64,000 nt of DNA from an uncultured Gammaproteobacteria bacterium (GTDB lineage: Bacteria > Patescibacteriota > Patescibacteriia > Magasanikbacterales > GWA2-37-8), in the NCBI GenBank assembly GCA_964444705.1, contig CAYUHX010000003.1, positions 3,248 through 67,247 on the forward strand, in the 5' to 3' direction. The notes below the pieces were generated by a model. The model was not told the origin of the DNA. It saw only the letters and a program-made list of their open reading frames with translations, and did no database searches. Positions 1 through 64,000 of the stretch are shown one piece after another (position 1 is the first letter of the stretch; every line of letters begins with the position of its first letter). The position numbers and the translations under genes were made by a program.

Positions 1-7
1 CTGTGAT

Positions 8-796
8 GTGTTTGTCGTGCAAACAAGCGCCGCACCAGTTGATAGCTATCTCATGGAATTACTGATGTTTATCCGCACTCTGCGCGACGCGTCGGCTGGA
101 AGAATTACCGCCGTTATTCCCTACCTACCCTACGTTCGTTCGGATAAAAAAGATCAACCACGCATTTGTCTTACCGCCCGCCTCGTCGCCGATCTTCTCG
201 AAGCAGCTGGCGCCAATCGAGTGCTTACCATGGATATGCATTCACCGCAAATTCAAGGTTTTTTTTCCATTCCTTGCGATCATTTGCTTGGCAGCCCCGC
301 ACTCATTCGCTATCTAAAAAATAAGTGGGACTTACAAAACTACGTGCTGGTGGCAGGCGATGCGGGCGCAGCAAAGCTGCTAAAAAATTATGCAGATGCG
401 CTCGATTTACCAGTGGCAATTATGGACAAACGGCGCGAAGGTAATGATGAAAAACCACGTATCAAAGGGGTTATCGGCGATGTGATCGGCAAAAAAGCCC
501 TACTTATCGATGATGAAATGTCGAGCGGTCGCACCCTCATTCGAGATGCAGAATTTTTGCTCAAAGAAGCGGGCGTAGTCGAAGTTGATGCCGTCGTGGT
601 ACACGCGGTGCTTGGCGGCGATGGCGTCGCAGAGCTCAACAATTCAGCGATCAATCGTTTTGTGATGACTAATTCTATTCCCAGCGACCACAAACCACTT
701 AAAAACAAAGAAGTAGTCGACGTGAGCTCTCTATTTGCCGAATGTATTCATCGTATTCATACCAATGAATCAATCAAAACGCTTAACGATATTTAG
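8..796 (+). CDS. prs: ribose-phosphate pyrophosphokinase (PRPP synthetase); true start may lie upstream of the window
   Basis: The 262-aa ORF carries PRPP synthetase signatures: divalent-cation/ribose-5-P binding region (VLVAGDAGAAKLL...) and the PRPP-binding motif LIDDEMSSGRTL. Confidence 0.9.
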   Translation: MFVVQTSAAPVDSYLMELLMFIRTLRDASAGRITAVIPYLPYVRSDKKDQPRICLTARLVADLLEAAGANRVLTMDMHSPQIQGFFSIPCDHLLGSPALIRYLKNKWDLQNYVLVAGDAGAAKLLKNYADALDLPVAIMDKRREGNDEKPRIKGVIGDVIGKKALLIDDEMSSGRTLIRDAEFLLKEAGVVEVDAVVVHAVLGGDGVAELNNSAINRFVMTNSIPSDHKPLKNKEVVDVSSLFAECIHRIHTNESIKTLNDI

Positions 797-797
797 C

Positions 798-1466
798 ATG
801 CATCAACGATTAAAAAAAATAGGTCTTGTGATTCTCAGCATCAGCTTTTTGTGTAGCATAAGTATTTTTCTTATCAATCGGCGCGTCGTACACACCGCCG
901 CACCATTTCTGTACACCTCACTAGAAAAAATTCCTTCAGCCGATGCAGTGCTCATTCTCGGCGCGCGTGTCTACCACAATAAAACCCTAAGCGATATTTT
1001 AAAAGATCGCACCGACACAGCACTTGAAGTTTATCGTGCGGGAAAAGTCAAAAAAATTTTAGTAAGCGGCGACCACGGCCAACCAAACTATGATGAAGTT
1101 GATGCGGTAAAAACGTATTTGCTGGCGCGTGAGGTGCCAGAAAACGATATCTTTCTTGATCATGCTGGCTTTGATACCTACGACAGCCTCTACCGCGCTC
1201 GCGATATTTTTGCAGCTCATTCTCTCATCGTCACCACTCAAAACTTCCACCTGCCTCGCGCAGTTTATATTGGACACACACTCGGACTTGCCACGTACGG
1301 TTTTGGAGCTGACAAACATCACTACCAGCAAGCCACGTATGCAGCGTTTCGTGAATGGTTTGCCCGTGTAAAAGCCTGGTTTAACGTCACATTCTCTGCT
1401 TCGCCAAAATTTTTAGGCGAGTCGATTCCTCTCACTGACGATGGTAAAAAAAGTTGGGGTGAATAA
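798..1466 (+). CDS. SanA/YdcF-like DUF218 protein with N-terminal membrane anchor
   Basis: ATG at 798 sits 2 nt after the prs stop. An N-terminal TM helix is followed by a DUF218-like core (LILGARVY...VSGDHGQ...HLPRA). Confidence 0.55.
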   Translation: MHQRLKKIGLVILSISFLCSISIFLINRRVVHTAAPFLYTSLEKIPSADAVLILGARVYHNKTLSDILKDRTDTALEVYRAGKVKKILVSGDHGQPNYDEVDAVKTYLLAREVPENDIFLDHAGFDTYDSLYRARDIFAAHSLIVTTQNFHLPRAVYIGHTLGLATYGFGADKHHYQQATYAAFREWFARVKAWFNVTFSASPKFLGESIPLTDDGKKSWGE

Positions 1467-1488
1467 AACCGCACACGCAACATTTCAA

Positions 1489-2844
1489 TTACTTTGATGA
1501 AGGAGTTTTTAAAAAAGTAACCACAAATTTTGCGTTTGTTGTTTGGGCCTGACCGCCCCCCACCACAAACGGTGCATCATTTTTATCCAAGAAAAACATT
1601 GCTTTCGGGTTATGCCGCGATGACATAATCACACATGTTTCAGGATCCTTAGGAAATTCTTGTAAAAAAAGACCCAATTCGACTTCATTCGCAAATTCTC
1701 TCCTCTCCCACGCAGTATCTTGATGAAGCCCAAACGCGAAGAGATACAAATCAGCATATTTTCGAAGTGGCCCTTTAACCAAAGTCGCTAATTTTACCTG
1801 CAATTCTTCGTCACCTAAATTGAGTAGATCTCGCTCGCTTATCTGGCCTTGATCTAAGGCATACCGCACTAAACGAATACGCGCGTCCTCTTCAAGTGCA
1901 TCTTCTGAACCATCATAAAAATCTTTCCACAAAGTGGCACGACACGCTAATATTGTTTGCCAAAATTTTTTTCCTTCTGCTGCATCGCTCCTGGTTTGCA
2001 AAACTGTTTTTATTTTTTTTAATTTCGCTGGCGGATAACCTGTGAGAGCACTCCATTCTTCGCGCAATGCGTCATTTGGGGAAAAACCTTCAGACACTCC
2101 ACGAATATCAAGCAAAGCTGCCTCAATGGTGTCTGGTTCTAAACGCTCGGGTATATCCATATAACGCGTATCAAAATACATGTACGACAAGGTATCACAC
2201 ATGCTTTGTATCGCACCCAAAGCACCTTCTTCTCGAATTATTCCTTCAATACTATGTGCATCTAACCCGAGCATTTCAAAAAGTGTGCCAAAAGAATCAG
2301 AGTGGAGCGTAGCGATCCCCCGCTCTTCATGATCAAGATATCCACGCTCTTTCACAAGAAATCGATCAGCAACATGATTAAATGCTGCATGGCCAATATC
2401 GTGGAGCATCCCTGCCGCATACAAATGGGCCGCCTCGCGATCAGACACACCGAGACGAGCAGCCACTATGCTTGAAAATTCAGAAATGAGTACTGAATGC
2501 TCCATGCGAGTATGTTCGGCGGGTTGTGATAACGAAGCGGTTATGGCCACACCTGCATCTCCCTGCCACCCCAGCGCACCCGCGCGTCTTCTAGCCCGAT
2601 CAATATGGGTTTGACTTCCCTTCCAAGCAATTTGGCGCAAACGTTCCAAGCGCAAAACTGCAGGTATTTTTTTTAACTCCTCTCGTATGCGTGCATACCT
2701 CTCTTGTCTTTTTTTAAGCAGTTCAGATTCTGCCGTAGTTAATTTTTCCCACACTGAAGCGCAAAGCTTATCGGGCGTCACACTATCTTTTTTTTCATTA
2801 ACGACTACACTTAATTTTTCCATACGCATATTTATTTTCCACAC
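1489..2844 (-). CDS. HD-domain phosphohydrolase (dGTPase-like)
   Basis: 451-aa ORF containing the HD metal-binding motif MLHDIGHAAFNHVADRF; the size fits the Dgt-like family. Confidence 0.55.
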   Translation of the reverse strand: MWKINMRMEKLSVVVNEKKDSVTPDKLCASVWEKLTTAESELLKKRQERYARIREELKKIPAVLRLERLRQIAWKGSQTHIDRARRRAGALGWQGDAGVAITASLSQPAEHTRMEHSVLISEFSSIVAARLGVSDREAAHLYAAGMLHDIGHAAFNHVADRFLVKERGYLDHEERGIATLHSDSFGTLFEMLGLDAHSIEGIIREEGALGAIQSMCDTLSYMYFDTRYMDIPERLEPDTIEAALLDIRGVSEGFSPNDALREEWSALTGYPPAKLKKIKTVLQTRSDAAEGKKFWQTILACRATLWKDFYDGSEDALEEDARIRLVRYALDQGQISERDLLNLGDEELQVKLATLVKGPLRKYADLYLFAFGLHQDTAWERREFANEVELGLFLQEFPKDPETCVIMSSRHNPKAMFFLDKNDAPFVVGGGQAQTTNAKFVVTFLKTPSSK

Positions 2845-5800
2845 GCGAGCAGACCCTGCCGCAATTCAGGCGTCATCGTAACTTGGTAGGGTGTTTTGAT
2901 TTGTTTACCTCCAACAAGTAAATATACCGTTTGTGTGCCCGGAAACTGGGCAAACAATGATTTTAAACTCTCCGCCTGACGTTTCATAATCTCGGCAGTG
3001 AGCGTTATCTCGAGACCGCGCGCAGTTTCTTCAATTACTACAGTATCATCAACGTGATCACTTCTCTTTTCAAACGTACTTGAGGTAACAGACGACGCCT
3101 GCGATGAACGACTACTACTATAGCCGGCAGAAACTTGTTGTGCCAAACCACCCACATTTTCTTTCGTCAATTGATAGGCTTTTTCTACGAACAATTTACT
3201 ATCACCTTCTTCCTCAGAAGTCTTGCCAATCACACACACCACCCGTCCCTCAACCCACACATCTTTGGTGGTTTCATATACTTTAGGAAAAACCAATAAC
3301 TCCAAACTACCAGTGGTATCTTGAATGGTGACAAACATCATAGGCTTACCCGCACGAGTAATTTTTTTCTTCGTACTATCAACCACACCGCCCACCACCA
3401 CCCAACTATTTCTGGTTTCACCACCCAAATCTTTAATGAGTGTCAATGATTTTGCGAGCACCCCTTGATAATACGCAAACGGATGTGACGTTACATAAAG
3501 CCCCAACAATTCTTTTTCCCATTTTATTTTGTCAGCCTCAAGAGCCGGCAACACTTTTTCAAGTCGCACTTTAGCCACAAAATCAATTTGCGAACCAGAA
3601 AACAATGAATGCTGCTTCGTGTTATTTTTTTCAACAGCTTGCTTGATGAACGATAGCAGGTTTTCAATATTACCAAGCAAAAAACCACGGTCAATACCAA
3701 GACTGTCCATAGCGCCGCATTTAATCAAACTCTCGAGTGATTTTTTGTTGAGATTACGATCATTAACACGCGTTAAAAAATCTTCGAGATTTTTGAAGAC
3801 ACCACCTTTTTTACGTTCTTCATAAATAACCTTAGCGATATGCTCACCTAAATTTTTAATACCTGCAAGGCCAAAACGAATGTGTGCCTCACCTCCATCT
3901 TCAGGCGTGATAATCGCAAATGTTTCGTGGCTCGCATTAATATCTGGTGGTAGCACCTTCACACCCATGCGCCCACATTCATGAATAATTTCAGGCACTT
4001 TTTCAATGTCACCACTCTCAGCAATCAAAATAGCGGTCATATACTCAAGCGGATAATTCGCCTTGAGATACGCCGTTTGATAGGCCACCACTGCATAACT
4101 CGCCGCGTGCGCCTTATTAAAACCATAGGCAGCAAACGGCTCAATTAATTCCCACAATTTTTGAATTTTTGCGTCTGGCACTTTACCAAAATCTTTGCAA
4201 CCTTTAAAAAATTTCTCCTTCTGTTTCATCATTTCTTCAGGAATTTTTTTACCCATGGCTTTACGAAACTTGTCAGCTTCTTCCCAGTTATAACCAGCTA
4301 AATTGATGGCTGACAAAAGCACGTCATCTTGATACACAATCAACCCAAGCGATTGATCTAAGTAATCTTTCATCCGTGGATCAAGATATTCAATCAAATC
4401 TTTGTTATTTTTTCGACGAATATACTCTGGAATAGATTCCATTGGACCAGGACGGAAAAGTGCCACCATGGCCATGATGTCAAAAATACTTTCCGGTTTT
4501 AATTCTTTCAAATAACGCGTCATGCCCGAACCAGAGAGTTGAAACACACCCACAGTTTCACCTCGTGCCAACATTTCGTAGGTGCGAAGATCGTCCCATG
4601 GTAGATGGTAAATATCAATACTAATACCACGCGTTTTTTCCACCAACACCACGGCGTGCCCCAAAATTGAGAGGTTGCGAATACCCAAAAAGTCCATTTT
4701 CAAAATGCCTGCCGCCTCAACGGAATGCATTTCATACTGAGTGGTTATTTTTCCTCCACCAGTTTCGTACTGTACGGGAGTAAACTCGTCGAGCGGTGTA
4801 GGCGAAATTACCACGCCCGCGGCATGAATAGAGGTATGCCTCGCGCATCCTTCCACCTTCTGTGCCAATTCGAGCAAACGATGTGCTTGAGCATTTTTAG
4901 TAAACAGCTCTTTTAAATCTGGCTCCAGTTCCAAAGCCTTAGCAATATTCATTTGAAATCCCTGCGCTCCAAACGGAATAAGTTTTGAAATTTGATCACA
5001 AAATGAATACGAATACCCGAGTGCCCGGCCCACATCACGCACTGCCCCCCGCGCCGCCATGGTTCCAAACGTAATAATCTGTGCCACTTTATCAATGCCA
5101 TATTTTTGGGTGACATAGGCAATCATTTCATCACGGCGATCGTCCGCGAAATCGGCGTCAATATCAGGCGGACTAGGGCGAAATGGGTTTAAAAAACGCT
5201 CAAACGGTAATTTGAAATAAAGCGGATTCACCGTAGTGATACCTAAGGCATAGGACACAATCGATCCAGCTCCCGAACCACGAGTTGTTTCAACAATGCC
5301 GTGCGTACGGGCATAGTGCACATAATCAGCCACCACCAAAAAATAAGGCGAATATCCTTTTTTTGTAATAATATCAAGCTCATAATCTGCTCTCGCCCGC
5401 ACATCATCTGTCACTTCAGTTAATGCAGGCAATTTTTCAAAAACGAGCGTTCGCAAATAGGTGTCCGCTGTCTCGCCAGGCGGAAGATCAACTGCCGCAA
5501 AGTGCCATTTATTGAGCTCAAGCTTAAGGTTAATACGCTCAGCAATGGCGAGCGTATTGGTAAGCGCTTCTGGCACATGTTTAAAACGCTTCGCAATTTC
5601 ATCTTCTTTACCCCAGGAATAATCAACCGCCACCATTGATGCCCGGTTTGGTTCTTCAATACTCACCCCTTCACGAATACACACCAAAATATCTTGCGCT
5701 TCAGCGTCTTCCGGGTGCATATAATGGCTATCACGCGTAACCACCAGAGGCAACCCAGTATCTTTAGCAAGCTTGATAAGTTCGGTATTGACCTCAAACT

Positions 5801-6353
5801 GACCTTCGAGCGCCGGTAAATCGCCTAATTCTAAATAAAAATGTTCAGGACCAAAAATATCAGCATACTCTAAAGCAACACTCTTTGCTTTCTCATAGTT
5901 TTTCTCTTTATATAAAATACGTGGCAGTTCACCTTCAAGGCAGCCAGATAACGCAATTACTCCCTCATGATAGTGTCGTAACAACTCTTTATCCAGCCTC
6001 GGCTTTCCGGCATGAAAACCTTCAAGGTTCGCTAGCGAACAAAGTTTAAGCAAATTTCGATATCCAACATAATTTTCTGCTAAAAGCACTAGGTGATACA
6101 CTCTCTGATCGTTGGCTTTTTTTTCATGACGACTACCTGGAGCAAGATAGGCCTCAAACCCAATAATTGGTTTTATGCCTGCTTTTTCGCAGGCTTCATA
6201 AAACTCAATTGCCGCATACATGTTGCCATGGTCGGTAAGAGCGAGGCTGGTAAAACCTCTTTTCTTAGCTTCTTTCACCACGTCATCAATCTGAGGCAGT
6301 GCGTCGAGCAGTGAGTAATGACTATGTAAGTGAAGATGGACAAAATCAGGCAT
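2832..6353 (-). CDS. dnaE: DNA polymerase III alpha subunit
   Basis: 1173-aa ORF with an N-terminal PHP domain (HLHLHSHYSLLDA...LALTDHGNMYAA), a polymerase core and a C-terminal OB region. Confidence 0.95.
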   Translation of the reverse strand: MPDFVHLHLHSHYSLLDALPQIDDVVKEAKKRGFTSLALTDHGNMYAAIEFYEACEKAGIKPIIGFEAYLAPGSRHEKKANDQRVYHLVLLAENYVGYRNLLKLCSLANLEGFHAGKPRLDKELLRHYHEGVIALSGCLEGELPRILYKEKNYEKAKSVALEYADIFGPEHFYLELGDLPALEGQFEVNTELIKLAKDTGLPLVVTRDSHYMHPEDAEAQDILVCIREGVSIEEPNRASMVAVDYSWGKEDEIAKRFKHVPEALTNTLAIAERINLKLELNKWHFAAVDLPPGETADTYLRTLVFEKLPALTEVTDDVRARADYELDIITKKGYSPYFLVVADYVHYARTHGIVETTRGSGAGSIVSYALGITTVNPLYFKLPFERFLNPFRPSPPDIDADFADDRRDEMIAYVTQKYGIDKVAQIITFGTMAARGAVRDVGRALGYSYSFCDQISKLIPFGAQGFQMNIAKALELEPDLKELFTKNAQAHRLLELAQKVEGCARHTSIHAAGVVISPTPLDEFTPVQYETGGGKITTQYEMHSVEAAGILKMDFLGIRNLSILGHAVVLVEKTRGISIDIYHLPWDDLRTYEMLARGETVGVFQLSGSGMTRYLKELKPESIFDIMAMVALFRPGPMESIPEYIRRKNNKDLIEYLDPRMKDYLDQSLGLIVYQDDVLLSAINLAGYNWEEADKFRKAMGKKIPEEMMKQKEKFFKGCKDFGKVPDAKIQKLWELIEPFAAYGFNKAHAASYAVVAYQTAYLKANYPLEYMTAILIAESGDIEKVPEIIHECGRMGVKVLPPDINASHETFAIITPEDGGEAHIRFGLAGIKNLGEHIAKVIYEERKKGGVFKNLEDFLTRVNDRNLNKKSLESLIKCGAMDSLGIDRGFLLGNIENLLSFIKQAVEKNNTKQHSLFSGSQIDFVAKVRLEKVLPALEADKIKWEKELLGLYVTSHPFAYYQGVLAKSLTLIKDLGGETRNSWVVVGGVVDSTKKKITRAGKPMMFVTIQDTTGSLELLVFPKVYETTKDVWVEGRVVCVIGKTSEEEGDSKLFVEKAYQLTKENVGGLAQQVSAGYSSSRSSQASSVTSSTFEKRSDHVDDTVVIEETARGLEITLTAEIMKRQAESLKSLFAQFPGTQTVYLLVGGKQIKTPYQVTMTPELRQGLLACGK

Positions 6354-6463
6354 ATTTTTAGCTTCTTCATATTACCCTACCAGTCTCACAAAATCAACTT
6401 AATTTTACTAAAATGAGGCAAAATATGCTATACTTAAATTAATAAATCACTCAAAGACATTGT

Positions 6464-6976
6464 ATGCAAACACCGCTCATAAAAACACTTTTTCTCACCT
6501 TTCTTGCGTTCATCTGGCTGGGCCTCCGCACTACTACCTTTGCCGCCACCAAAAAATTGCCTTCTCCACAAAAAATAGAAACAGCTCTCATCGTTAAAAA
6601 TCAAGAAATGAAAAAAAATACGATTATCATCACTCGCGTTTCAACACCAAACGATGCATGGGTGGTTGTTCGTCGAAGCGAAAAAGGGAAACTAGGCACC
6701 GTGCTTGGTTATACGTTTGTAAAAAAAGGCACCAATGCCAATGTATCTCTCGTGCTCGATTACCCTACTGAAGTTACGAGCCAACTTGTCGCCGTCTTGC
6801 ATGAAGACAAAGGCAAAAAAGCAATCTATGAATTCCCAGGTGCAGATATTCCTTTTGTAAAAAACAAAACGACAGTTCTCGCACCGTTTAGTTTGATCAA
6901 TTTTAAATCGGCTACCACAAAACTAGAGGCGCACGACTCTCAATCTTCCTCACAAAATTCCACCAAGTTTTTTTAA
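6464..6976 (+). CDS. hypothetical secreted/membrane-anchored protein
   Basis: 170-aa ORF with an N-terminal hydrophobic signal/TM (LFLTFLAFIWLGL); no recognisable catalytic motif. Confidence 0.4.
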   Translation: MQTPLIKTLFLTFLAFIWLGLRTTTFAATKKLPSPQKIETALIVKNQEMKKNTIIITRVSTPNDAWVVVRRSEKGKLGTVLGYTFVKKGTNANVSLVLDYPTEVTSQLVAVLHEDKGKKAIYEFPGADIPFVKNKTTVLAPFSLINFKSATTKLEAHDSQSSSQNSTKFF

Positions 6977-7018
6977 AAAATCCACTTGAGCAGCACCTCA
7001 TATGTGCTTACAAAAAAT

Positions 7019-7045
7019 CCCCAGTTGAATACTGGGGATTTTTTA
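7019..7045. terminator. bidirectional rho-independent terminator between convergent genes
   Basis: Hairpin CCCCAGT-tgaat-ACTGGGG flanked by an A-run upstream and a T-run downstream. Confidence 0.5.
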
Positions 7046-7059
7046 ATTGTGTGTTTGAA

Positions 7060-7455
7060 TTATTTTTTTACTTTTTTGGTAAAGCGTTTCATTTTATCAG
7101 CAGTGGCTTTAACGGCCTTGTGAACGGCATCTTTCGCAGCTTCATCAAACTCCTCTGATTGATTGCTTGCCCATTCTTCCGCTTTTTTGGTGACCACTCG
7201 CTGCACCATTCCACCCACTCCACTCGTTATCATCGTTAATATGTTCGACATGTTTTCGACTTTATCACGCACATAGTTGACCGCATCTAAAAGTCCTTGC
7301 AAACGTGTACGAAATTCTTCAATGATCTGACTGGTGTTTTTTAAAATCTTTGTGACATAGTACAACATCCAGCAGAGAAAAATTGTTACCCACCCAATAC
7401 ACACTGCAATAACAATAAACAAAATGTCTTTTGAAGAATCAAATACCATACGCAA
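7060..7455 (-). CDS. hypothetical small membrane-anchored coiled-coil protein (possibly DUF948/YtxH-like)
   Basis: 131-aa ORF with an N-terminal TM helix (ILFIVIAVCIGWVTIFLCWML) followed by charged helical sequence. Confidence 0.35.
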   Translation of the reverse strand: MRMVFDSSKDILFIVIAVCIGWVTIFLCWMLYYVTKILKNTSQIIEEFRTRLQGLLDAVNYVRDKVENMSNILTMITSGVGGMVQRVVTKKAEEWASNQSEEFDEAAKDAVHKAVKATADKMKRFTKKVKK

Positions 7456-7547
7456 AGCTCCTTTGGCACAATCTACCTTGTGACAAGATAGATCGTATTA
7501 AAAATAAACTCTTGCAGTATAGTATACCACACTTGAGTGATAGATGC

Positions 7548-10013
7548 CTATGCCGCGCGCACCTCGGCAGCAAAAGAGTTCCTTAACAAAGTTTTAATAT
7601 GCTCTTCAACTTTATCAACTTCAGCTGCAGTCAACGTACGTTCGCGGTGTTGAAAGGTAAGATGAAAAGCCACGCTTTTTTTATTCACACCAATCGAAAG
7701 CCCTTCATACGTATCAAATAACTCAACATTAACAAGTAATGGATCTGCCGCTAAAATAACCCCAATCATCTGTTCATGCGTAACATTTTTTGGCACCACA
7801 AATGCCACGTCGCGAACGATGTCAGGATAATTTGACTGCGGCTGATAACGCGAAGCAAGAGAAAGAGGCGCTTCAGAGAGCAGTGTAAGATTAAGTTCAC
7901 ACACACCCACTCGCGCCGGAACACCATACATCTCACCTACCTTCGGATGTAATTCAAACAATGACCCAACACACACATTTTCACACCATATTTCAGCCAT
8001 TCGTCCTGGATGTTGCCAAGACGCATTTTCTTTTGGAATTTGATAATGAAAAACATAGCCCGTAATCGTGCTCATTCGTTCGGCCAAACGACGCACTAAC
8101 GAAAAAGGATGATCTTCTTTTTTCGCAGCCATCACGCACATTCCATAGGTGTCCTGGCGCGGCAAAAGTTCATCACTTTTCCATTCTGTACGCGGTCCAG
8201 ATTCTTCGGCTTTAAAAACTTTTCCCGTTTCCACCAAAAAAACCTCGTCTCGATCCGGCAAGTTGCGCGCACTATTTTCTAACAAATTTGGCAACAAACT
8301 CCGGCGAAGATACGGTTTATCTTCTGACAATGGATTATCAAGCCTGATTGAACGAATCAGATCATCTCCCAATTTTTCAATCTGCTGACCACTGACAAAA
8401 GAATAATTGTACACTTCAGCACACCGCCCTTCACGCACGGCCAGATCAACAAAAATTCGTTCTATTTTTCGCAGTACAGAAATGTCGGGTGGCGCAAGTG
8501 GAAAAGAAGGCATGGTCGCCGGAATCTCTGCATACCCATACACACGCACCACTTCTTCTACCACATCTTCAGGCAGACACACATCTTTTGTTGCTCTCCA
8601 CGAAGGCACAGTAATTTTAAAACTTTTTCTTTTTTCTTCCACCACAAAACCTAATTGACTCAAAATTTTAACCACTTTTTTTTGTTCAATGGCCGCACCA
8701 ATTTTTTTCTCAAAAAAATCAAGCGGCATTTCAATAATGTGTGGTCTTGCTTTTACTGGATAATGATCAACTACAGCGCTTGTCACCCGCGCACCAGGGC
8801 AAAGTTCAAGCATAAGTTCAACCGCTCGCGCAAGAGCTTCTGCGCACAAAGTGGGATCAAGATTTTTTTCAAACCTCATTGATGATTCTGTGCGGAGGCC
8901 AAGTTCTGCTCCAGTGCGACGAACACTGGCGGCATTGAAATGAGCTGATTCAAAAATAATCGCCGTTGTATCAGGTTGAATCGCACTTTCTTTGCCGCCC
9001 ATTACCCCTGCAATCGCCAATGCTTTTTCGTCATTCGCCACGACTAACATTGATTGATCGAGCGCGCGAGTTACTCCGTCGAGCGTTTCAATTGTTTCAT
9101 CTTCTTTGGCCGCACGCACACCAAGACGAAAATTCTTTTCTTCTTTGCCTGCACCTCGCACAAAACGCGCATCAAACGCGTGCATAGGCTGCCCGAGATC
9201 GCTTAAAATATAATTGGTAATATCAACCACCACATTAATCGGATTGTGGCCAGCCGCCACCAAAGCTCGTTTTAGCCACTCGGGAGATTCGGTAATGACA
9301 ACACCTTCTATTATCACCGCCATATAGCGGCTACACAAATTTTTTTCAGCCACTTCCACATGAAGCGTGTGTTCTTTTCCAGGTTTAATTGGAGTTGTAC
9401 TATAAGGCTTTACTTCACGATTGGTAAGCACTGCAACCTCACGCGCTAAACCATAATGTCCCCATAAATCTGGCCGGTGCGATAATGATTTATTATCAAT
9501 TTCAAACACCACATCATTGAGGCCCAAAGCTTCGGCTACTAAAGTCCCTGGCACTGCATTCATCGCCCCAAGATCGACAACTTCTCGTTCTTCTTTTTTA
9601 GGAAATAATTCAATAAGACCCACTTCGTCGGCTCCGCAAATCATTCCTTCAGAAGCAACGCCGCGAATGGTGGCAGGTTTGAGTTCAACAAGCTCTCCCT
9701 CACCATGCCATTTCACGCGTGCGCCCACTTTGGCCACCACCACTTTCATATCAACCCTAAGATTACTACCTCCACACACAATCCGCACCGTTTCTGCACC
9801 AAGATCCACCACACACACTTGCAACTTGTCAGCTTGAGGATGTTTTTCAATACTTTTAATCTGACCCACCACGATGTTATCAAGATCAGCACCGCGTGTT
9901 TCTATGCCTTCAACCTCAACGGTGGAAAGCTTCAGCTTTTCTGCCACTTCTTTGGCAGAAATTGAATCGGGTAAATGAACGTATTTTTTGAGCCAAGAAA
10001 AAGAAATAAGCAT
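7548..10013 (-). CDS. pheT: phenylalanine--tRNA ligase beta subunit
   Basis: 821-aa ORF with PheT domain order (N-terminal tRNA-binding OB fold, B3/B4, B5 and core domains); adjacent to pheS. Confidence 0.95.
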   Translation of the reverse strand: MLISFSWLKKYVHLPDSISAKEVAEKLKLSTVEVEGIETRGADLDNIVVGQIKSIEKHPQADKLQVCVVDLGAETVRIVCGGSNLRVDMKVVVAKVGARVKWHGEGELVELKPATIRGVASEGMICGADEVGLIELFPKKEEREVVDLGAMNAVPGTLVAEALGLNDVVFEIDNKSLSHRPDLWGHYGLAREVAVLTNREVKPYSTTPIKPGKEHTLHVEVAEKNLCSRYMAVIIEGVVITESPEWLKRALVAAGHNPINVVVDITNYILSDLGQPMHAFDARFVRGAGKEEKNFRLGVRAAKEDETIETLDGVTRALDQSMLVVANDEKALAIAGVMGGKESAIQPDTTAIIFESAHFNAASVRRTGAELGLRTESSMRFEKNLDPTLCAEALARAVELMLELCPGARVTSAVVDHYPVKARPHIIEMPLDFFEKKIGAAIEQKKVVKILSQLGFVVEEKRKSFKITVPSWRATKDVCLPEDVVEEVVRVYGYAEIPATMPSFPLAPPDISVLRKIERIFVDLAVREGRCAEVYNYSFVSGQQIEKLGDDLIRSIRLDNPLSEDKPYLRRSLLPNLLENSARNLPDRDEVFLVETGKVFKAEESGPRTEWKSDELLPRQDTYGMCVMAAKKEDHPFSLVRRLAERMSTITGYVFHYQIPKENASWQHPGRMAEIWCENVCVGSLFELHPKVGEMYGVPARVGVCELNLTLLSEAPLSLASRYQPQSNYPDIVRDVAFVVPKNVTHEQMIGVILAADPLLVNVELFDTYEGLSIGVNKKSVAFHLTFQHRERTLTAAEVDKVEEHIKTLLRNSFAAEVRAA

Positions 10014-10018
10014 ACATG

Positions 10019-11521
10019 TTACGACACAAATTTAACTGGACGTCCCTCGTTGTCAGGAAGATACATCGATGGGTTCCCCTTAGAATACTCAACTGAAATA
10101 GTAGGCACTCTCATTCCCGGAGAAAATTCAACTGTGACTTTACTCTCTGCAGTTGGACAATCTGGACCAACGACCCTCCCCTTAATCGCTCTCGCCAAAC
10201 TCGCCGCAAAACCATTTTCCATACCGGTAGAACAAGAAAACAACACCACCATCGGATCATCTTCAAAAAATAAAGGTAACGGATTTTCGCTTTTTTTATT
10301 TAATTCTTCAAATGGAATTAAATTATCAACAGTTACATCAGCTAAAGGATCTGTTGTTCTCTGATTACGAAATTCTGTTCGCGGCGCCATAATATTAAAA
10401 CCTTTTTTATGACCATGTGCCCCCACAAACATGAAAGAAATATTATGTCGTGTAACTTTGGCGATCGGTGGATCATTTGGCTTATACCCGTATTTTTCAT
10501 TAAGCGCCATGAGCAGCAAAGGAAAACCAGTAGCGTTTTCAACTTCAATAAAACGTAAATAACTTTTTCCTTTCACTTGGTCATATACCGAGGCATACGT
10601 TTTTTTTGAAAGAGCAAAGGCACCATTCCAATCTTCAAACACATTTACAGAAATACCAAACGGCAAATCATTCTTGTCTCTTTGTTCATATTGGGCAACC
10701 AGCGCTTCAAGTGGATAGCGTGCAAAATCTTTTAGCCCAAACTGATTGGTGAGCACCTTGGCACATCCAGGATGTTTTTGTTCAAGCGCAACAAGCGCAT
10801 CTAAATTATTGCGAAAAAAATTTTCAATTTCTGGTACATACTCTTTCTCCTCACGTGCATATCCGGTAAGTCTCCACGCCTGCACATATTGTACAAGGTA
10901 CAATTGATCAATTTTAACTGACCGAGCTCTCAGGTAGCGCTCAGCAACTTGTATTTGTTCTTTTTCATTAACTGCGAGCAAACTCACTGTCTCTTCCATG
11001 GGTGTTAAATTAGCGGCATCATCTTCTTTATCACTGGCAAGCACCTGCTCTACATACCTTGTTTTAGCGTTCGGTCTGGCATAACGCCGCAACACTGAAA
11101 GCACACCAGAAACTCCATTGGTTTTTAAAATATTGCACGCCTTTTGATCAGCAATTTTTTCTTCCTCACCATTACCCTCAAACAGACCAAGCCTCTCTCG
11201 ATTTTGAAAAGCCACTTGATGCTGCTCAAGAGTAGTGGCTAAATTTGGCAATTTACTCAATAGAGCAACTGCATTCCCTATCAAACCAGGTACCGCTATA
11301 CTTTCGGACAACTTTAAAATGGTCCCAAGCAAAAAAAGCCCTTCCGGGAAGGATTCTGGGTAGAGCAACGCCTCAATATCCACAAACTCTAATGCCTGAA
11401 TACATTTTTTTATTTCTGTTCGACTCCCAAAAGAAAGTGCCGTGAGCAATTTTCTTTCAAGGTCAGTAAAAATTCTTTTCTTGTCTTTTCTTTCACCATG
11501 ATATTCGAGAGCTTCAGACAT
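10019..11521 (-). CDS. hypothetical protein with C-terminal caspase/CHAT-like (Cys-His) domain and N-terminal helical domain
   Basis: 500-aa ORF translationally coupled to pheS upstream and pheT downstream. Its C-terminus has a beta-strand+HG motif (SFMFVGAHGH) and, ~65 aa later, a hydrophobic strand+Cys motif (VVLFSCSTG), the order seen in caspase-hemoglobinase-fold/CHAT peptidases. Confidence 0.45.
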   Translation of the reverse strand: MSEALEYHGERKDKKRIFTDLERKLLTALSFGSRTEIKKCIQALEFVDIEALLYPESFPEGLFLLGTILKLSESIAVPGLIGNAVALLSKLPNLATTLEQHQVAFQNRERLGLFEGNGEEEKIADQKACNILKTNGVSGVLSVLRRYARPNAKTRYVEQVLASDKEDDAANLTPMEETVSLLAVNEKEQIQVAERYLRARSVKIDQLYLVQYVQAWRLTGYAREEKEYVPEIENFFRNNLDALVALEQKHPGCAKVLTNQFGLKDFARYPLEALVAQYEQRDKNDLPFGISVNVFEDWNGAFALSKKTYASVYDQVKGKSYLRFIEVENATGFPLLLMALNEKYGYKPNDPPIAKVTRHNISFMFVGAHGHKKGFNIMAPRTEFRNQRTTDPLADVTVDNLIPFEELNKKSENPLPLFFEDDPMVVLFSCSTGMENGFAASLARAIKGRVVGPDCPTAESKVTVEFSPGMRVPTISVEYSKGNPSMYLPDNEGRPVKFVS

Positions 11522-11527
11522 ACAAAA

Positions 11528-12559
11528 CTAGAATTGTTCTAAAAAGCGCAGACTGCCATTTTCAAGCAGACGAATGTCTTCAATGCCGTATTTAAGCATC
11601 ACGAGACGTGTTAAACCAAACCCAAAGGCAAACCCTTGATAGGCATGAGCATCAAGATTGCCTGCCGCAAGCACGCTGGGGTGCACCATGCCCGCACCAC
11701 CAATTTCCAGCCACCCACTGGCTTTACACACCCGACAACCTTTTCCTTGGCAAAGAAAACAAGTGACTTCCAAATTCACCCCCGGCTCAACGAAAGGATA
11801 AAATTTGGGACGTAAACGCACGGCGGTTTCTTTGCCATACAGATGGTGCACCGTGGCTTCAAGCACGCCTTTGAGGTGACTGAATGTGATATCTTTATCA
11901 ACCACCAAGCCTTCTAGTTGGTAAAACGTATGCTCGTGGCGCACATCGGTAGCTTCGTTCCGAAAACATTTTCCCGGCACAATCATACGAAGCGGAGCAC
12001 CATATTTTTGCATGCCGCGCACCTGCACCGATGATGTGTGCGTACGCATCACCCAAGCCGAATGATCTTTAATATAAAACGTATCTTGCATGTCACGCGC
12101 CGGATGATCGGCCGGCACATTCACCGCGGTAAAATTATAATATTCGCTTTCGAGCTCCGGCCCATCAGCTACCAAAAAACCCATTGAAGTAAAAAAATCT
12201 TCTAGATCACGCTGCACTGTAGTGTTGGGGTGATAATGTCCCACGTTCTGCCGCGGCAAAGCTGGCTGTGTTATGTCTATCTGTTCGGTGGCGCCAAGCG
12301 TCTGCCACACCTGTTCTTTAAATTCTGTGCGCTTTTGCTGAAAAGCGGCGTCAATGGTTTCTTTTACTTCATTTGCAAATTGACCGATCGCCTTGCGTTC
12401 AGCATCACCAAGATCACGTAAACCTTTCAATACATTAGTGAGTTCACCATTTTTACGACCAAGAATCTGATTTTCCAATTCTTCTAAAGCGATTGCTTCT
12501 TTTATTTCTTTTAATGCACCAAACACTCTATCCTTGAGTTGTTCTAAGGTTGACCGCAT
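11528..12559 (-). CDS. pheS: phenylalanine--tRNA ligase alpha subunit
   Basis: 343-aa ORF with class II aaRS motifs (FTAVNVPADHPARDMQDTFYI; GLGLTRLVMLKYGIEDIR). Confidence 0.95.
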   Translation of the reverse strand: MRSTLEQLKDRVFGALKEIKEAIALEELENQILGRKNGELTNVLKGLRDLGDAERKAIGQFANEVKETIDAAFQQKRTEFKEQVWQTLGATEQIDITQPALPRQNVGHYHPNTTVQRDLEDFFTSMGFLVADGPELESEYYNFTAVNVPADHPARDMQDTFYIKDHSAWVMRTHTSSVQVRGMQKYGAPLRMIVPGKCFRNEATDVRHEHTFYQLEGLVVDKDITFSHLKGVLEATVHHLYGKETAVRLRPKFYPFVEPGVNLEVTCFLCQGKGCRVCKASGWLEIGGAGMVHPSVLAAGNLDAHAYQGFAFGFGLTRLVMLKYGIEDIRLLENGSLRFLEQF

Positions 12560-12587
12560 AACACGAAGAAATTACATCACAAAAATC

Positions 12588-13787
12588 TTAAAAGAATTTA
12601 CTAAAAAAATTTCCCACTATTCCATGCATATTCGCCAAATCTTTGAAGGTGACAAAAAGAACGAGTAACATTAATGCTCCAAAACCAACAAGGTGTGCAA
12701 TCTGTTCGTATTTTGGGGTAATCGGGCGACGAAGAATTTTAGCAATAAGTACAAACGCCAACCGACCACCATCAAGCGCTGGAATGGGGAGCACATTGAG
12801 CACGGCTAAATTAAGCGAAAGAAGTGCCGTGAATTGTACCAAATACGAAAAACCCATACGTGCGACGCGTCCGGTAAGCATGGCCACGCCAACAGGGCCC
12901 GAGACAGCACCGCCCACACCCGCCCCAGTAAACAAACCTATGAGAAGATGATAAAAACCAAGGACGATTTCTTTAAGATCAACAAAAGTGGTGATAACAC
13001 CTTCATAAAGCGCGCGATACCATGGATAGCGAACAAATCCAATTTCGGCAATTGCAACACCGATGCCACCTTTGCCGTTATCGGCATTCACCACCGGATG
13101 GATAGATTGCGTCAATCGCGCACGATCTCGCTCCACCACCACAGTGATATATCCATCTCGATTGGCGTCAATATATTGTTGCAGCTCTTTTAAGCGTGGA
13201 TTTTGAAGCGGCCCCACACTCACAAGCACATCACCTGCTTTTAACCCCGCCTTCTCAGCCGGCTTCCCTGGCAACACCTGCATAATTTCTATTTTTCGAT
13301 CCCGCACAAAACGCACATCAGCCATGTTCTCAGTAGGTTGCGGCAACCCAATCATAAAACCGGCACTAAAAAGAACAATTGCCACTAAATCGTTCATAAA
13401 AACTCCTGCGAGAAGCACTAACGATTTCTGCCAGGTTTTCTTTGCCGCGAAACTGTCGGGGTCAGCTGCCTCTGTACCGCTTGCATCTTCACCTTTAATT
13501 TTCACAAATCCTCCGAGCGGCAACAAATTAAGCGAATACACCGTTCCGCCACTCCACTCAGCTGGCACCGGCGGCACCACTTTACCCCACACAAAACGCC
13601 ACTTGATCTCTTTCTTTGCACCAACCATTTTCACTAAACGCTGCACCCCGCACACTCGCGGCGGAAAACCAAATCCAAATTCATCAACTCGAATGCCACT
13701 TTTTCGAGCCACAATAAAATGTCCAAATTCATGTGACAAAACCAAAATGGCAAGAACAATCAAAAACGTAATTAAAGTAGTAATCAT
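12588..13787 (-). CDS. rseP: RIP metalloprotease RseP (site-2 protease, PDZ domain)
   Basis: N-terminal HExxH in a TM helix (LSHEFGHFIVA), a central PDZ-like region and C-terminal TM helices. Confidence 0.85.
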   Translation of the reverse strand: MITTLITFLIVLAILVLSHEFGHFIVARKSGIRVDEFGFGFPPRVCGVQRLVKMVGAKKEIKWRFVWGKVVPPVPAEWSGGTVYSLNLLPLGGFVKIKGEDASGTEAADPDSFAAKKTWQKSLVLLAGVFMNDLVAIVLFSAGFMIGLPQPTENMADVRFVRDRKIEIMQVLPGKPAEKAGLKAGDVLVSVGPLQNPRLKELQQYIDANRDGYITVVVERDRARLTQSIHPVVNADNGKGGIGVAIAEIGFVRYPWYRALYEGVITTFVDLKEIVLGFYHLLIGLFTGAGVGGAVSGPVGVAMLTGRVARMGFSYLVQFTALLSLNLAVLNVLPIPALDGGRLAFVLIAKILRRPITPKYEQIAHLVGFGALMLLVLFVTFKDLANMHGIVGNFFSKFF

Positions 13788-13865
13788 AGCACCAAAGAAA
13801 CTTGCTTAATTCTTATTTTTAAAGTAAAATATGCTTAATAATGCTTATTTTTAACATCACACACT

Positions 13866-14432
13866 ATGACAGCACTTTACCTCATACTCATTGTTTTGGC
13901 AATACTCATTGGATGGGTTATCGCGCTCTATAATGGCTTAATTCAAGCAAAAAATCGTGTTGACGAAGCCTACAGCGACATTGACGTACAGCTTAAACGC
14001 CGCTACGATTTAATTCCAAACCTCGTTGAAACCGTCAAAGGCTACATGACCCACGAACGTGAAACACTCGTCAAACTCACTGAGGCACGATCCGCAGCAA
14101 TGACTACACATGATTCAAAAGATGCGAGCTTGGCCGATAAAGAACGAGCAGAAAATAGCCTCGGCGGCACACTTAAAACCATTTTTGCCTTAAGCGAAAA
14201 TTATCCTGACCTCAAAGCGAACCAAAACTTCCTTCAATTACAAGACGAAATTACTGATACGGAAAACAAAATTCAAGCTTCTCGCCGCTTTTATAACGGC
14301 AATGTACGTGATTTCAACACTAAAATTCAAGTATTCCCTTCCAACATATTTGCCACTCAGCTTCATTTTACCAAATATGAATTTTTTCAAGCTGAAGCTA
14401 CTGAACGTCAAAATGTGCAGGTGAAATTTTAA
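13866..14432 (+). CDS. lemA: LemA family protein
   Basis: N-terminal TM followed by the LemA core (YNGLIQAKNRVDEAYSDIDVQLKRRYDLIPNLVETVKGY...). Confidence 0.85.
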   Translation: MTALYLILIVLAILIGWVIALYNGLIQAKNRVDEAYSDIDVQLKRRYDLIPNLVETVKGYMTHERETLVKLTEARSAAMTTHDSKDASLADKERAENSLGGTLKTIFALSENYPDLKANQNFLQLQDEITDTENKIQASRRFYNGNVRDFNTKIQVFPSNIFATQLHFTKYEFFQAEATERQNVQVKF

Positions 14433-14441
14433 TATTTCTCT

Positions 14442-14852
14442 ATGGAAAGAGGTCCTCACACACCCGATGTACTGCAAGAAAAAGTGCTTTCCTCAAACGA
14501 GCTCATTGCCGAGCTTCAATCAAGATGGCAGATTCCACCTGAAGAAAGCGCAAAACTTATCGCAACCATGACCGAAACAAGCCCTGACGACGGCAATGCC
14601 CGCTGGAGAATAACCCCTGGCTTACGCGCAGACGAATTCACTTTAAAAAGATTTGGTGGTCAAAAATCTTTTGTTCTACAATTAGGAAAAGCCAGTCGTT
14701 TAAACCAAGAAACAGGCGAAATGGTTTCTTTCAGCTATCCCATGATAGTGCAAAAACCTCACGAAAAAATGCCCGAAAAAAAGGCGGGAAATAATGCCAC
14801 CGGTCATTTTTTGCCACCCAGCAGCCCTGCCCGACCAAAAAAAGGATACTAA
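14442..14852 (+). CDS. hypothetical protein
   Basis: 136-aa ORF lying between lemA and the M48 protease on the same strand; no recognisable motifs. Confidence 0.4.
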   Translation: MERGPHTPDVLQEKVLSSNELIAELQSRWQIPPEESAKLIATMTETSPDDGNARWRITPGLRADEFTLKRFGGQKSFVLQLGKASRLNQETGEMVSFSYPMIVQKPHEKMPEKKAGNNATGHFLPPSSPARPKKGY

Positions 14853-14873
14853 TACCCATATTTCCGAATACCT

Positions 14874-15665
14874 ATGTCTGAAATAAAAAAATCTCCACCC
14901 GAATACACCCTCACCCTCGATCAAAGACAACAACGAGAAAAAAATAAGGTTTGTCTTTTTTTGCATGATTATTTCAGACAACACCCTAAGTTTTCACTAT
15001 CACCTGAATACTCTGAGCTATACGAAGAATTTTTCGATAAAGTCATTCCTGTTTTTCATCAACGATCCATCTATCTTGAAGAACCCACCTTACCGCGAAA
15101 TCTGGAACGATCAGTTTTACTCCGAAAAAAAGTTGCTGATTTATTAGCGCTTCGAGAGCAACTACGACAAAAAACAGCTCCTCTGACTCAGAAAGAAGTT
15201 GACGCCCTGCGCAGTACACTTATACCCACTAAAAAGGAAAGCAAAAAAGGAGAAAAAGAAGTATCTCTCCTAAATACCTATACCGAACAACAACTTATCA
15301 CCTACGCCGAACAATACCTTGATTCACTTTATGCGGTTCGCCCAACTCGAGAACCTGTACACAAGTGGGTTCACGCAGGTCGCAAATACAAAGAAGATCC
15401 TTTTCTCTCGCTTGATGCCAACCAGGCGCTGGGTGGTTTTTTTCGCGCCGTACACAATGTGCCGCTTGATGAAAAGGGCGCGCTCCAAGTTGCAATAAAT
15501 GACCTCAAAGAAAAAGGGGTGATTCCACCAGAAATAAATTTTTCAGAAATACCACGTCACGCCCTACTCGGACACACTGCCATCAAGCTACTCACCGCAC
15601 TTCAAGCTATGGAAAAAGCCTACTCAGAAGCTCTTGTTGCACTCACGCCAAAAAAAGAATCTTAA
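14874..15665 (+). CDS. hypothetical protein
   Basis: 263-aa soluble ORF in the lemA-M48 gene block; no recognisable motifs. Confidence 0.45.
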   Translation: MSEIKKSPPEYTLTLDQRQQREKNKVCLFLHDYFRQHPKFSLSPEYSELYEEFFDKVIPVFHQRSIYLEEPTLPRNLERSVLLRKKVADLLALREQLRQKTAPLTQKEVDALRSTLIPTKKESKKGEKEVSLLNTYTEQQLITYAEQYLDSLYAVRPTREPVHKWVHAGRKYKEDPFLSLDANQALGGFFRAVHNVPLDEKGALQVAINDLKEKGVIPPEINFSEIPRHALLGHTAIKLLTALQAMEKAYSEALVALTPKKES

Positions 15666-15696
15666 CATTTTTGTCGGCAACAACTTTCACACACCT

Positions 15697-16593
15697 ATGT
15701 ATTCTCAAATTGATTCAAATAAACGCAGTTCAATACTATTGGTCATGATTTTTATCACCATTATTATTGGTCTTGGCTACGCCTACAGTCAACTCACCGG
15801 TGACAGCACCTACGGCGGCGTCTGGATTGCGATCATCATTTCTTTTTTTTCCACTATTTTTTCTTATTATCAAGGAGACACCATTGCACTCTACACAAGC
15901 GGCGCTGTGGCGATTGCGAAAGAAGACAACCCCTATCTGTATAACCTCGTCGAAAATCTTTCGATCGCTTCAGGAATTCCCATGCCTAAACTCCACATTA
16001 TTCCCGATGAGGCGATCAATGCTTTCGCCACCGGCCGCGACCCTGCACACGCTTCAATTGCGGTCACCCAAGGTGCCATTGATAAATTAGAAAACGAAGA
16101 ACTTGAAGGCGTGTTGGCACACGAACTTTCGCATGTCACCAATTACGATATTCGCTTTATGACCCTCGTTGCAGTGCTGGTAGGATCTATTTCTATTTTA
16201 GCAAATTTATTTCTCCGTTCACGCTGGTTTATGGGCGGAAAACGAAGTAATCGTGAAGGAGAAGGCAATCAACTTGGCGGCATTTTAATGATTGTCGGCA
16301 TTGTCCTCGCCATTCTTTCTCCCATTATCGCCGAACTCATTAAACTTGCCATTTCACGTCGACGTGAATATTTGGCCGATGCCTCAGGCAGTCTTTTAAC
16401 CCGCTATCCCGAAGGGTTAGCCAGCGCACTCGAAAAAATTGCTGCTGAAAACCAGCCCCTACAACAAGCCTCTCAGGCTACCGCACATCTTTTTCTTGCA
16501 AGCCCTTTTTCTCAAAAATCATTTTGGAATTTATTTGCCACCCACCCACCGATTGAAGAACGCATAAAAAAATTGCGGGAAATAGGCGTGTAA
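15697..16593 (+). CDS. htpX: M48 family zinc metalloprotease (HtpX-like)
   Basis: TM helices plus the HExxH motif (VLAHELSHVTNYD) and downstream Glu ligand region; ATG at 15697 avoids overlap with the previous ORF. Confidence 0.8.
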   Translation: MYSQIDSNKRSSILLVMIFITIIIGLGYAYSQLTGDSTYGGVWIAIIISFFSTIFSYYQGDTIALYTSGAVAIAKEDNPYLYNLVENLSIASGIPMPKLHIIPDEAINAFATGRDPAHASIAVTQGAIDKLENEELEGVLAHELSHVTNYDIRFMTLVAVLVGSISILANLFLRSRWFMGGKRSNREGEGNQLGGILMIVGIVLAILSPIIAELIKLAISRRREYLADASGSLLTRYPEGLASALEKIAAENQPLQQASQATAHLFLASPFSQKSFWNLFATHPPIEERIKKLREIGV

Positions 16594-16613
16594 AAAACAG
16601 ACACAATTGACAG

Positions 16614-16640
16614 AGCCCGCTACGGAGTACGTAGCGGGCT
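16614..16640. terminator. GC-rich hairpin terminator shared by htpX (+) and the cupin gene (-)
   Basis: Perfect 10-bp inverted repeat AGCCCGCTAC...GTAGCGGGCT; a T-run follows on the minus strand. Confidence 0.5.
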
Positions 16641-16663
16641 TGTGGCTTGGGCGGTACAGGAAC

Positions 16664-17104
16664 TCAGGTGCAGCAGCGAGCGAGGATGTCGCTCTCGCCG
16701 ACGCCCTTGGTGAGCGCATCCAGCTCAGGGCAGGCGTGCCAGTCCGGGCCTTGGGTTCGGCCGAACTTGACCGTGTGGATCGCCGCTCCCACAGGCAGGT
16801 AGACGTTGTGGGCGACGCCGATCTCGGTGGTCACGGTGTCTCCCTCCCGTAGGATCCGCCAGACCGGCTGCCCATCGCGCAGCTCCACGATCGCCATCCA
16901 GCCAGACTGGACGGCGTAGATCTCCTTCACTCCCAAGTGGAAGTGCGAGTTCTGCCAGGCACCCTCGTCACCAGCCTGAGTGCGGATGTAGCCACTTCCG
17001 TCCTGATGCATCCGGCGAAACCGGAACTCCTGGTTCGGCATCAGCTCATCCTTGATTGCAGCCATACCAAACTCCTGGGCTTCCTCGAGAGACAAATTCG
17101 CCAT
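16664..17104 (-). CDS. cupin-domain protein (high-GC island 1)
   Basis: 146-aa ORF at ~62% GC with two cupin motifs (SHFHLGVKEIYAVQSG; GDTVTTEIGVAHNV). A strong SD (GAAGGAGG) precedes the ATG. Confidence 0.65.
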   Translation of the reverse strand: MANLSLEEAQEFGMAAIKDELMPNQEFRFRRMHQDGSGYIRTQAGDEGAWQNSHFHLGVKEIYAVQSGWMAIVELRDGQPVWRILREGDTVTTEIGVAHNVYLPVGAAIHTVKFGRTQGPDWHACPELDALTKGVGESDILARCCT

Positions 17105-17308
17105 GAGGCCTCCTTCTTTCTGACGAGATGATTAGACTGTAAAATAGCCAAATTTTCGCTAAAATACAGTCCAATCATCCACGTTTTAAAGAGCTTTCTA
17201 TTCAAGAAATAACAAATATATATACCATAAAAAATAGGTTTTGTCAAGATAACAATACAATCAATTAGCTAACCTTAGCTAGTTTTAAAAATGACCAATT
17301 TTTTAATA

Positions 17309-17947
17309 TCAAAACTCCTTCCCTTGAACCATTCTTCCCCACTCATCAATTTCTCCCACAATCATTTGCGTAGGGACAAATTCTTCTTGAAACAACGGAA
17401 TGCTTATTTCTTTATTTTTTTCAACAAACTCGACTAAACGAAAATCTTCCGGTCGTAATTTTACCAAAGTGAGATGGGGTAAAAATTGATTACCCGACAG
17501 TTCGGTTCCGTAGGTGAGAATATGTGCACGGACCAATTCCGGCGTGGTCGGATCATCCACCATTTGCTTAAATTGACGCATCAGTCTTCCTTCGGTCAGT
17601 GGCATAATTTTGACCACGACCTCTTCGTGAATTTTTTGCAATTCAGGAGTATTCACTAGATTCCAAAATAGATTATTGCTGGAAGGATGGAAAAATAACT
17701 TTCTTTCAAAAACTAACGACACCAACGTGAAGGCATTTTTAATTTTTTCAACGATGTTATGTACGCTCTCTTTTTGGATAGAAGAAATCCGTGCTTGGAA
17801 TAAAGTAATATGTGGATAGTTTTCAGGACTTAATTCTAAAAAAGGCACTATCCCGATTTGTTTAAGTTGCTTGACTAGTTTAAATGAAGCCAAAGATACA
17901 CGCTCGGAAACGGTAAAAGCAACACCAATATTAACTTCTGAATTCAT
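17309..17947 (-). CDS. 2H phosphoesterase superfamily protein (LigT/2'-5' RNA ligase-like)
   Basis: Two H-x-T/S-x motifs each followed by hydrophobic residues (YPHITLFQ and LPHLTLVKL) in a 212-aa protein. Confidence 0.5.
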   Translation of the reverse strand: MNSEVNIGVAFTVSERVSLASFKLVKQLKQIGIVPFLELSPENYPHITLFQARISSIQKESVHNIVEKIKNAFTLVSLVFERKLFFHPSSNNLFWNLVNTPELQKIHEEVVVKIMPLTEGRLMRQFKQMVDDPTTPELVRAHILTYGTELSGNQFLPHLTLVKLRPEDFRLVEFVEKNKEISIPLFQEEFVPTQMIVGEIDEWGRMVQGKEF

Positions 17948-17950
17948 ACC

Positions 17951-19315
17951 CTATCCTTGGATCATTTCACTCACCTCTTTCACTTTTTCCTCCATGAGCA
18001 CTGACGAAATTGCTTCCAAATTAAGTCGTAATTTATTTTCCGTATTAGATGGCCGCACGTTGAACCACCATTCCGGCCACTCAAAACTAAGCCCATCAAA
18101 ATCGTAACGCAGATGGTCGGCATATTTCTCTCGCAAACGCGCGAGAGCAGCAGCTTTATCTTCGACATTAAAATTTATTTCTTCCCCATGATGATACCGA
18201 TAAAATGGCACCACAAAATCAGCCGCAGCTAATCCACTTGCCGAAAGTTCTTCTAAAAATTTAAGCACCATAATTTCGGGCGCTTCAAACGTGCCGTGCG
18301 GCAAACGTACAAAAAAATGACCAGATGATTCACCTGCAAACGGCATATTTTGTGCTCGCATCTGCTCTTTGATGAGCGAGTGCCCGACTTTAGTCACCAC
18401 TGGAATACCACCCGCTTCTTCTATCAAATCAATGGTGATTTTACCCGGGCGAATGTCGTAACCAATAGCAGCACCAGGATATTGACGCAAAAAAATGCGT
18501 GCCAAAATTCCCCGAATAATAGCTTGATCAATTGTTTTGCCTGTATTATCAACAAAAAATAATCGATCAGCATCACCATCAAAGGCAATGCCCAAATCTG
18601 CTTTGTTTTCACGGACTTTTTCTTGCAACACATGATTATTTTTATCTTTGAGCGGATCCGCTTCGTGATTCGGGAAACGACCATCAAGCTCAAAAAAGAG
18701 TGGAATGACTTTACCAGGCAAATGGCTGGCAAGAGCCGTCATAAGCGGGCCACCCATGCCATTGGCCGTATCTACTACAATGGTGAGTGGTTTAATCTTT
18801 GAAATATCGACTTGTGTGAGCGCAAAATCTATCTGTTCTTTAAGAACATCTGCGCGCACCGTCACTGTGCCCGGAACAGCGGCGGGAATAAATTCATTTT
18901 TTTCCGCCAAATCGCGAATAGACATAATACCCGTATCTCCACTAATTGGCACTCCAGCCGCCCGCACTAACTTGCACCCATTGTATTCAGCCGGGTTGTG
19001 CGAAGCAGAAATCTGAACTCCACCATCATAGCGAAATCGCCCCACGGCAAAATAAAAAGTCGGCGTTGATACGAGACCAACATCAATCACATTCACTCCC
19101 TGCTGCGTAATACCCTCGATCACCGCTTTAGCCAACGCTGGTGATGATATGCGCATATCTCTTCCCACCACAAGAGTGGGTGCAAGTTTTTTTAATTCCG
19201 CTTTCATGAATTCAGCAAATGCTTGACCGATCCGGTGTGCAATGTCTTCGTTCAACTCGGTGGGATAGATACCACGAATATCGTAGGCTTTAAAAATTGC
19301 ATGAGGAAATGACAT
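17951..19315 (-). CDS. phosphomannomutase/phosphoglucomutase
   Basis: Active-site Ser loop (GVQISASHNPAEYNG) and metal-binding loop (FDGDADR). The start is taken at the internal ATG (MSFPHAIFKAYDIRG). Confidence 0.85.
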   Translation of the reverse strand: MSFPHAIFKAYDIRGIYPTELNEDIAHRIGQAFAEFMKAELKKLAPTLVVGRDMRISSPALAKAVIEGITQQGVNVIDVGLVSTPTFYFAVGRFRYDGGVQISASHNPAEYNGCKLVRAAGVPISGDTGIMSIRDLAEKNEFIPAAVPGTVTVRADVLKEQIDFALTQVDISKIKPLTIVVDTANGMGGPLMTALASHLPGKVIPLFFELDGRFPNHEADPLKDKNNHVLQEKVRENKADLGIAFDGDADRLFFVDNTGKTIDQAIIRGILARIFLRQYPGAAIGYDIRPGKITIDLIEEAGGIPVVTKVGHSLIKEQMRAQNMPFAGESSGHFFVRLPHGTFEAPEIMVLKFLEELSASGLAAADFVVPFYRYHHGEEINFNVEDKAAALARLREKYADHLRYDFDGLSFEWPEWWFNVRPSNTENKLRLNLEAISSVLMEEKVKEVSEMIQG

Positions 19316-19326
19316 ATATAATTGCT

Positions 19327-19355
19327 TTGACTGATTGAGTAAAAAACGATATACT
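19327..19355 (+). promoter_or_regulatory. sigma70-like promoter upstream of clpC
   Basis: TTGACT, a 17-nt spacer, then TATACT. Confidence 0.4.
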
Positions 19356-19472
19356 ACCATTGTATTTTTAGTGTATAACGTCTTGCATAATCGGTAAAGT
19401 TTTGCCTGGCCTCGCACGTAAAAAGACACTAACACATCACGCACTTTTTCAACTATCTTCACCAAAGATCTT

Positions 19473-22013
19473 ATGACCATTATCGACCGTTTTTCTGCTC
19501 ATCTTAAAGAGATTATCACCCGCAGTATTCGACTCGCCAGCGAACTTTCACACCAAGAGGTTGCCCCCATTCACCTCTTTTTTTCTATCTTTGCCGAGAA
19601 AGGATCAGTCGCAGCTGAAATTCTTACCCGTTTTCACATCAACCTTCAAACTATTGAACAAGCCCTCACCACCCTTCCCACCAACCCTAAAAACCCTCCT
19701 ACCCGCACCAAAACTATCACCGTTCCCCCTTTATCAGCTGCAGCCAAAAACGCACTCGAAAAAGCACTCCTTGTCGCCCAAGAAAATGGCCACAATTATG
19801 TGGGTTCAGAACACCTGCTTTCTGGAATCGTGGAAAACAAAGACACGCTCATCTCGCGTGTACTTGAAATTAATCGTATCAATGCTGCCGACTTAGCCAA
19901 GCAACTTGAAACAGTATTAAACAACGCTACCCAATTTCCTAAAATCAATGATGTAGCTGAATTAGTAGAACGAGTTGAAGACAATCTTGGAGAAATCTCT
20001 CTTGGCGATGGCGAAATGCCCCACACCCATTCACACAACCCATCTTCTAGTGGAGGAAAAAAATCTAAAAAGAAAGAATCAGCTCTTGAATTCTTTGCCA
20101 CCAACTTAACGAGTGAAGAGATGCAAAAAAACATCGATCCCGTAATTGGTCGTGAAGCCGAAATTGAGCGCCTCATTCACATTTTATGCCGACGAACCAA
20201 AAATAATCCCATCTTGCTTGGCGAACCAGGCGTGGGTAAAACAGCCATTGTGGAAGGAGTGGCAAAAAGAATTCTCGCCGGCGAAGTGCCAGACATGCTT
20301 CTCAACAAAAAAATCTATGCCCTCGACATGAGCCTTCTCATTGCAGGAACCATTTATCGCGGTGAATTTGAAGCTCGGTTACGACAAGTGATTGAAGAAA
20401 TTATTACCCATCCTGAAATCATTGTTTTTATCGATGAAATTCATAATATCGTTGGCGCTGGCTCAAACCAAGGCACTATGGATGCGGCCAATATTTTAAA
20501 GCCTGCGCTCTCCCGCGGCCAAATTCATTGTATTGGCGCCACCACATACGCAGAATTTAAAAAATATATTGAAAACGATGCCGCCTTAGAACGACGTTTT
20601 CAACCAATTTATGTAAAAGAATCTTCCGTGGAAGACAGCATCGCCATCTTGCTTGGTATCAAAAAAAATTACGAACTTTTCCATCAAATCACCATTCCAA
20701 CCGAAGCAGTTGAAGCATCGGTAAAATTAGCCGACCGCTATATTGGAAATAAATTTTTACCTGACAAAGCAATCGACCTCCTCGACGAAACTGCGGCGGC
20801 AAAACGCGTCGGCGTACGCTCGACCCCTTGGCAAACGAAGCTCTGGCGCTTAGAGCAACAGCTTGAAAAAACAGTCCATGCCAAAGAAACCGCCGCCGCA
20901 AACGATCAATTTGAAAAAGCAGTCCAACACAAAGCTGAAGAAGAAAAACTCCGCGCACAACTTAAAAAAGTGACGGCCGAGGGGGCAGAAAAAAAGAAAA
21001 AAATCTTGGGCACCATCTCTGCCAAAGATGTGGCTGAACAAGTTGCTAAAATTACCGGTGCCAGCGCAGCCGCTATTTTGTTAAATGAAAAAGAAGAATT
21101 AACCATACTTTCACAAACCCTGAAACAGCACGTTATTGGGCAAGAAATGGTGATCGACGAAGTAGCCCAAACCATTTGCCAGGCAAAACTCGGTCTCTCA
21201 AATCCTGAACGGCCACTCGCCTCATTTTTATTTGTCGGTGAAAGTGGAGTGGGTAAAACCGAACTCGCCAAAACTATTGCTAAAGTACTTTACCCAGGCA
21301 AAGATGCGCTTATCAAACTCGACATGAGCGAATTTAACGAGGGTTTTGCAGTGTCTAAACTGCTCGGCTCGCCAGCCGGCTATGTGGGTTATAAAGAAAG
21401 CAATCAATTTACCGACCGCATCAAATTAAATCCTCACTCAGTTATTCTACTCGACGAAATTGATAAAGCTCACAAAGATGTGACCCGCTTATTGTTGCAA
21501 ATGCTCGAGAATGGAGAAATCACCGATGCTACAGGTAAAAAAATTTCCCTGCGACATGCCATTGTTATTCTCACCAGCTCGCTTGGTGCCGAAGAAGTGA
21601 AAAAAGGTCTACTCGGTTTTGGACAGCATGAACCCGTAGCAGAAATAAAAGAAAAGAAAAAAATATTAGTAGAAAAACTCAAAGAACATTTTTCACCAGA
21701 AATTATCAACCGTCTCGATGCTGTCTGCCTGTTTAACCCGCTCACTCCAGCGCATTTAGTGCGCATTGCTGAATTAGAAATTCAACGTCTAAACGCTCGA
21801 CTTGAACACTACCACACAACCATCACCGCTCCGACTGAAGTAATCACCACACTCATCACTCGCGTACCCGAAAAAGTGGCAGGTGCTCGTGAAATCCGTC
21901 GTCAAATTCGTGGACAAATTGAAGAGCTGCTCGCTAGCCTGATTTTGAAACAGACCAAACTAAAACCAACCTACACTCTATCAATTGAAGGAGAAAAAGT
22001 GTCATTGCACTAA
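19473..22013 (+). CDS. clpC: ATP-dependent Clp protease ATP-binding subunit (ClpC/ClpB-like, two AAA+ modules)
   Basis: Clp_N repeats, Walker A motifs ([13 protein letters not shown] and [12 protein letters not shown]), a middle coiled-coil and a sensor region. Confidence 0.85.
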
Positions 22014-22848
22014 AAATGGTTTTGTACCCAACTCTCCGCTTATTTTAAGCGCTTTCACTGTGAATACGCCGCCTAAAAAAAAATTAAGTGATAGCCTTGC
22101 TGCCCGCACATTGGCCGGAGCATTGGCTTTGCCCCCGAGCATTCCGGCAGAAACAGCGGCCTATCAATCTGGTTATACCACTCCACACACGCCGCCTGAG
22201 CAATCCTTTTCTCAAAACACTGCCAACAGCTTGGCTGCTTCCAAATTACGTGACACACCCTCTCCCAATAATTCACAAACTCCCGATCAAAAAAATGAAA
22301 ATGATGAAAATCAAGAAAATGTCGAAGATGAAGATTTAAACCCTGCCGCACAAGGCCCGGGCGGTATTCGTGGTGAAATTAATGACTACGCTGCGCCGGT
22401 CATGAGCCTTATCAATCGTCGCAAAATAAAAGATCTAGAAGGGCGCATTGACGATCTGGAACGACAAAATACTCAACTCAAAAAACAAGCCGAGACCATT
22501 CGTTCCGACAAACTCAAACCGCTCCAACGACAACTGCTCGCAGCAAGCTTTGCAGATTTCACTGACATTACTCTGCGGTATCTAAAATTTTCTATCGAAA
22601 TTTGGTGGTGGACCATCATTGGGGCGATAATTGATATTTTTATTATCATTCCTACTCTTTTTATCGTATATGTCATAGCCAAAAAAGAAGGACGAGTAAG
22701 CAAAGGAATTAAACAAGCCATGCAACCATTTGAAAAAGAAATAAAAGATTTAGAGAAAAAAAGCAAAGATAACAACAGACAAATACAACAAACACAAATT
22801 GAAAAGATACGACTCACCCAATTATTTAAAGGCCCTGCGGCCGCCTAA
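21985..22848 (+). CDS. hypothetical membrane protein (Pro/Ser-rich N-terminus, coiled-coil, C-terminal TM); start uncertain
   Basis: The ORF opens with TTG and overlaps the clpC 3' end. It has a TM segment (IEIWWWTIIGAIIDIFIIIPTLFIVYVIA) and a coiled-coil. An alternative GTG start lies near 22060. Confidence 0.35.
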   Translation: MKEKKCHCTKNGFVPNSPLILSAFTVNTPPKKKLSDSLAARTLAGALALPPSIPAETAAYQSGYTTPHTPPEQSFSQNTANSLAASKLRDTPSPNNSQTPDQKNENDENQENVEDEDLNPAAQGPGGIRGEINDYAAPVMSLINRRKIKDLEGRIDDLERQNTQLKKQAETIRSDKLKPLQRQLLAASFADFTDITLRYLKFSIEIWWWTIIGAIIDIFIIIPTLFIVYVIAKKEGRVSKGIKQAMQPFEKEIKDLEKKSKDNNRQIQQTQIEKIRLTQLFKGPAAA

Positions 22849-22876
22849 TATAGTGCTATTTATTTTTTAAACTTCT

Positions 22877-24118
22877 ATGTCGCCTACACTAAAAAAAGTG
22901 TTACTCGTGATTCTTCTTCTGCTCGTTGCTGGTGGAATTGCTTTTGCTATTTGGTGGGTTTTTTTCCCGCCCGCACCAGGCTCGGTGTATAATCCAAGCA
23001 CAGGCACTACCACCACCGGCCAACTCCCCGGCTCAAACACGAGGCCAACTGGCGGCAATGGCGGCACAGGAGGCGAAGCGCAACCAGGCAGCGGCTCTCT
23101 CCCTACCGCAGGAGCCATCCCAAGTCCCTCACCAAGCTTTTTTCGCCAAGTGCCGGTTACTAAAGTGGTCACTGAATTTGCCGACCATCCATCGCTCAAC
23201 AATAGCAGCGGCAATCTGCGCTATCAAAACCCTTCAGACGGAAAATTCTATCGCACATTGCCCGATGGCTCCGTGAAAGAATTATCTGACCAAGCTTTCT
23301 ATAACGTGCAAAATGTCACTTGGGCAAAAACAAAAGATAAAGCAGTGCTTGAATATCCCGATGGCTCCAAAATTGTCTATGATTTTGACAACAAAAAGCA
23401 AGTAACTCTCCCCCGCCATTGGGAAGAATTTTCTTTTTCTCCCGAAGGAGACGAAATTGCCGCCAAAAGCATCGGACTCTCACCAGAAAATCGCTGGCTT
23501 GTTACCACCAAAGATGATGGCACTGGCATCAAACTCATCGAACCTATGGGTGAATTTGCCGACAAAGTAACTGTCGATTGGTCGCCCAGCCGCCAAACAG
23601 TGGCACTATCACAAACCGGAGAAGCTGCCGGCGCTGACAGGCGTGAAGTACTCTTTGTTGGTTTACATGGAGAAAATTTTAAATCAACTGTTGTTGAAGG
23701 ATTGGATTTTATGTCACAATGGTCGCCTACTGGAAAAAAACTACTCTACAGCGTTGACAGTGCGCGCAGTGATTTTAAACCTGAACTCTGGGTGGCCAAT
23801 GCCTATGGAGATGAAATCGGCACCGGCCGTCAAGCACTCAAAATCAACACCTGGGCCGACAAATGTTCCTTCGGCGATGATACCACGCTTTTTTGCGCAG
23901 TACCCCGCGATTTACCCGTCGGTGCCGGCATGTCGCCCACAGTAGCCGACAACAGCATTGATGATTTATACAAAATAGACCTTAAAACTGGAGCCAAAAT
24001 ACCACTCTCGCTTGGTCAAACCAACTATCACATAAACACCCTTTTCTACGACAAAGCGCACAACAAGGTTTTCTTCACTGATAAAAATCAAAAAGGTGTT
24101 TTTGAAGTACGCCCTTAA
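22877..24118 (+). CDS. TolB-like beta-propeller (PD40/WD40-like repeats) envelope protein
   Basis: N-terminal TM/signal and a Gly/Thr-rich linker, then repeated FSPEGDEIA/WSPSRQ/WSPTGKK PD40-type motifs. Confidence 0.5.
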   Translation: MSPTLKKVLLVILLLLVAGGIAFAIWWVFFPPAPGSVYNPSTGTTTTGQLPGSNTRPTGGNGGTGGEAQPGSGSLPTAGAIPSPSPSFFRQVPVTKVVTEFADHPSLNNSSGNLRYQNPSDGKFYRTLPDGSVKELSDQAFYNVQNVTWAKTKDKAVLEYPDGSKIVYDFDNKKQVTLPRHWEEFSFSPEGDEIAAKSIGLSPENRWLVTTKDDGTGIKLIEPMGEFADKVTVDWSPSRQTVALSQTGEAAGADRREVLFVGLHGENFKSTVVEGLDFMSQWSPTGKKLLYSVDSARSDFKPELWVANAYGDEIGTGRQALKINTWADKCSFGDDTTLFCAVPRDLPVGAGMSPTVADNSIDDLYKIDLKTGAKIPLSLGQTNYHINTLFYDKAHNKVFFTDKNQKGVFEVRP

Positions 24119-24129
24119 TTATTTACCCT

Positions 24130-24786
24130 ATGGTTACGCGCTCACAAAAACTTTATTTTTTTCTCTTAATAGCTATTGTCCTCTTAGGTCTTTTGCTCTT
24201 CAAAGAAATTAAAGAAGGTATTGATATCGTCGTTCGTCCGACGCAAGCACCACTTCTTAGCCCAGATTTAACCCCATTTTATACGAGCCCCGAGGACCCT
24301 GTCTTTGGCAATCCTGGAACCGACCTTAGCATCGTTGAATTTAATGACCTTGCCTGCAAAGAGTGTCAAAAAACACACGCTTTACTGTTGGCTTTTGTTG
24401 AAGCTCATCCTAAAGACGCGCATCTCACGTGGAAGTCTTTACCCCAAACACACCTCTTTTTAAAAGAAGATCGTCTGGCACTTGAAGCAGCTTCCTGTGT
24501 ACCAAAAACAATGTTCTGGAAATTTATTGATCGCGCCATGCAAAATCGCGCCGCTCGCGAAGAATCAGGATTAAAAAAAATAGCTCGCGATCTAAAAATT
24601 GACGAAACTGCCTGGTGGAAATGCACCACTGACGACAAAACAACACAGCGTTTAACCGCACAGATTACCATTGCCCAATCACTTCAGATCACTACCCCTC
24701 CTACTATTTTTATTAATAATAAAAAGGTGACTCTTTCCAAAGACACAAACCTTACCGACCTCTTAACGTCACTTATCCAAAAATAA
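24130..24786 (+). CDS. DsbA-like thioredoxin-fold thiol:disulfide oxidoreductase
   Basis: N-terminal TM and a CxxC motif (CKECQK) in a thioredoxin-like context. Confidence 0.55.
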   Translation: MVTRSQKLYFFLLIAIVLLGLLLFKEIKEGIDIVVRPTQAPLLSPDLTPFYTSPEDPVFGNPGTDLSIVEFNDLACKECQKTHALLLAFVEAHPKDAHLTWKSLPQTHLFLKEDRLALEAASCVPKTMFWKFIDRAMQNRAAREESGLKKIARDLKIDETAWWKCTTDDKTTQRLTAQITIAQSLQITTPPTIFINNKKVTLSKDTNLTDLLTSLIQK

Positions 24787-24788
24787 CT

Positions 24789-26375
24789 ATGCGTGCCCAC
24801 AGACACCACTTTGCCACCTTGTGTACTCTTTTTTTCTCGGCTGTGCTTTCGTTAGCGCTGCCTCTCAGTGCGCGTGCGGGCGCGTGCCAGTGCACCGGTG
24901 AAACAAGTGTATTCATTGAACGCGTGGGCACGCAAAAATTTCCCATCAACAGTCTAGTTAAATTTTTTGATCCAGGTGCATACATCGTTGATACGCAACG
25001 CACCGAAAAAAGAAAAGGCGACATCGTTCCGCAAAACCAAAATGATTGCAACACATTTATGTCTAAAGATTGGGGTGGTGTGTTTAAGGGCACGTGCACC
25101 TATGTAGAAGGTGCCGGTAACATTGCCTGTATGCAGACAAACAGTTGTCATCGCACGAGCGAAAACTGCACAACCAACGAAGATTGCAGCAAATTCGGCG
25201 GCAACATCGGTAACTCACAGTGTTTTGAAAATTATTGTTATCTTGATGATATCGCTTTTGAAAAATATCAACAAACACCTTCCCTTCTTGGTATTAAAGC
25301 AGCAATTGATATCAAAGCCCCAATTCTAAGCATTAAAATTCCTACCCTAGGCTCATTTGAATCAGTGTCTGGTACGCTTGATTCAGAAGGCAACATTTCC
25401 ATTCCCTATCTTGGACAATACATGGCCGCGTTCTACAAACTCGCCGTGGGTGTAGCCAGCATCGGCGCAGTCATCATGATTATCATTGAGGGAATAAAAA
25501 TAACCACTTCTTTCGGCAACGGAGAACAAATTAAACACTCTTATAAACATATCGGCCAAGCAGTCGCAGGTCTTGCTCTCGTGTGGGGATCATACGCCTT
25601 TCTCTATAACATCAATCCTGATTTCGTAAATTTTAAAGTGCTTAAAGTAAAATACGTGGAACGAGAGGATTTAAAAGTTGACGCGCATACCTGCGATGAT
25701 CCAAAAGATTGTCCAGAGCCATCGTCTGAAGAAAAAAAAGCTAACGATGCAGCCAAAATTGCCAAAGGGAGATGTACTTCAGACAAAGTACTTGCAAAAA
25801 AAGGTCGCACCGCTGCCGTCGATAATGACAGTTTGTTTGGTCTCGTAGACTTTCGGAGTTACGGCAAACGCAGTCTCAAAGACATCGACACGATTGTGAT
25901 CCACAACGGTGGTTACAGCGCCAAAATGAATAGCGATACGTGGCAAAATCGACCAGCGGGTGCGCATTACACCATTCAACGCGACGGCACTATCTTTCAA
26001 CACGCGGGTGAAGAATGCGTCATGCCTCACGCACCCGGCGGTAACAAAACTGGTATTGGTATTGAACTTAACATCGACAAAGCAAATGGCACTTCATGCA
26101 ATAGTTTAAGAAGTAATTCGAGCCCTGATGACGTACGCAAAGCCTGTTCCCCGACTGACGCGCAATATGATTCACTTCGCCGACTTATTGCCGACATTGT
26201 GGCGCGCACCAAAGCCACCATTGATGAAAAACACATTGTTGGCCATTGCGAACTCGGCAGCGCAAGTGGGCATGGCGATCCACGCGCTTTCGATTGGACA
26301 AAAATTGGTTTAAGTAATGATAAAAAGAAAACGATGGCCGCTGGTCATGCTTGTTCGTGGTACCTGCCTTTTTAA
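24789..26375 (+). CDS. N-acetylmuramoyl-L-alanine amidase (Amidase_2/PGRP domain) with N-terminal 12-Cys extracytoplasmic domain
   Basis: Signal peptide, a Cys-rich region, two hydrophobic helices, then an amidase_2 core (IVIHNGG...AHYTIQRDGTIFQ...HIVGHCELG). Confidence 0.65.
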   Translation: MRAHRHHFATLCTLFFSAVLSLALPLSARAGACQCTGETSVFIERVGTQKFPINSLVKFFDPGAYIVDTQRTEKRKGDIVPQNQNDCNTFMSKDWGGVFKGTCTYVEGAGNIACMQTNSCHRTSENCTTNEDCSKFGGNIGNSQCFENYCYLDDIAFEKYQQTPSLLGIKAAIDIKAPILSIKIPTLGSFESVSGTLDSEGNISIPYLGQYMAAFYKLAVGVASIGAVIMIIIEGIKITTSFGNGEQIKHSYKHIGQAVAGLALVWGSYAFLYNINPDFVNFKVLKVKYVEREDLKVDAHTCDDPKDCPEPSSEEKKANDAAKIAKGRCTSDKVLAKKGRTAAVDNDSLFGLVDFRSYGKRSLKDIDTIVIHNGGYSAKMNSDTWQNRPAGAHYTIQRDGTIFQHAGEECVMPHAPGGNKTGIGIELNIDKANGTSCNSLRSNSSPDDVRKACSPTDAQYDSLRRLIADIVARTKATIDEKHIVGHCELGSASGHGDPRAFDWTKIGLSNDKKKTMAAGHACSWYLPF

Positions 26376-26380
26376 AAAGT

Positions 26381-27736
26381 ATGCTCCAAGAATTATTTGA
26401 ATGCCAAAATTGTGGCGCCCAAAATACTAAATGGGCTGGCCGCTGTACTGAATGTCAAAAATGGGGCACGCTGATCAAAAAACAACGCACCATTGACCCA
26501 CACGCACCCAAAAAAACAGAGGCTGCCTACAGCCCAGCCAAAACAACGCAATTAAAAGACATTAAAGATCAAGGCCTCACTCGGATCATAACCCCGATTG
26601 CAGAATTTAATCGCGTGCTCGGCGGTGGCATCGTGCCGGGGAGTTTTATTCTCCTTGGCGGCGAACCGGGTATTGGTAAATCAACCCTCGCCCTGCAGCT
26701 CGCGGCCACTATTTCCAAAACACTCTACATATCTGGCGAAGAATCAGTGGCGCAAATCAAACTTCGTGCTGACCGCCTAGGGCTCAATGCGCCCACCCTA
26801 TCGCTCGCCAACGAATCAAATGTCGAAATTATCGGCGCCACTCTTCAAGCAGAAAAACCAACCCTTCTTATCATTGATTCAATTCAAACTATTGCCTCCG
26901 CTGAAATTGAAGGCGAAGCCGGAAGCGTCACACAAGTGCGTGCCGCCACCATCAAACTCCTTGAAATTGCTAAGAGCACTAATACTCCGGTTATTCTCAT
27001 TGGACATGTCACCAAAGAAGGCACGGTGGCCGGACCAAAGACACTCGAACATTTGGTTGACACTGTTCTCTATCTTGAAGGTGATCGCCATCATTTTTTT
27101 AGAATCTTACGAACAGTCAAAAATCGCTTTGGTGCCACCGATGAAGTGGGTATTTTTGAAATGAAAGAAAAAGGCTTAGAAGAAGTGCAAAATCCTTCAG
27201 CCAGCTTTGTGGCTGAACGTGCTTCAAATTTACCCGGCACCGTGCTCACATGTCTCCTTGAAGGCACTCGCCCTATCTTAGTGGAAATTCAAGCACTCGT
27301 CAGCAAAACTGCTTTTGGTTATCCCACCCGCAAAGCCAGTGGTTTTGATATCAATCGCTTACACGTACTCATCGCCGTATTACAAAAAAGAGCCGGTCTC
27401 GCTCTTGAACAATATGACATCCATCTCAATATTGTAGGCGGTCTTGATGCCAATGAACCCGCAGCTGATTTGGCCGTATGCCTCGCCATTGCCAGCGCCT
27501 ACAAAGACAAACCACTTGGCACTGATCTTGCGGCGTTTGGCGAAGTCGGCCTCGGCGGCGAAGTCCGTTCTATTTCTCAACTTGAGAAACGAGTAAAAGA
27601 GTGCGAGCAACTCGGCCTCAAACGAGCAATCACTCATTTTAAACAAACGAAAGATTCACCAAAAATACTTTCTGAAAGTAAAAAAATTAAATGCCTCAAC
27701 GTTAATAACCTGCAAGACCTCATCACCCACACCTGA
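26381..27736 (+). CDS. radA: DNA repair protein RadA
   Basis: N-terminal zinc finger (CQNCGAQNTKWAGRCTECQKWG), Walker A (GGEPGIGKSTL), KNRFG motif and a Lon-like C-terminal domain. Confidence 0.9.
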   Translation: MLQELFECQNCGAQNTKWAGRCTECQKWGTLIKKQRTIDPHAPKKTEAAYSPAKTTQLKDIKDQGLTRIITPIAEFNRVLGGGIVPGSFILLGGEPGIGKSTLALQLAATISKTLYISGEESVAQIKLRADRLGLNAPTLSLANESNVEIIGATLQAEKPTLLIIDSIQTIASAEIEGEAGSVTQVRAATIKLLEIAKSTNTPVILIGHVTKEGTVAGPKTLEHLVDTVLYLEGDRHHFFRILRTVKNRFGATDEVGIFEMKEKGLEEVQNPSASFVAERASNLPGTVLTCLLEGTRPILVEIQALVSKTAFGYPTRKASGFDINRLHVLIAVLQKRAGLALEQYDIHLNIVGGLDANEPAADLAVCLAIASAYKDKPLGTDLAAFGEVGLGGEVRSISQLEKRVKECEQLGLKRAITHFKQTKDSPKILSESKKIKCLNVNNLQDLITHT

Positions 27737-27739
27737 AGC

Positions 27740-29845
27740 CTATTCAAGGTGTACTTCCTTTCCCCATTCTCGCACACGTTCAAGCATGAGCGGATACTCT
27801 GCCAAGCGCGGTGCAAGCACAAGCGCTGCTTCACGCGCTTTTTTAATAAGCGTATGATCGGTGAGCTTCGCGAGGCGTAGCTGCATAAGTCCGCTTTGCT
27901 CAGTGCCATACACCTCTCCCGGACCACGCTGCTCTAAATCTTTTTCAGCTAATTTAAAACCATCATTGTGTGCTTCAAAAAACTGCAATCTTTCCCGCGC
28001 GCGCGCAGAAAAACTATTCGTAAATAACAAACAATATGATTGATATTCCGATCGTCCCACTCGCCCACGAAATTGATGGAGCTGTGCCAAACCAAACCGA
28101 TCGGCGTCTTCAATCATCATTACGCTCGCGTTAGGAACATTCACTCCCACCTCGATCATCGACGTAGAAATAAGAATGTCGAGCGCTCCCGAATTAAAAG
28201 CACCCATAATCTCCTCTTTTTCTTTTGCCTTCATTTTTCCATGCACATATCCTACTCTCAAATCGGGAAATACTGTCTTAGATAAACGTTCGTATTCTGA
28301 TAACACTGATTTTTTATCACTCACCTCACTTGCGCGCACCATCATCTCACCCTCATCTTTATTCACATCCTTCTCTAACGCTTTTTCAATGAGCGAACAA
28401 ATAACAAATACTTGCCGACCCTTTTTTACCTCTTCCCGAATAAATTGATACGCACTTTCTCGGCCGGCTGGCGCCACTAATTTTGTACTAATTTTTTTTC
28501 TACCCGGCGGCAATTCGTTGATAATAGATACATCAAGATCTCCATAAAGTGCCAAGGCAAGCGAACGCGGAATCGGTGTGGCGGTCATGCTCAAAAAGTG
28601 CGCATTCTCTCCTTTCTCTTTAATCGTATGACGCTGACTCACACCAAAACGATGCTGTTCGTCCACAATCACAAGTGCTAATTTTTTAAAAGCCACATTT
28701 TCTCCCAGCAGCGCTTGTGTGCCAATAATGATGTCTAACTCTCCCGCTTCAATGAGATCTAAAAATTTTTTCTTAGAAATTGATTCATCATTTTGCGTTA
28801 TCATTTTTTGCCCACGTGTAAACAAACCAATACGAACACCATATGATCCAAGCAGTTCTTTGAGCGAGGCAAAATGTTGGGCAGCTAAAATTTCTGTTGG
28901 CACCATGAGTGCTGATTGGAAACCGTTCAAAAAAGTATTATATAATTCAAGCGCCGCCACCACCGTCTTACCCGAGCCAACATCTCCAGAGAGCAATCGA
29001 TTCATAGGTGTTGATTTTTGTAGGTCTTGCACAATTTCCCACGCAGCAATTTTTTGCGTGCGCGTTAGTGCAAACGGCAAATGCGCCACAAAATTTTTTA
29101 CCTCATTTTCTTTAAAAGCGATACTCGGCGCATGTGTGACATTTTTTTTAAGGCGGCTAAGTTCGGCCTGAATTTGAATGAGTAAAAGTTCATCAAATTT
29201 AAGCCGTTCACTACTCGCTGCCAAATCTTCCGGACTATCAGGAAAATGAATCTGCTGCAGCGCGCGCGGTAAAAGCTCAAGCTTATTTTTTTCTTGAATA
29301 TCTTCCGGCAACCAATCAGAAATACTCTCCGCTAGGGGAATACATTGCTTCAGCAAAAAACGAATTTGTTTTTGCGTTATTCCGGCCGTGAGCGGATACA
29401 TGGGAACGAGTCGTCCTGTGTGGGTGGGTGCGCTGTCTGCTTGTTCTTTTTCATACACCGGGCTCGTAAGATGCGGACCCAGCATATCGCGCGCCACTTT
29501 GCCTGATAAAAATAATGTATCGCCCGGGTGCAGTGTTTTGATTAAAAATGGCTGATTAAACCATACCACACGGGCACTGCCCGAAGCATCGCTCACAAGC
29601 GCCTCGGTGATGAGTAGTCGCTTCCGAAAACTGCGTTTGTTCGCAATCAGTTCAAGCTTGCCCCGCACCGTCACCATTTCACCTTCCACCAAACTATCCA
29701 TGGGCATTATCCGGCGCAAATCTTCATAGCGAAAAGGAAAGTAGTACAATAAATCACGCACGGTTTTTACACCCAATCGCGTCAAAACAGTCGCCAATTT
29801 TGGACCAATTGATTTAAGTTGTTTAATTGATGTCGTGCTATTCAT
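27740..29845 (-). CDS. recG: ATP-dependent DNA helicase RecG
   Basis: Wedge domain plus helicase motifs (SGDVGSGKTVVA; DEQHRFGV; TATPIPRS); start taken at the internal ATG (MNSTTSIKQL). Confidence 0.9.
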   Translation of the reverse strand: MNSTTSIKQLKSIGPKLATVLTRLGVKTVRDLLYYFPFRYEDLRRIMPMDSLVEGEMVTVRGKLELIANKRSFRKRLLITEALVSDASGSARVVWFNQPFLIKTLHPGDTLFLSGKVARDMLGPHLTSPVYEKEQADSAPTHTGRLVPMYPLTAGITQKQIRFLLKQCIPLAESISDWLPEDIQEKNKLELLPRALQQIHFPDSPEDLAASSERLKFDELLLIQIQAELSRLKKNVTHAPSIAFKENEVKNFVAHLPFALTRTQKIAAWEIVQDLQKSTPMNRLLSGDVGSGKTVVAALELYNTFLNGFQSALMVPTEILAAQHFASLKELLGSYGVRIGLFTRGQKMITQNDESISKKKFLDLIEAGELDIIIGTQALLGENVAFKKLALVIVDEQHRFGVSQRHTIKEKGENAHFLSMTATPIPRSLALALYGDLDVSIINELPPGRKKISTKLVAPAGRESAYQFIREEVKKGRQVFVICSLIEKALEKDVNKDEGEMMVRASEVSDKKSVLSEYERLSKTVFPDLRVGYVHGKMKAKEKEEIMGAFNSGALDILISTSMIEVGVNVPNASVMMIEDADRFGLAQLHQFRGRVGRSEYQSYCLLFTNSFSARARERLQFFEAHNDGFKLAEKDLEQRGPGEVYGTEQSGLMQLRLAKLTDHTLIKKAREAALVLAPRLAEYPLMLERVREWGKEVHLE

Positions 29846-29964
29846 AACCATTCTTGAGTATACCATCAAACACAAAGACAAAAAACCCAGCCTAAACCAA
29901 AAATTCGGGACAAAAAATGCCGCCGAAGCAACAAACTTCAAGCGGCACTTTTATTTCTTAATCT

Positions 29965-32163
29965 TTATTTTTTTTCATCAACCGGGAACCTATCATTCAC
30001 AATCTTTTTCAATTGGTCTCTGAGCCCGCCTGTTCGAGTAATTCCACTAAGAAGCATCGCTTCATTTAAAGGACCGCGAACCCCTCGTTCCGCGAGGGTA
30101 TCTAATATCATATTTAATTCTTTAATGCTCTCAATGGTTTTTGCTAACGAAACTGGAGCACCGTCACTGCCTTTTAAATCACCCTCTTTCCAAGAATTAA
30201 GTGTTTTGAGTATCTGTTCAATAGAGAGATTTTTAAAACCTTCTCTCTTCACAAAATCAAATGAATCATAACTACTCACTTCTCGACGTTTCATTTCTCG
30301 ATTGACTACATGCAATTTTCGAGCGGTTAATAGAGCGTCATGTAACTTGAAATCAACATCTTCACCCCGAGCCATTTTCGCTTCTATATCGTTAATTAGC
30401 CCCTCTACTAATTTTGGGGTGTAACGATCAGTACGAGCGTATTTTTTATACTCATTACCCAAACTCTCAGTCAGGGATTCCTTCATTCCATTTAAGGTCT
30501 CCCCATCCAGAGATAGAAGTGAAGTATCAGCATCAGGCAATGCAATCTTATCGAGTTTAGCAAACTCTCTTTGAAGAGTTGCTGCGGTTTGAGCTCGTTC
30601 ATTGTCTAATTTATGAATTTCTTTAATATTTTGCAAACCTTCAATCATGACCGCGCTTTTAACTCCTCTCTTTTTCTTTTCACGCGCAATCTGATTGTCA
30701 ATTTCTTCATCACTTTCTAGCGCATATTGGGCTAATCTTGGCTCTAATTTAATTTGTTCATCAAGCTCATCCTCACGCGGCGTCAGCTCGGGTAAAAGCT
30801 CTTCAAGATTAAGGCGCATTGCCTCAATTGAGTGTACATTAGCTGGACGAGCCGCTTCAGCTGCACGGGCTTCAGCCACAGCGCGCGGTTCACCAGCAGT
30901 GGCTCTCACACGCACTGAACCTGAAACACCAGCATGTTCGCCAGAAATACGGAAATTGGCAGTACGTGGAACGGTGTTGCCAGCAGCAGCTGTTGGTGTC
31001 TCAGCTGCAGACTGAACTGTTTCTTTTTTCTTAAAAAAACCAGTTACCGCTTTCCACGCTCCTTTGAAACCATTTCCAAAACGAGAAAGCAAACTTTGTT
31101 TTTTTATTTTTAATCCATCTAATAACGCCTTTGTTTCAGCATCTACCTGCGCTTGAGTAGCGTTTTCAATGGTGTGGGCAGCTTCGTCTAACTCTTCATC
31201 AATCGCCGCACTTTGTTTTTCAGCAACGTTTTCCATTTCCTTCATCGCTCCCTCCACCGCATATTCAGCATAATATTCTTCTGTTGCTTTGTCTGACAAA
31301 ATTTCGTTTACATCTCTCAAAGCTTGATCAAATTCAGCTCGATCAGCATCGTTTGATGCTTTTTCTTTAGCTGCCTCCACAGCTTTATCGGCAGCAATAA
31401 CTTCTTTACCATTATCAAGAGTATCTTTAAGCACGGCATCAAATTCAGCTTTATCTTCGGCTTTAGATTTTTTCATCTCCGCCAACTTAGCCCGCAATTC
31501 TGTCATGTTTTTTCTCGTCGCTTCTGGCGCCAGTCCTTTGCCGCCTGATTTAGCAAGATAGGCATCCACCTTTGCATCACGAGCAGCTTTTTCTTTAGCG
31601 GTATCTTTTTGTTCAGCCTTCAAATCTTCCGCACCAGCATTCGCTAACACATCTTTTGCATCCAAAATCTCACCCGTAGTTTGGTCAACGTATGAATCTT
31701 TCAATTTCACTTGACTCATCACATCGCCTTTTATACCACCGGCGGCAGAACGAATAGCCGCTTCTTGATTACGTACATCACGATGTTTTTCTTCGTAAAA
31801 TTTGTCTCTTTTTCGATCATACTTATCTGCTCGAGCGGCAGCTTCAGCTTCTGAAGCGGCGGCAGATTTTTTTGTTGGTTTATACGTCCCAAGATTGGCA
31901 CGAATTTTATCCATCCGAGCTTGTTGATCAGTACTAATGTCTAACACCTTTTTAACAGCTTTATTTATTAAACTCGTTTTTTCTTTTTGGCCCAGCTGAC
32001 CACCAGGCGCATTTTCTACTGCCACAATCATAGCATCGGTCACTTCGCTTTCCACCGAATAATCACCGTTTGCCCTTTTCAAAGCTTCTGGGCTATTCAA
32101 CAAAGACTCACGCACCGCGGCGTCGGTTGATTGTTTTCCCCCACGTTCTTGGAGCTGGGCCAT
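29965..32163 (-). CDS. large hypothetical Ala/Glu/Lys-rich protein (732 aa)
   Basis: A long ORF with coiled-coil-like low-complexity composition and no catalytic motif. A weak motif (LSRFGNGFKGAWKA) resembles the 2189-aa giant protein. Confidence 0.55.
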   Translation of the reverse strand: MAQLQERGGKQSTDAAVRESLLNSPEALKRANGDYSVESEVTDAMIVAVENAPGGQLGQKEKTSLINKAVKKVLDISTDQQARMDKIRANLGTYKPTKKSAAASEAEAAARADKYDRKRDKFYEEKHRDVRNQEAAIRSAAGGIKGDVMSQVKLKDSYVDQTTGEILDAKDVLANAGAEDLKAEQKDTAKEKAARDAKVDAYLAKSGGKGLAPEATRKNMTELRAKLAEMKKSKAEDKAEFDAVLKDTLDNGKEVIAADKAVEAAKEKASNDADRAEFDQALRDVNEILSDKATEEYYAEYAVEGAMKEMENVAEKQSAAIDEELDEAAHTIENATQAQVDAETKALLDGLKIKKQSLLSRFGNGFKGAWKAVTGFFKKKETVQSAAETPTAAAGNTVPRTANFRISGEHAGVSGSVRVRATAGEPRAVAEARAAEAARPANVHSIEAMRLNLEELLPELTPREDELDEQIKLEPRLAQYALESDEEIDNQIAREKKKRGVKSAVMIEGLQNIKEIHKLDNERAQTAATLQREFAKLDKIALPDADTSLLSLDGETLNGMKESLTESLGNEYKKYARTDRYTPKLVEGLINDIEAKMARGEDVDFKLHDALLTARKLHVVNREMKRREVSSYDSFDFVKREGFKNLSIEQILKTLNSWKEGDLKGSDGAPVSLAKTIESIKELNMILDTLAERGVRGPLNEAMLLSGITRTGGLRDQLKKIVNDRFPVDEKK

Positions 32164-32170
32164 ATGTGTA

Positions 32171-32347
32171 TGTTTAAAGATTATTTATTTTAGAATAGAT
32201 ATTTTTAACTTTTTGTGTGTCTGCCTTTTCAATCGCTTTTGCAACAATTTCTTGCTTTTCTTTTCTAATTTCAGCTAAACCTTGAAGAAAATCGATAAAG
32301 TCATTAAACGCGTCAGCAAGCACTTTTTTCAATTCGTCGATGGTCAT
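32171..32347 (-). CDS. small ORF (57 aa) immediately upstream of the 732-aa gene; possible co-transcribed partner
   Basis: ATG at 32347 and TAA ending 7 nt before the 732-aa start. It lies downstream of a strong promoter and is absent from the track because it is <60 aa. Confidence 0.25.
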
Positions 32348-32376
32348 ACATTTGAATATACAGGTAAAACTCTTTC

Positions 32377-32405
32377 AGTATACCACAAAATAGTGTTTTT
32401 GTCAA
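32377..32405 (-). promoter_or_regulatory. strong sigma70 promoter (minus strand) for the small-ORF/732-aa operon
   Basis: On the minus strand: TTGACA, a 17-nt spacer, then TGgTATACT (extended -10). Confidence 0.5.
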
Positions 32406-32429
32406 TCAAAAAATTCCGCTAGAAAAAGC
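32401..32429. repeat. left copy of ~29-bp imperfect direct repeat flanking high-GC island 2
   Basis: GTCAATCAAAAAATTCCGCTAGAAAAAGC versus GTCAAGACTGAAAAGCCGCTAGAAATAGC at 34185-34213, sharing the CCGCTAGAAA core and GTCAA. Confidence 0.4.
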
Positions 32430-32434
32430 GGAAT
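32413..32434. terminator. hairpin terminator (ATTCCGCT-agaaaa-AGCGGAAT) followed by a T-run
   Basis: Perfect 8-bp stem with an A-run before and TTCTGATTTTTT after. Confidence 0.5.
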
Positions 32435-32679
32435 TTCTGATTTTTTAGACAGAAAAGAAGCTATAGAGATGCGGAAAAGAAATTGTGATGAAGAGAATCT
32501 CATCATGGTGCTTCCTGCTAAATTTTGGCAGAAAAAACCGTGATGGGACCGCGCTGCGAGGCAGACGCGGCTGTGCCCTACCGAAGCTCTGGATTCGCCG
32601 GAGAGGCGATGCGCTTGGAAGCGCAAGCTTGGGCCAGCCGCGTGCACAGAACTTGAGTGCGGCTGATGGGAAGGTAGGT

Positions 32680-33894
32680 CTAGCGACCGGCGCGGGGCTG
32701 CGGGGCGAAGAGCGGCTGGGTCCGCTGGAACACGTGGTTCCGGGTGACCGTGCCGTCGTTGGTGATGGTGGCCTTGACCGCGGCCTCGCGCTGGGCCTCG
32801 CGGTCCTCGTGGCGCTTGAACATCTTGTCCAGGGCGTCGCCGTCCGGGAGCTTGTTCAGGTCGGCCCGGGTGGCGAGCGGCGCCAGGTCGGCGCGGGTCG
32901 CCGCCTCGCCCACGTGCGCGCTCATGGCCTGCATCAGGGTCCTGCCCTTGCTGTCGGTGACGGCGTTGCGGATCGCCCGGGTGTCGCTCTCGATGCCGCG
33001 CACGTCCTCGTGGACGGCGGTGAGCTGCGAGCGGGTACCGCTCACGTTGCCGTTGATGAACAGCGTGCTCACCAGGGCGGCGGCGCCCAAGGCGCAGGCG
33101 ACGATGGCGAAGGTGCGGATGTTGGCGACGGTGGCGATGATCACGCCGAGGCGCCGGTCCAGGCGCTCCTCGGCGCCATAGAGGTGGTGCTGAGCGACCA
33201 GATCGTCCAGGTCCTTCCGGCGCGCCAGGGGCTCCAGGTCGTCGGCGGTGACGAGGCCGGCCTTGTTCAACCGGCCGACCACGGCCTGGGCGATCGCGTC
33301 GCCGCTGAGGATCTTGCCGGCCAGGGTCTCCGCCAGCTTGGCCATCTCGGCCTGGGTGGTGACCCCGTACTCCTTCAAGATCGCCTTCATCCGATCCGCG
33401 GTCGGCACCGATCCCATGTCGCGGTGGATCGCCTTGACCATCTCATCGGTGGTCAGCGGCGGGCGCGGCGGGGTCAGCGGCGGGCGCGAGTCGGGGCGGG
33501 ACTGGGTGCCGTTGCCGGTGCCGGGCAGGGTGGGGGTGCGGGACTGGGGCTGCGGGCCCGTGGGGCTCTTGGAGGGCTGCTGGGCGGGGGCGCCGTTGGC
33601 CGGGGCGGCCGCCTTGTCGCCGTTGGTGGCCGGGACGGCCACGGGCTGGGCCGGGGCGGCCGCGGCGGGCTGCTTGGTGCCGGCGGGGGCGCCGTTGGCC
33701 TGCGGGGCGACGTCCTGCTTCTCGGTCTTGCCGCCGCCCACATCCTCCATCGGGATGGGGATGCTGCCGCTGTCCCCGGGCTTGGCCTGGGGCTGCTGCG
33801 CCAACTGGAGGGCGGTGCCGATGGGCAGGGTGCCGGTGACGGGCGGCTGGCCAGCGGGCAGGACGGGGGACGAGGGACCAGTCTGGGTCTGCAT
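32680..33894 (-). CDS. Pro/Ala-rich membrane protein (high-GC island 2, ~70% GC)
   Basis: 404-aa ORF with SD AAGGAG upstream, a low-complexity P/A/Q-rich N-terminus, one TM (GVIIATVANIRTFAIVACALGAAALVSTLFI) and a helical C-terminal domain. Confidence 0.55.
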   Translation of the reverse strand: MQTQTGPSSPVLPAGQPPVTGTLPIGTALQLAQQPQAKPGDSGSIPIPMEDVGGGKTEKQDVAPQANGAPAGTKQPAAAAPAQPVAVPATNGDKAAAPANGAPAQQPSKSPTGPQPQSRTPTLPGTGNGTQSRPDSRPPLTPPRPPLTTDEMVKAIHRDMGSVPTADRMKAILKEYGVTTQAEMAKLAETLAGKILSGDAIAQAVVGRLNKAGLVTADDLEPLARRKDLDDLVAQHHLYGAEERLDRRLGVIIATVANIRTFAIVACALGAAALVSTLFINGNVSGTRSQLTAVHEDVRGIESDTRAIRNAVTDSKGRTLMQAMSAHVGEAATRADLAPLATRADLNKLPDGDALDKMFKRHEDREAQREAAVKATITNDGTVTRNHVFQRTQPLFAPQPRAGR

Positions 33895-34160
33895 TGCGGT
33901 ACTCCTTGATGTCTGCTGTTTTCGGTGAACTGGAAAAAAAACCCTTGCTCATGTGTGGAGTTCCCCCCACAAAGACAGGGTATTCGACGCTTGAACTATT
34001 CAAGCGACAAATACCCCATCTTTTGAGAGGAAGCTTTTTCCGCTCATAAACCTACCTTAAATTGTAAAGAACTTATTTCGGCCAAAAAAGACCATTTCTT
34101 TTTTGACTTTAGGCTGTTTAAACAGTGCTTTATTTCTTTCAATTGTTTAAACAACAAATC

Positions 34161-34189
34161 ATAATAGCACATTTTTGCCTTTTTGTCAA
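34161..34189 (-). promoter_or_regulatory. sigma70 promoter (minus strand) inside the right repeat copy, directed toward the island-2 gene
   Basis: On the minus strand: TTGACA, a 17-nt spacer, then TATTAT. Confidence 0.45.
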
Positions 34190-34213
34190 GACTGAAAAGC
34201 CGCTAGAAATAGC
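34185..34213. repeat. right copy of ~29-bp imperfect direct repeat flanking high-GC island 2
   Basis: See the left copy at 32401-32429. Confidence 0.4.
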
Positions 34214-34240
34214 AAAAAGTAGCCAGGTGGCTACTTTTTG
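34212..34240. terminator. strong hairpin downstream of the giant gene (13-bp stem GCAAAAAGTAGCC/GGCTACTTTTTGC)
   Basis: Perfect 13-bp inverted repeat with a 4-nt loop, 14 nt beyond the giant-gene stop. Confidence 0.5.
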
Positions 34241-34253
34241 CTCTATTTTAAGT

Positions 34254-37200
34254 TTATTTTGTACTGAAGAGACCTGATCGTTCGATAAAATCGCGCGAAC
34301 TATCATACCTAAATGTACTCCCAGAGGTGGTTTTTACCACAATGGCACCAGTACCAATCTCACGATTAAAGACAAAATCTTTGTTATAAATAAGTGTCTT
34401 TTGTCCATCGACAGGATTAAGCGCCAATATCGCATGACTATCTTGTGCGGTGACCACAGGATGGTCGGCATCAAGACGATAATGATTCAATAATAATCTT
34501 ACTTCAGCACTTCCTTCTCCAGAAGGACGTAATAGCTCAAATACCTTATTCGGATCAATTGATTCATTTTTGATATCTTTCAGCACTTCTGCAGTTTGCA
34601 GCATTCTCTCGCTGCTTAACGACACTCTCCCACTTCCCTGCAGAACACCATTCATGTTTTGCTGCCAATCTCTAAGACGACTCAAAGCTTGAGCAGCCGG
34701 GTTTGATTCACGATCAGCTGATACAACTTTTACATTACCAAGATACCTCTCAATTTGTCGGCCGAAGGTACTTACCTGCGCCTCTACTTCATTTCGATTA
34801 CCGAGTTCACGAAATACCGCTGGAAGTTCTGCCTCCGCAGCCGTGCTTTCTACCACACTTGTTCTCGCTGCTGGCGCAGTTGATTTTGTTTCTAGTGCTG
34901 CCGCACCACGGGTGGCGGCCGGTTGCTCAGCGCCGACAGGCAATTTCCACGCTTCTTTTTCAGGGTCAAAACGAGTGATCACTTCTTCTCTTGCCACATC
35001 TTTTCCTTCTAAGACCACACGTACAGATCGACCATCTACCTGAATTTTCTCTGGATCTAAATTATCTAAGATAAATGGACCATTACTTTCGCGCGTATTG
35101 CCAATATAGACTTCAGCTTTTTTCTGCAAATCTTGCGGATCAACTTTCCATTGTGTTTCACGCACCTCACCGTGACCTGAGCCGCCAATCAAGGGGGCTT
35201 TACGCTCATCGAAGCCGAAGAAGCGCACGTTACCACGGAGTGAGAAATGATGCACTTCGTCTGCACCAAACTCGGCGTTGGCAATTTCGGTGGTGCCTTT
35301 GGCCTGAAGCAAGCGGCCAGTGGCATGAATAAGGGCCTGTTTTTCAGCCGCAGGCAACGTAGTCATTCTTTGATATTTGTCTACCAACTCTGGCAAAGAA
35401 TCACTACTTGGTTTTAAACCCGCTTCTTTCAAATACTCCAAGTGATGCCCACTAAAATTTTGGGATTTCAAGAAAGCCAACGCTTGTTCGGTGCCACCGT
35501 GAGCCAAGAGTTGTTCAAACGTAGCCTGCTTTACATCGCGCAGCACTTCGTATGGGGTATCAACTGCACTCTTAAACACATCACCGTGGAGCGATGAGGG
35601 GTGATTGCCCGAAGTACTCGCTTTCAAAATAGTCTGCAGTGATTCAGGGTTAGCGAGTGAAGGATATTTTTTAACAAGCGCAGCGAAAAAGACGCCAGTG
35701 TCTTTATCATCGATGATTTTTTCTCTTTCGCCAAAGGTCTTGAGTTCAGCAAACACATTTGATTCTTTTCTTCTTTCCGCAAGCGCACCAGCACCATCAG
35801 CAATTCGTCTTAAGGCTTCAGGCCCAGCTGCCTGCCCTGGTTCGGCCTTCGTAAGTAAACTACGGCCAAGTTCGGCAGCTCCTTGCTCCAAACTCACCGC
35901 CGCATTTTTCATCGCTCCAGGAATCCCGGCTAAACGCTCCGCGGTCTGCACCGTACCACCAACTGCATTATTATATAAAGCAGCCCCTAATTCTTTTTGT
36001 TCAAAGGCTCCAATCAATTTATCAATTGCTTGACTGGCGTGGGTATCAGTATTACCAAGCACAATGTCGGTAAGGCCCACTGCTCGTGCCATTGTTCCAA
36101 ACGCACTCACAAAGTCTGCGCCACGACGAACGACACCACCTTCTCCTTTGCGGCCTTTACCTCTAATCGCACTCCACCATTCTCCCAATGAGGTTAACAT
36201 TTCCTCTTTCACTGCTTTGGCACGATCGGCTTTTTCACCTTCTTGACCAGCACGATCAAGACCTTTGCTCACCATTTCAACGAGTGACATGGCACCATAC
36301 GCCGCGCCGCGCCACAAAGGCATACCAGCGAAGACCAAAGCCGTGTTTGCCACATCACGCACGCGAGCAATGGTTGAATTTTTACTATACAAAAATGCTT
36401 CGAGTGTTTTTTGCACTTTTTCATTACGCTGTTTAGTTTTATTTTCTGCCCCATCTTTATATTGATCAAACAGCACTTCTAAACGGCCAATAAGTTTTTC
36501 CTTCTCGGCAGGGTCAATAAAACGAGAATTTAAGATATTACCATTTACCCGAGTGAATCTTTCTTGCACACGAGCATCACTCTGTTCAATGGCCACATCC
36601 CGATTTTTCCAAAGTGCAAACACCTCTTCCATACCCCGAGCAATGAGCGCACGCTCAGCCTTGGCGTCTTGTCTTTCTTTAAAATAATTATAGATGTCGC
36701 CTTTTTTACGGATCGCTAATCCAAGATCGGCGAACGTCTTGAAACCAAACACTGAAAATACTGTGTCATACGTGGCTTTGCCGGCAGCCTTCCAAAAATC
36801 TTTGCTGGTAAATAATTCTTTTGTACCTTTCCAGAAACGACTAAGCACACCTTTCTTCTCTGCCGGCGGCACAACTCTTTCAATCCTGGTGGGCGAAGGC
36901 GCTGCCTCTGCCGCAGACAAATCCTCAACAAACGGCCTGTCAGCAGAACGATTAAAGGTTTCTGCTAATTCTGCCAAGGTTGAATCTTCCACAATAATCG
37001 ACGAAGCTGGCTTTGCACTCTCAGGTGACGAGGCAACAGACTCAACCATACCAGCCGCACCCATTCTCTCTCGATCGGGCGCAGCTACGGCGGCACTGAG
37101 CGCAGCCAATTCTTGAGCGGCCCCAGCAGCCGGTGTTACTATTTCTTTTGTCACGGCAGGAGCAGCTTCTTTTGGTTTTGCCGCTGGTTTTTCGGCACCA

Positions 37201-40200
37201 CCAAACGTCGCCAAAAGATTGGCAAAGTAGCCCACTAAACGATTGAGATTATCAACATCTTCGGTAGTGGCCTTTGGATGATTAAGAATTCTTCTTAACA
37301 TTTTGTCCGCCCGATCATACTCTTCGGCGTTTAAAAACACACCACTTTCAATCATGTTGTTCCAATAAGTGATTGCTTCCCCTTGCAAGGCTTCGGCCGC
37401 AGCCGCTCGCGCTTCTTTTAACGCCAACTCACGTCGTGCCTTCAGATCTTTCATTCCTTCGTTTTCAAACCACACTTTCCAGTAGGTGCCAGTGAGTAAG
37501 CGATCAATTTCGTTTCTAAATGTATGATCGGGATGCATACCAAATGATTCTTTTTTACCCGCTGCTTTATCGGCATGCCAAAGCTGTTGCGCTTTCTCAA
37601 TGGCTTCGTCAAGCGTAAGCGCTTTGCTTTCTTCCTTTTTTGATTCGGCACCGACTATTACATCACCGGCTCCAATTCGAGAAACACCAATACGAAAACC
37701 TTCATCAGCTTTCTCTGCTGATTTTTCGGTACGAATAGCTTTACGAAATTCTTCAACCGCAAAACGCGCTTCTTTACGGGCAACAGTATCTGATTTTCCT
37801 TGTGTTATCGCGCGCCAATAGGCCCCCACCCGTATTTCTTGAGCTTCATTCTCTGGTTTAAAATCAGAATTGATACCCCAACGCTCTTCATTGCCCTCAT
37901 CGGCAGGTTCTGGCTTGACCAGTCTGGCTTCAGCAATATACCGACGAGCGTCTTCGAGCGTGATCGGTCGAAGATCAGGGCCAATGTCTGAAACCTCTTG
38001 CCCTGGCTTAGCTCCTTTCGCTTCAGACTCAGCGGTGACCAAACGTTCAAACCGTCGTACCAAAAAATTAAGACGATCGATATCTTCCACCGAAAAATAG
38101 GGGTGAGTATTGATTTTTTCTAATAATTTTTCCCCATCTTTTACCTTTGCCACCGCTTCTCCGGCGTTAAGCCAGATATCAAGCGCTTGATCACGAAGAA
38201 AATAGGCCGCAGTGGCACAGGCTTCTTTTTGAGCCACACCATCATTTTTACCTTCAAAATGAGCGCGCCAAAATGCGCCTACGCGAATAGTTTCAACCGG
38301 GCTCCGTGGTTTAAACGACGCCATGATTGGACCATCTTTTTCTTCTTTCTTACCTTTTTCAATAAAAGCATTGGCTTCATCCAAGGTAATCGGCCGAGGG
38401 CTCAAAAATGCTTCACTCTCCCCGGTTTCCTGCTTTCTTACTTCAGCAGCACCCGCACTTCGTTCTGGCATCTTCCACAAACCACGAATACCGGCAACCG
38501 GAATGTTCAATCGCTGCACCACCTGCCCATACAACATGCCAAACCTATTTAAATTTGGTTCTTTTGTTGCCGAACCAAGATTGCCGCGCAATTGGTGCAG
38601 GTTTTTAATCAATTGCTCGTCTTTTTCTAAGGCGCTGGCATGATTCTTTTTAAGATAGGTAAGAAGGTCGTTAAATTGCTGCTCGCCTTCTTGTTTAGAT
38701 GCAGCGGCAACATAGTCAGCACCGGGCGCAACCTCACTCGGTCGAACTTGTTCTTTCAATAATGCAAAATTTGCAGAAAATTCTTTCAATGCCTCTTCAA
38801 AAGCGGCGGCTTCTTGCTCTCCCCGCGCATCCCACAATAATAATCTTTCCAAGGCTGCTTCTACCTCACCAAACTCTTTGGTTTTTTCTTTTCTTCTCTC
38901 TGCATAGGCATCACCAAGCGCCGTATAAAACTCAGTGTATTGTTTAAGAATACGTTCTTTTTTTCTAAATAGTGTGCCAAAAATTTTGGCTTCGGCGTTG
39001 GCCGCCGCCTTAACTTTATCGACATCAAATTTTCCACCACTCCTCTTTTTTTCTTCGCCTGCTTCTAACCACACCCGGCCACGCACACCACTAAATATCA
39101 AATCGGTTTCTGTAGATCCTTCTTTTTCTTCCCATTTTTCAGGTTTGAATTCTTTTAATTTTTTCAAATAATTTTCGAACTTGGCTCGTATTTCGGTAAA
39201 CGAATCACCGGCGGCTTTTTCTACCTCTTGAGCAGAGATGCCGGTAAACACCTCACGCGAAACTTCTTGAACAAAATTAAAATTCGAATCGGCCTTACCA
39301 ACAAGAGAAGCAACAATCTTTCCACACTTCTCAGCCAAAACCTCTATTTGTGTAGTAAATCGAGCAGTAAATGGTTCTGAAGAAATTTTCTTTCTCAAAT
39401 CTTCAATTTGACCAAGCAAACTTGACGAATCTGAATTCTTACCGAGATGCTGTGCAGTCATTCGACCAATCACTGGCATTATTTCTCCTAGCTTAACTTT
39501 TTCATCTACTTCAGACTTAATTCTGCTTAATACCTTACCCATCGCCACCAAATATTCTAGTGCAGTCTTTTTTTGCTCTTCAGAAGAAAGTTCTGTGGCT
39601 TCAACAACAGGTGCGGAAGGAAGCTCTGGCGCGGGCGCGGCCTCAGGGGCAGGAGCAGTATTTGTGGTTCTATCAGCGACGACGCGGTTAACAGAAAATT
39701 TTCCAGATTCCGTAAAAGGTTTTAGATCTTTAATTTGATCTCCAGTACCTGATTGAGAAATCGTATAATGTCTTCCATCAAACACCAATTTCAAACCCGC
39801 GGCTACTGGAGGAACTACCTGACGCCCCGCGTCAGCTTGATTTGTGACATCGGGGGCAGCTGCTTCAACCACAACAGGTGCAGCCTCGGCAATAGCAGCA
39901 GCTAACTGAACTCGAGCGGCCGCAACTTGTGCACGCAATGCTTGCTGAGCAGCAACCTCGCGATCTTTCTTTTCCAACCAGGCTTCAAACCGAGCTTGAT
40001 ACTCTTCTAAACGAGCCGCCACAGCTGAAAGATCTGTAGTTTTAGGATCTGCATCTTTTAGATCGCGGGAAAATTCAGCTGCTTCATCAGACAGAACATC
40101 TAATTCATCTCTTAACTTAGAGTTGTTTAATCCCCATCTTTGCAAATCTGAAGATTGCTCGGAGAATTGATTCAAAAAATCGATAAAACCTTTTTCTATC

Positions 40201-40823
40201 CTACTTTTTGCACGCTCCCGGTCGCCAGCTTCTCTATTTTTCGCGAGAACAGCGCCAGGACTTTCATCTTCATCAGACTCACCTTCTTCATCATCAACGG
40301 GAGCCGACTTTATCTCCGGTGCGCTGGCCGTAGGTGCTGCAGTAGTTGCGGAAACTTCAGGTCCTTTTGATGGTTCTCCACCCTTATTAGCAGATGATTG
40401 TGCCGTAGTTTCATTTTCCCCACTTATAATTTTTTTAAATTGAGCAGCTTGTTTTATCTCTACAGCATCACCCTCTCTCCCTCCTCTTCTCGTAACAAAC
40501 GCTAACAATCTTTGTTCACCGCTCTGTTCCACCGCGTTCAATCGAACGGTGAAAGAACCATAGTCCATCACAACACCACCATTTTTGGTGTCTTTAAAAA
40601 AAGCTACTGGTCGAAACTGCTGATCAAGATCAGCAAACTGGATTTTAAAAATTTGCTTTTTCCCTACAAACTTTGCAAAGCTACCTCCTTCTTGTCCATT
40701 AAACGAAGCTGAAACGTCTTTTTTAGCTACTTTTTTTCCAATTTGAAACTGTCCTTCTAAACGTTCCCAAAACTCTCGCCCACCGGCTGAATCTCTACCT
40801 TCTACTCCGTGTCCTTTACTCAT
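34254..40823 (-). CDS. giant hypothetical protein (2189 aa), Ala/Glu/Lys-rich with three internal ~130-aa tandem repeats
   Basis: A single uninterrupted ORF. Repeats occur at roughly aa 808-945, 950-1065 and 1065-1205 (PITLDEANAFI...RVGAFWRAHFEGKNDGVAQKEA / PITLEDARRYI...RVGAYWRAITQGKSDTVARKEA / LTLDEAIEKAQ...TGTYWKVWFENEGMKDLKARRELA). Confidence 0.75.
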   Translation of the reverse strand: MSKGHGVEGRDSAGGREFWERLEGQFQIGKKVAKKDVSASFNGQEGGSFAKFVGKKQIFKIQFADLDQQFRPVAFFKDTKNGGVVMDYGSFTVRLNAVEQSGEQRLLAFVTRRGGREGDAVEIKQAAQFKKIISGENETTAQSSANKGGEPSKGPEVSATTAAPTASAPEIKSAPVDDEEGESDEDESPGAVLAKNREAGDRERAKSRIEKGFIDFLNQFSEQSSDLQRWGLNNSKLRDELDVLSDEAAEFSRDLKDADPKTTDLSAVAARLEEYQARFEAWLEKKDREVAAQQALRAQVAAARVQLAAAIAEAAPVVVEAAAPDVTNQADAGRQVVPPVAAGLKLVFDGRHYTISQSGTGDQIKDLKPFTESGKFSVNRVVADRTTNTAPAPEAAPAPELPSAPVVEATELSSEEQKKTALEYLVAMGKVLSRIKSEVDEKVKLGEIMPVIGRMTAQHLGKNSDSSSLLGQIEDLRKKISSEPFTARFTTQIEVLAEKCGKIVASLVGKADSNFNFVQEVSREVFTGISAQEVEKAAGDSFTEIRAKFENYLKKLKEFKPEKWEEKEGSTETDLIFSGVRGRVWLEAGEEKKRSGGKFDVDKVKAAANAEAKIFGTLFRKKERILKQYTEFYTALGDAYAERRKEKTKEFGEVEAALERLLLWDARGEQEAAAFEEALKEFSANFALLKEQVRPSEVAPGADYVAAASKQEGEQQFNDLLTYLKKNHASALEKDEQLIKNLHQLRGNLGSATKEPNLNRFGMLYGQVVQRLNIPVAGIRGLWKMPERSAGAAEVRKQETGESEAFLSPRPITLDEANAFIEKGKKEEKDGPIMASFKPRSPVETIRVGAFWRAHFEGKNDGVAQKEACATAAYFLRDQALDIWLNAGEAVAKVKDGEKLLEKINTHPYFSVEDIDRLNFLVRRFERLVTAESEAKGAKPGQEVSDIGPDLRPITLEDARRYIAEARLVKPEPADEGNEERWGINSDFKPENEAQEIRVGAYWRAITQGKSDTVARKEARFAVEEFRKAIRTEKSAEKADEGFRIGVSRIGAGDVIVGAESKKEESKALTLDEAIEKAQQLWHADKAAGKKESFGMHPDHTFRNEIDRLLTGTYWKVWFENEGMKDLKARRELALKEARAAAAEALQGEAITYWNNMIESGVFLNAEEYDRADKMLRRILNHPKATTEDVDNLNRLVGYFANLLATFGGAEKPAAKPKEAAPAVTKEIVTPAAGAAQELAALSAAVAAPDRERMGAAGMVESVASSPESAKPASSIIVEDSTLAELAETFNRSADRPFVEDLSAAEAAPSPTRIERVVPPAEKKGVLSRFWKGTKELFTSKDFWKAAGKATYDTVFSVFGFKTFADLGLAIRKKGDIYNYFKERQDAKAERALIARGMEEVFALWKNRDVAIEQSDARVQERFTRVNGNILNSRFIDPAEKEKLIGRLEVLFDQYKDGAENKTKQRNEKVQKTLEAFLYSKNSTIARVRDVANTALVFAGMPLWRGAAYGAMSLVEMVSKGLDRAGQEGEKADRAKAVKEEMLTSLGEWWSAIRGKGRKGEGGVVRRGADFVSAFGTMARAVGLTDIVLGNTDTHASQAIDKLIGAFEQKELGAALYNNAVGGTVQTAERLAGIPGAMKNAAVSLEQGAAELGRSLLTKAEPGQAAGPEALRRIADGAGALAERRKESNVFAELKTFGEREKIIDDKDTGVFFAALVKKYPSLANPESLQTILKASTSGNHPSSLHGDVFKSAVDTPYEVLRDVKQATFEQLLAHGGTEQALAFLKSQNFSGHHLEYLKEAGLKPSSDSLPELVDKYQRMTTLPAAEKQALIHATGRLLQAKGTTEIANAEFGADEVHHFSLRGNVRFFGFDERKAPLIGGSGHGEVRETQWKVDPQDLQKKAEVYIGNTRESNGPFILDNLDPEKIQVDGRSVRVVLEGKDVAREEVITRFDPEKEAWKLPVGAEQPAATRGAAALETKSTAPAARTSVVESTAAEAELPAVFRELGNRNEVEAQVSTFGRQIERYLGNVKVVSADRESNPAAQALSRLRDWQQNMNGVLQGSGRVSLSSERMLQTAEVLKDIKNESIDPNKVFELLRPSGEGSAEVRLLLNHYRLDADHPVVTAQDSHAILALNPVDGQKTLIYNKDFVFNREIGTGAIVVKTTSGSTFRYDSSRDFIERSGLFSTK

Positions 40824-40850
40824 AGTAGTGTGCCTAAAAAATAAAGAAAG

Positions 40851-41177
40851 TTATGCTTGAATGTTATTTAATGCATCAGCCGTATCTTTTTCGAGCTTAG
40901 CCATCTCAGCTTCGTATTGTTGTTGAATGAGTTCAAGTGTTTCTCCCGCTTCAGCGTTGAGGTGTGCGGTTTTGCTTTCGAGATATTGCATTTCTAAAGT
41001 TGCTTCCAAGCGCTCTAATTGCTCGAGGCTCATAGCAGGCAGCAAATTAATCATTGCTTCTTTTTCTTCATCTTTCAAATTCATCGCCGCAATCAGAAAT
41101 GCCAATTTTTTGCCATGACCACGGGCAGCAGTAAGTAAATCTTGTGTACTTAATTCTTCGACAGAAGCAACTGCCAT
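40851..41177 (-). CDS. small coiled-coil protein (108 aa) immediately upstream of the giant gene
   Basis: The ORF ends 27 nt before the giant-gene start and has helical, charged composition. Confidence 0.4.
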   Translation of the reverse strand: MAVASVEELSTQDLLTAARGHGKKLAFLIAAMNLKDEEKEAMINLLPAMSLEQLERLEATLEMQYLESKTAHLNAEAGETLELIQQQYEAEMAKLEKDTADALNNIQA

Positions 41178-41376
41178 ATAATTATGTATGAAGAAAATAA
41201 ATGAATGGCTATATATTACCACTTTTTTTAAACTATGCCTATCAAAAATGACTAAAACAGTGCATTATACCCTATTTTTTCGATTTTGTCAATCATGAAA
41301 TACTCAAATTTTATCTATCTTTTAAACAAAAATACTTTTCACGCACGTATGTGTATGTGACACACAATAAAAAAAA

Positions 41377-41394
41377 CCAGTCTTTTCAGACTGG
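41377..41394 (-). terminator. rho-independent terminator downstream of tRNA-Leu
   Basis: Hairpin CCAGTCT-gaaa-AGACTGG followed by T8 on the minus strand. Confidence 0.55.
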
Positions 41395-41425
41395 AGATTT
41401 ATTCTATACATTTATTTGTTATAAC

Positions 41426-41510
41426 TGGTGCCGCCGGTCGGAATCGAACCGACATGCCGTGAGGCACACGATTTTGAGTCGTGCGTGTCTACCAATTCCA
41501 CCACGGCGGC
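41426..41510 (-). tRNA. tRNA-Leu (anticodon CAA), CCA encoded
   Basis: Cloverleaf GCCGCCG.../...CGGCGGC-A-CCA, anticodon loop CUCAAAA, long variable arm and T-loop TTCGATT. Confidence 0.85.
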
Positions 41511-41517
41511 AATACTA

Positions 41518-41757
41518 CTAATCAAAAGTCTTTTTTACAAATTCTCTACCAACACCTGATTTTAAATATTTTTCTCGTTTCCTCGCTTCTTCTCTTGATG
41601 AGTGGGTTTCAATACACAAAGTTCTAAAAGGAGCATAAGGTTTGGTAGTACGATTATACCCTTTATTATGCTGAGCAATACGCCGCTCGGGATTATCTGA
41701 TAATCCTACGTACGTGTACTCCCGCGCAATACTTCTAAGTATATAGGTGTAATACAT
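41518..41757 (-). CDS. small GIY-YIG nuclease-domain protein (UPF0213/YhbQ-like)
   Basis: 79-aa ORF containing YTYILRS...YVGLSDNPERRIAQHN...REEARKREKYLK, the GIY-YIG catalytic core pattern. Confidence 0.65.
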   Translation of the reverse strand: MYYTYILRSIAREYTYVGLSDNPERRIAQHNKGYNRTTKPYAPFRTLCIETHSSREEARKREKYLKSGVGREFVKKTFD

Positions 41758-41765
41758 AGAAAAGC

Positions 41766-41831
41766 CACACGATTTTGAGCCTGCCTGTCGGCAGACAGGT
41801 CGTGCGTGTCTACCAATTCCACCACGGCGGC
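41766..41831 (-). pseudogene. partial duplicate of the tRNA-Leu 5' half carrying a 20-nt GC-rich palindromic insert
   Basis: GCCGCCGTGGTGGAATTGGTAGACACGCACGA is identical to the intact tRNA. CCTGTCTGCCGACAGGCAGG is then inserted before the anticodon loop. CTCAAAATCGTGTG follows, after which the sequence diverges into the GIY-YIG start. Confidence 0.45.
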
Positions 41832-41920
41832 CTAAAATGCCTGCTCATCATATAAAAAAAAAATTCCTTTGTCAATCAATTAGGCGTATGGTATACTTTG
41901 TTAAAATAGTAGCGTCTTCT

Positions 41921-42691
41921 ATGATTATTTCTATCGTCAACCAAAAAGGTGGTGTAGGCAAAACCACCACCGCCGTAAACCTCTCTGCCGCCCTCGCGGA
42001 AGCGGGCAAATTTGTGCTTTTGGTTGATCTTGATCCACAAGGTAATGCCACCTCAGGCCTCGGATTAAAAAACCAAGAAATTGATCGCGGCCTCTATGAA
42101 GCTCTGCTTGGGCGCGAACGATTGCACGACGTAGTGAAGAATACCGCTCATGCTGGCCTGCGCGTAGTGCCAGCCACAGCTGACCTCGCGGGCGCGAATG
42201 TTGAATTAGTTTCGGTTGAAGGGAGAGAAACAAAACTCACTGATATACTAAGCGAAGTTCAGCATGCGTATGATTACATTATCATTGATTGCCCACCATC
42301 ACTTGGCATTCTAACCCTCAACGGACTCGTCGCAGCCGACCACATTCTTATTCCCGTGCAAGCCGAATACTATGCCCTCGAAGGCTTGGGACAACTTCTC
42401 AAAACCATAGAGCTTGTGAAAGCCAATATTAAACCTACGCTCAATATTTTGGGTGCACTTCTCACCATGTTTGATGCCCGCAACCGTTTGTCTGATGAAG
42501 TGATGAAAGAACTCTACAAACATTTGCCGACCACCATTTTTCGCTCCATCATTCCTAGAGCCGTACGCTTGGCTGAAGCACCAAGTTATGGTCAAAGTAT
42601 TTTTCACTATGAGCCAGGCGGCAAAAGCGCCAAGGCGTACGAACGCTTAGCACGAGAACTTATGGATCGCTTCGCGGAACAAAACCCTTAA
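41921..42691 (+). CDS. parA: chromosome partitioning ATPase ParA/Soj
   Basis: Deviant Walker A motif (VNQKGGVGKTTTAVNLSAALA); start taken at the internal ATG 41921. Confidence 0.9.
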   Translation: MIISIVNQKGGVGKTTTAVNLSAALAEAGKFVLLVDLDPQGNATSGLGLKNQEIDRGLYEALLGRERLHDVVKNTAHAGLRVVPATADLAGANVELVSVEGRETKLTDILSEVQHAYDYIIIDCPPSLGILTLNGLVAADHILIPVQAEYYALEGLGQLLKTIELVKANIKPTLNILGALLTMFDARNRLSDEVMKELYKHLPTTIFRSIIPRAVRLAEAPSYGQSIFHYEPGGKSAKAYERLARELMDRFAEQNP

Positions 42692-42712
42692 TTATTTAGC
42701 CTTCTTTCGCGT

Positions 42713-43567
42713 ATGTCACTTGGTCGCGGCCTTGGCGCTCTTATCAGCACCACTTCTTCCACAAAAAAAAGTACACCAAAAGAAAATACTCCCACTTCCT
42801 CAACCGATGAAGTGTTGCACGTTCCGCTTTCATCAATTTTTCCTGATGAGGAACAACCACGACGTTATTTTTCTGAAATTGAACTTCAAGAATTAGCCGC
42901 CTCAATCACCCACCACGGCATTTTACAACCACTGCTTGTTTCGCCCCGCGCCGAAGGCGGTTACGAATTGATTGCTGGCGAAAGGCGTTGGCGCGCCGCT
43001 GGTTTAGCAGGTCTTGCCACCGCACCAGTCATTGTCCGAGAATTTCCTCCCGAACAAAAACTTGAGGTATCATTAATTGAAAACATTCAACGACAAGATT
43101 TAAATCCAATTGAAGAAGCTAAGGCCTTTGAGCGATTGATTACTGACTTTGGTTTAACACAACAAGAGGTGGCTGACAAAGTCGGCAAAAGCCGCCCCGC
43201 AGTGGCCAACACAGTGCGTCTTCTCAACTTGCCAGAAGAAGTACAAACTGCGCTCATTCACCGCACCATCAACATGGGTCAAGCTCGAGCCTTGCTCGCG
43301 ATCGACAACCAAGAAGCTTTGCTCGACATGTTCGCGTCTATGCAAGGCAAAAAAATAACTGTCCGTGAACTTGAGAAAAAAACCAGCGCTTTGCAACCAC
43401 ATACTCTCTCTCGCCCTGACCCAAACCTCACCTATCTTGAAGACGAGCTTCGTGCCGTACTTGGCACCAAAGTTTCCGTGAATAAAAAAAATAAAGGTGG
43501 CACCATCACCATCCATTATTTTTCACCCGAAGAATTGGGTTCACTCGTCAAAAAAATTATTGAATAA
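42713..43567 (+). CDS. parB: chromosome partitioning protein ParB/Spo0J
   Basis: ParB box (GILQPLLVSPR...YELIAGERRWRAA) and an HTH region. Confidence 0.9.
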   Translation: MSLGRGLGALISTTSSTKKSTPKENTPTSSTDEVLHVPLSSIFPDEEQPRRYFSEIELQELAASITHHGILQPLLVSPRAEGGYELIAGERRWRAAGLAGLATAPVIVREFPPEQKLEVSLIENIQRQDLNPIEEAKAFERLITDFGLTQQEVADKVGKSRPAVANTVRLLNLPEEVQTALIHRTINMGQARALLAIDNQEALLDMFASMQGKKITVRELEKKTSALQPHTLSRPDPNLTYLEDELRAVLGTKVSVNKKNKGGTITIHYFSPEELGSLVKKIIE

Positions 43568-43568
43568 A

Positions 43569-45074
43569 TTAATTTTTCTTCCCTTTGGTCGGCAAAATCT
43601 GTTTCAACCAACTGCTGAGCGTGTTGGTTTTGAGATGATTTTTAATATGCGTGCGGGCGAGATGTGTTTTAGCTGACTTAAGCCAGTCGGGGCTAGGTCC
43701 TTTTCGATTTTTATCGGTAATGATCTCTACCACATCACCACTTTTAAGCGCCGTATCCAAACTCACAAGCTGGTCATTCACTCGCACTCCCGTGCAACGA
43801 TTGCCCACCTCACTGTGAATGTGATAGGCAAAATCAACGGGAGTTGCATCTTCTGGTAAATCAATCACGTCACCTTTTGGGGTAAACGCAAAAATACGAT
43901 TTTGAAAAAAATCAATTCTTAAATTTTCGACATCGGATAAATTCACCAAAATTTCTTGCTGGATACGCGCTAATTCTTTGGCCCAGGTGACATCTTTTGT
44001 AGGCAAACGACTACCTTTTTCGTCATAGAGCCAATGTGCTGAAACACCGAATTCGGCTTCTTCGTGCATTTCTTTGGTGCGAATTTGAAACTCAACCATT
44101 TTTCCATCAATACAAAACACTGTGGTGTGAAGCGACTTATAGCCATTGGGCTTAGGCTGCGCAATGTAGTCTTTGATCCGACCTTTGAGCGGCCGCCACA
44201 GTTTATGAATAATGCCAAGCGTGGCATAGCAATCAGCCACAGTGTTGGTGATGATGCGGAGGGCCACCATGTCATAAATTTTTTCTGTTTCCCATCCTTT
44301 TTTTGCAAGCTTTTGGTACAAACTATAAAGTTGCTTTTTACGGCCGTGCACATCGGCCACCACAATACCTGCGCTTTGCAATTCTATTTTTACCCTCTCA
44401 ACAACTCGCTCAAGATACGCCTCTTCGCCGGTGAGTAAGCGATCACGAATAGCTTTTGTCCGTTCATATTCTTTTGGGTACACAAACGGAAATGACAAAT
44501 CTTCGAGCATGCCCTTGAACTCTCCCATACCCAAACGATGCGCAATCGGTGCATATATCTGCAAACTTTCAAGAGCAATCCGATGACGTTTTTTATCCGG
44601 CAGCGAATCAAGTGTTAAAAGATTGTGAGTTCGATCGGCAAATTTAATAATCATTACCCGCACATCTTCGGCCATTGCCACAAACATTTTACGCAAATTT
44701 TCAATATAACGCTCCACCCCCCGATATTTTAACTTGCCAAGCTTGGTGATTCCTCGTACCATAGATGCAATATCCGCCCCAAAATTTTGTTCGATTTCTT
44801 CGAGCGTCACTGCAGTGTCTTCGGGAACATCGTGGAGCAATGTTGCCACAATAATAGTTGTTTCCATTTTCATGGAGGCTAAAATATAAGCCGCACTTAA
44901 AGGATGAATAATATACGGCTCTCCCGATTTGCGAAACTGCCCCTCATGCGCCTTAGCCGCAAAATCATAGGCCAATCGCACGATATCGGTGTCATCTGCC
45001 CGATCATACAGAGCAATACTCGCAATAAGATCATCAATGGTAAGTGTTTTTGGAATTTGGATTCGAAAAGGCAT
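43569..45074 (-). CDS. rel: bifunctional (p)ppGpp synthetase/hydrolase Rel/SpoT family, short form (HD + synthetase + TGS, no ACT)
   Basis: HD motif (LLHDVPEDT), synthetase motif (PNGYKSLHTTV...EFQIRTKEMH) and a C-terminal TGS-like domain; only 501 aa. Confidence 0.9.
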   Translation of the reverse strand: MPFRIQIPKTLTIDDLIASIALYDRADDTDIVRLAYDFAAKAHEGQFRKSGEPYIIHPLSAAYILASMKMETTIIVATLLHDVPEDTAVTLEEIEQNFGADIASMVRGITKLGKLKYRGVERYIENLRKMFVAMAEDVRVMIIKFADRTHNLLTLDSLPDKKRHRIALESLQIYAPIAHRLGMGEFKGMLEDLSFPFVYPKEYERTKAIRDRLLTGEEAYLERVVERVKIELQSAGIVVADVHGRKKQLYSLYQKLAKKGWETEKIYDMVALRIITNTVADCYATLGIIHKLWRPLKGRIKDYIAQPKPNGYKSLHTTVFCIDGKMVEFQIRTKEMHEEAEFGVSAHWLYDEKGSRLPTKDVTWAKELARIQQEILVNLSDVENLRIDFFQNRIFAFTPKGDVIDLPEDATPVDFAYHIHSEVGNRCTGVRVNDQLVSLDTALKSGDVVEIITDKNRKGPSPDWLKSAKTHLARTHIKNHLKTNTLSSWLKQILPTKGKKN

Positions 45075-45144
45075 AAAATTAGCTTGTCTTTAGTATAGCG
45101 TGTACCCTTAGAGAAAACAATGTTTTTAAACCAAACTCGCATGC

Positions 45145-45173
45145 TTGACAAAACCACTTTTCTATGGTATAAT
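45145..45173 (+). promoter_or_regulatory. near-consensus sigma70 promoter in the rel/lipoprotein intergenic region
   Basis: TTGACA, a 17-nt spacer, then TGgTATAAT. Confidence 0.5.
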
Positions 45174-45211
45174 GCGCGTGTAATACAAAGGACAAACCTT
45201 AACGCCAACAC

Positions 45212-45239
45212 ATAACTCGTGCATAACTGCACGAGTTAT
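45212..45239 (+). ncRNA. candidate small RNA or attenuator: strong hairpin ~35 nt downstream of the promoter
   Basis: Perfect 12-bp inverted repeat ATAACTCGTGCA-taac-TGCACGAGTTAT followed by GCTGTTTT. No ORF lies between the promoter and the hairpin. Confidence 0.3.
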
Positions 45240-45290
45240 GCTGTTTTGAAGGGAATCTTTAAAATCTGCATTTTTTTCTTGATTTTAACT

Positions 45291-45319
45291 GATCTATTTG
45301 CTATACTCGCACACGTAGG
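45291..45319 (+). promoter_or_regulatory. second candidate promoter (TTGATT-17-TATACT)
   Basis: The hexamers are spaced 17 nt apart; the downstream region is structured and non-coding. Confidence 0.3.
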
Positions 45320-45484
45320 CTGGTAAAGGGCCTTTGTATTACCTTTGGCATCAAGGCTTTCTTTTACCCCTACATTCAGAAACTCTGTTTTAAAATAGCA
45401 GGGTTTTTTATTTCTTCTGTTTTTTACTGAATTAAACTTACTTTATTTCTTAAAAAATAAACTTGTATTTCCTACGTACTATCC

Positions 45485-45514
45485 TTGACGCCGTCTTAAT
45501 TTACTGCGTATACT
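45485..45514 (+). promoter_or_regulatory. promoter for the high-GC lipoprotein gene (TTGACG-18-TATACT)
   Basis: The hexamers lie directly upstream of SD GGGAGGAG and the ATG. Confidence 0.4.
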
Positions 45515-45541
45515 AACACTCCCTATTGAGGGAGGAGATTG

Positions 45542-45991
45542 ATGCAACGAGTTACAATTTTTCCAAAGCACTCTTCCTGGCTGGCGTTGCTGGCCGCAGT
45601 CCACATCGGTGGCTGCGATCTGGCACCACCGGCTGAGACGCCTCGCACACCAAAGATCGAGATCTACGGCGAAGCTGACCGCGCCTGCGCCCACACGCCG
45701 GCCGGCTCCAGCCTGCTCGAATGCACCAACTACAGCGGCCAGCTCCTCTGGGGAGCAGAAGCCGCCTGCATCATCAGCATCACCCGTGACGCGACAGCGA
45801 GCGTCTGCACGGTGGCCTGCACCGCGCAGGGATCGCCCAACCACGTGGTGGCGCTCGGCGACCTCACCTTCCTGACACTGGTCGACGGCGTCCCAACCCA
45901 GGTGGGAACTGAAGACCGTTCTGCCACTATGGCGGGCACGACCTGGTGCAACGCAGCGCCCAAGTCGCAACCGCGGACCGGCCAGAAGTAG
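45542..45991 (+). CDS. putative lipoprotein, Cys-rich (high-GC island 3)
   Basis: Signal peptide with a lipobox-like HIGGC, ~65% GC and a strong SD. Confidence 0.55.
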   Translation: MQRVTIFPKHSSWLALLAAVHIGGCDLAPPAETPRTPKIEIYGEADRACAHTPAGSSLLECTNYSGQLLWGAEAACIISITRDATASVCTVACTAQGSPNHVVALGDLTFLTLVDGVPTQVGTEDRSATMAGTTWCNAAPKSQPRTGQK

Positions 45992-46083
45992 CCACGCCGT
46001 CTTCCTCGTCGTCTCCTCGCCGGCCATGCAACCCTGCGGTTGTGTGGCCGGCTCGACTTTCACTTTATTTCTGTTTCAAAAAA

Positions 46084-46112
46084 CCCCAGGTTATGAACCT
46101 GAGGCTTTTTTA
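46084..46112. terminator. bidirectional terminator between the lipoprotein gene (+) and the membrane protein gene (-)
   Basis: Hairpin CAGGTT-atg-AACCTG with extended pairing, flanked by an A-run and a T-run. Confidence 0.5.
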
Positions 46113-46114
46113 AT

Positions 46115-46633
46115 TTATTGTACAGAAACGGGAGGAAGTGGCGGTATTTTTTTCTTTGTTGTAAACACTCGCATGAGCAAACGAACTAATTCACGCACCC
46201 AGTTTTTAACCGAAGAAAAATAAGCGATATTTAAAAGCAACAAAGTAATAATAATGACCGCATCATAGCTTTGTCGAATCCAGTAATCATCTTCCAAACG
46301 AATCCACATACCAAACTCATCGAAGGTAAGGCCTAAACCCACCCCATAGGCCATAGTCACCCATTTAAACGCTCGCGATCCAAGAAGCGGTCGCCTAAGG
46401 ATGGCATAAAACCCCACAATAGCTAAGGTAAAAACGCCATAGGTAAAATGATGTACATGTACGCCTTTAACTTCAAGAAAAAAATTTGGCAACCAATTAT
46501 CGAGCACTAAATACACAAATGTGCGCGATGCGGCAAACGTGATGAGAAAGGCAGAAATAATTATGGCGATGAGTTTCTGATTGGCTTTAGAATTGTAATT
46601 AATGGGCGCCATGCAACTAGCAATGAAAGACAA
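46115..46633 (-). CDS. hypothetical multi-pass membrane protein
   Basis: 172-aa ORF with several hydrophobic helices. Confidence 0.5.
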   Translation of the reverse strand: MSFIASCMAPINYNSKANQKLIAIIISAFLITFAASRTFVYLVLDNWLPNFFLEVKGVHVHHFTYGVFTLAIVGFYAILRRPLLGSRAFKWVTMAYGVGLGLTFDEFGMWIRLEDDYWIRQSYDAVIIITLLLLNIAYFSSVKNWVRELVRLLMRVFTTKKKIPPLPPVSVQ

Positions 46634-46654
46634 ATACCACAGAGGGGTAATTCG

Positions 46655-48874
46655 CTATTCCTGAGCAACCACTTCCTTTTTAAACCCACACTCTTTATCA
46701 CTACATTTTACCACATCTTTGCCGCCGAAGACGAGTAGTTTTGCGCACGTGGGGCACACTTCTCCTGTCGGCCTTTCCCACAATGCGAAATCACACGCTG
46801 GATAGCGATTGCACGAAAAAAATATTTTGCCGCGCTTACTCTTTTTCTGAATAAGGTCACCTTCTTTACAGGTGGGGCATTTCACATTCACTTTTATTTC
46901 GATCGCCTTAATATTTTTACAGGTTGGATAATTGCTGCACCCTAAGAATGGTCCAAAACGCCCGCGCTTAACCTGAAACGGTGAACCACATTTTTCACAC
47001 ACTTCACTACTAAGCTCGACTGGCATTATTTCTTTTGCTTCATCACCAAACGGTTTGGTGGTTTTGCATTCTGGATAACCAGTGCAGGCGAGAAACTTAC
47101 CAAATCGACCGCGCTTAATCACCATGGGTTTTCCACATTTTTCACATACTTCATCGGTCGCTTCTTCGGTAAGCGCTTTTTTGTTAAGCTCTTTATCTTT
47201 TATGTCTAAATTTTCTTTAAACGGATGATAAAATGCCGCAATCACTGGCTGCCATTTTTTTGCGCCTTCAGCGATCGCATCTAAGTCTTCTTCCATTTGG
47301 GCAGTAAATTGAAAATCAACTATCTGCGGAAAATGCGAGACGAGCAAATCATTCACCACGAGTGCAATTTCAAGCGGTTTAAGTTTTTTCTTTTCGTCAC
47401 GTTCTACATAACCACGATCTTCAATCGTTGCAATGGTTGGAGCGAATGTAGACGGACGCCCAATGCCATATTCCTCAAGCGCTTTCACCAAGGTGGCGTC
47501 GCTATAGCGGGCGGGTGGTTCAGTAAAATGCTGTTCGGGCGTGAGATTGGCACAATGCACTACGTCACGCTCACGCATTATAGGCAATGTATTTTCTTTT
47601 GTTTTTTCAGGAAAAAGTGTTAACCAACCTTCGAACACAACTGTTTGCCCAGTGGCGTGAAAACCATACTCATTACTACTCACCACATCAATCGAGGCGG
47701 CATTAAGCTCGGCATCAGCCATTTGCGTGGCTACTGCTCGTTTCCAAATAAGAGTATACAATCGCAATTGGTTTTTTTCTAAAAAAGGCGCCACCGATTC
47801 TGGAGTGCGACTCACCTCGGTTGGACGAATGGCTTCATGAGCTTCTTGGGCATTTTTAGCTTTGGTTTTAAAGTGTCGAGGTGACCCCACCGCATAACGA
47901 TCACCATAATCGCGACGAATTACCTCGGCCGCCTCAGCGACAAATTTTTCCGATAAATTCACCGCATCAGTACGCATGTAGGTAATAAGACCAACAGAAC
48001 CTTCTGTGCCAAGCTCTGTGCCTTCATACAGCTGCTGCGCAAGACGCATGGTTTGTTTGGCGGAGAAACCAAGGCTGTTGTTCGCTTCTTGCTGCAAAGA
48101 TGAAGTGGTAAACGGTGCGGCCGGTGCACGACGGGTGGCTTTTTCTTCCACGGCGCTCACGGTGTAGGTGACGCCGGTGAGTTCTTTTAAAATATCATCA
48201 ACCTGTTCTTTGTTTTTTAAATCAAGCTTATCAAGCTTTGTACCCTTGATTGAATTCAGTTTGGCAACAAATGAGTACTCTTTGGTAAATTCTGCTTCGA
48301 TGGTCCAATATTCATCGGCTTTAAAAGCCAGAATTTCACGCTCACGCTCGACCACGAGGCGCACTGCCACTGATTGCACACGACCGGCCGAAAGACCGCG
48401 CGCAATTTTGCGCCACAAAAAAGGTGATAAATTATACCCCACCAAACGATCAAGCACACGGCGCGCCTGCTGCGCATCCACCAAATTCAAATCAAGATGA
48501 CGAGGGTTTTCAATCGCATGCAAAATCGCTGGTTTGGTAATCTCATGAAAAGTAATGCGTTCAGCTTTTTCAGGGGCAATGTCTAAAATATGAGCAAGAT
48601 GGAATGAAATTGCTTCTCCCTCACGGTCTTCATCAGTTGCAAATAGCACGGTGTCTGATTTAGAAGCAGCCTCTTTGAGCTCTTTCACCACTTTTGCTTT
48701 GTCGCGGCTAACGAGATATTGCGGCTCAAAATTTTTCTCCACATCAACGCCGAGTTTACTTTTCGGTAAATCCCGCACATGACCAAAAGAAGACAAGACA
48801 CGATAGTTTTTGCTTAAAAATTTGGTGATTGTCTTAGCTTTAGTTGGCGACTCAACAATAACGAGAGTTTTCAT
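46655..48874 (-). CDS. topA: DNA topoisomerase I
   Basis: TOPRIM N-terminus (MKTLVIVESPTKAKTI), catalytic Tyr domain and C-terminal C4 zinc-ribbon repeats. Confidence 0.95.
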   Translation of the reverse strand: MKTLVIVESPTKAKTITKFLSKNYRVLSSFGHVRDLPKSKLGVDVEKNFEPQYLVSRDKAKVVKELKEAASKSDTVLFATDEDREGEAISFHLAHILDIAPEKAERITFHEITKPAILHAIENPRHLDLNLVDAQQARRVLDRLVGYNLSPFLWRKIARGLSAGRVQSVAVRLVVEREREILAFKADEYWTIEAEFTKEYSFVAKLNSIKGTKLDKLDLKNKEQVDDILKELTGVTYTVSAVEEKATRRAPAAPFTTSSLQQEANNSLGFSAKQTMRLAQQLYEGTELGTEGSVGLITYMRTDAVNLSEKFVAEAAEVIRRDYGDRYAVGSPRHFKTKAKNAQEAHEAIRPTEVSRTPESVAPFLEKNQLRLYTLIWKRAVATQMADAELNAASIDVVSSNEYGFHATGQTVVFEGWLTLFPEKTKENTLPIMRERDVVHCANLTPEQHFTEPPARYSDATLVKALEEYGIGRPSTFAPTIATIEDRGYVERDEKKKLKPLEIALVVNDLLVSHFPQIVDFQFTAQMEEDLDAIAEGAKKWQPVIAAFYHPFKENLDIKDKELNKKALTEEATDEVCEKCGKPMVIKRGRFGKFLACTGYPECKTTKPFGDEAKEIMPVELSSEVCEKCGSPFQVKRGRFGPFLGCSNYPTCKNIKAIEIKVNVKCPTCKEGDLIQKKSKRGKIFFSCNRYPACDFALWERPTGEVCPTCAKLLVFGGKDVVKCSDKECGFKKEVVAQE

Positions 48875-48983
48875 AGAAAAAACAAAAAACCGAGCTGAGG
48901 TGTAAGAGAAAGGGTAGTTTATTTACACCCGAGTGTCAAATGTGTCTTTTTTTTTAATCAAAAAGAGACTTTGTTACTTTTGA

Positions 48984-49012
48984 TTGACAAAATGCCCTTT
49001 TTATGGTACTAT
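48984..49012 (+). promoter_or_regulatory. sigma70 promoter upstream of the 49053 ORF
   Basis: TTGACA, a 17-nt spacer, then TGgTACTAT; a 7-bp inverted repeat CTAAATT...AATTTAG lies between the promoter and the ATG. Confidence 0.4.
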
Positions 49013-49052
49013 ATAACTAGTTTTTATCTAAATTAAGCTAAATTTAGATTGT

Positions 49053-49667
49053 ATGACTTCAGTAAGCCAGCCACCACGAGAACCTCGGCCAAGACGAACA
49101 GCACTAATGCCTGGCAGAAGACCGCCTATAAATTTTACTGCCCTTGATGCGGCGCAATCCGAGGCCGCGCCTCAAATAATAGTAGCTGAATCTTTTGACA
49201 CTGAAACTCGAATTAATGCAATTAAATTTAACCTTTTACTCCAGCATCCTGATTTAAAAATCTTGCTTGATCTTTCAGACAAACGCTACGAAGCTGCACT
49301 TAAAACTTTAGTGGCATTTCAAAAAATTATTGCCACTGACTTACAAAAAATTAAAGCTGCACGCCAGGAAATACGCACCTACAACGCACATTATTTCGAC
49401 ACAACTCAAGCGGAGGCCAGAGCTACACTACAAGAAAAATTCAATTTTATTATTAATGAACTAACCACAGCATTGCGACGCGAAGAAAGAATTAAAAATA
49501 CTGACGAAACGAAAGAAGCACGTCCTAACCAGGTAACATTAGATTATACTGTTCCTCAAAGAAAAGGCGAGGATAAAACGCGTCCACGTCGCGAGACGAT
49601 TACTCTCAGCGAACAAGATCATCAACTGATGATTAACATCATCAAAGGAGCATCTGGCCCAAAATAA
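49053..49667 (+). CDS. hypothetical protein
   Basis: 204-aa ORF with charged helical composition and no recognisable motifs. Confidence 0.4.
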   Translation: MTSVSQPPREPRPRRTALMPGRRPPINFTALDAAQSEAAPQIIVAESFDTETRINAIKFNLLLQHPDLKILLDLSDKRYEAALKTLVAFQKIIATDLQKIKAARQEIRTYNAHYFDTTQAEARATLQEKFNFIINELTTALRREERIKNTDETKEARPNQVTLDYTVPQRKGEDKTRPRRETITLSEQDHQLMINIIKGASGPK

Positions 49668-49710
49668 AATCCACTCAATAAAATAGACCGTTTTAATTAA
49701 ACGGTCTATT

Positions 49711-50793
49711 TTATTTTCTCACATATTTCATGCCGCCTACATTTTTCACCTGCTGTTTGAGTTCAAGCAGCATAAGCGTGCTGTTGACGGTGGTGCTGTC
49801 GAGGCGGGTAAATTTGGTGAGTTCGTCGATATGCACTGGTTCAGTACTTAAGGCCGAGAGAAGCAATTCTTCGGTGGGAGAACAATTAAACGGTGTAGTT
49901 TTCGCTACTTCTTTTTGAGTAGTATGAAGGTGGAGCGCTTCTAAAATATCTTCAGCCTTAGTGACGAGTAGCGCTCCTTTTTTAAGGAGATTATTATTGC
50001 CCACGCCGGAGAGCGAGGTGATAGGATGTGGCACTGCACAGACTTCACGGTTATAATCAAGTGCTGCGCGAGCCGTGATGAGTGCGCCAGATTCTTCTGG
50101 AGCTTCTATCACCAAGGTTCCTAAAGTGAGACCGGCGATGATGCGATTGCGCGCGGGAAAAGAGTATTGTGTCGGTGCAAAATCAGGCGGATATTCAGAC
50201 ACAAGCGCCCCACCTTCAGAAGCGATGCGTTCGGCCAGCGATTCGTGCTCCCGCGGATAGACACTTTTTTTTGCATTACCACTCCCAAGCACGGCAATAG
50301 TGCGTCCCTGGCAACGTAGAGTAGTTTCGTGCGCCAATCCATCAATGCCAAGTGCGAGGCCACTCACAATGGTAATTCCCTGACTCACAAGTTCAGTCAC
50401 CAATTGCTCGGTAATTTGTTTTCCATAACTCGTGGCGCGACGCGTACCCACTACGGCAAGTGGCGAAGAAGTGCACAACACCGAAAGATCACCCCGAACG
50501 AATATTGTTTGTGGTGGATCAGAAATTTCTGCAAGTAATCGCGGATAACGGGCGTCACCCCACGAAATAACGGTAATATTTTCTTTACGTAGTCGCTCTA
50601 AAATTTTTTCTGGATCGGTTTGATCACGCCAACGCACAAATTCATCAGCAATGGCTGGTTCAAACCCAGACTCTACCAACTCACCCAATTCTCCCTGCCA
50701 CATTTTTTCGGAAGTACCCATTTTCGTCAACGCTTTTTTGTAGCGATGATAGGTCATTTTAGGAAAATGGGCGATGACCGCGGCGTAATCCAT
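49711..50793 (-). CDS. dprA: DNA processing protein DprA (Smf)
   Basis: Rossmann-like DprA core (GLALGIDGLAHETTL...GTLVIEAPEESGALITA); start taken at the internal ATG to avoid overlap with pth. Confidence 0.85.
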   Translation of the reverse strand: MDYAAVIAHFPKMTYHRYKKALTKMGTSEKMWQGELGELVESGFEPAIADEFVRWRDQTDPEKILERLRKENITVISWGDARYPRLLAEISDPPQTIFVRGDLSVLCTSSPLAVVGTRRATSYGKQITEQLVTELVSQGITIVSGLALGIDGLAHETTLRCQGRTIAVLGSGNAKKSVYPREHESLAERIASEGGALVSEYPPDFAPTQYSFPARNRIIAGLTLGTLVIEAPEESGALITARAALDYNREVCAVPHPITSLSGVGNNNLLKKGALLVTKAEDILEALHLHTTQKEVAKTTPFNCSPTEELLLSALSTEPVHIDELTKFTRLDSTTVNSTLMLLELKQQVKNVGGMKYVRK

Positions 50794-50800
50794 ACAACGA

Positions 50801-51337
50801 CTACTGAAGAATAAACCGTGCCACTTCAGCCAACACATGACCGACGGTGGAATGAAGTAGACGCTCTTCTTCGGGAGTAAATTTTCCTAACACAAAACCA
50901 GCGGTATCTTTAATATCTTCCGGACGCTCGGGAGCAACACCCACGCGTATACGCATAAAATCTTGCGTACCAAGTTCTTCTATAATTGAACGCACGCCAT
51001 TATGCCCGGCCGGACCACGATTGGACTGTATTCGATAGGTACCAAGCGGAATATCTTTTTCATCATGAATGACGAGAAGTTCGGCGGGAGTGAGTTTGTA
51101 AAAGGCCAATGCGTCTCGCACCGCTCGACCAGAATTGTTCATGAACGTGGTGGGTTTTAAGAGCAGCGCTCTTTTTTGTTGCACCAGTACACGACTTACC
51201 TCAGCGGCTAATTTATGTTCTCGACTCCAGACGCCATGCTCCTCAGCGCTCAATGCATCAACCACTACAAAACCTGCGTTGTGGCGCGTGCGCTCATATT
51301 CTTTTCCCGGGTTCCCAAGACCAACGATCAATTTCAT
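50801..51337 (-). CDS. pth: peptidyl-tRNA hydrolase
   Basis: MKLIVGLGNPGKEYERTRHNAGF signature. Confidence 0.9.
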   Translation of the reverse strand: MKLIVGLGNPGKEYERTRHNAGFVVVDALSAEEHGVWSREHKLAAEVSRVLVQQKRALLLKPTTFMNNSGRAVRDALAFYKLTPAELLVIHDEKDIPLGTYRIQSNRGPAGHNGVRSIIEELGTQDFMRIRVGVAPERPEDIKDTAGFVLGKFTPEEERLLHSTVGHVLAEVARFILQ

Positions 51338-51368
51338 ACCACTTAAAATAATAGTGTGAAGGCGCGTG

Positions 51369-52748
51369 CTAACGAGCAATTTTGGTGAGTTTGATGATAA
51401 TCGGCGCTGCATAAAAACCGAATTCTTCGCGCAGACGATTTTCTAGATAGTGCACGTACGAAAAATGCAGCGATGTTTTAAATTTGATAAACAATTCAAA
51501 AATAGGTGGGCCCGCATTGATCTGAATGAAGTCGGTGATTTGTGGATGTCGCACACCTTTACCGCGAGCAGGTCGATGCTTCTTCACCACACGCTGAATA
51601 AAGGCACGCAAAATTTCAGGATCAATCGTGGTAAGACGTTCTTTGGCTGCCTGCGCAATAGCCGGAAAAATATCGTGCACACGGTAACTGGTTTTGGCGC
51701 TGACAAATACAATCGGCGCAAAATCAAGATGGGGAAATTTAGAATAAATCATTTTTTTGGTTTCGTTGCGTGATTCATCGCTGTTGTCTTCAGCTTGATC
51801 CCATTTATTCACCACCAAAATAACACTGCGTGAATGTTCGCGAAGAAGTCCGGCTAGTTGTTGATCTTGATCAGTGATTGGTTCAGTGGCATCAAGAATA
51901 AGAAGCACAATGTCGGCGCGATCAATGGATTGTATGCTTTTGTTAATACCAATTTTCTCGAGCTCGCCAGCAACTTTGGTTTTGCGCCGAATACCCGCAG
52001 TGTCGATAAATAACAATGGGCCATATTCTGCGGTGTCGACTAGTGTGTCATGAGGCTCGCGCGTAGTGTGCGCGACAGGGCTCACAATCACCCGTTCTTC
52101 CCCGATAAGTTTATTAAATAATGATGATTTGCCCACATTCGGACGACCCATTAGCGCTATCTTTACAGGTTCAATTTCTTTTTTTAAACGAGGTGTTCGC
52201 TTCAGTGTTTTAAACAACGCATACACACGATCGAGTAAATCACCAAGATTGTTGCCACTGGCCGCACTGACCGGAAATGGTGTACCCAGATTAAGCGCTA
52301 ACCATTCACGATTGTGCACCTCATCTTTAAGACGTGCTGAATCGGTCTTGTTGGCAATGAGTAAAATTGGTTTGTGTGGAACTTTGCTTTTGAGCAAACG
52401 CACTAATTCTTTTTCTTGCGGCAATAAACCAGTCTGAATATCAACCACCATCACCACCACATCTGCCTCTTTAAGCGCGATTTCGGTTTGTGAAATAATT
52501 TCTTTTTCGAGCGGCACTTCTTCAGAAAATGTTAAACCACCAGTATCAATAAGACGAAACTGTTTACCGCGCCAAACTGGATATCCTACATTACGCGTAC
52601 GCGTGGTGCCTGCAATGTCTGACACCAAGGCATGATTAGTTTCGGTCAAACGATTGAAAAGAGTTGATTTACCAACATTCACTCGCCCTACCAATACCAC
52701 CGTCGGTAAGTCGTGATCAATGATTGAAGCGGGAGTGGCCATAGACAA
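51369..52748 (-). CDS. der: ribosome biogenesis GTPase Der (EngA)
   Basis: Two tandem GTPase domains (GRVNVGKSTLFNRL and GRPNVGKSSLFNKL) plus a KH-like C-terminus. Confidence 0.95.
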   Translation of the reverse strand: MSMATPASIIDHDLPTVVLVGRVNVGKSTLFNRLTETNHALVSDIAGTTRTRNVGYPVWRGKQFRLIDTGGLTFSEEVPLEKEIISQTEIALKEADVVVMVVDIQTGLLPQEKELVRLLKSKVPHKPILLIANKTDSARLKDEVHNREWLALNLGTPFPVSAASGNNLGDLLDRVYALFKTLKRTPRLKKEIEPVKIALMGRPNVGKSSLFNKLIGEERVIVSPVAHTTREPHDTLVDTAEYGPLLFIDTAGIRRKTKVAGELEKIGINKSIQSIDRADIVLLILDATEPITDQDQQLAGLLREHSRSVILVVNKWDQAEDNSDESRNETKKMIYSKFPHLDFAPIVFVSAKTSYRVHDIFPAIAQAAKERLTTIDPEILRAFIQRVVKKHRPARGKGVRHPQITDFIQINAGPPIFELFIKFKTSLHFSYVHYLENRLREEFGFYAAPIIIKLTKIAR

Positions 52749-52767
52749 TAGTTAACAACTAAAAAAT

Positions 52768-54276
52768 TTAAAGAGAAAAATCAGTGCCGAGCAAAATAAG
52801 CACATCAGGTTTTTGATTTGAGGGAGAAATGATTTCTACCCATTCTGGTACTTCAGTGGTAAATTCGGCTTTTACTATTTGTCTCACCCCAGTGAAAAGC
52901 TCGGGCGAAAGAGCGTGATTTAATACAAAAATAGTCGTGGTGGCAAAAGGTCTTTTTTGACTATTCCCCACCGAACCAACTTCAAATCCTTTTTCCACAA
53001 ACTTGCTTTCGAGACGACGAGCCAACCCCGCCTTCCAGGTTCCATTTTGAATCTCAATAATTGGCCCATGCGTGGTGGTTGTCACCCCATTAGACGAAAG
53101 ACTGCTTAGGGCTGGAATATTCTCTGTGGGTGCACGCGGCGTTACAGCAGCTGTTTCGATGACGTCATTTTTTTCAAACACATTTGCAATAGCCTGATTA
53201 ATCGCGTTGAAATTACCGGTGCGTGGCGACAAAATATACGCACCTGCAACACCTGTGCCTGGCACCAAATATCCTCCCACACTATCATCAAACACCAAAT
53301 GCTTCATCGCATTGATGTCTTTACCCATCCCTCCCAAATACAACATTTGCTCTAGTGAAAGATTGGTAACAAGATGATTTGAAAGAATAGTAAGAATTTT
53401 TTTAATGCGGACGGGATTCGCAATCGTTCCCGCAGAAAGCAATTTTTCTTTCAAAGCAACAAGCACTAATTGTTGACGACGAGCACGCGCAAAATCAGAT
53501 CCCTCACCATTATTACCATGGCGACTCCGCGCAAAGGTTAATGCCCGCTCTCCATTCATGGTTTCCACGCCTTGGGTAAAATTCACTGTGCGATAGCTGT
53601 AATTAGGTCCTGGAAATTGCGTGTCTAAAAAGCTTTTTGGAACATTGATAGTGACACCACCAACTTCATCAATAATTTCTTGAAAGGCTTTAAAATCAAT
53701 TCGTACATAATACGGAATGGTGAGTGCAAATGTTTTTTCAAATAATTTCTGACTGAATTCAGCGCCATTACCAGGACTTTTTGCCTCACCAATAGCATCA
53801 GCACTATTAATTTTTCGCCAACCAAACCCCTCTATATTTACCCCCAAATCACGGGGAATAGAAATCATGGCCACTTCTTTTGTGCTCGGTTTAAGGCTTA
53901 AAATTAAATTAGTATCGCTTAAAAATGGACCATCTTGCCCCGGCCCACCAATTCCAAGAACAAGTACATTAACTCGATCTTCTTTCTCTCCTTGCAGATC
54001 AACTACCGGTGCGATGAGAAAATTTTTAACAGACTGAAAAATACTCCATCGTTGTGGAGTAAGGATCCGACCATTGTGCACACCTTCTAGACCTGTTTCA
54101 TGCGCAGACACGACGCTATACACGCTGTATACTAAAATACACACGCTTACCACGCCTATCCACCATTCCCACCATTTTCGACGGTTGGGAGATTCAGGAG
54201 ATAGCGGCTGACCGCTTGGCCGGAGAAAATTAGTTGAATGAGTTGATTGAGGCAACATGGGGGGAGCATACCACAA
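52768..54276 (-). CDS. LytR-CpsA-Psr (LCP) family cell-envelope phosphotransferase
   Basis: N-terminal TM, LCP core (VLVLGIGGPGQDGPFLSDTNLILSL...ISIPRDL) and a C-terminal LytR_C-like domain. Confidence 0.8.
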   Translation of the reverse strand: MWYAPPMLPQSTHSTNFLRPSGQPLSPESPNRRKWWEWWIGVVSVCILVYSVYSVVSAHETGLEGVHNGRILTPQRWSIFQSVKNFLIAPVVDLQGEKEDRVNVLVLGIGGPGQDGPFLSDTNLILSLKPSTKEVAMISIPRDLGVNIEGFGWRKINSADAIGEAKSPGNGAEFSQKLFEKTFALTIPYYVRIDFKAFQEIIDEVGGVTINVPKSFLDTQFPGPNYSYRTVNFTQGVETMNGERALTFARSRHGNNGEGSDFARARRQQLVLVALKEKLLSAGTIANPVRIKKILTILSNHLVTNLSLEQMLYLGGMGKDINAMKHLVFDDSVGGYLVPGTGVAGAYILSPRTGNFNAINQAIANVFEKNDVIETAAVTPRAPTENIPALSSLSSNGVTTTTHGPIIEIQNGTWKAGLARRLESKFVEKGFEVGSVGNSQKRPFATTTIFVLNHALSPELFTGVRQIVKAEFTTEVPEWVEIISPSNQKPDVLILLGTDFSL

Positions 54277-54391
54277 GAAGCAGCTTATTTCAACGCCTAC
54301 AACCAGACTTCCCTTGAACGGTAGAAGAGAGATATGCTATAGTGTATTCACCTAAATTAGGTGGGCCTTACTTTGTTTCCGATCAAGAAAA

Positions 54392-54468
54392 GGGTGTTTA
54401 GCTCAGTTGGTTAGAGCGTTGCATTCACATTGCAAAGGTCGCAGGTTCGAATCCTGCAATACCCACCA
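54392..54468 (+). tRNA. tRNA-Val (anticodon CAC), CCA encoded
   Basis: Cloverleaf GGGTGTT/AATACCC, D-arm GCTCAGTTGGTTAGAGC, anticodon loop TTCACAT and T-loop TTCGAAT. Confidence 0.85.
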
Positions 54469-54491
54469 CTTCACTTGGTTTTTTTCTTCTT

Positions 54492-54998
54492 ATGCCCAAA
54501 GATCTCATCATTGAAGACGCCCCTATCGGTGACGTGCAATATGAATGGGTTTTTAATGAGTATACCCAATTTGAACGCAGCCGCCGATGGTATATCGTCA
54601 TGGGTATTTTTGGTACACTTCTCGTGGCAACCGGTGTTCTTACGGGCAATTACATGTTTGCTTTCATCATCATTTTGGCTGGTGTGATTCTTTTCTTGCA
54701 AGAAATGCAAACTCCCCCCGAAGTATACTTTGCCATTACAACTACCGGCATCATCCTCGGCACCAAATTCTTTCGCTATCGCGAACTCGACCGTTTTTGG
54801 ATTCTCTACACCTCTGAAGAAGTACGTAGCCTTTATTTTATCCTGAACAATAATTTAAAAAATCGCCTGCAAATTCCTCTACTCGACTATGATCCGGCCC
54901 CAATTCGTGATTTCCTCAAACAATATGTTCTTGAAGATTTAGACGAAGAGGACGAACCATTGTCTGAACGTTTTTCTCGCGCCATGCGCTTACAATAG
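54492..54998 (+). CDS. hypothetical membrane protein
   Basis: 168-aa ORF with 2-3 TM helices, lying between two tRNA genes. Confidence 0.45.
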   Translation: MPKDLIIEDAPIGDVQYEWVFNEYTQFERSRRWYIVMGIFGTLLVATGVLTGNYMFAFIIILAGVILFLQEMQTPPEVYFAITTTGIILGTKFFRYRELDRFWILYTSEEVRSLYFILNNNLKNRLQIPLLDYDPAPIRDFLKQYVLEDLDEEDEPLSERFSRAMRLQ

Positions 54999-55095
54999 GC
55001 ATTTTTTGACACACTTTCCCCTACCCAAGTCGGCACATCCCTGCCGGCTTGATTTTTGTTTAGTGCTTTGGTATAGTGCTACCGTTATCGTTCAC

Positions 55096-55170
55096 GCACC
55101 CGTCGTTCAATGGATAGGACATTGGCCTGCGAAGCCGAAAATTTAGGTTCGACTCCTAACGGGTGCACCA
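55096..55170 (+). tRNA. tRNA-Arg (anticodon GCG), CCA encoded
   Basis: Acceptor GCACCCG/CGGGTGC, anticodon stem TTGGC/GCCGA with loop CTGCGAA, and T-loop TTCGACT. Confidence 0.65.
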
Positions 55171-55174
55171 ACAA

Positions 55175-55203
55175 AATAACAGCTCAATGAGCTGTTATTT
55201 TTA
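55175..55203. terminator. hairpin terminator after tRNA-Arg
   Basis: 11-bp inverted repeat AATAACAGCTC...GAGCTGTTATT followed by T-rich sequence. Confidence 0.55.
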
Positions 55204-55213
55204 TACGACGTTT

Positions 55214-56047
55214 TTAAAAAAGCGGCTTTCTATTTGGCGACAGCTCTACAGTTGGTGCATTGCTAAAACCTGTGTATATATTATCGTCGTGAGTAGGTGA
55301 AGCAGGCAATGGTTCGGGTTCACTTTTTTCAACATCATCTTCTAAGGGTTCTTCGCCCTCAAATATTTCCTCTTCAGGTTCTCGAGTAGAAATTTTCTTT
55401 GCGTCATTGGCTGTTACAGTTTCCCCCTCTTTAATATCAAAATAAACGCTGAGCGGTTTATTTTTTTCTCTTCTCACTGCTCGCCCGGCATCCTTATTTG
55501 TATACAACCGCCAGTCAAACTTATGCAGCATATCAGGCTCAATCTTTGACATCTCTTCACTGCTAAATGGCACCGCAAGCTTAGTACCTAATTCCATAGC
55601 CCAATGCTCTGCATCTTCTTCTTTGAATTTAAAATCTTCACTCTCAACCAGATGGTCCCGAATAGCCACCACTGATGGCAAGCGAAAAAGAATTGGTCCG
55701 TGGCGAGTGATAGCGGCTTGACTAAAACAGGCTGGATCAAGCCCGCTTAGAAAACTTTTAAATTGCTTATACGTTATTGCTCCAGTCAATTTTTCCATTT
55801 CTAAGGCCTTTTTTGCCGCCAACTCACCCGGAAGTCCAAGCTCTTCTAATCGCTTCTCAAGCGCAGCCGTTGTTTTTAACTGAAACAACTCAGCTGCATA
55901 ATAATCAATTACCTTGGAAGGGAAAATTTTTTTATCAATTAAAAATTGTTTAAACCGCGCAAAAGAAATTTTCACCTCAGGTGGAAGTGGTGGCGGAAGA
56001 GCATCAGGTCTTTGAAGTAATTGTGGTTGTTCTTTTCTTTTTTGCAT
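55214..56047 (-). CDS. hypothetical protein
   Basis: A long ORF whose start is taken at the internal ATG (MQKRKEQ); acidic C-terminus and no recognisable motifs. Confidence 0.45.
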   Translation of the reverse strand: MQKRKEQPQLLQRPDALPPPLPPEVKISFARFKQFLIDKKIFPSKVIDYYAAELFQLKTTAALEKRLEELGLPGELAAKKALEMEKLTGAITYKQFKSFLSGLDPACFSQAAITRHGPILFRLPSVVAIRDHLVESEDFKFKEEDAEHWAMELGTKLAVPFSSEEMSKIEPDMLHKFDWRLYTNKDAGRAVRREKNKPLSVYFDIKEGETVTANDAKKISTREPEEEIFEGEEPLEDDVEKSEPEPLPASPTHDDNIYTGFSNAPTVELSPNRKPLF

Positions 56048-56128
56048 AGAAAAATGGTGTGCACAATGTTTTATCTCTTCAGAGATTATAGTATAGTACA
56101 AAATCATTACAATTTCTAATGATTAATT

Positions 56129-56374
56129 ATGACTACCCCACATAAAACTATTCAAGTTGGTGACATCTACGAACATTACAAACGCCCACATCGCTATGAA
56201 ATAGTGGCCATTGCCCACGACCACGAGTCGCTAGCTGAAGTGGTGGTGTATAAAGGATTATATACCCACCCCGAGCTGGGCGAAAATGCATTGTGGGTGC
56301 GGCCAAAAACGATGTTTTTAGAAGAGGTAGAATTTGAAGGAAAAAAAATGCAGCGATTTAAAAGAATTGGCTAA
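56129..56374 (+). CDS. small DUF1653-like protein
   Basis: 81-aa ORF following the pattern YEHYKRPHRYEIVAIAHDHESLAEVVVYKGLYTHPELGENALWVRP typical of DUF1653 proteins. Confidence 0.45.
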   Translation: MTTPHKTIQVGDIYEHYKRPHRYEIVAIAHDHESLAEVVVYKGLYTHPELGENALWVRPKTMFLEEVEFEGKKMQRFKRIG

Positions 56375-56390
56375 AAAATTACCTTTAAAA

Positions 56391-56419
56391 AACTCACCTG
56401 GATTTCAAGTGAGTTTTTT
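56391..56419. terminator. hairpin terminator after the DUF1653 gene
   Basis: AACTCAC...GTGAGTT stem flanked by an A-run and T6. Confidence 0.5.
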
Positions 56420-56633
56420 ATTGCGCAACCATTTAGCATCACTCAATTCAATCACTTCTCGTCGAAGAAAAAATTCTCCCTTTGGCTCGGATAAAGATTC
56501 CGGACAAAAGGGCGAACGACGAGGGGTGGCGGAAGAACAATGCGGCGGCGCCCCCAGCAGTGCGATGCTGCTGGCCGGAGGCGCGACTGCGCGCTGAGTT
56601 GGGATGGTCCAGAGTCCGCGCCGTGCCCGTGGG

Positions 56634-57221
56634 TTACGGGGTGGGGGCGGCCGGCGCCACCTGCTGCGCGATGATCCAGTCCACCGTCAAGAAACTGCCG
56701 CCACCGCGCTTCAGGATGGGCGCGTACTTATCATAGTACGCCTGCGTGATACGCACCGCGGCCTGCCCCCCCAGCTGCACGTAGGTCGGGGACGGCCAGA
56801 GGGTCGGATACTCGGAGGGCGAAAGGTAGCTGTCGCACGTCTGGCCGACCATCCCGAACTTCGCGCAGGGGGCGGGTCCGTGGGCGGTGACCTGGACCAG
56901 GAAGACGGTGGACGAACTGAGAGGGAAGCTGGCCTTGTCCGACGGCGTGAAGTAGCAGGCGGTGACCGACGTCGTCCGCTGCTCATTCAGCCCCTTCGCC
57001 TCGTACTGGCAGGACCACTCGCCGTCCTTGGTGGGGCCGGGGGTGACGATGAACTGGACCAGGCCATCGTACTGCTGCAGAGAGGGGGGGAAGACGAAGT
57101 CGAACTCGTATGGGGTGACGACGTCGCCCTTTCCACCGCAGCCGGCGCTACCCATGGCGAGGGCCAGGGCGATGCCGAGGACGAAGGAACGACCCTTGTT
57201 CTGATTCTTGCTGTCACGCAT
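56634..57221 (-). CDS. putative lipoprotein (high-GC island 4)
   Basis: ~65% GC, SD AGGAGA with the ATG at 57221, a signal peptide plus a Cys after ...LAMGSAGC, and several further Cys. Confidence 0.55.
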   Translation of the reverse strand: MRDSKNQNKGRSFVLGIALALAMGSAGCGGKGDVVTPYEFDFVFPPSLQQYDGLVQFIVTPGPTKDGEWSCQYEAKGLNEQRTTSVTACYFTPSDKASFPLSSSTVFLVQVTAHGPAPCAKFGMVGQTCDSYLSPSEYPTLWPSPTYVQLGGQAAVRITQAYYDKYAPILKRGGGSFLTVDWIIAQQVAPAAPTP

Positions 57222-57511
57222 CGGAAACACTCTCCTGTAGATTATTCATGCTTCCCTCTCAGCCAACCGAAGCCGAGGGAACAATGGCAAGGACCTAAAA
57301 ACATCTCTGTCTCCAGGCGGTTAAAGAAGCACTTTTTTAAAAAGAAATTCTTCAGCCGCCTGGAAAAAATTGGAAAAGATCAAATGTTATTACCCTTAAA
57401 CCAAAGATAACAACAAATCAAACTAACATACTGTTTAGTAGCTGTCAAGCTATTGTCGAGATAGTTTTATTCTATTTTGTTTATTCTTAGCCAAATATTA
57501 TTTTTTACCCC

Positions 57512-57540
57512 TTGACAAATGGCAAAAAATGTGCTAACTT
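57512..57540 (+). promoter_or_regulatory. candidate promoter (TTGACA-17-TAACTT) in the low-GC spacer between the two divergent high-GC lipoprotein genes
   Basis: The -35 hexamer is consensus but the -10 is weak. Confidence 0.3.
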
Positions 57541-57717
57541 AGTTTTAATTTAGTTGTATCTCTCTTTGAGAAGCAATTTGCTCATTACCAAATTATTTCG
57601 GGAAAAATATACAGCTCCAGTGAGTTGGGGAGAATAGAGTCGTGCCAAATAAAACAGTTTTGGATTCTCTTTTCTCTCCAGCTATCTCTACCATCTGCAA
57701 GTCCCCGCGCCAACAAG

Positions 57718-57732
57718 GGCGGGGCAGACAGG
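57718..57732. repeat. left 15-bp inverted repeat (GGCGGGGCAGACAGG) flanking island 5
   Basis: Matches the reverse complement of 58973-58987 (GGCAGGGCAGACAGG) at 14 of 15 positions. Confidence 0.4.
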
Positions 57733-57739
57733 AGCACCC

Positions 57740-58546
57740 ATGTGTCTTTCCATCAATGGTTCTGTGCGTCGTTTCTTCGTCATCACCGGCCTCCTCCTGA
57801 CCGCCGCGGCCAGCGGCTGCGGCATCTGGCCGGAGGAGCACTACGCGACCGGCGATTCGACCGTGTACGAGCCGGTCATGAAGGCGCCGGACGCGCCCAT
57901 GCCCCCGGCGGCGACCTGCTACGACCTGGTCTTCGAGAAGAACGCGTCGTCCAAGGGCGCCAGCGCCCAGGGCTACTACTGGTTCGATGCCAACACCTCC
58001 CACACCCAGTTCGCGGCCGGGTCCTTCAGCCTGCTGAACCCGACCGGGACCGGGCAGTACTGCAACGTCACCATCCCGGCCCCCGACGGCCACCTGGCGA
58101 GCCTGTCCATCCCGCGAATGGCTGCCAACTTCCGCCACACCACCGCACAGTCGGGCAAGCTCATCACGATCATCGACTACAACATCGACCTCCCCCAGGA
58201 GCCGCGGGTGGAGTCCCTGCAGATCGTGGTCTTCGCCGACCAGCTGGCGCCCAACGACACGTGCGCCGGCGAGCGGACCCGCCTGGCCTTCAACGGCCTC
58301 GCCATCACGGCTCGCACCTGCTCGATCCGCTCGGCCAACGGCAGCAGCACGACCCCGGCGGTGACCCAGTTCACCATCAACGAGGTGAACGGCGGCTGCC
58401 TCCTGCAGCAGCGGACCGGCAACGGCAGCCCGGCCATCTACACCCAGGCAGCCGCGGAGGTTGAGGCTGACAGCGCCGGGGCCGACTGGAGCTTCCAGTC
58501 CACCCAGCTGGCCAGCGACGACCTGGTCGAGTGCTCCGCGCAGTAG
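57740..58546 (+). CDS. putative lipoprotein (high-GC island 5)
   Basis: ~66% GC, SD CAGGAG, a signal peptide ending AAASGC and Cys-containing, Gly/Thr/Ala-rich mature protein. Confidence 0.55.
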   Translation: MCLSINGSVRRFFVITGLLLTAAASGCGIWPEEHYATGDSTVYEPVMKAPDAPMPPAATCYDLVFEKNASSKGASAQGYYWFDANTSHTQFAAGSFSLLNPTGTGQYCNVTIPAPDGHLASLSIPRMAANFRHTTAQSGKLITIIDYNIDLPQEPRVESLQIVVFADQLAPNDTCAGERTRLAFNGLAITARTCSIRSANGSSTTPAVTQFTINEVNGGCLLQQRTGNGSPAIYTQAAAEVEADSAGADWSFQSTQLASDDLVECSAQ

Positions 58547-58683
58547 GCGCCGCGCCACTTTTTCCCGACCCCACCGGAGATCATCCGCCGCCGCTCCCCC
58601 TCGCATGAGGGGTCGAGCGCTCGCTGCCCGTCTCCTCCTGCTTTCTGTTAATAATTATTGTTAACAAAAAGTAGGACACAAAA

Positions 58684-58712
58684 AATCCTCTCATTGATTG
58701 AGAGGATTTTTT
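58684..58712. terminator. bidirectional rho-independent terminator
   Basis: Perfect 10-bp stem AATCCTCTCA-ttgat-TGAGAGGATT flanked by A5 and T6. Confidence 0.55.
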
Positions 58713-58972
58713 ATTGACTCTAACTCATTTTCATCACCTATTACTTTTTTGTGCGGACAAAAAAGTAATCAAAAAAACCGCCGAACTAATGCTTCACTCC
58801 GCCACTGCCATCGGTTCGCCCTCACTGACGAGCTGAACTCGCTTTGGCTCAGACAGCAGCTCGCCTCCTTTAAGGATCGTTCAGGCTCACCGTGGCCAGA
58901 TGGCGTCGCTTCACATATGTTCGGTGTGGATGTGATGCACGTGTCGTTTATTTATAGCTTTCACATCCACAC

Positions 58973-59012
58973 CCTGTCTGCCCTGCCTACCGGCAGGCAG
59001 GCGACAGGCAGG
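58973..59012. repeat. 40-nt GC-rich nested palindromic element (expanded form of the 20-mer in the pseudo-tRNA)
   Basis: CCTGTCTGCC+CTGCCTACCGGCAGGCAGGC+GACAGGCAGG; the outer 10+10 nt equal the 20-mer found at 41780-41799 (reverse complement). Confidence 0.45.
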
Positions 59013-59030
59013 CTAAAAACTAAAACCTTT

Positions 59031-59051
59031 AACCTAAAACCTACAACCTAA
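59031..59051. repeat. three tandem copies of heptamer AACCTA(A/C) abutting the asnS stop
   Basis: AACCTAA AACCTAC AACCTAA. Confidence 0.4.
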
Positions 59052-59054
59052 GAG

Positions 59055-60341
59055 CTAGGGTCGGAGTCTTCCAATCGTGCGCGGAAAAGGAATACATTCA
59101 CGTATATGTTCTACCCCCGCAATCCAGCGCACTGCTCGCTCAAGGCCAATACCAAAACCCGAATGTGGCACGCCGCCAAAACGACGAGTATCGAGATACC
59201 ATTCATAATCAACCATATTCAGACCCTCTTCTTTAATACGCGCAATGAGGACATCCACATTTTCTTCACGTTGACTGCCGCCGATGAGCTCTCCCCCGCC
59301 TTCAGTGGCAATGAGGTCATCATTAAAGACGCGCTCCTCGTTCGTGGGATCAGTCTTCATATAAAAAGGTTTAATACTCTTGGGCCATTTTTCAATAAAC
59401 ACCGGCACGGCGCTATCTTTGGTAAGTAGTCCCTCATCATCATTTCCTAAATCTTCACCATATTTAATATCTGATCCAAGCTCGTTTAATTTTACAATCG
59501 CTGCTTCGTAGGTATATCGCGTAAATGGTGCATCGGCGGCTTTTAATTTGGTCACATCACGCTCAAGGATAGTCAATTCTTCTTGGCAACGCTCTAGAGA
59601 ACGGCGAATGATAAAACGCACCAAACCTTCTTGCAGCGCCAGGTTTCCTTCATGCTCCACAAAAGCCGCTTCGGCATCCATCATCCAAAATTCGGTGAGA
59701 TGACGTTTGGTTTTACTTTTTTCTGCGCGAAAGACCGGACCAAAATCATAACAACGGCCAACAGAAGCAATGGCCGCCTCAATGTAGAGTTGACCAGATT
59801 GCGAAAGATACGCTTCGCCTAAATCAAAATACGGCACGGCAAACAAAGTGGTGGTACCCTCACAGGCGTTGGGTGTGAACACTGGCGAATCGACACGAAT
59901 AAATTTTTCTTGATGCAAATACTCGTTGATGGCCATGATTATAGTGTCGCGAATCCGGAGAATGGCCCATTGCCGTTTACTGCGCAGCCACAAGTGCCTA
60001 TTGTCCATGAGAAAATCTGGACCATGCTCTTTTTTGGCAATGGGATAATCAACTGCTAACTGTAAAATGGCAAAATCAGTTACTTGTAATTCAAAGATAT
60101 TGTCATTTTTTGGATGTTTCGCCACCACACCAGTCACATTCACCGATGATTCTTGGGAAGCAGTTTCTACGGCCGCCCACACCTCACTAGACAACCCTTT
60201 TTGCACAGCCACCGCTTGCACGAATCCAGAACCATCACGTATTTCGAGAAAAGCAATTGGCCCGGAAGAGCGCTTGTTATTTAGCCAGCCTTTAACAGTC
60301 ACCGTTTCGCCCACGTGGGAAGAAAATTCTGAGATCAACAT
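59055..60341 (-). CDS. asnS: asparagine--tRNA ligase
   Basis: N-terminal OB anticodon-binding domain and class II motifs, including FRAEKSKTKRHLTEFWMMDAEAAF (compare E. coli AsnS FRAENSNTSRHLAEFWM). Confidence 0.9.
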   Translation of the reverse strand: MLISEFSSHVGETVTVKGWLNNKRSSGPIAFLEIRDGSGFVQAVAVQKGLSSEVWAAVETASQESSVNVTGVVAKHPKNDNIFELQVTDFAILQLAVDYPIAKKEHGPDFLMDNRHLWLRSKRQWAILRIRDTIIMAINEYLHQEKFIRVDSPVFTPNACEGTTTLFAVPYFDLGEAYLSQSGQLYIEAAIASVGRCYDFGPVFRAEKSKTKRHLTEFWMMDAEAAFVEHEGNLALQEGLVRFIIRRSLERCQEELTILERDVTKLKAADAPFTRYTYEAAIVKLNELGSDIKYGEDLGNDDEGLLTKDSAVPVFIEKWPKSIKPFYMKTDPTNEERVFNDDLIATEGGGELIGGSQREENVDVLIARIKEEGLNMVDYEWYLDTRRFGGVPHSGFGIGLERAVRWIAGVEHIRECIPFPRTIGRLRP

Positions 60342-60381
60342 ATATACTCATTACTTAAAATCAAAAAATCTACATCTATTT

Positions 60382-61098
60382 TTATAAATACCCATCCGTA
60401 ATTGGATCACACCAAAAAACCAATCGACTTTTTGGTTGAAAATTTTCTTTGCCATGAACATCGGTAATTTTTTTCGCATCATCGCCCGGAACTTTGGCAT
60501 AATAGGTTGGTTTGAAAGATTTCGGACAGTTTACGAGTAGCAACCACTGCGCTCCACAATCGACATATAAGGTACGCAATTCATTAAGTTTCTCGGGTGA
60601 AAAATATGGATACTTTCTGCCACGCGCTGTTTGCGTGCTATTACAATCAAAACGATACCAATGAGTACCATCTTTTTCATCTTTTAGCTCAGTTACTCTC
60701 AGCTGCACCTCTTCTGAATTAGGCACAATCGTTGGCTGATCTTTCGCATCTACGATTTCACTCCCCTCAGGCGTTTCACCACGCACCATTTCGCTACTAC
60801 CAAGCAAAAGGGCTGCTGCTCCCGCAAATGCACGCAAGGTACGAGGTGAGGCTAACTGCGGCCTGGCTGCCCAGGCTTGTGCAACAACATCTCCTAACGC
60901 CGGTGGCATGGTCGCAAGCACTTCTTGAACAGTTTGCTCACTGCGTGCTGGAATTTCTTTTTTTCTGCCACGACCAATTTCTTTGAGGCTGCTCACCAGG
61001 CTTTGGAATACTTCCTGGACATGCTGCTTCGCTGGTCGAGCTTCTCTTTTTTCTATGAGAGGATTTTTGTGAAATACCTCTTGAGGCACTTTTACCAT
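60382..61098 (-). CDS. hypothetical protein
   Basis: 238-aa ORF with a central hydrophobic segment and a Cys-containing C-terminal domain. Confidence 0.45.
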   Translation of the reverse strand: MVKVPQEVFHKNPLIEKREARPAKQHVQEVFQSLVSSLKEIGRGRKKEIPARSEQTVQEVLATMPPALGDVVAQAWAARPQLASPRTLRAFAGAAALLLGSSEMVRGETPEGSEIVDAKDQPTIVPNSEEVQLRVTELKDEKDGTHWYRFDCNSTQTARGRKYPYFSPEKLNELRTLYVDCGAQWLLLVNCPKSFKPTYYAKVPGDDAKKITDVHGKENFQPKSRLVFWCDPITDGYL

Positions 61099-61165
61099 AC
61101 ACTAACTAGACATTATCGTTCTAGTGTACTTATTTTAAAGAAAAAAGCAAGCTCTTTCCAAGGCC

Positions 61166-62176
61166 CTAAACCAGGCCAATCCAGGCAATTTGCTGACCTT
61201 CTTCGATAGCACCCACACCACAGATACTCATTAAATGAAAGGTCTGAAATGCCCGCACACTCACCATGGTGTTGCACCACGGCTGATAAACCAAGGCATA
61301 TTCTTCGCCTTTTTGCACGCGTTCACCCACTTTTTTCTGCCAAGAATAATAGCCTGCCACCGGTGACACTAAATGAGTCGCATTTTTTATCGAAATTTCT
61401 AAAGGGGGAAAAAACTTGGCACTTTCCTCTTTTTTATGAGACCACACTGAATCCAACCAGCGCACTAATTCTGCAAAACGCTGTAATAGTGCAGCCTCAT
61501 TTATTTCTCCATGATGATACACCTCCCAAGTGCTCGCCGCTGGAATTTGGGAAAGGGGCATATTATCCAAAAAAGGTGCCACATGCGATTCGTCAAAAGC
61601 ACCAACCGCATCTTCTTTTTTTTCCCACAAAATATGTACGCGCGCGCCGAGAGGTTTAAATACATCGCTGTGCATAGAATGCGAAAAAAGATGCGCTTCA
61701 TTGTCTGAGCCCGTGGTATGAATATCAACGACATGCGTGGCAGCAGCACTGAGCAATTTAAGCGTGGCCGCAAGCTTATGCTCGATACTTAGGTTTGGTT
61801 CTAAGAGCAGCTCTTCATAATATTTTTTTTGAGCGTCAAGACTGTTCCAGGCTACATGCGTGGTAAAAATTCTATTCCAATTAGCACCATTATGCAGATT
61901 CCAACGACCCGTTAGGGCATTGTAACCAACAGCATTCACGGCGATTGGGTTGGCACACGGCACGATGATGACGGTGCCTGGAAAATCAGCGTGAGTTTCC
62001 AGATATTGAATTAATTTTCTCAAAAGTACGGTACCAAAAATTTCTGGCCCGTGGATGTTGGCCTGCAGATAAACCGTTGGGCCAGGCGTATGACCGCGAA
62101 AGGTGTAGACGTGAATAAAAAGCTCTTCACCACTAGCTTTTTGTTGCAAAGGATACGTTGTTTTGAAGTAAAACAT
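61166..62176 (-). CDS. succinylglutamate desuccinylase/aspartoacylase (AstE/AspA) family zinc hydrolase
   Basis: N-terminal H-x-x-E zinc motif (QANIHGPEIFG), a downstream His and two-domain length (~336 aa). Confidence 0.5.
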   Translation of the reverse strand: MFYFKTTYPLQQKASGEELFIHVYTFRGHTPGPTVYLQANIHGPEIFGTVLLRKLIQYLETHADFPGTVIIVPCANPIAVNAVGYNALTGRWNLHNGANWNRIFTTHVAWNSLDAQKKYYEELLLEPNLSIEHKLAATLKLLSAAATHVVDIHTTGSDNEAHLFSHSMHSDVFKPLGARVHILWEKKEDAVGAFDESHVAPFLDNMPLSQIPAASTWEVYHHGEINEAALLQRFAELVRWLDSVWSHKKEESAKFFPPLEISIKNATHLVSPVAGYYSWQKKVGERVQKGEEYALVYQPWCNTMVSVRAFQTFHLMSICGVGAIEEGQQIAWIGLV

Positions 62177-62269
62177 ATGGAGTAAATTTTAAAATATAGT
62201 ATTATTTGACGTCAATACCACAAAGAGAGAATGGGTGGGCGCGACGAATAAATTCCGTCGCGCCCCAGA

Positions 62270-62752
62270 CTATTTTTTTCTTAGGAAGAAAAGACGACAT
62301 TCGGTCGGCACGGCTCGAAAAGTGCAGCACTGTTTTTCTTCGACCGATTTCCAACGATCACAAGGTTCACACGTGGCTTCCCAAGGAACGCTATTCCACG
62401 AATGAGCATCTGCCTCGTGCCATCCTTGCCGAGTGACAAGGCGCACCACTCGCGGGTTATGGGTAACAAGAAACACATCGTCATGAACCTTGTTCATAAT
62501 GACGGTCAACATTTTTCGCCATAGACCCTGACCACGATACGCTGGCGCCACCCACACCGAACCTAGCTCACGCCATGTCAAAGCCTGTGTTGGCCACAAC
62601 GCCACAAATGCAATTGGCTCACCTTCCTTTTCAATCAAAAGAGCCTGATCTGACTGGACAAGCTCAAAAAGTGCCATAGGTGTAATACGTCCTCCAAAAA
62701 GTGCTTCCTCTTTTTGCAGGGCCATTACGAGCTTTTCCCAAACCGTTGTCAT
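62270..62752 (-). CDS. GNAT family N-acetyltransferase
   Basis: Acetyl-CoA binding motif (VWVAPAYRGQGLWRKML). Confidence 0.6.
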   Translation of the reverse strand: MTTVWEKLVMALQKEEALFGGRITPMALFELVQSDQALLIEKEGEPIAFVALWPTQALTWRELGSVWVAPAYRGQGLWRKMLTVIMNKVHDDVFLVTHNPRVVRLVTRQGWHEADAHSWNSVPWEATCEPCDRWKSVEEKQCCTFRAVPTECRLFFLRKK

Positions 62753-62769
62753 CGTATTTTTCTCCTGAA

Positions 62770-62794
62770 AAGTGACCTTACTTTAAGGTCACTT
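62770..62794. promoter_or_regulatory. 11-bp perfect inverted repeat (AAGTGACCTTA-ctt-TAAGGTCACTT) just upstream of the GNAT gene; candidate operator
   Basis: The palindrome has no flanking T-run and lies 18 nt upstream of the GNAT start codon. Confidence 0.35.
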
Positions 62795-62899
62795 GTGATT
62801 ATTTGAATAATCAAACAGTCACAATCAACCTCAAATGATTGCGGCAACGACGGAATGATTGTTGATAAAAAATAATCATACAAAAAGACATAATAAAAA

Positions 62900-62920
62900 C
62901 CCCTCTTTCAAGAGGGGTTT
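62900..62920 (-). terminator. rho-independent terminator downstream of recO
   Basis: CCCCTCT-ttca-AGAGGGG hairpin followed by a T-run on the minus strand. Confidence 0.55.
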
Positions 62921-63024
62921 AAGGTGCGAACAAAATGAAAATTAAAGACTAACACCACCCTTTCTCGAAAGAGTCTGTGTGGCGACGACGGAATAATGAA
63001 AAAATAAGTAGATGAATCATAGTT

Positions 63025-63795
63025 TTAAACGTGTATTTGAACCTTACCATACGAACGAATCGCACGCAACACGCTATCCACATAACCCTCTTTAATAATT
63101 TTTTTCTCTGTGTGATATGTGATAAAACTTTCTATCAATCGTTCTTCCTCAAGAGAAACTGAAAGAGTATTTATTTCTACCCATTCTTTCTGTAACAAAG
63201 AACCAAGAGTTGTAAGTGATCGTTCTGTTACGGGAATGCCTTCAAAAACGATCGACCTATCCGGCGAATGACAAGTGCGTCCAACCACTCCTCCGGCAGC
63301 AGCAGAAAAATAAAACGAATCTGTTGTTATTTTTTTCTCACACACCACACAACGATCAATCACTGGCGTAAAACCAAGATGATGCCACAATTTAAGCACA
63401 AATGCGCTCATCACACTTGGTTCAATCAAAGTAGTTATTTCTAAAAAATTCAAATAGCCTTGCAAAAACAGAAATAAATCAACATCTTTTTGGTGCACTT
63501 CCACCATCGTATCGACTAAAAAAAACGCGGCCTGAAGTAAAAGACGTTTATTAAAATCACCACGGATATTTTTATAGGCACACACCGGTACTGCTCGAAT
63601 AAGGTGATCGATCTCTTGTCCGGCTACCATTTCTACTTCAATCAAAAAACCTGGCTCTAAAAAAGGACTATTTTTACTTGTTATTTTTTTGACACCTCGT
63701 GCTAATAATTCTAATTTGCCAGCTTCTTTGGTGTATAACGAAACACGTTGATCATGTTCACGAAAATCACGACGCGAAAGAATGAAAGCCAGCAT
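63025..63795 (-). CDS. recO: DNA repair protein RecO
   Basis: N-terminal OB fold (ILSRRDFREHDQRVSLYTKEAGKLELLARG) and a C-terminal Cys cluster (CVVCEKK...C). Confidence 0.85.
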   Translation of the reverse strand: MLAFILSRRDFREHDQRVSLYTKEAGKLELLARGVKKITSKNSPFLEPGFLIEVEMVAGQEIDHLIRAVPVCAYKNIRGDFNKRLLLQAAFFLVDTMVEVHQKDVDLFLFLQGYLNFLEITTLIEPSVMSAFVLKLWHHLGFTPVIDRCVVCEKKITTDSFYFSAAAGGVVGRTCHSPDRSIVFEGIPVTERSLTTLGSLLQKEWVEINTLSVSLEEERLIESFITYHTEKKIIKEGYVDSVLRAIRSYGKVQIHV

Positions 63796-63817
63796 AACGC
63801 GCCAAAATAAATATATC

Positions 63818-64000
63818 TTTAGTACAATTCAGGATGTTCAACATGCACAAGCGCATTCATAATTGCTTGTTTCGTATACTCCTTGCGATTAATGCGACCG
63901 TTAGTCATTATGGCAATGATTCCTTCTTCGGTGCCGACTTTTTCACTCGTTGTTAACCCCACCTCACGACACGCCTGACTCGCATCAAGGCCGTGATGTA
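63818..64000 (-). CDS. 3' end of an unidentified gene upstream of recO (partial, continues beyond the window)
   Basis: Open frame ending ...IMTNGRINRKEYTKQAIMNALVHVEHPELY* with stop TAA at 63818-63820, 22 nt before recO. Confidence 0.3.

What the first reader, a model, noticed from the sequence alone, without database searches (positions are those of the whole stretch)
57718..59012. Island 5 (high-GC lipoprotein) is flanked by 15-bp inverted repeats related to the pseudo-tRNA palindrome: a small GC-rich repeat family at three loci
The 15-mer GGCGGGGCAGACAGG at 57718-57732 overlaps the SD of the lipoprotein gene. At 58973-58987 the reverse complement of CCTGTCTGCCCTGCC matches it at 14 of 15 positions. 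Together they bracket the gene and its terminator (~1.27 kb). The right-hand copy is part of a 40-nt nested palindrome whose outer 10+10 nt are exactly the 20-mer inserted in the tRNA-Leu fragment at 41780-41799. The 10-mer GGCAGACAGG or its complement therefore occurs three times in 64 kb, against an expectation of ~0.1, and always at apparent cassette boundaries. This is consistent with terminal inverted repeats of a MITE-like or cassette-mobilising element, or a recombinase recognition site.
Basis: seen in the sequence. Interest (0 to 1): 0.55.

Follow-up and report, generated by a model that had tools for sequence, protein, structure and literature searches.

The report
Tiny pan-bacterial palindrome, not island ends
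The three GC-rich motifs are copies of a 20-base palindromic insert found letter-for-letter in many bacterial phyla and phages, and its usual home is a broken tRNA copy next to a tiny GIY-YIG nuclease gene, so they are not the ends of an element carrying the lipoprotein gene.

Summary
GGCAGACAGG occurs 3 times against 0.06 expected. The 15-mers match 14 of 15. The 40-mer is the tRNA-fragment 20-mer with a related 20-mer nested at its centre.

The motifs are a real family, here called PAL. It has three main variants:
- V1: CCTGCCTGCCGGCAGGCAGG
- V2: CCTGCCTACCGGCAGGCAGG
- V3: CCTGTCTGCCGACAGGCAGG

They are not terminal repeats of the lipoprotein island. Related genomes have high-GC islands at the same place without PAL. 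The two flanking copies point away from the gene.

Exact V3 occurs in more than 120 contigs from many phyla and in 23 viral contigs, with unrelated flanks and no target duplication.

In 80 metagenome loci chosen only for a homologue of the window's 79-aa GIY-YIG gene (41518-41757), 68 carry PAL. It is inserted precisely in loops of a redundant tRNA fragment beside an intact tRNA, nearly always tRNA-Leu. The window has this same layout. Two relatives have the same tRNA-Leu(CAA)/parA locus empty.

Best reading: PAL is a tiny interspersed palindromic insert linked to a tRNA-parked, Slx1/UPF0213-like mini nuclease, loosely analogous to REP/RAYT. That the nuclease moves PAL is an inference (about 0.35). 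I found no published description.

The parts
41780..41799 (-). PAL variant V3 (CCTGTCTGCCGACAGGCAGG). It is inserted exactly between the 5' strand of the anticodon stem and the anticodon loop of a redundant tRNA-Leu 5' fragment.
   Evidence: There are 12 identical bases on each side compared with the intact tRNA, inserted after tRNA nt 32. Nothing is duplicated or deleted.
41766..41831 (-). Pseudo-tRNA. It holds the first 46 nt of tRNA-Leu(CAA) (32 + 14 nt, identical to the intact gene), interrupted by the 20-nt PAL.
   Evidence: row WIN.
41518..41757 (-). GIY-YIG nuclease ORF of 79 aa, consisting of the catalytic domain only. It lies between the pseudo-tRNA and the intact tRNA-Leu.
   Evidence: Pfam PF01541, E=1.7e-17. 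Profile hits to UPF0213 (1zg2, E=9e-9) and Slx1 (6seh, E=1.5e-4). It is 39-54% identical to cassette-linked homologues, including ones from Flavobacteriaceae and a Melioribacter MAG.
41426..41510 (-). Intact tRNA-Leu(CAA), starting 7 nt after the GIY-YIG stop codon.
   Evidence: ARAGORN. Rfam tRNA, 59.9 bits.
41847..41875 (-). Promoter-like site (TTGACA-17-TATGAT, 11 of 12) upstream of the pseudo-tRNA. One transcription unit would cover the fragment, the ORF and the tRNA.
   Evidence: This is a consensus match only.
41377..41394 (-). Terminator-like hairpin plus T-run downstream of the intact tRNA-Leu.
58973..59012 (+). Solo nested PAL. V3 forms the outer arms (58973-58982 and 59003-59012), with V2 (58982-59001) inserted at its dyad centre. 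It lies in the intergenic DNA 43 nt downstream of the asnS stop.
   Evidence: DNA fold -12.8 kcal/mol, z = -3.0. The same nesting position is seen in L006, L069 and L148.
57718..57732 (-). V3-type left arm plus 5 nt (CCTGTCTGCCCCGCC). It is a half or decayed PAL copy in the 5' UTR of the lipoprotein gene and may extend to 57691.
   Evidence: 14 of 15 to the nested copy. The extension is weak.

Best explanation
SHOWN.
- The three motifs are copies of a family of about 20-nt GC-rich palindromic inserts (PAL: V1 CCTGCCTGCCGGCAGGCAGG, V2 CCTGCCTACCGGCAGGCAGG, V3 CCTGTCTGCCGACAGGCAGG).
- The family is present, identical to the base, in many bacterial phyla and in phage contigs.
- PAL is a clean insertion with no target duplication or deletion. 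It sits mostly in intergenic DNA, preferentially in loops of existing hairpins, including the centre of other PAL copies.
- It is most concentrated in the loops of redundant tRNA fragments flanking a roughly 80-aa GIY-YIG nuclease gene parked next to a tRNA gene, nearly always tRNA-Leu.
- The window holds one such cassette at 41377-41875: promoter, 5' tRNA-Leu fragment with V3, GIY-YIG ORF, intact tRNA-Leu, terminator. This cassette is absent from the same tRNA-Leu(CAA)/parA locus in two relatives.
- The window also holds two dispersed copies: a nested V3+V2 at 58973-59012 and a half or decayed V3 at 57718-57732.
- The lipoprotein island merely lies between these two dispersed copies.

INFERRED.
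- PAL copies multiply within a genome. Copies in one genome or contig share the same variant.
- They persist where an insertion is harmless.

HYPOTHESIS (about 0.35).
- The Slx1/UPF0213-like nuclease is the cognate enzyme. It would recognise or cut hairpin or cruciform DNA at stem-loop junctions.
- The nuclease and PAL would then form a two-part selfish system, analogous to RAYT with REP, that uses tRNA genes as a safe harbour.
For: Family is real and far above chance:
My own arithmetic gives about 1 expected for 596 Gb.
- Flanks are unrelated across these hits.
- Viral contigs hold V3 in 23 stretches and V1 in 35. A composition-matched control palindrome gave 0.

Precise insertion:
- 49 comparisons of a PAL-bearing tRNA fragment with the adjacent intact tRNA show exact flanks.
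- Hot spots in tRNA-Leu linear coordinates are nt 14/15, 22/23, 32, 39, 44, 64/65 and 67/68.
- No target duplication in 100 independent copies.
- In viral contig L128, PAL splits the conserved YopX motif IGNIH|DNPEL, which is intact in L263.

Preference for hairpin loops:
- A stem of 6 bp or more spans the insertion site in 18.5% of copies, against 10.5 +/- 2.3% in the null.
- Nesting at the dyad centre recurs.

Link to the GIY-YIG gene:
- 68 of 80 loci chosen only for the protein carry family elements.
- 46 loci have the window's layout (class A), 19 have the mirror layout with a 3' fragment (class B), and 3 have both.
- L151 appears, by eye in the listing, to carry V1 at the same tRNA position as the window.

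Cassette mobility: L144 and L146 have an intact tRNA-Leu(CAA) divergent from parA with no ORF, fragment or PAL.

Variant concordance:
- Extra copies in V3-selected loci are 15 V3 to 1 V1. Extra copies in V1-selected loci are 7 V1 to 0 V3.
- In the window, three of the four arms or units are V3-type.

Enzyme type: GIY-YIG core positions (the two Tyr, Arg, His, Glu) are invariant in the alignment, and the nearest solved relatives are UPF0213 and Slx1.

Co-occurrence: Gaetbulibacter aestuarii has a solo PAL (L002), and a GIY-YIG gene (P0127) whose listed longest contig has the same length, 1,918,929 nt.
Against: - No biochemical or expression data exist.
- The enzyme link rests on physical linkage only.
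- A hydrolytic GIY-YIG nuclease cannot by itself cut and rejoin DNA, so host ligase or repair would be needed.
- Only about 6% of PAL-selected loci and 2 of 58 PAL-bearing viral loci have the gene within the fetched flanks, so any action would be in trans.
- Redundant tRNA fragments might collect PAL simply because they are the only dispensable tRNA-like hairpins.
- Cross-phylum identity of a 20-mer is not explained by any established mechanism.
- I saw only 64 kb of the source genome, so copy number there is unknown.
- The 57718 copy is only a half-site.
Confidence: 0.7

Rival explanations
1. First reader's model. The two 15-mers are terminal inverted repeats (or recombinase sites) of a MITE-like or cassette-mobilising element that carried the high-GC lipoprotein gene into this locus.
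For: There is a 14 of 15 inverted match bracketing the gene. The region downstream of asnS is a variable hot spot for high-GC orphan genes in relatives.
Against: - Each arm belongs to its own palindrome that extends away from the gene.
- Palindromes always look like inverted repeats of one another.
- No target duplication.
- The right arm lies 426 nt past the stop codon, beyond the island edge and a terminator-like hairpin.
- The gene is an orphan and the unit is single-copy.
- The other islands in the window lack the motif.
- L144, L146 and L147 have islands at the same place without any PAL.
Confidence: 0.04
2. PAL is a mobile micro-palindrome that is independent of the GIY-YIG nuclease. An unidentified trans-acting activity (a Y1/HUH RAYT-like enzyme, another nuclease, or replication or repair at hairpins) inserts it into hairpin loops. 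GIY-YIG-linked tRNA fragments carry it only because they are dispensable, highly structured, highly transcribed DNA.
For: - Most copies are solo and far from any GIY-YIG gene.
- Insertion sites are generally enriched in loops of other hairpins.
- Several loops of one dispensable tRNA copy can each carry a PAL (L150, L183, L208).
- The PAL position is fixed at tRNA loops while the fragment end varies.
Against: - PAL is found in 68 of 80 GIY-YIG loci. By my estimate that is roughly 80 times denser in those fragments than in the window's other non-coding DNA.
- No recurrent transposase-like family appears among the ORFs of 120 PAL-bearing loci.
- The conserved protein and the conserved palindrome share the same unusual cross-phylum spread.
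Confidence: 0.22
3. PAL is not mobile. It is a functional module kept by selection, for example an RNA hairpin for termination, processing or stability; an anti-recombination spacer that stops the duplicated tRNA segments from deleting the ORF; or a disruption of the nuclease's own tRNA recognition site, as SegB recognises the T-loop motif.
For: - The exact sequence is kept at the same tRNA position in different genera and phyla while neighbouring non-coding DNA diverges (L042, L054, L057, L100).
- T4 SegB recognises a tRNA T-stem-loop motif.
- REPs are thought to act as RNA elements.
Against: - There is no orientation or position bias relative to genes: 32 ++, 21 --, 13 convergent, 14 divergent.
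- Copies occur inside a coding sequence and cause a frameshift.
- PAL nests inside PAL.
- PAL is not centred in the duplicated tRNA segment.
- A structural role would allow compensatory variation, yet the asymmetric V3 is kept exactly in 137 copies.
Confidence: 0.08
4. Chance or compositional artefact of GC-rich sequence, or an assembly or adapter artefact.
For: Two of the three window copies lie near high-GC DNA.
Against: - 0 of 100 shuffles reach the observed count.
- The motif is absent from the coding parts of all the islands.
- It is present in isolate genomes and complete chromosomes from many sources, in the interior of contigs.
- The control palindrome gave 0 hits.
Confidence: 0.01

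Closest known systems
REP elements with their RAYT (Y1/HUH) transposases
   Same: Both are 20-40-nt imperfect palindromes scattered mostly between genes, sometimes inside genes and often next to each other. A single-copy nuclease-type gene is physically flanked by copies. Families are genome-specific (for REP; here).
   Different: PAL has no GTAG or CGTC tag (versus the sequence). The associated gene is a GIY-YIG, not a Y1/HUH transposase. The identical 20-mer occurs across phyla and in phages. PAL inserts in tRNA loops. The nuclease gene is parked in a tRNA-Leu gene with a partial tRNA duplication.
Free-standing GIY-YIG homing endonuclease genes in tRNA regions (phage T4 SegB)
   Same: Both involve a GIY-YIG gene embedded among tRNA genes. 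SegB's recognition site includes the conserved tRNA T-stem-loop motif. Here the gene is present or absent at a conserved tRNA-Leu locus among relatives.
   Different: The protein here is only 79 aa, a catalytic domain with no DNA-binding domain. It sits in bacterial chromosomes of many phyla. It always comes with a partial tRNA duplication carrying a palindromic insert. No homing has been demonstrated.
GC clusters of yeast mitochondria and the GC-rich PstI palindromes flanking tRNA genes in Neurospora mitochondria (recalled from memory, not checked here)
   Same: Both are short GC-rich palindromic inserts in AT-richer genomes, seen as presence/absence polymorphisms. They are often near tRNA genes and sometimes sit inside genes or other copies.
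   Different: Those are organellar and lineage-specific, and usually longer (about 30-50 nt). No cognate nuclease is known for them, and they are not shared across phyla.
MITEs and IS200/IS605-derived palindrome-associated elements
   Same: Both are non-autonomous, hairpin-forming and dispersed. IS200/IS605 elements also insert without a target duplication.
   Different: PAL is only 16-21 nt, has no subterminal structure or fixed target tetranucleotide, and no parent IS was found.

Membership tests
   The two arms are the outer ends of two separate palindromes that extend away from the gene. Any two palindromic copies mimic inverted repeats.
   There is no direct repeat outside 57718 or 58987. 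No duplication at 100 independent PAL copies or 49 tRNA sites.
   The lipoprotein has no homologue. Relatives have other islands and no PAL at that locus.
REP / RAYT | 20-40-nt imperfect palindrome, interspersed, mostly extragenic | tested here: met
   Copy number in the source genome is unknown beyond 3 in 64 kb.
REP / RAYT | Conserved unpaired GTAG or CGTC tag at one end | tested here: not met
   The feature is defined in PMC3733652. PAL variants begin with CCTG and end with CAGG. Flanks show only weak preferences: A at -3 in 54% and C at +1 in 56%.
REP / RAYT | Cognate Y1/HUH tyrosine transposase gene flanked by the repeats | tested here: inconclusive
   No recurrent transposase-like family among the ORFs of 120 PAL loci. 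The flanked gene is instead a GIY-YIG. The window's ORFs were not all scanned against Pfam.
Free-standing GIY-YIG homing endonuclease | GIY-YIG catalytic domain with the core residues | tested here: met
   PF01541, E=1.7e-17. Invariant Y5, Y16, G18, R26, H30 and E62.
Free-standing GIY-YIG homing endonuclease | Separate DNA-binding domain recognising a long asymmetric site | tested here: not met
   The protein is 79 aa and the domain covers residues 1-67. Nearest relatives are UPF0213 and Slx1, not I-TevI or Seg proteins.
Free-standing GIY-YIG homing endonuclease | Gene present or absent at a conserved target locus among relatives | tested here: met
   The window has the cassette. L144 and L146 have the bare tRNA-Leu(CAA) next to parA.
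Free-standing GIY-YIG homing endonuclease | Site-specific cleavage of the empty allele and biased inheritance | not testable with these tools
   This needs biochemistry or crosses, as was done for SegB.
tRNA intron | Insert interrupts an otherwise complete, needed tRNA gene | tested here: not met
   Deleting PAL restores a full tRNA in only 2 of 180 copies. In cassettes an intact tRNA lies alongside.

The most novel reading that the evidence does not exclude
PAL and the roughly 80-aa Slx1/UPF0213-like GIY-YIG nuclease form a previously undescribed two-part selfish system spread across bacterial phyla and their phages. The nuclease gene rides in tRNA genes (mostly tRNA-Leu), which it keeps functional through a partial duplication. 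It cuts hairpin or cruciform DNA at stem-loop junctions. This allows a 20-nt hairpin, which would be the smallest mobile DNA unit known, to be copied into loops of other hairpins. It would be a REP/RAYT analogue built on a different catalytic superfamily.
Probability: 0.3. Interest if true: 0.85.

Novelty: new variant of a known kind. Interest (0 to 1): 0.66.

Why it matters
If the link holds, it gives a function to a very large family of unannotated mini GIY-YIG (UPF0213-like) proteins, with more than 7,500 clusters in one search.

It would also add a second enzymatic route to REP-like genome colonisation. It would explain why an identical 20-mer, and spurious peptides such as LPVGRQ, LPTGQAG and PVCRQAG, turn up in unrelated genomes and phages.

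It offers a directly testable system: a 79-aa protein plus a 20-nt hairpin plus tRNA-gene DNA.

For annotation, PAL-bearing tRNA fragments mark a mobile cassette, and PAL copies should not be read as transposon ends.

For this window, the high-GC lipoprotein islands need a different explanation from palindrome-mediated mobilisation.

Tried and rejected
- Exact-product look-ups for the window's AsnRS and lipoprotein, and for the 100%-identical P0001, found nothing on record. I could not reach the rest of the source genome.
- The lipoprotein and the other island ORFs had no significant Pfam hit (only a sub-threshold Cupin_2 match for 16664-17104), and the lipoprotein had no homologue.
- Rfam at gathering threshold found only 3 tRNAs. 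The permissive scan of 58550-59100 gave only terminator-like and chance hits. Eight cassettes showed nothing but tRNA.
- A perfect-stem GC hairpin scan of the window found only two unrelated hairpins.
- Target-site duplication and flank complementarity tests were negative.
- A search for a recurrent transposase near PAL was negative.
- The terminator scan of 57400-59100 called nothing. The hairpin at about 58680-58713 is read from the sequence and.
- PAL as a tRNA intron was rejected.
- PAL as a spacer optimised to break the direct repeat was rejected. Its position is fixed at tRNA loops, not centred.
- The resemblance of CTGCCGACAGGCAG to the type I-F CRISPR repeat hairpin and to a CTGT-N6-ACAG LexA-like box was considered from memory. 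Both were dropped because there are no arrays, the spacing is wrong and the locations look random.
- Adapter or assembly artefact was rejected.
- The empty-site scan for L142 found only the filled site.
- Seven full-text literature searches, including the literal sequences, found no description.
Full report
**1. Observation**

- GGCAGACAGG or its complement occurs three times (41790, 57723, 58973). Shuffles give 0.06 expected, and none of 100 shuffles reaches three.
- The 15-mer at 57718-57732 matches the complement of 58973-58987 at 14 of 15.
- 58973-59012 is a 40-nt nested palindrome. Its outer arms are CCTGTCTGCC and GACAGGCAGG, which is the 20-mer of 41780-41799 read on the other strand.
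- The inner 20 nt, CCTGCCTACCGGCAGGCAGG, is itself a relative of that 20-mer (3 mismatches).
- The 40-mer is therefore one palindrome inserted at the centre of another. All three sites fold as hairpins.

**2. Setting**

The window is 45% GC and holds six single-gene islands of 58-70% GC. AsnRS homologues place it among Magasanikbacteria-like Patescibacteria.

The gene at 57740-58546 has a lipoprotein-type signal peptide, no Pfam domain and no detectable homologue.

The left motif lies in its 5' UTR. The right motif starts 426 nt after its stop codon. It is beyond the island edge and beyond a hairpin plus U-tract at about 58680-58713, and only 43 nt from the asnS stop.

**3. The tRNA locus**

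On the minus strand the order is:
- a promoter-like site (41875-41847, 11 of 12);
- 46 nt identical to the start of tRNA-Leu(CAA), interrupted after nt 32 by exactly the 20-mer;
- a 79-aa ORF (41757-41518);
- the intact tRNA-Leu (41510-41426);
- a terminator-like hairpin.

The ORF is a GIY-YIG catalytic domain (PF01541, E=1.7e-17). Its nearest solved relatives are UPF0213 proteins and the structure-specific nuclease Slx1.

**4. The 20-mer is not local**

Nearly all carry the gapless exact 20-mer. Sources include:
- Bacteroidota, Saccharibacteria and other Patescibacteria;
- Nitrospirota, Planctomycetota, Desulfobacterota, Cyanobacteria and others;
- isolates and complete chromosomes as well as MAGs.

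By my arithmetic about one hit would be expected by chance.

Flanks are unrelated between hits. There is no target duplication and no flank complementarity. The only flank preferences are weak: A at -3 in 54% and C at +1 in 56%.

Copies lie mostly between genes, in every gene orientation.

Viral contigs carry V3 in 23 stretches and the perfect palindrome V1 in 35. A composition-matched control palindrome gave none.

No Rfam family covers it. No paper in the searchable library prints it.

**5. Link to the GIY-YIG gene**

Six of the PAL-selected loci had the 20-mer inside a tRNA 5' fragment just upstream of a homologue of the window's ORF, and a seventh (L014) had it in a 3' tRNA fragment beside one.

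I then sampled in the other direction. I fetched 80 metagenome loci chosen only for a relative of the protein.
- Nearly all sit beside a tRNA-Leu gene.
- 68 of the 80 carry family palindromes: V1 43 times, V2 12 times, V3 10 times, plus 16-21-nt variants.

Two layouts recur:
- Class A (46 loci, the window's layout): 5' tRNA fragment with PAL, then the ORF, then the intact tRNA.
- Class B (19 loci): intact tRNA, then the ORF, then a 3' tRNA fragment with PAL.
- Three further loci show both layouts.

In 49 cases the PAL-bearing fragment matches the intact tRNA exactly on both sides of the insert. The inserts fall at tRNA-Leu linear positions 14/15 (24 cases), 22/23 (7), 32 (the window), 39 (4), 44 (2) and 64/65 (6), plus single cases at 12, 67 and 68 and two at nt 51 of tRNA-Gly. 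These are loops or stem-loop junctions. Nothing is duplicated or lost.

The PAL position stays constant while the ORF-proximal end of the fragment varies. Nearly complete redundant tRNA copies carry a PAL in several loops (L150, L183, L208).

**6. Evidence for insertion and spread**

(a) Two relatives of the window (AsnRS 83-89% identical) have the same tRNA-Leu(CAA) gene divergent from parA, but without the ORF, fragment or PAL. The cassette is therefore a presence/absence polymorphism.

(b) In viral contig L128 the 20-mer splits the conserved YopX motif IGNIH|DNPEL. That motif is intact in L263. The insert shifts the reading frame and truncates the domain match.

(c) Solo copies lie in loops of other hairpins more often than the null: 18.5% against 10.5 +/- 2.3% have a stem of 6 bp or more spanning the site. 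PAL-in-PAL nesting is always at the dyad centre (window, L006, L069, L148, L001, L040, L093).

(d) Variants agree within a genome neighbourhood. Extra copies are 15 V3 to 1 V1 in V3-selected loci, and 7 V1 to 0 V3 in V1-selected loci. The window follows this rule: V3 in the cassette, V3 as the outer element at 58973, a V3-type arm at 57723, and one V2.

(e) Deleting PAL restores a full tRNA in only 2 of 180 copies, so PAL is not a tRNA intron.

**7. The lipoprotein island**

The two flanking copies have their CCTG ends toward the gene and extend away from it. The gene therefore lies between two elements, not inside one.
- No other island border in the window has a family member.
- Relatives L144, L146 and L147 also have high-GC orphan genes directly downstream of asnS, yet no PAL arm within those loci apart from one chance-level hit in L146 inside parB.
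- The left copy is solid only as a 15-mer. The alignment of 57691-57732 to the 40-mer is matched by 2 of 412 control windows.

I conclude the island was not mobilised by these repeats.

**8. Mechanism**

Shown:
- PAL is a sequence-defined 20-nt insert.
- It enters DNA precisely and favours hairpin loops.
- It is extremely concentrated in dispensable tRNA fragments next to a conserved mini GIY-YIG gene.
- That gene's cassette is itself gained or lost at tRNA-Leu.

Inferred:
- PAL spreads within genomes.
- It survives where it does no harm.

Hypothesis (about 0.35): the Slx1-like nuclease recognises or cuts hairpin or cruciform DNA at stem-loop junctions and is PAL's cognate enzyme. This would account for three things:
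- the physical linkage;
- the loop targets;
- the parallel cross-phylum conservation of protein and palindrome (39-54% identity between the window's protein and cassette-linked homologues from other lineages).

Both layouts, and the near-complete decaying tRNA copies, could arise from a Campbell-type homologous integration of a circular [ORF + tRNA] unit, followed by erosion of the redundant tRNA copy. This is my inference and I did not test it.

Weak points of the hypothesis:
- A hydrolytic nuclease cannot rejoin DNA.
- Most solo copies are far from the gene.
- The fragments could collect PAL simply because they are dispensable.

**9. Comparison with known systems**

- REP/RAYT is closest in logic, but REPs carry a GTAG or CGTC tag and a Y1 transposase. 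PAL has neither.
- T4 SegB is a GIY-YIG homing enzyme among tRNA genes that recognises the T-stem-loop motif. It is a full-length site-specific enzyme without palindromic satellites.
- Mitochondrial GC clusters resemble PAL in form only (from memory).
- I found no description of this cassette or of these 20-mers. The library lacks most subscription journals, so prior description cannot be excluded.

**10. Verdict**

The 'ends of Island 5' reading is rejected.

Noticed in passing
window 16541-17080, 22921-23220, 32501-34000, 45521-46100, 56441-57280, 57641-58700; also L144 11400-13500, L146 12800-14600, L147 11600-17500: The 45% GC Patescibacteria backbone carries single-gene islands of 58-70% GC. 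Each appears to have a native-looking promoter and terminator. Most encode orphans, and several have lipoprotein signal peptides. Relatives carry different high-GC genes at the same spot downstream of asnS. Their origin (transfer from high-GC hosts?) is unexplained.
   Followed up: partly
window 58923-58972 and 59013-59054: A perfect 13-bp-stem hairpin (GGTGTGGATGTGA...TCACATCCACACC) directly abuts the nested PAL. Short AGGTT(T)T-type repeats lie between PAL and the asnS stop. In relatives asnS is followed at once by a plain terminator. The 58713-58972 stretch (about 50% GC) has no assigned function.
   Followed up: no
L147 11618-11650; L020; L081; L012, L015, L066, L101: Other small GC-rich palindromes recur across unrelated genomes. 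One is ...TTCCCGC(N)GCGGGAATGAC.... Another is TCCCGATAGCTATCGGGA in Flavobacteriia. PAL is therefore one of several cross-lineage micro-palindrome families.
   Followed up: no
L198, L207, L149, L182 (upstream of the GIY-YIG ORF): Some cassettes carry different palindromes at the same tRNA D-loop positions, for example TCCGCCAAAGGCGGA and AGTCGCCTTAGGCGACC. This hints that the palindrome type may co-vary with the nuclease lineage.
   Followed up: no
L042, L054, L057, L086, L100, L180, L189 versus L150, L156, L160, L167, L171, L172: The asymmetric V3 is in the same orientation as the ORF when it lies in 5' fragments upstream of the ORF. It is in the opposite orientation in 3' fragments downstream. 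This gives a mirror arrangement around the gene. The lineages are not independent, so the significance is unclear.
   Followed up: partly
L125 2955-3974 (-) and 2371-2958 (-): In a high-GC viral contig, long open frames read through several PAL copies as LPVGRQG or LPTGQAG peptide repeats ahead of what looks, by eye, like a muramidase-type C-terminal region. These may be in-frame coding insertions or a spurious N-terminal extension.
   Followed up: no
L252 2284-2303: In a viral contig, V1 sits at position 45 (the variable region) of an otherwise complete tRNA-Met. It might be tolerated there as an extra arm.
   Followed up: no
window 41426-41510 versus L144 15093-15177 and L146 15014-15096: The window's tRNA-Leu(CAA) differs from those of its relatives in the acceptor and anticodon stems (GCCGCCG... 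versus GCCCAGA...). It resembles the tRNA of cassette L151. The cassette may therefore have brought or converted the tRNA.
   Followed up: no
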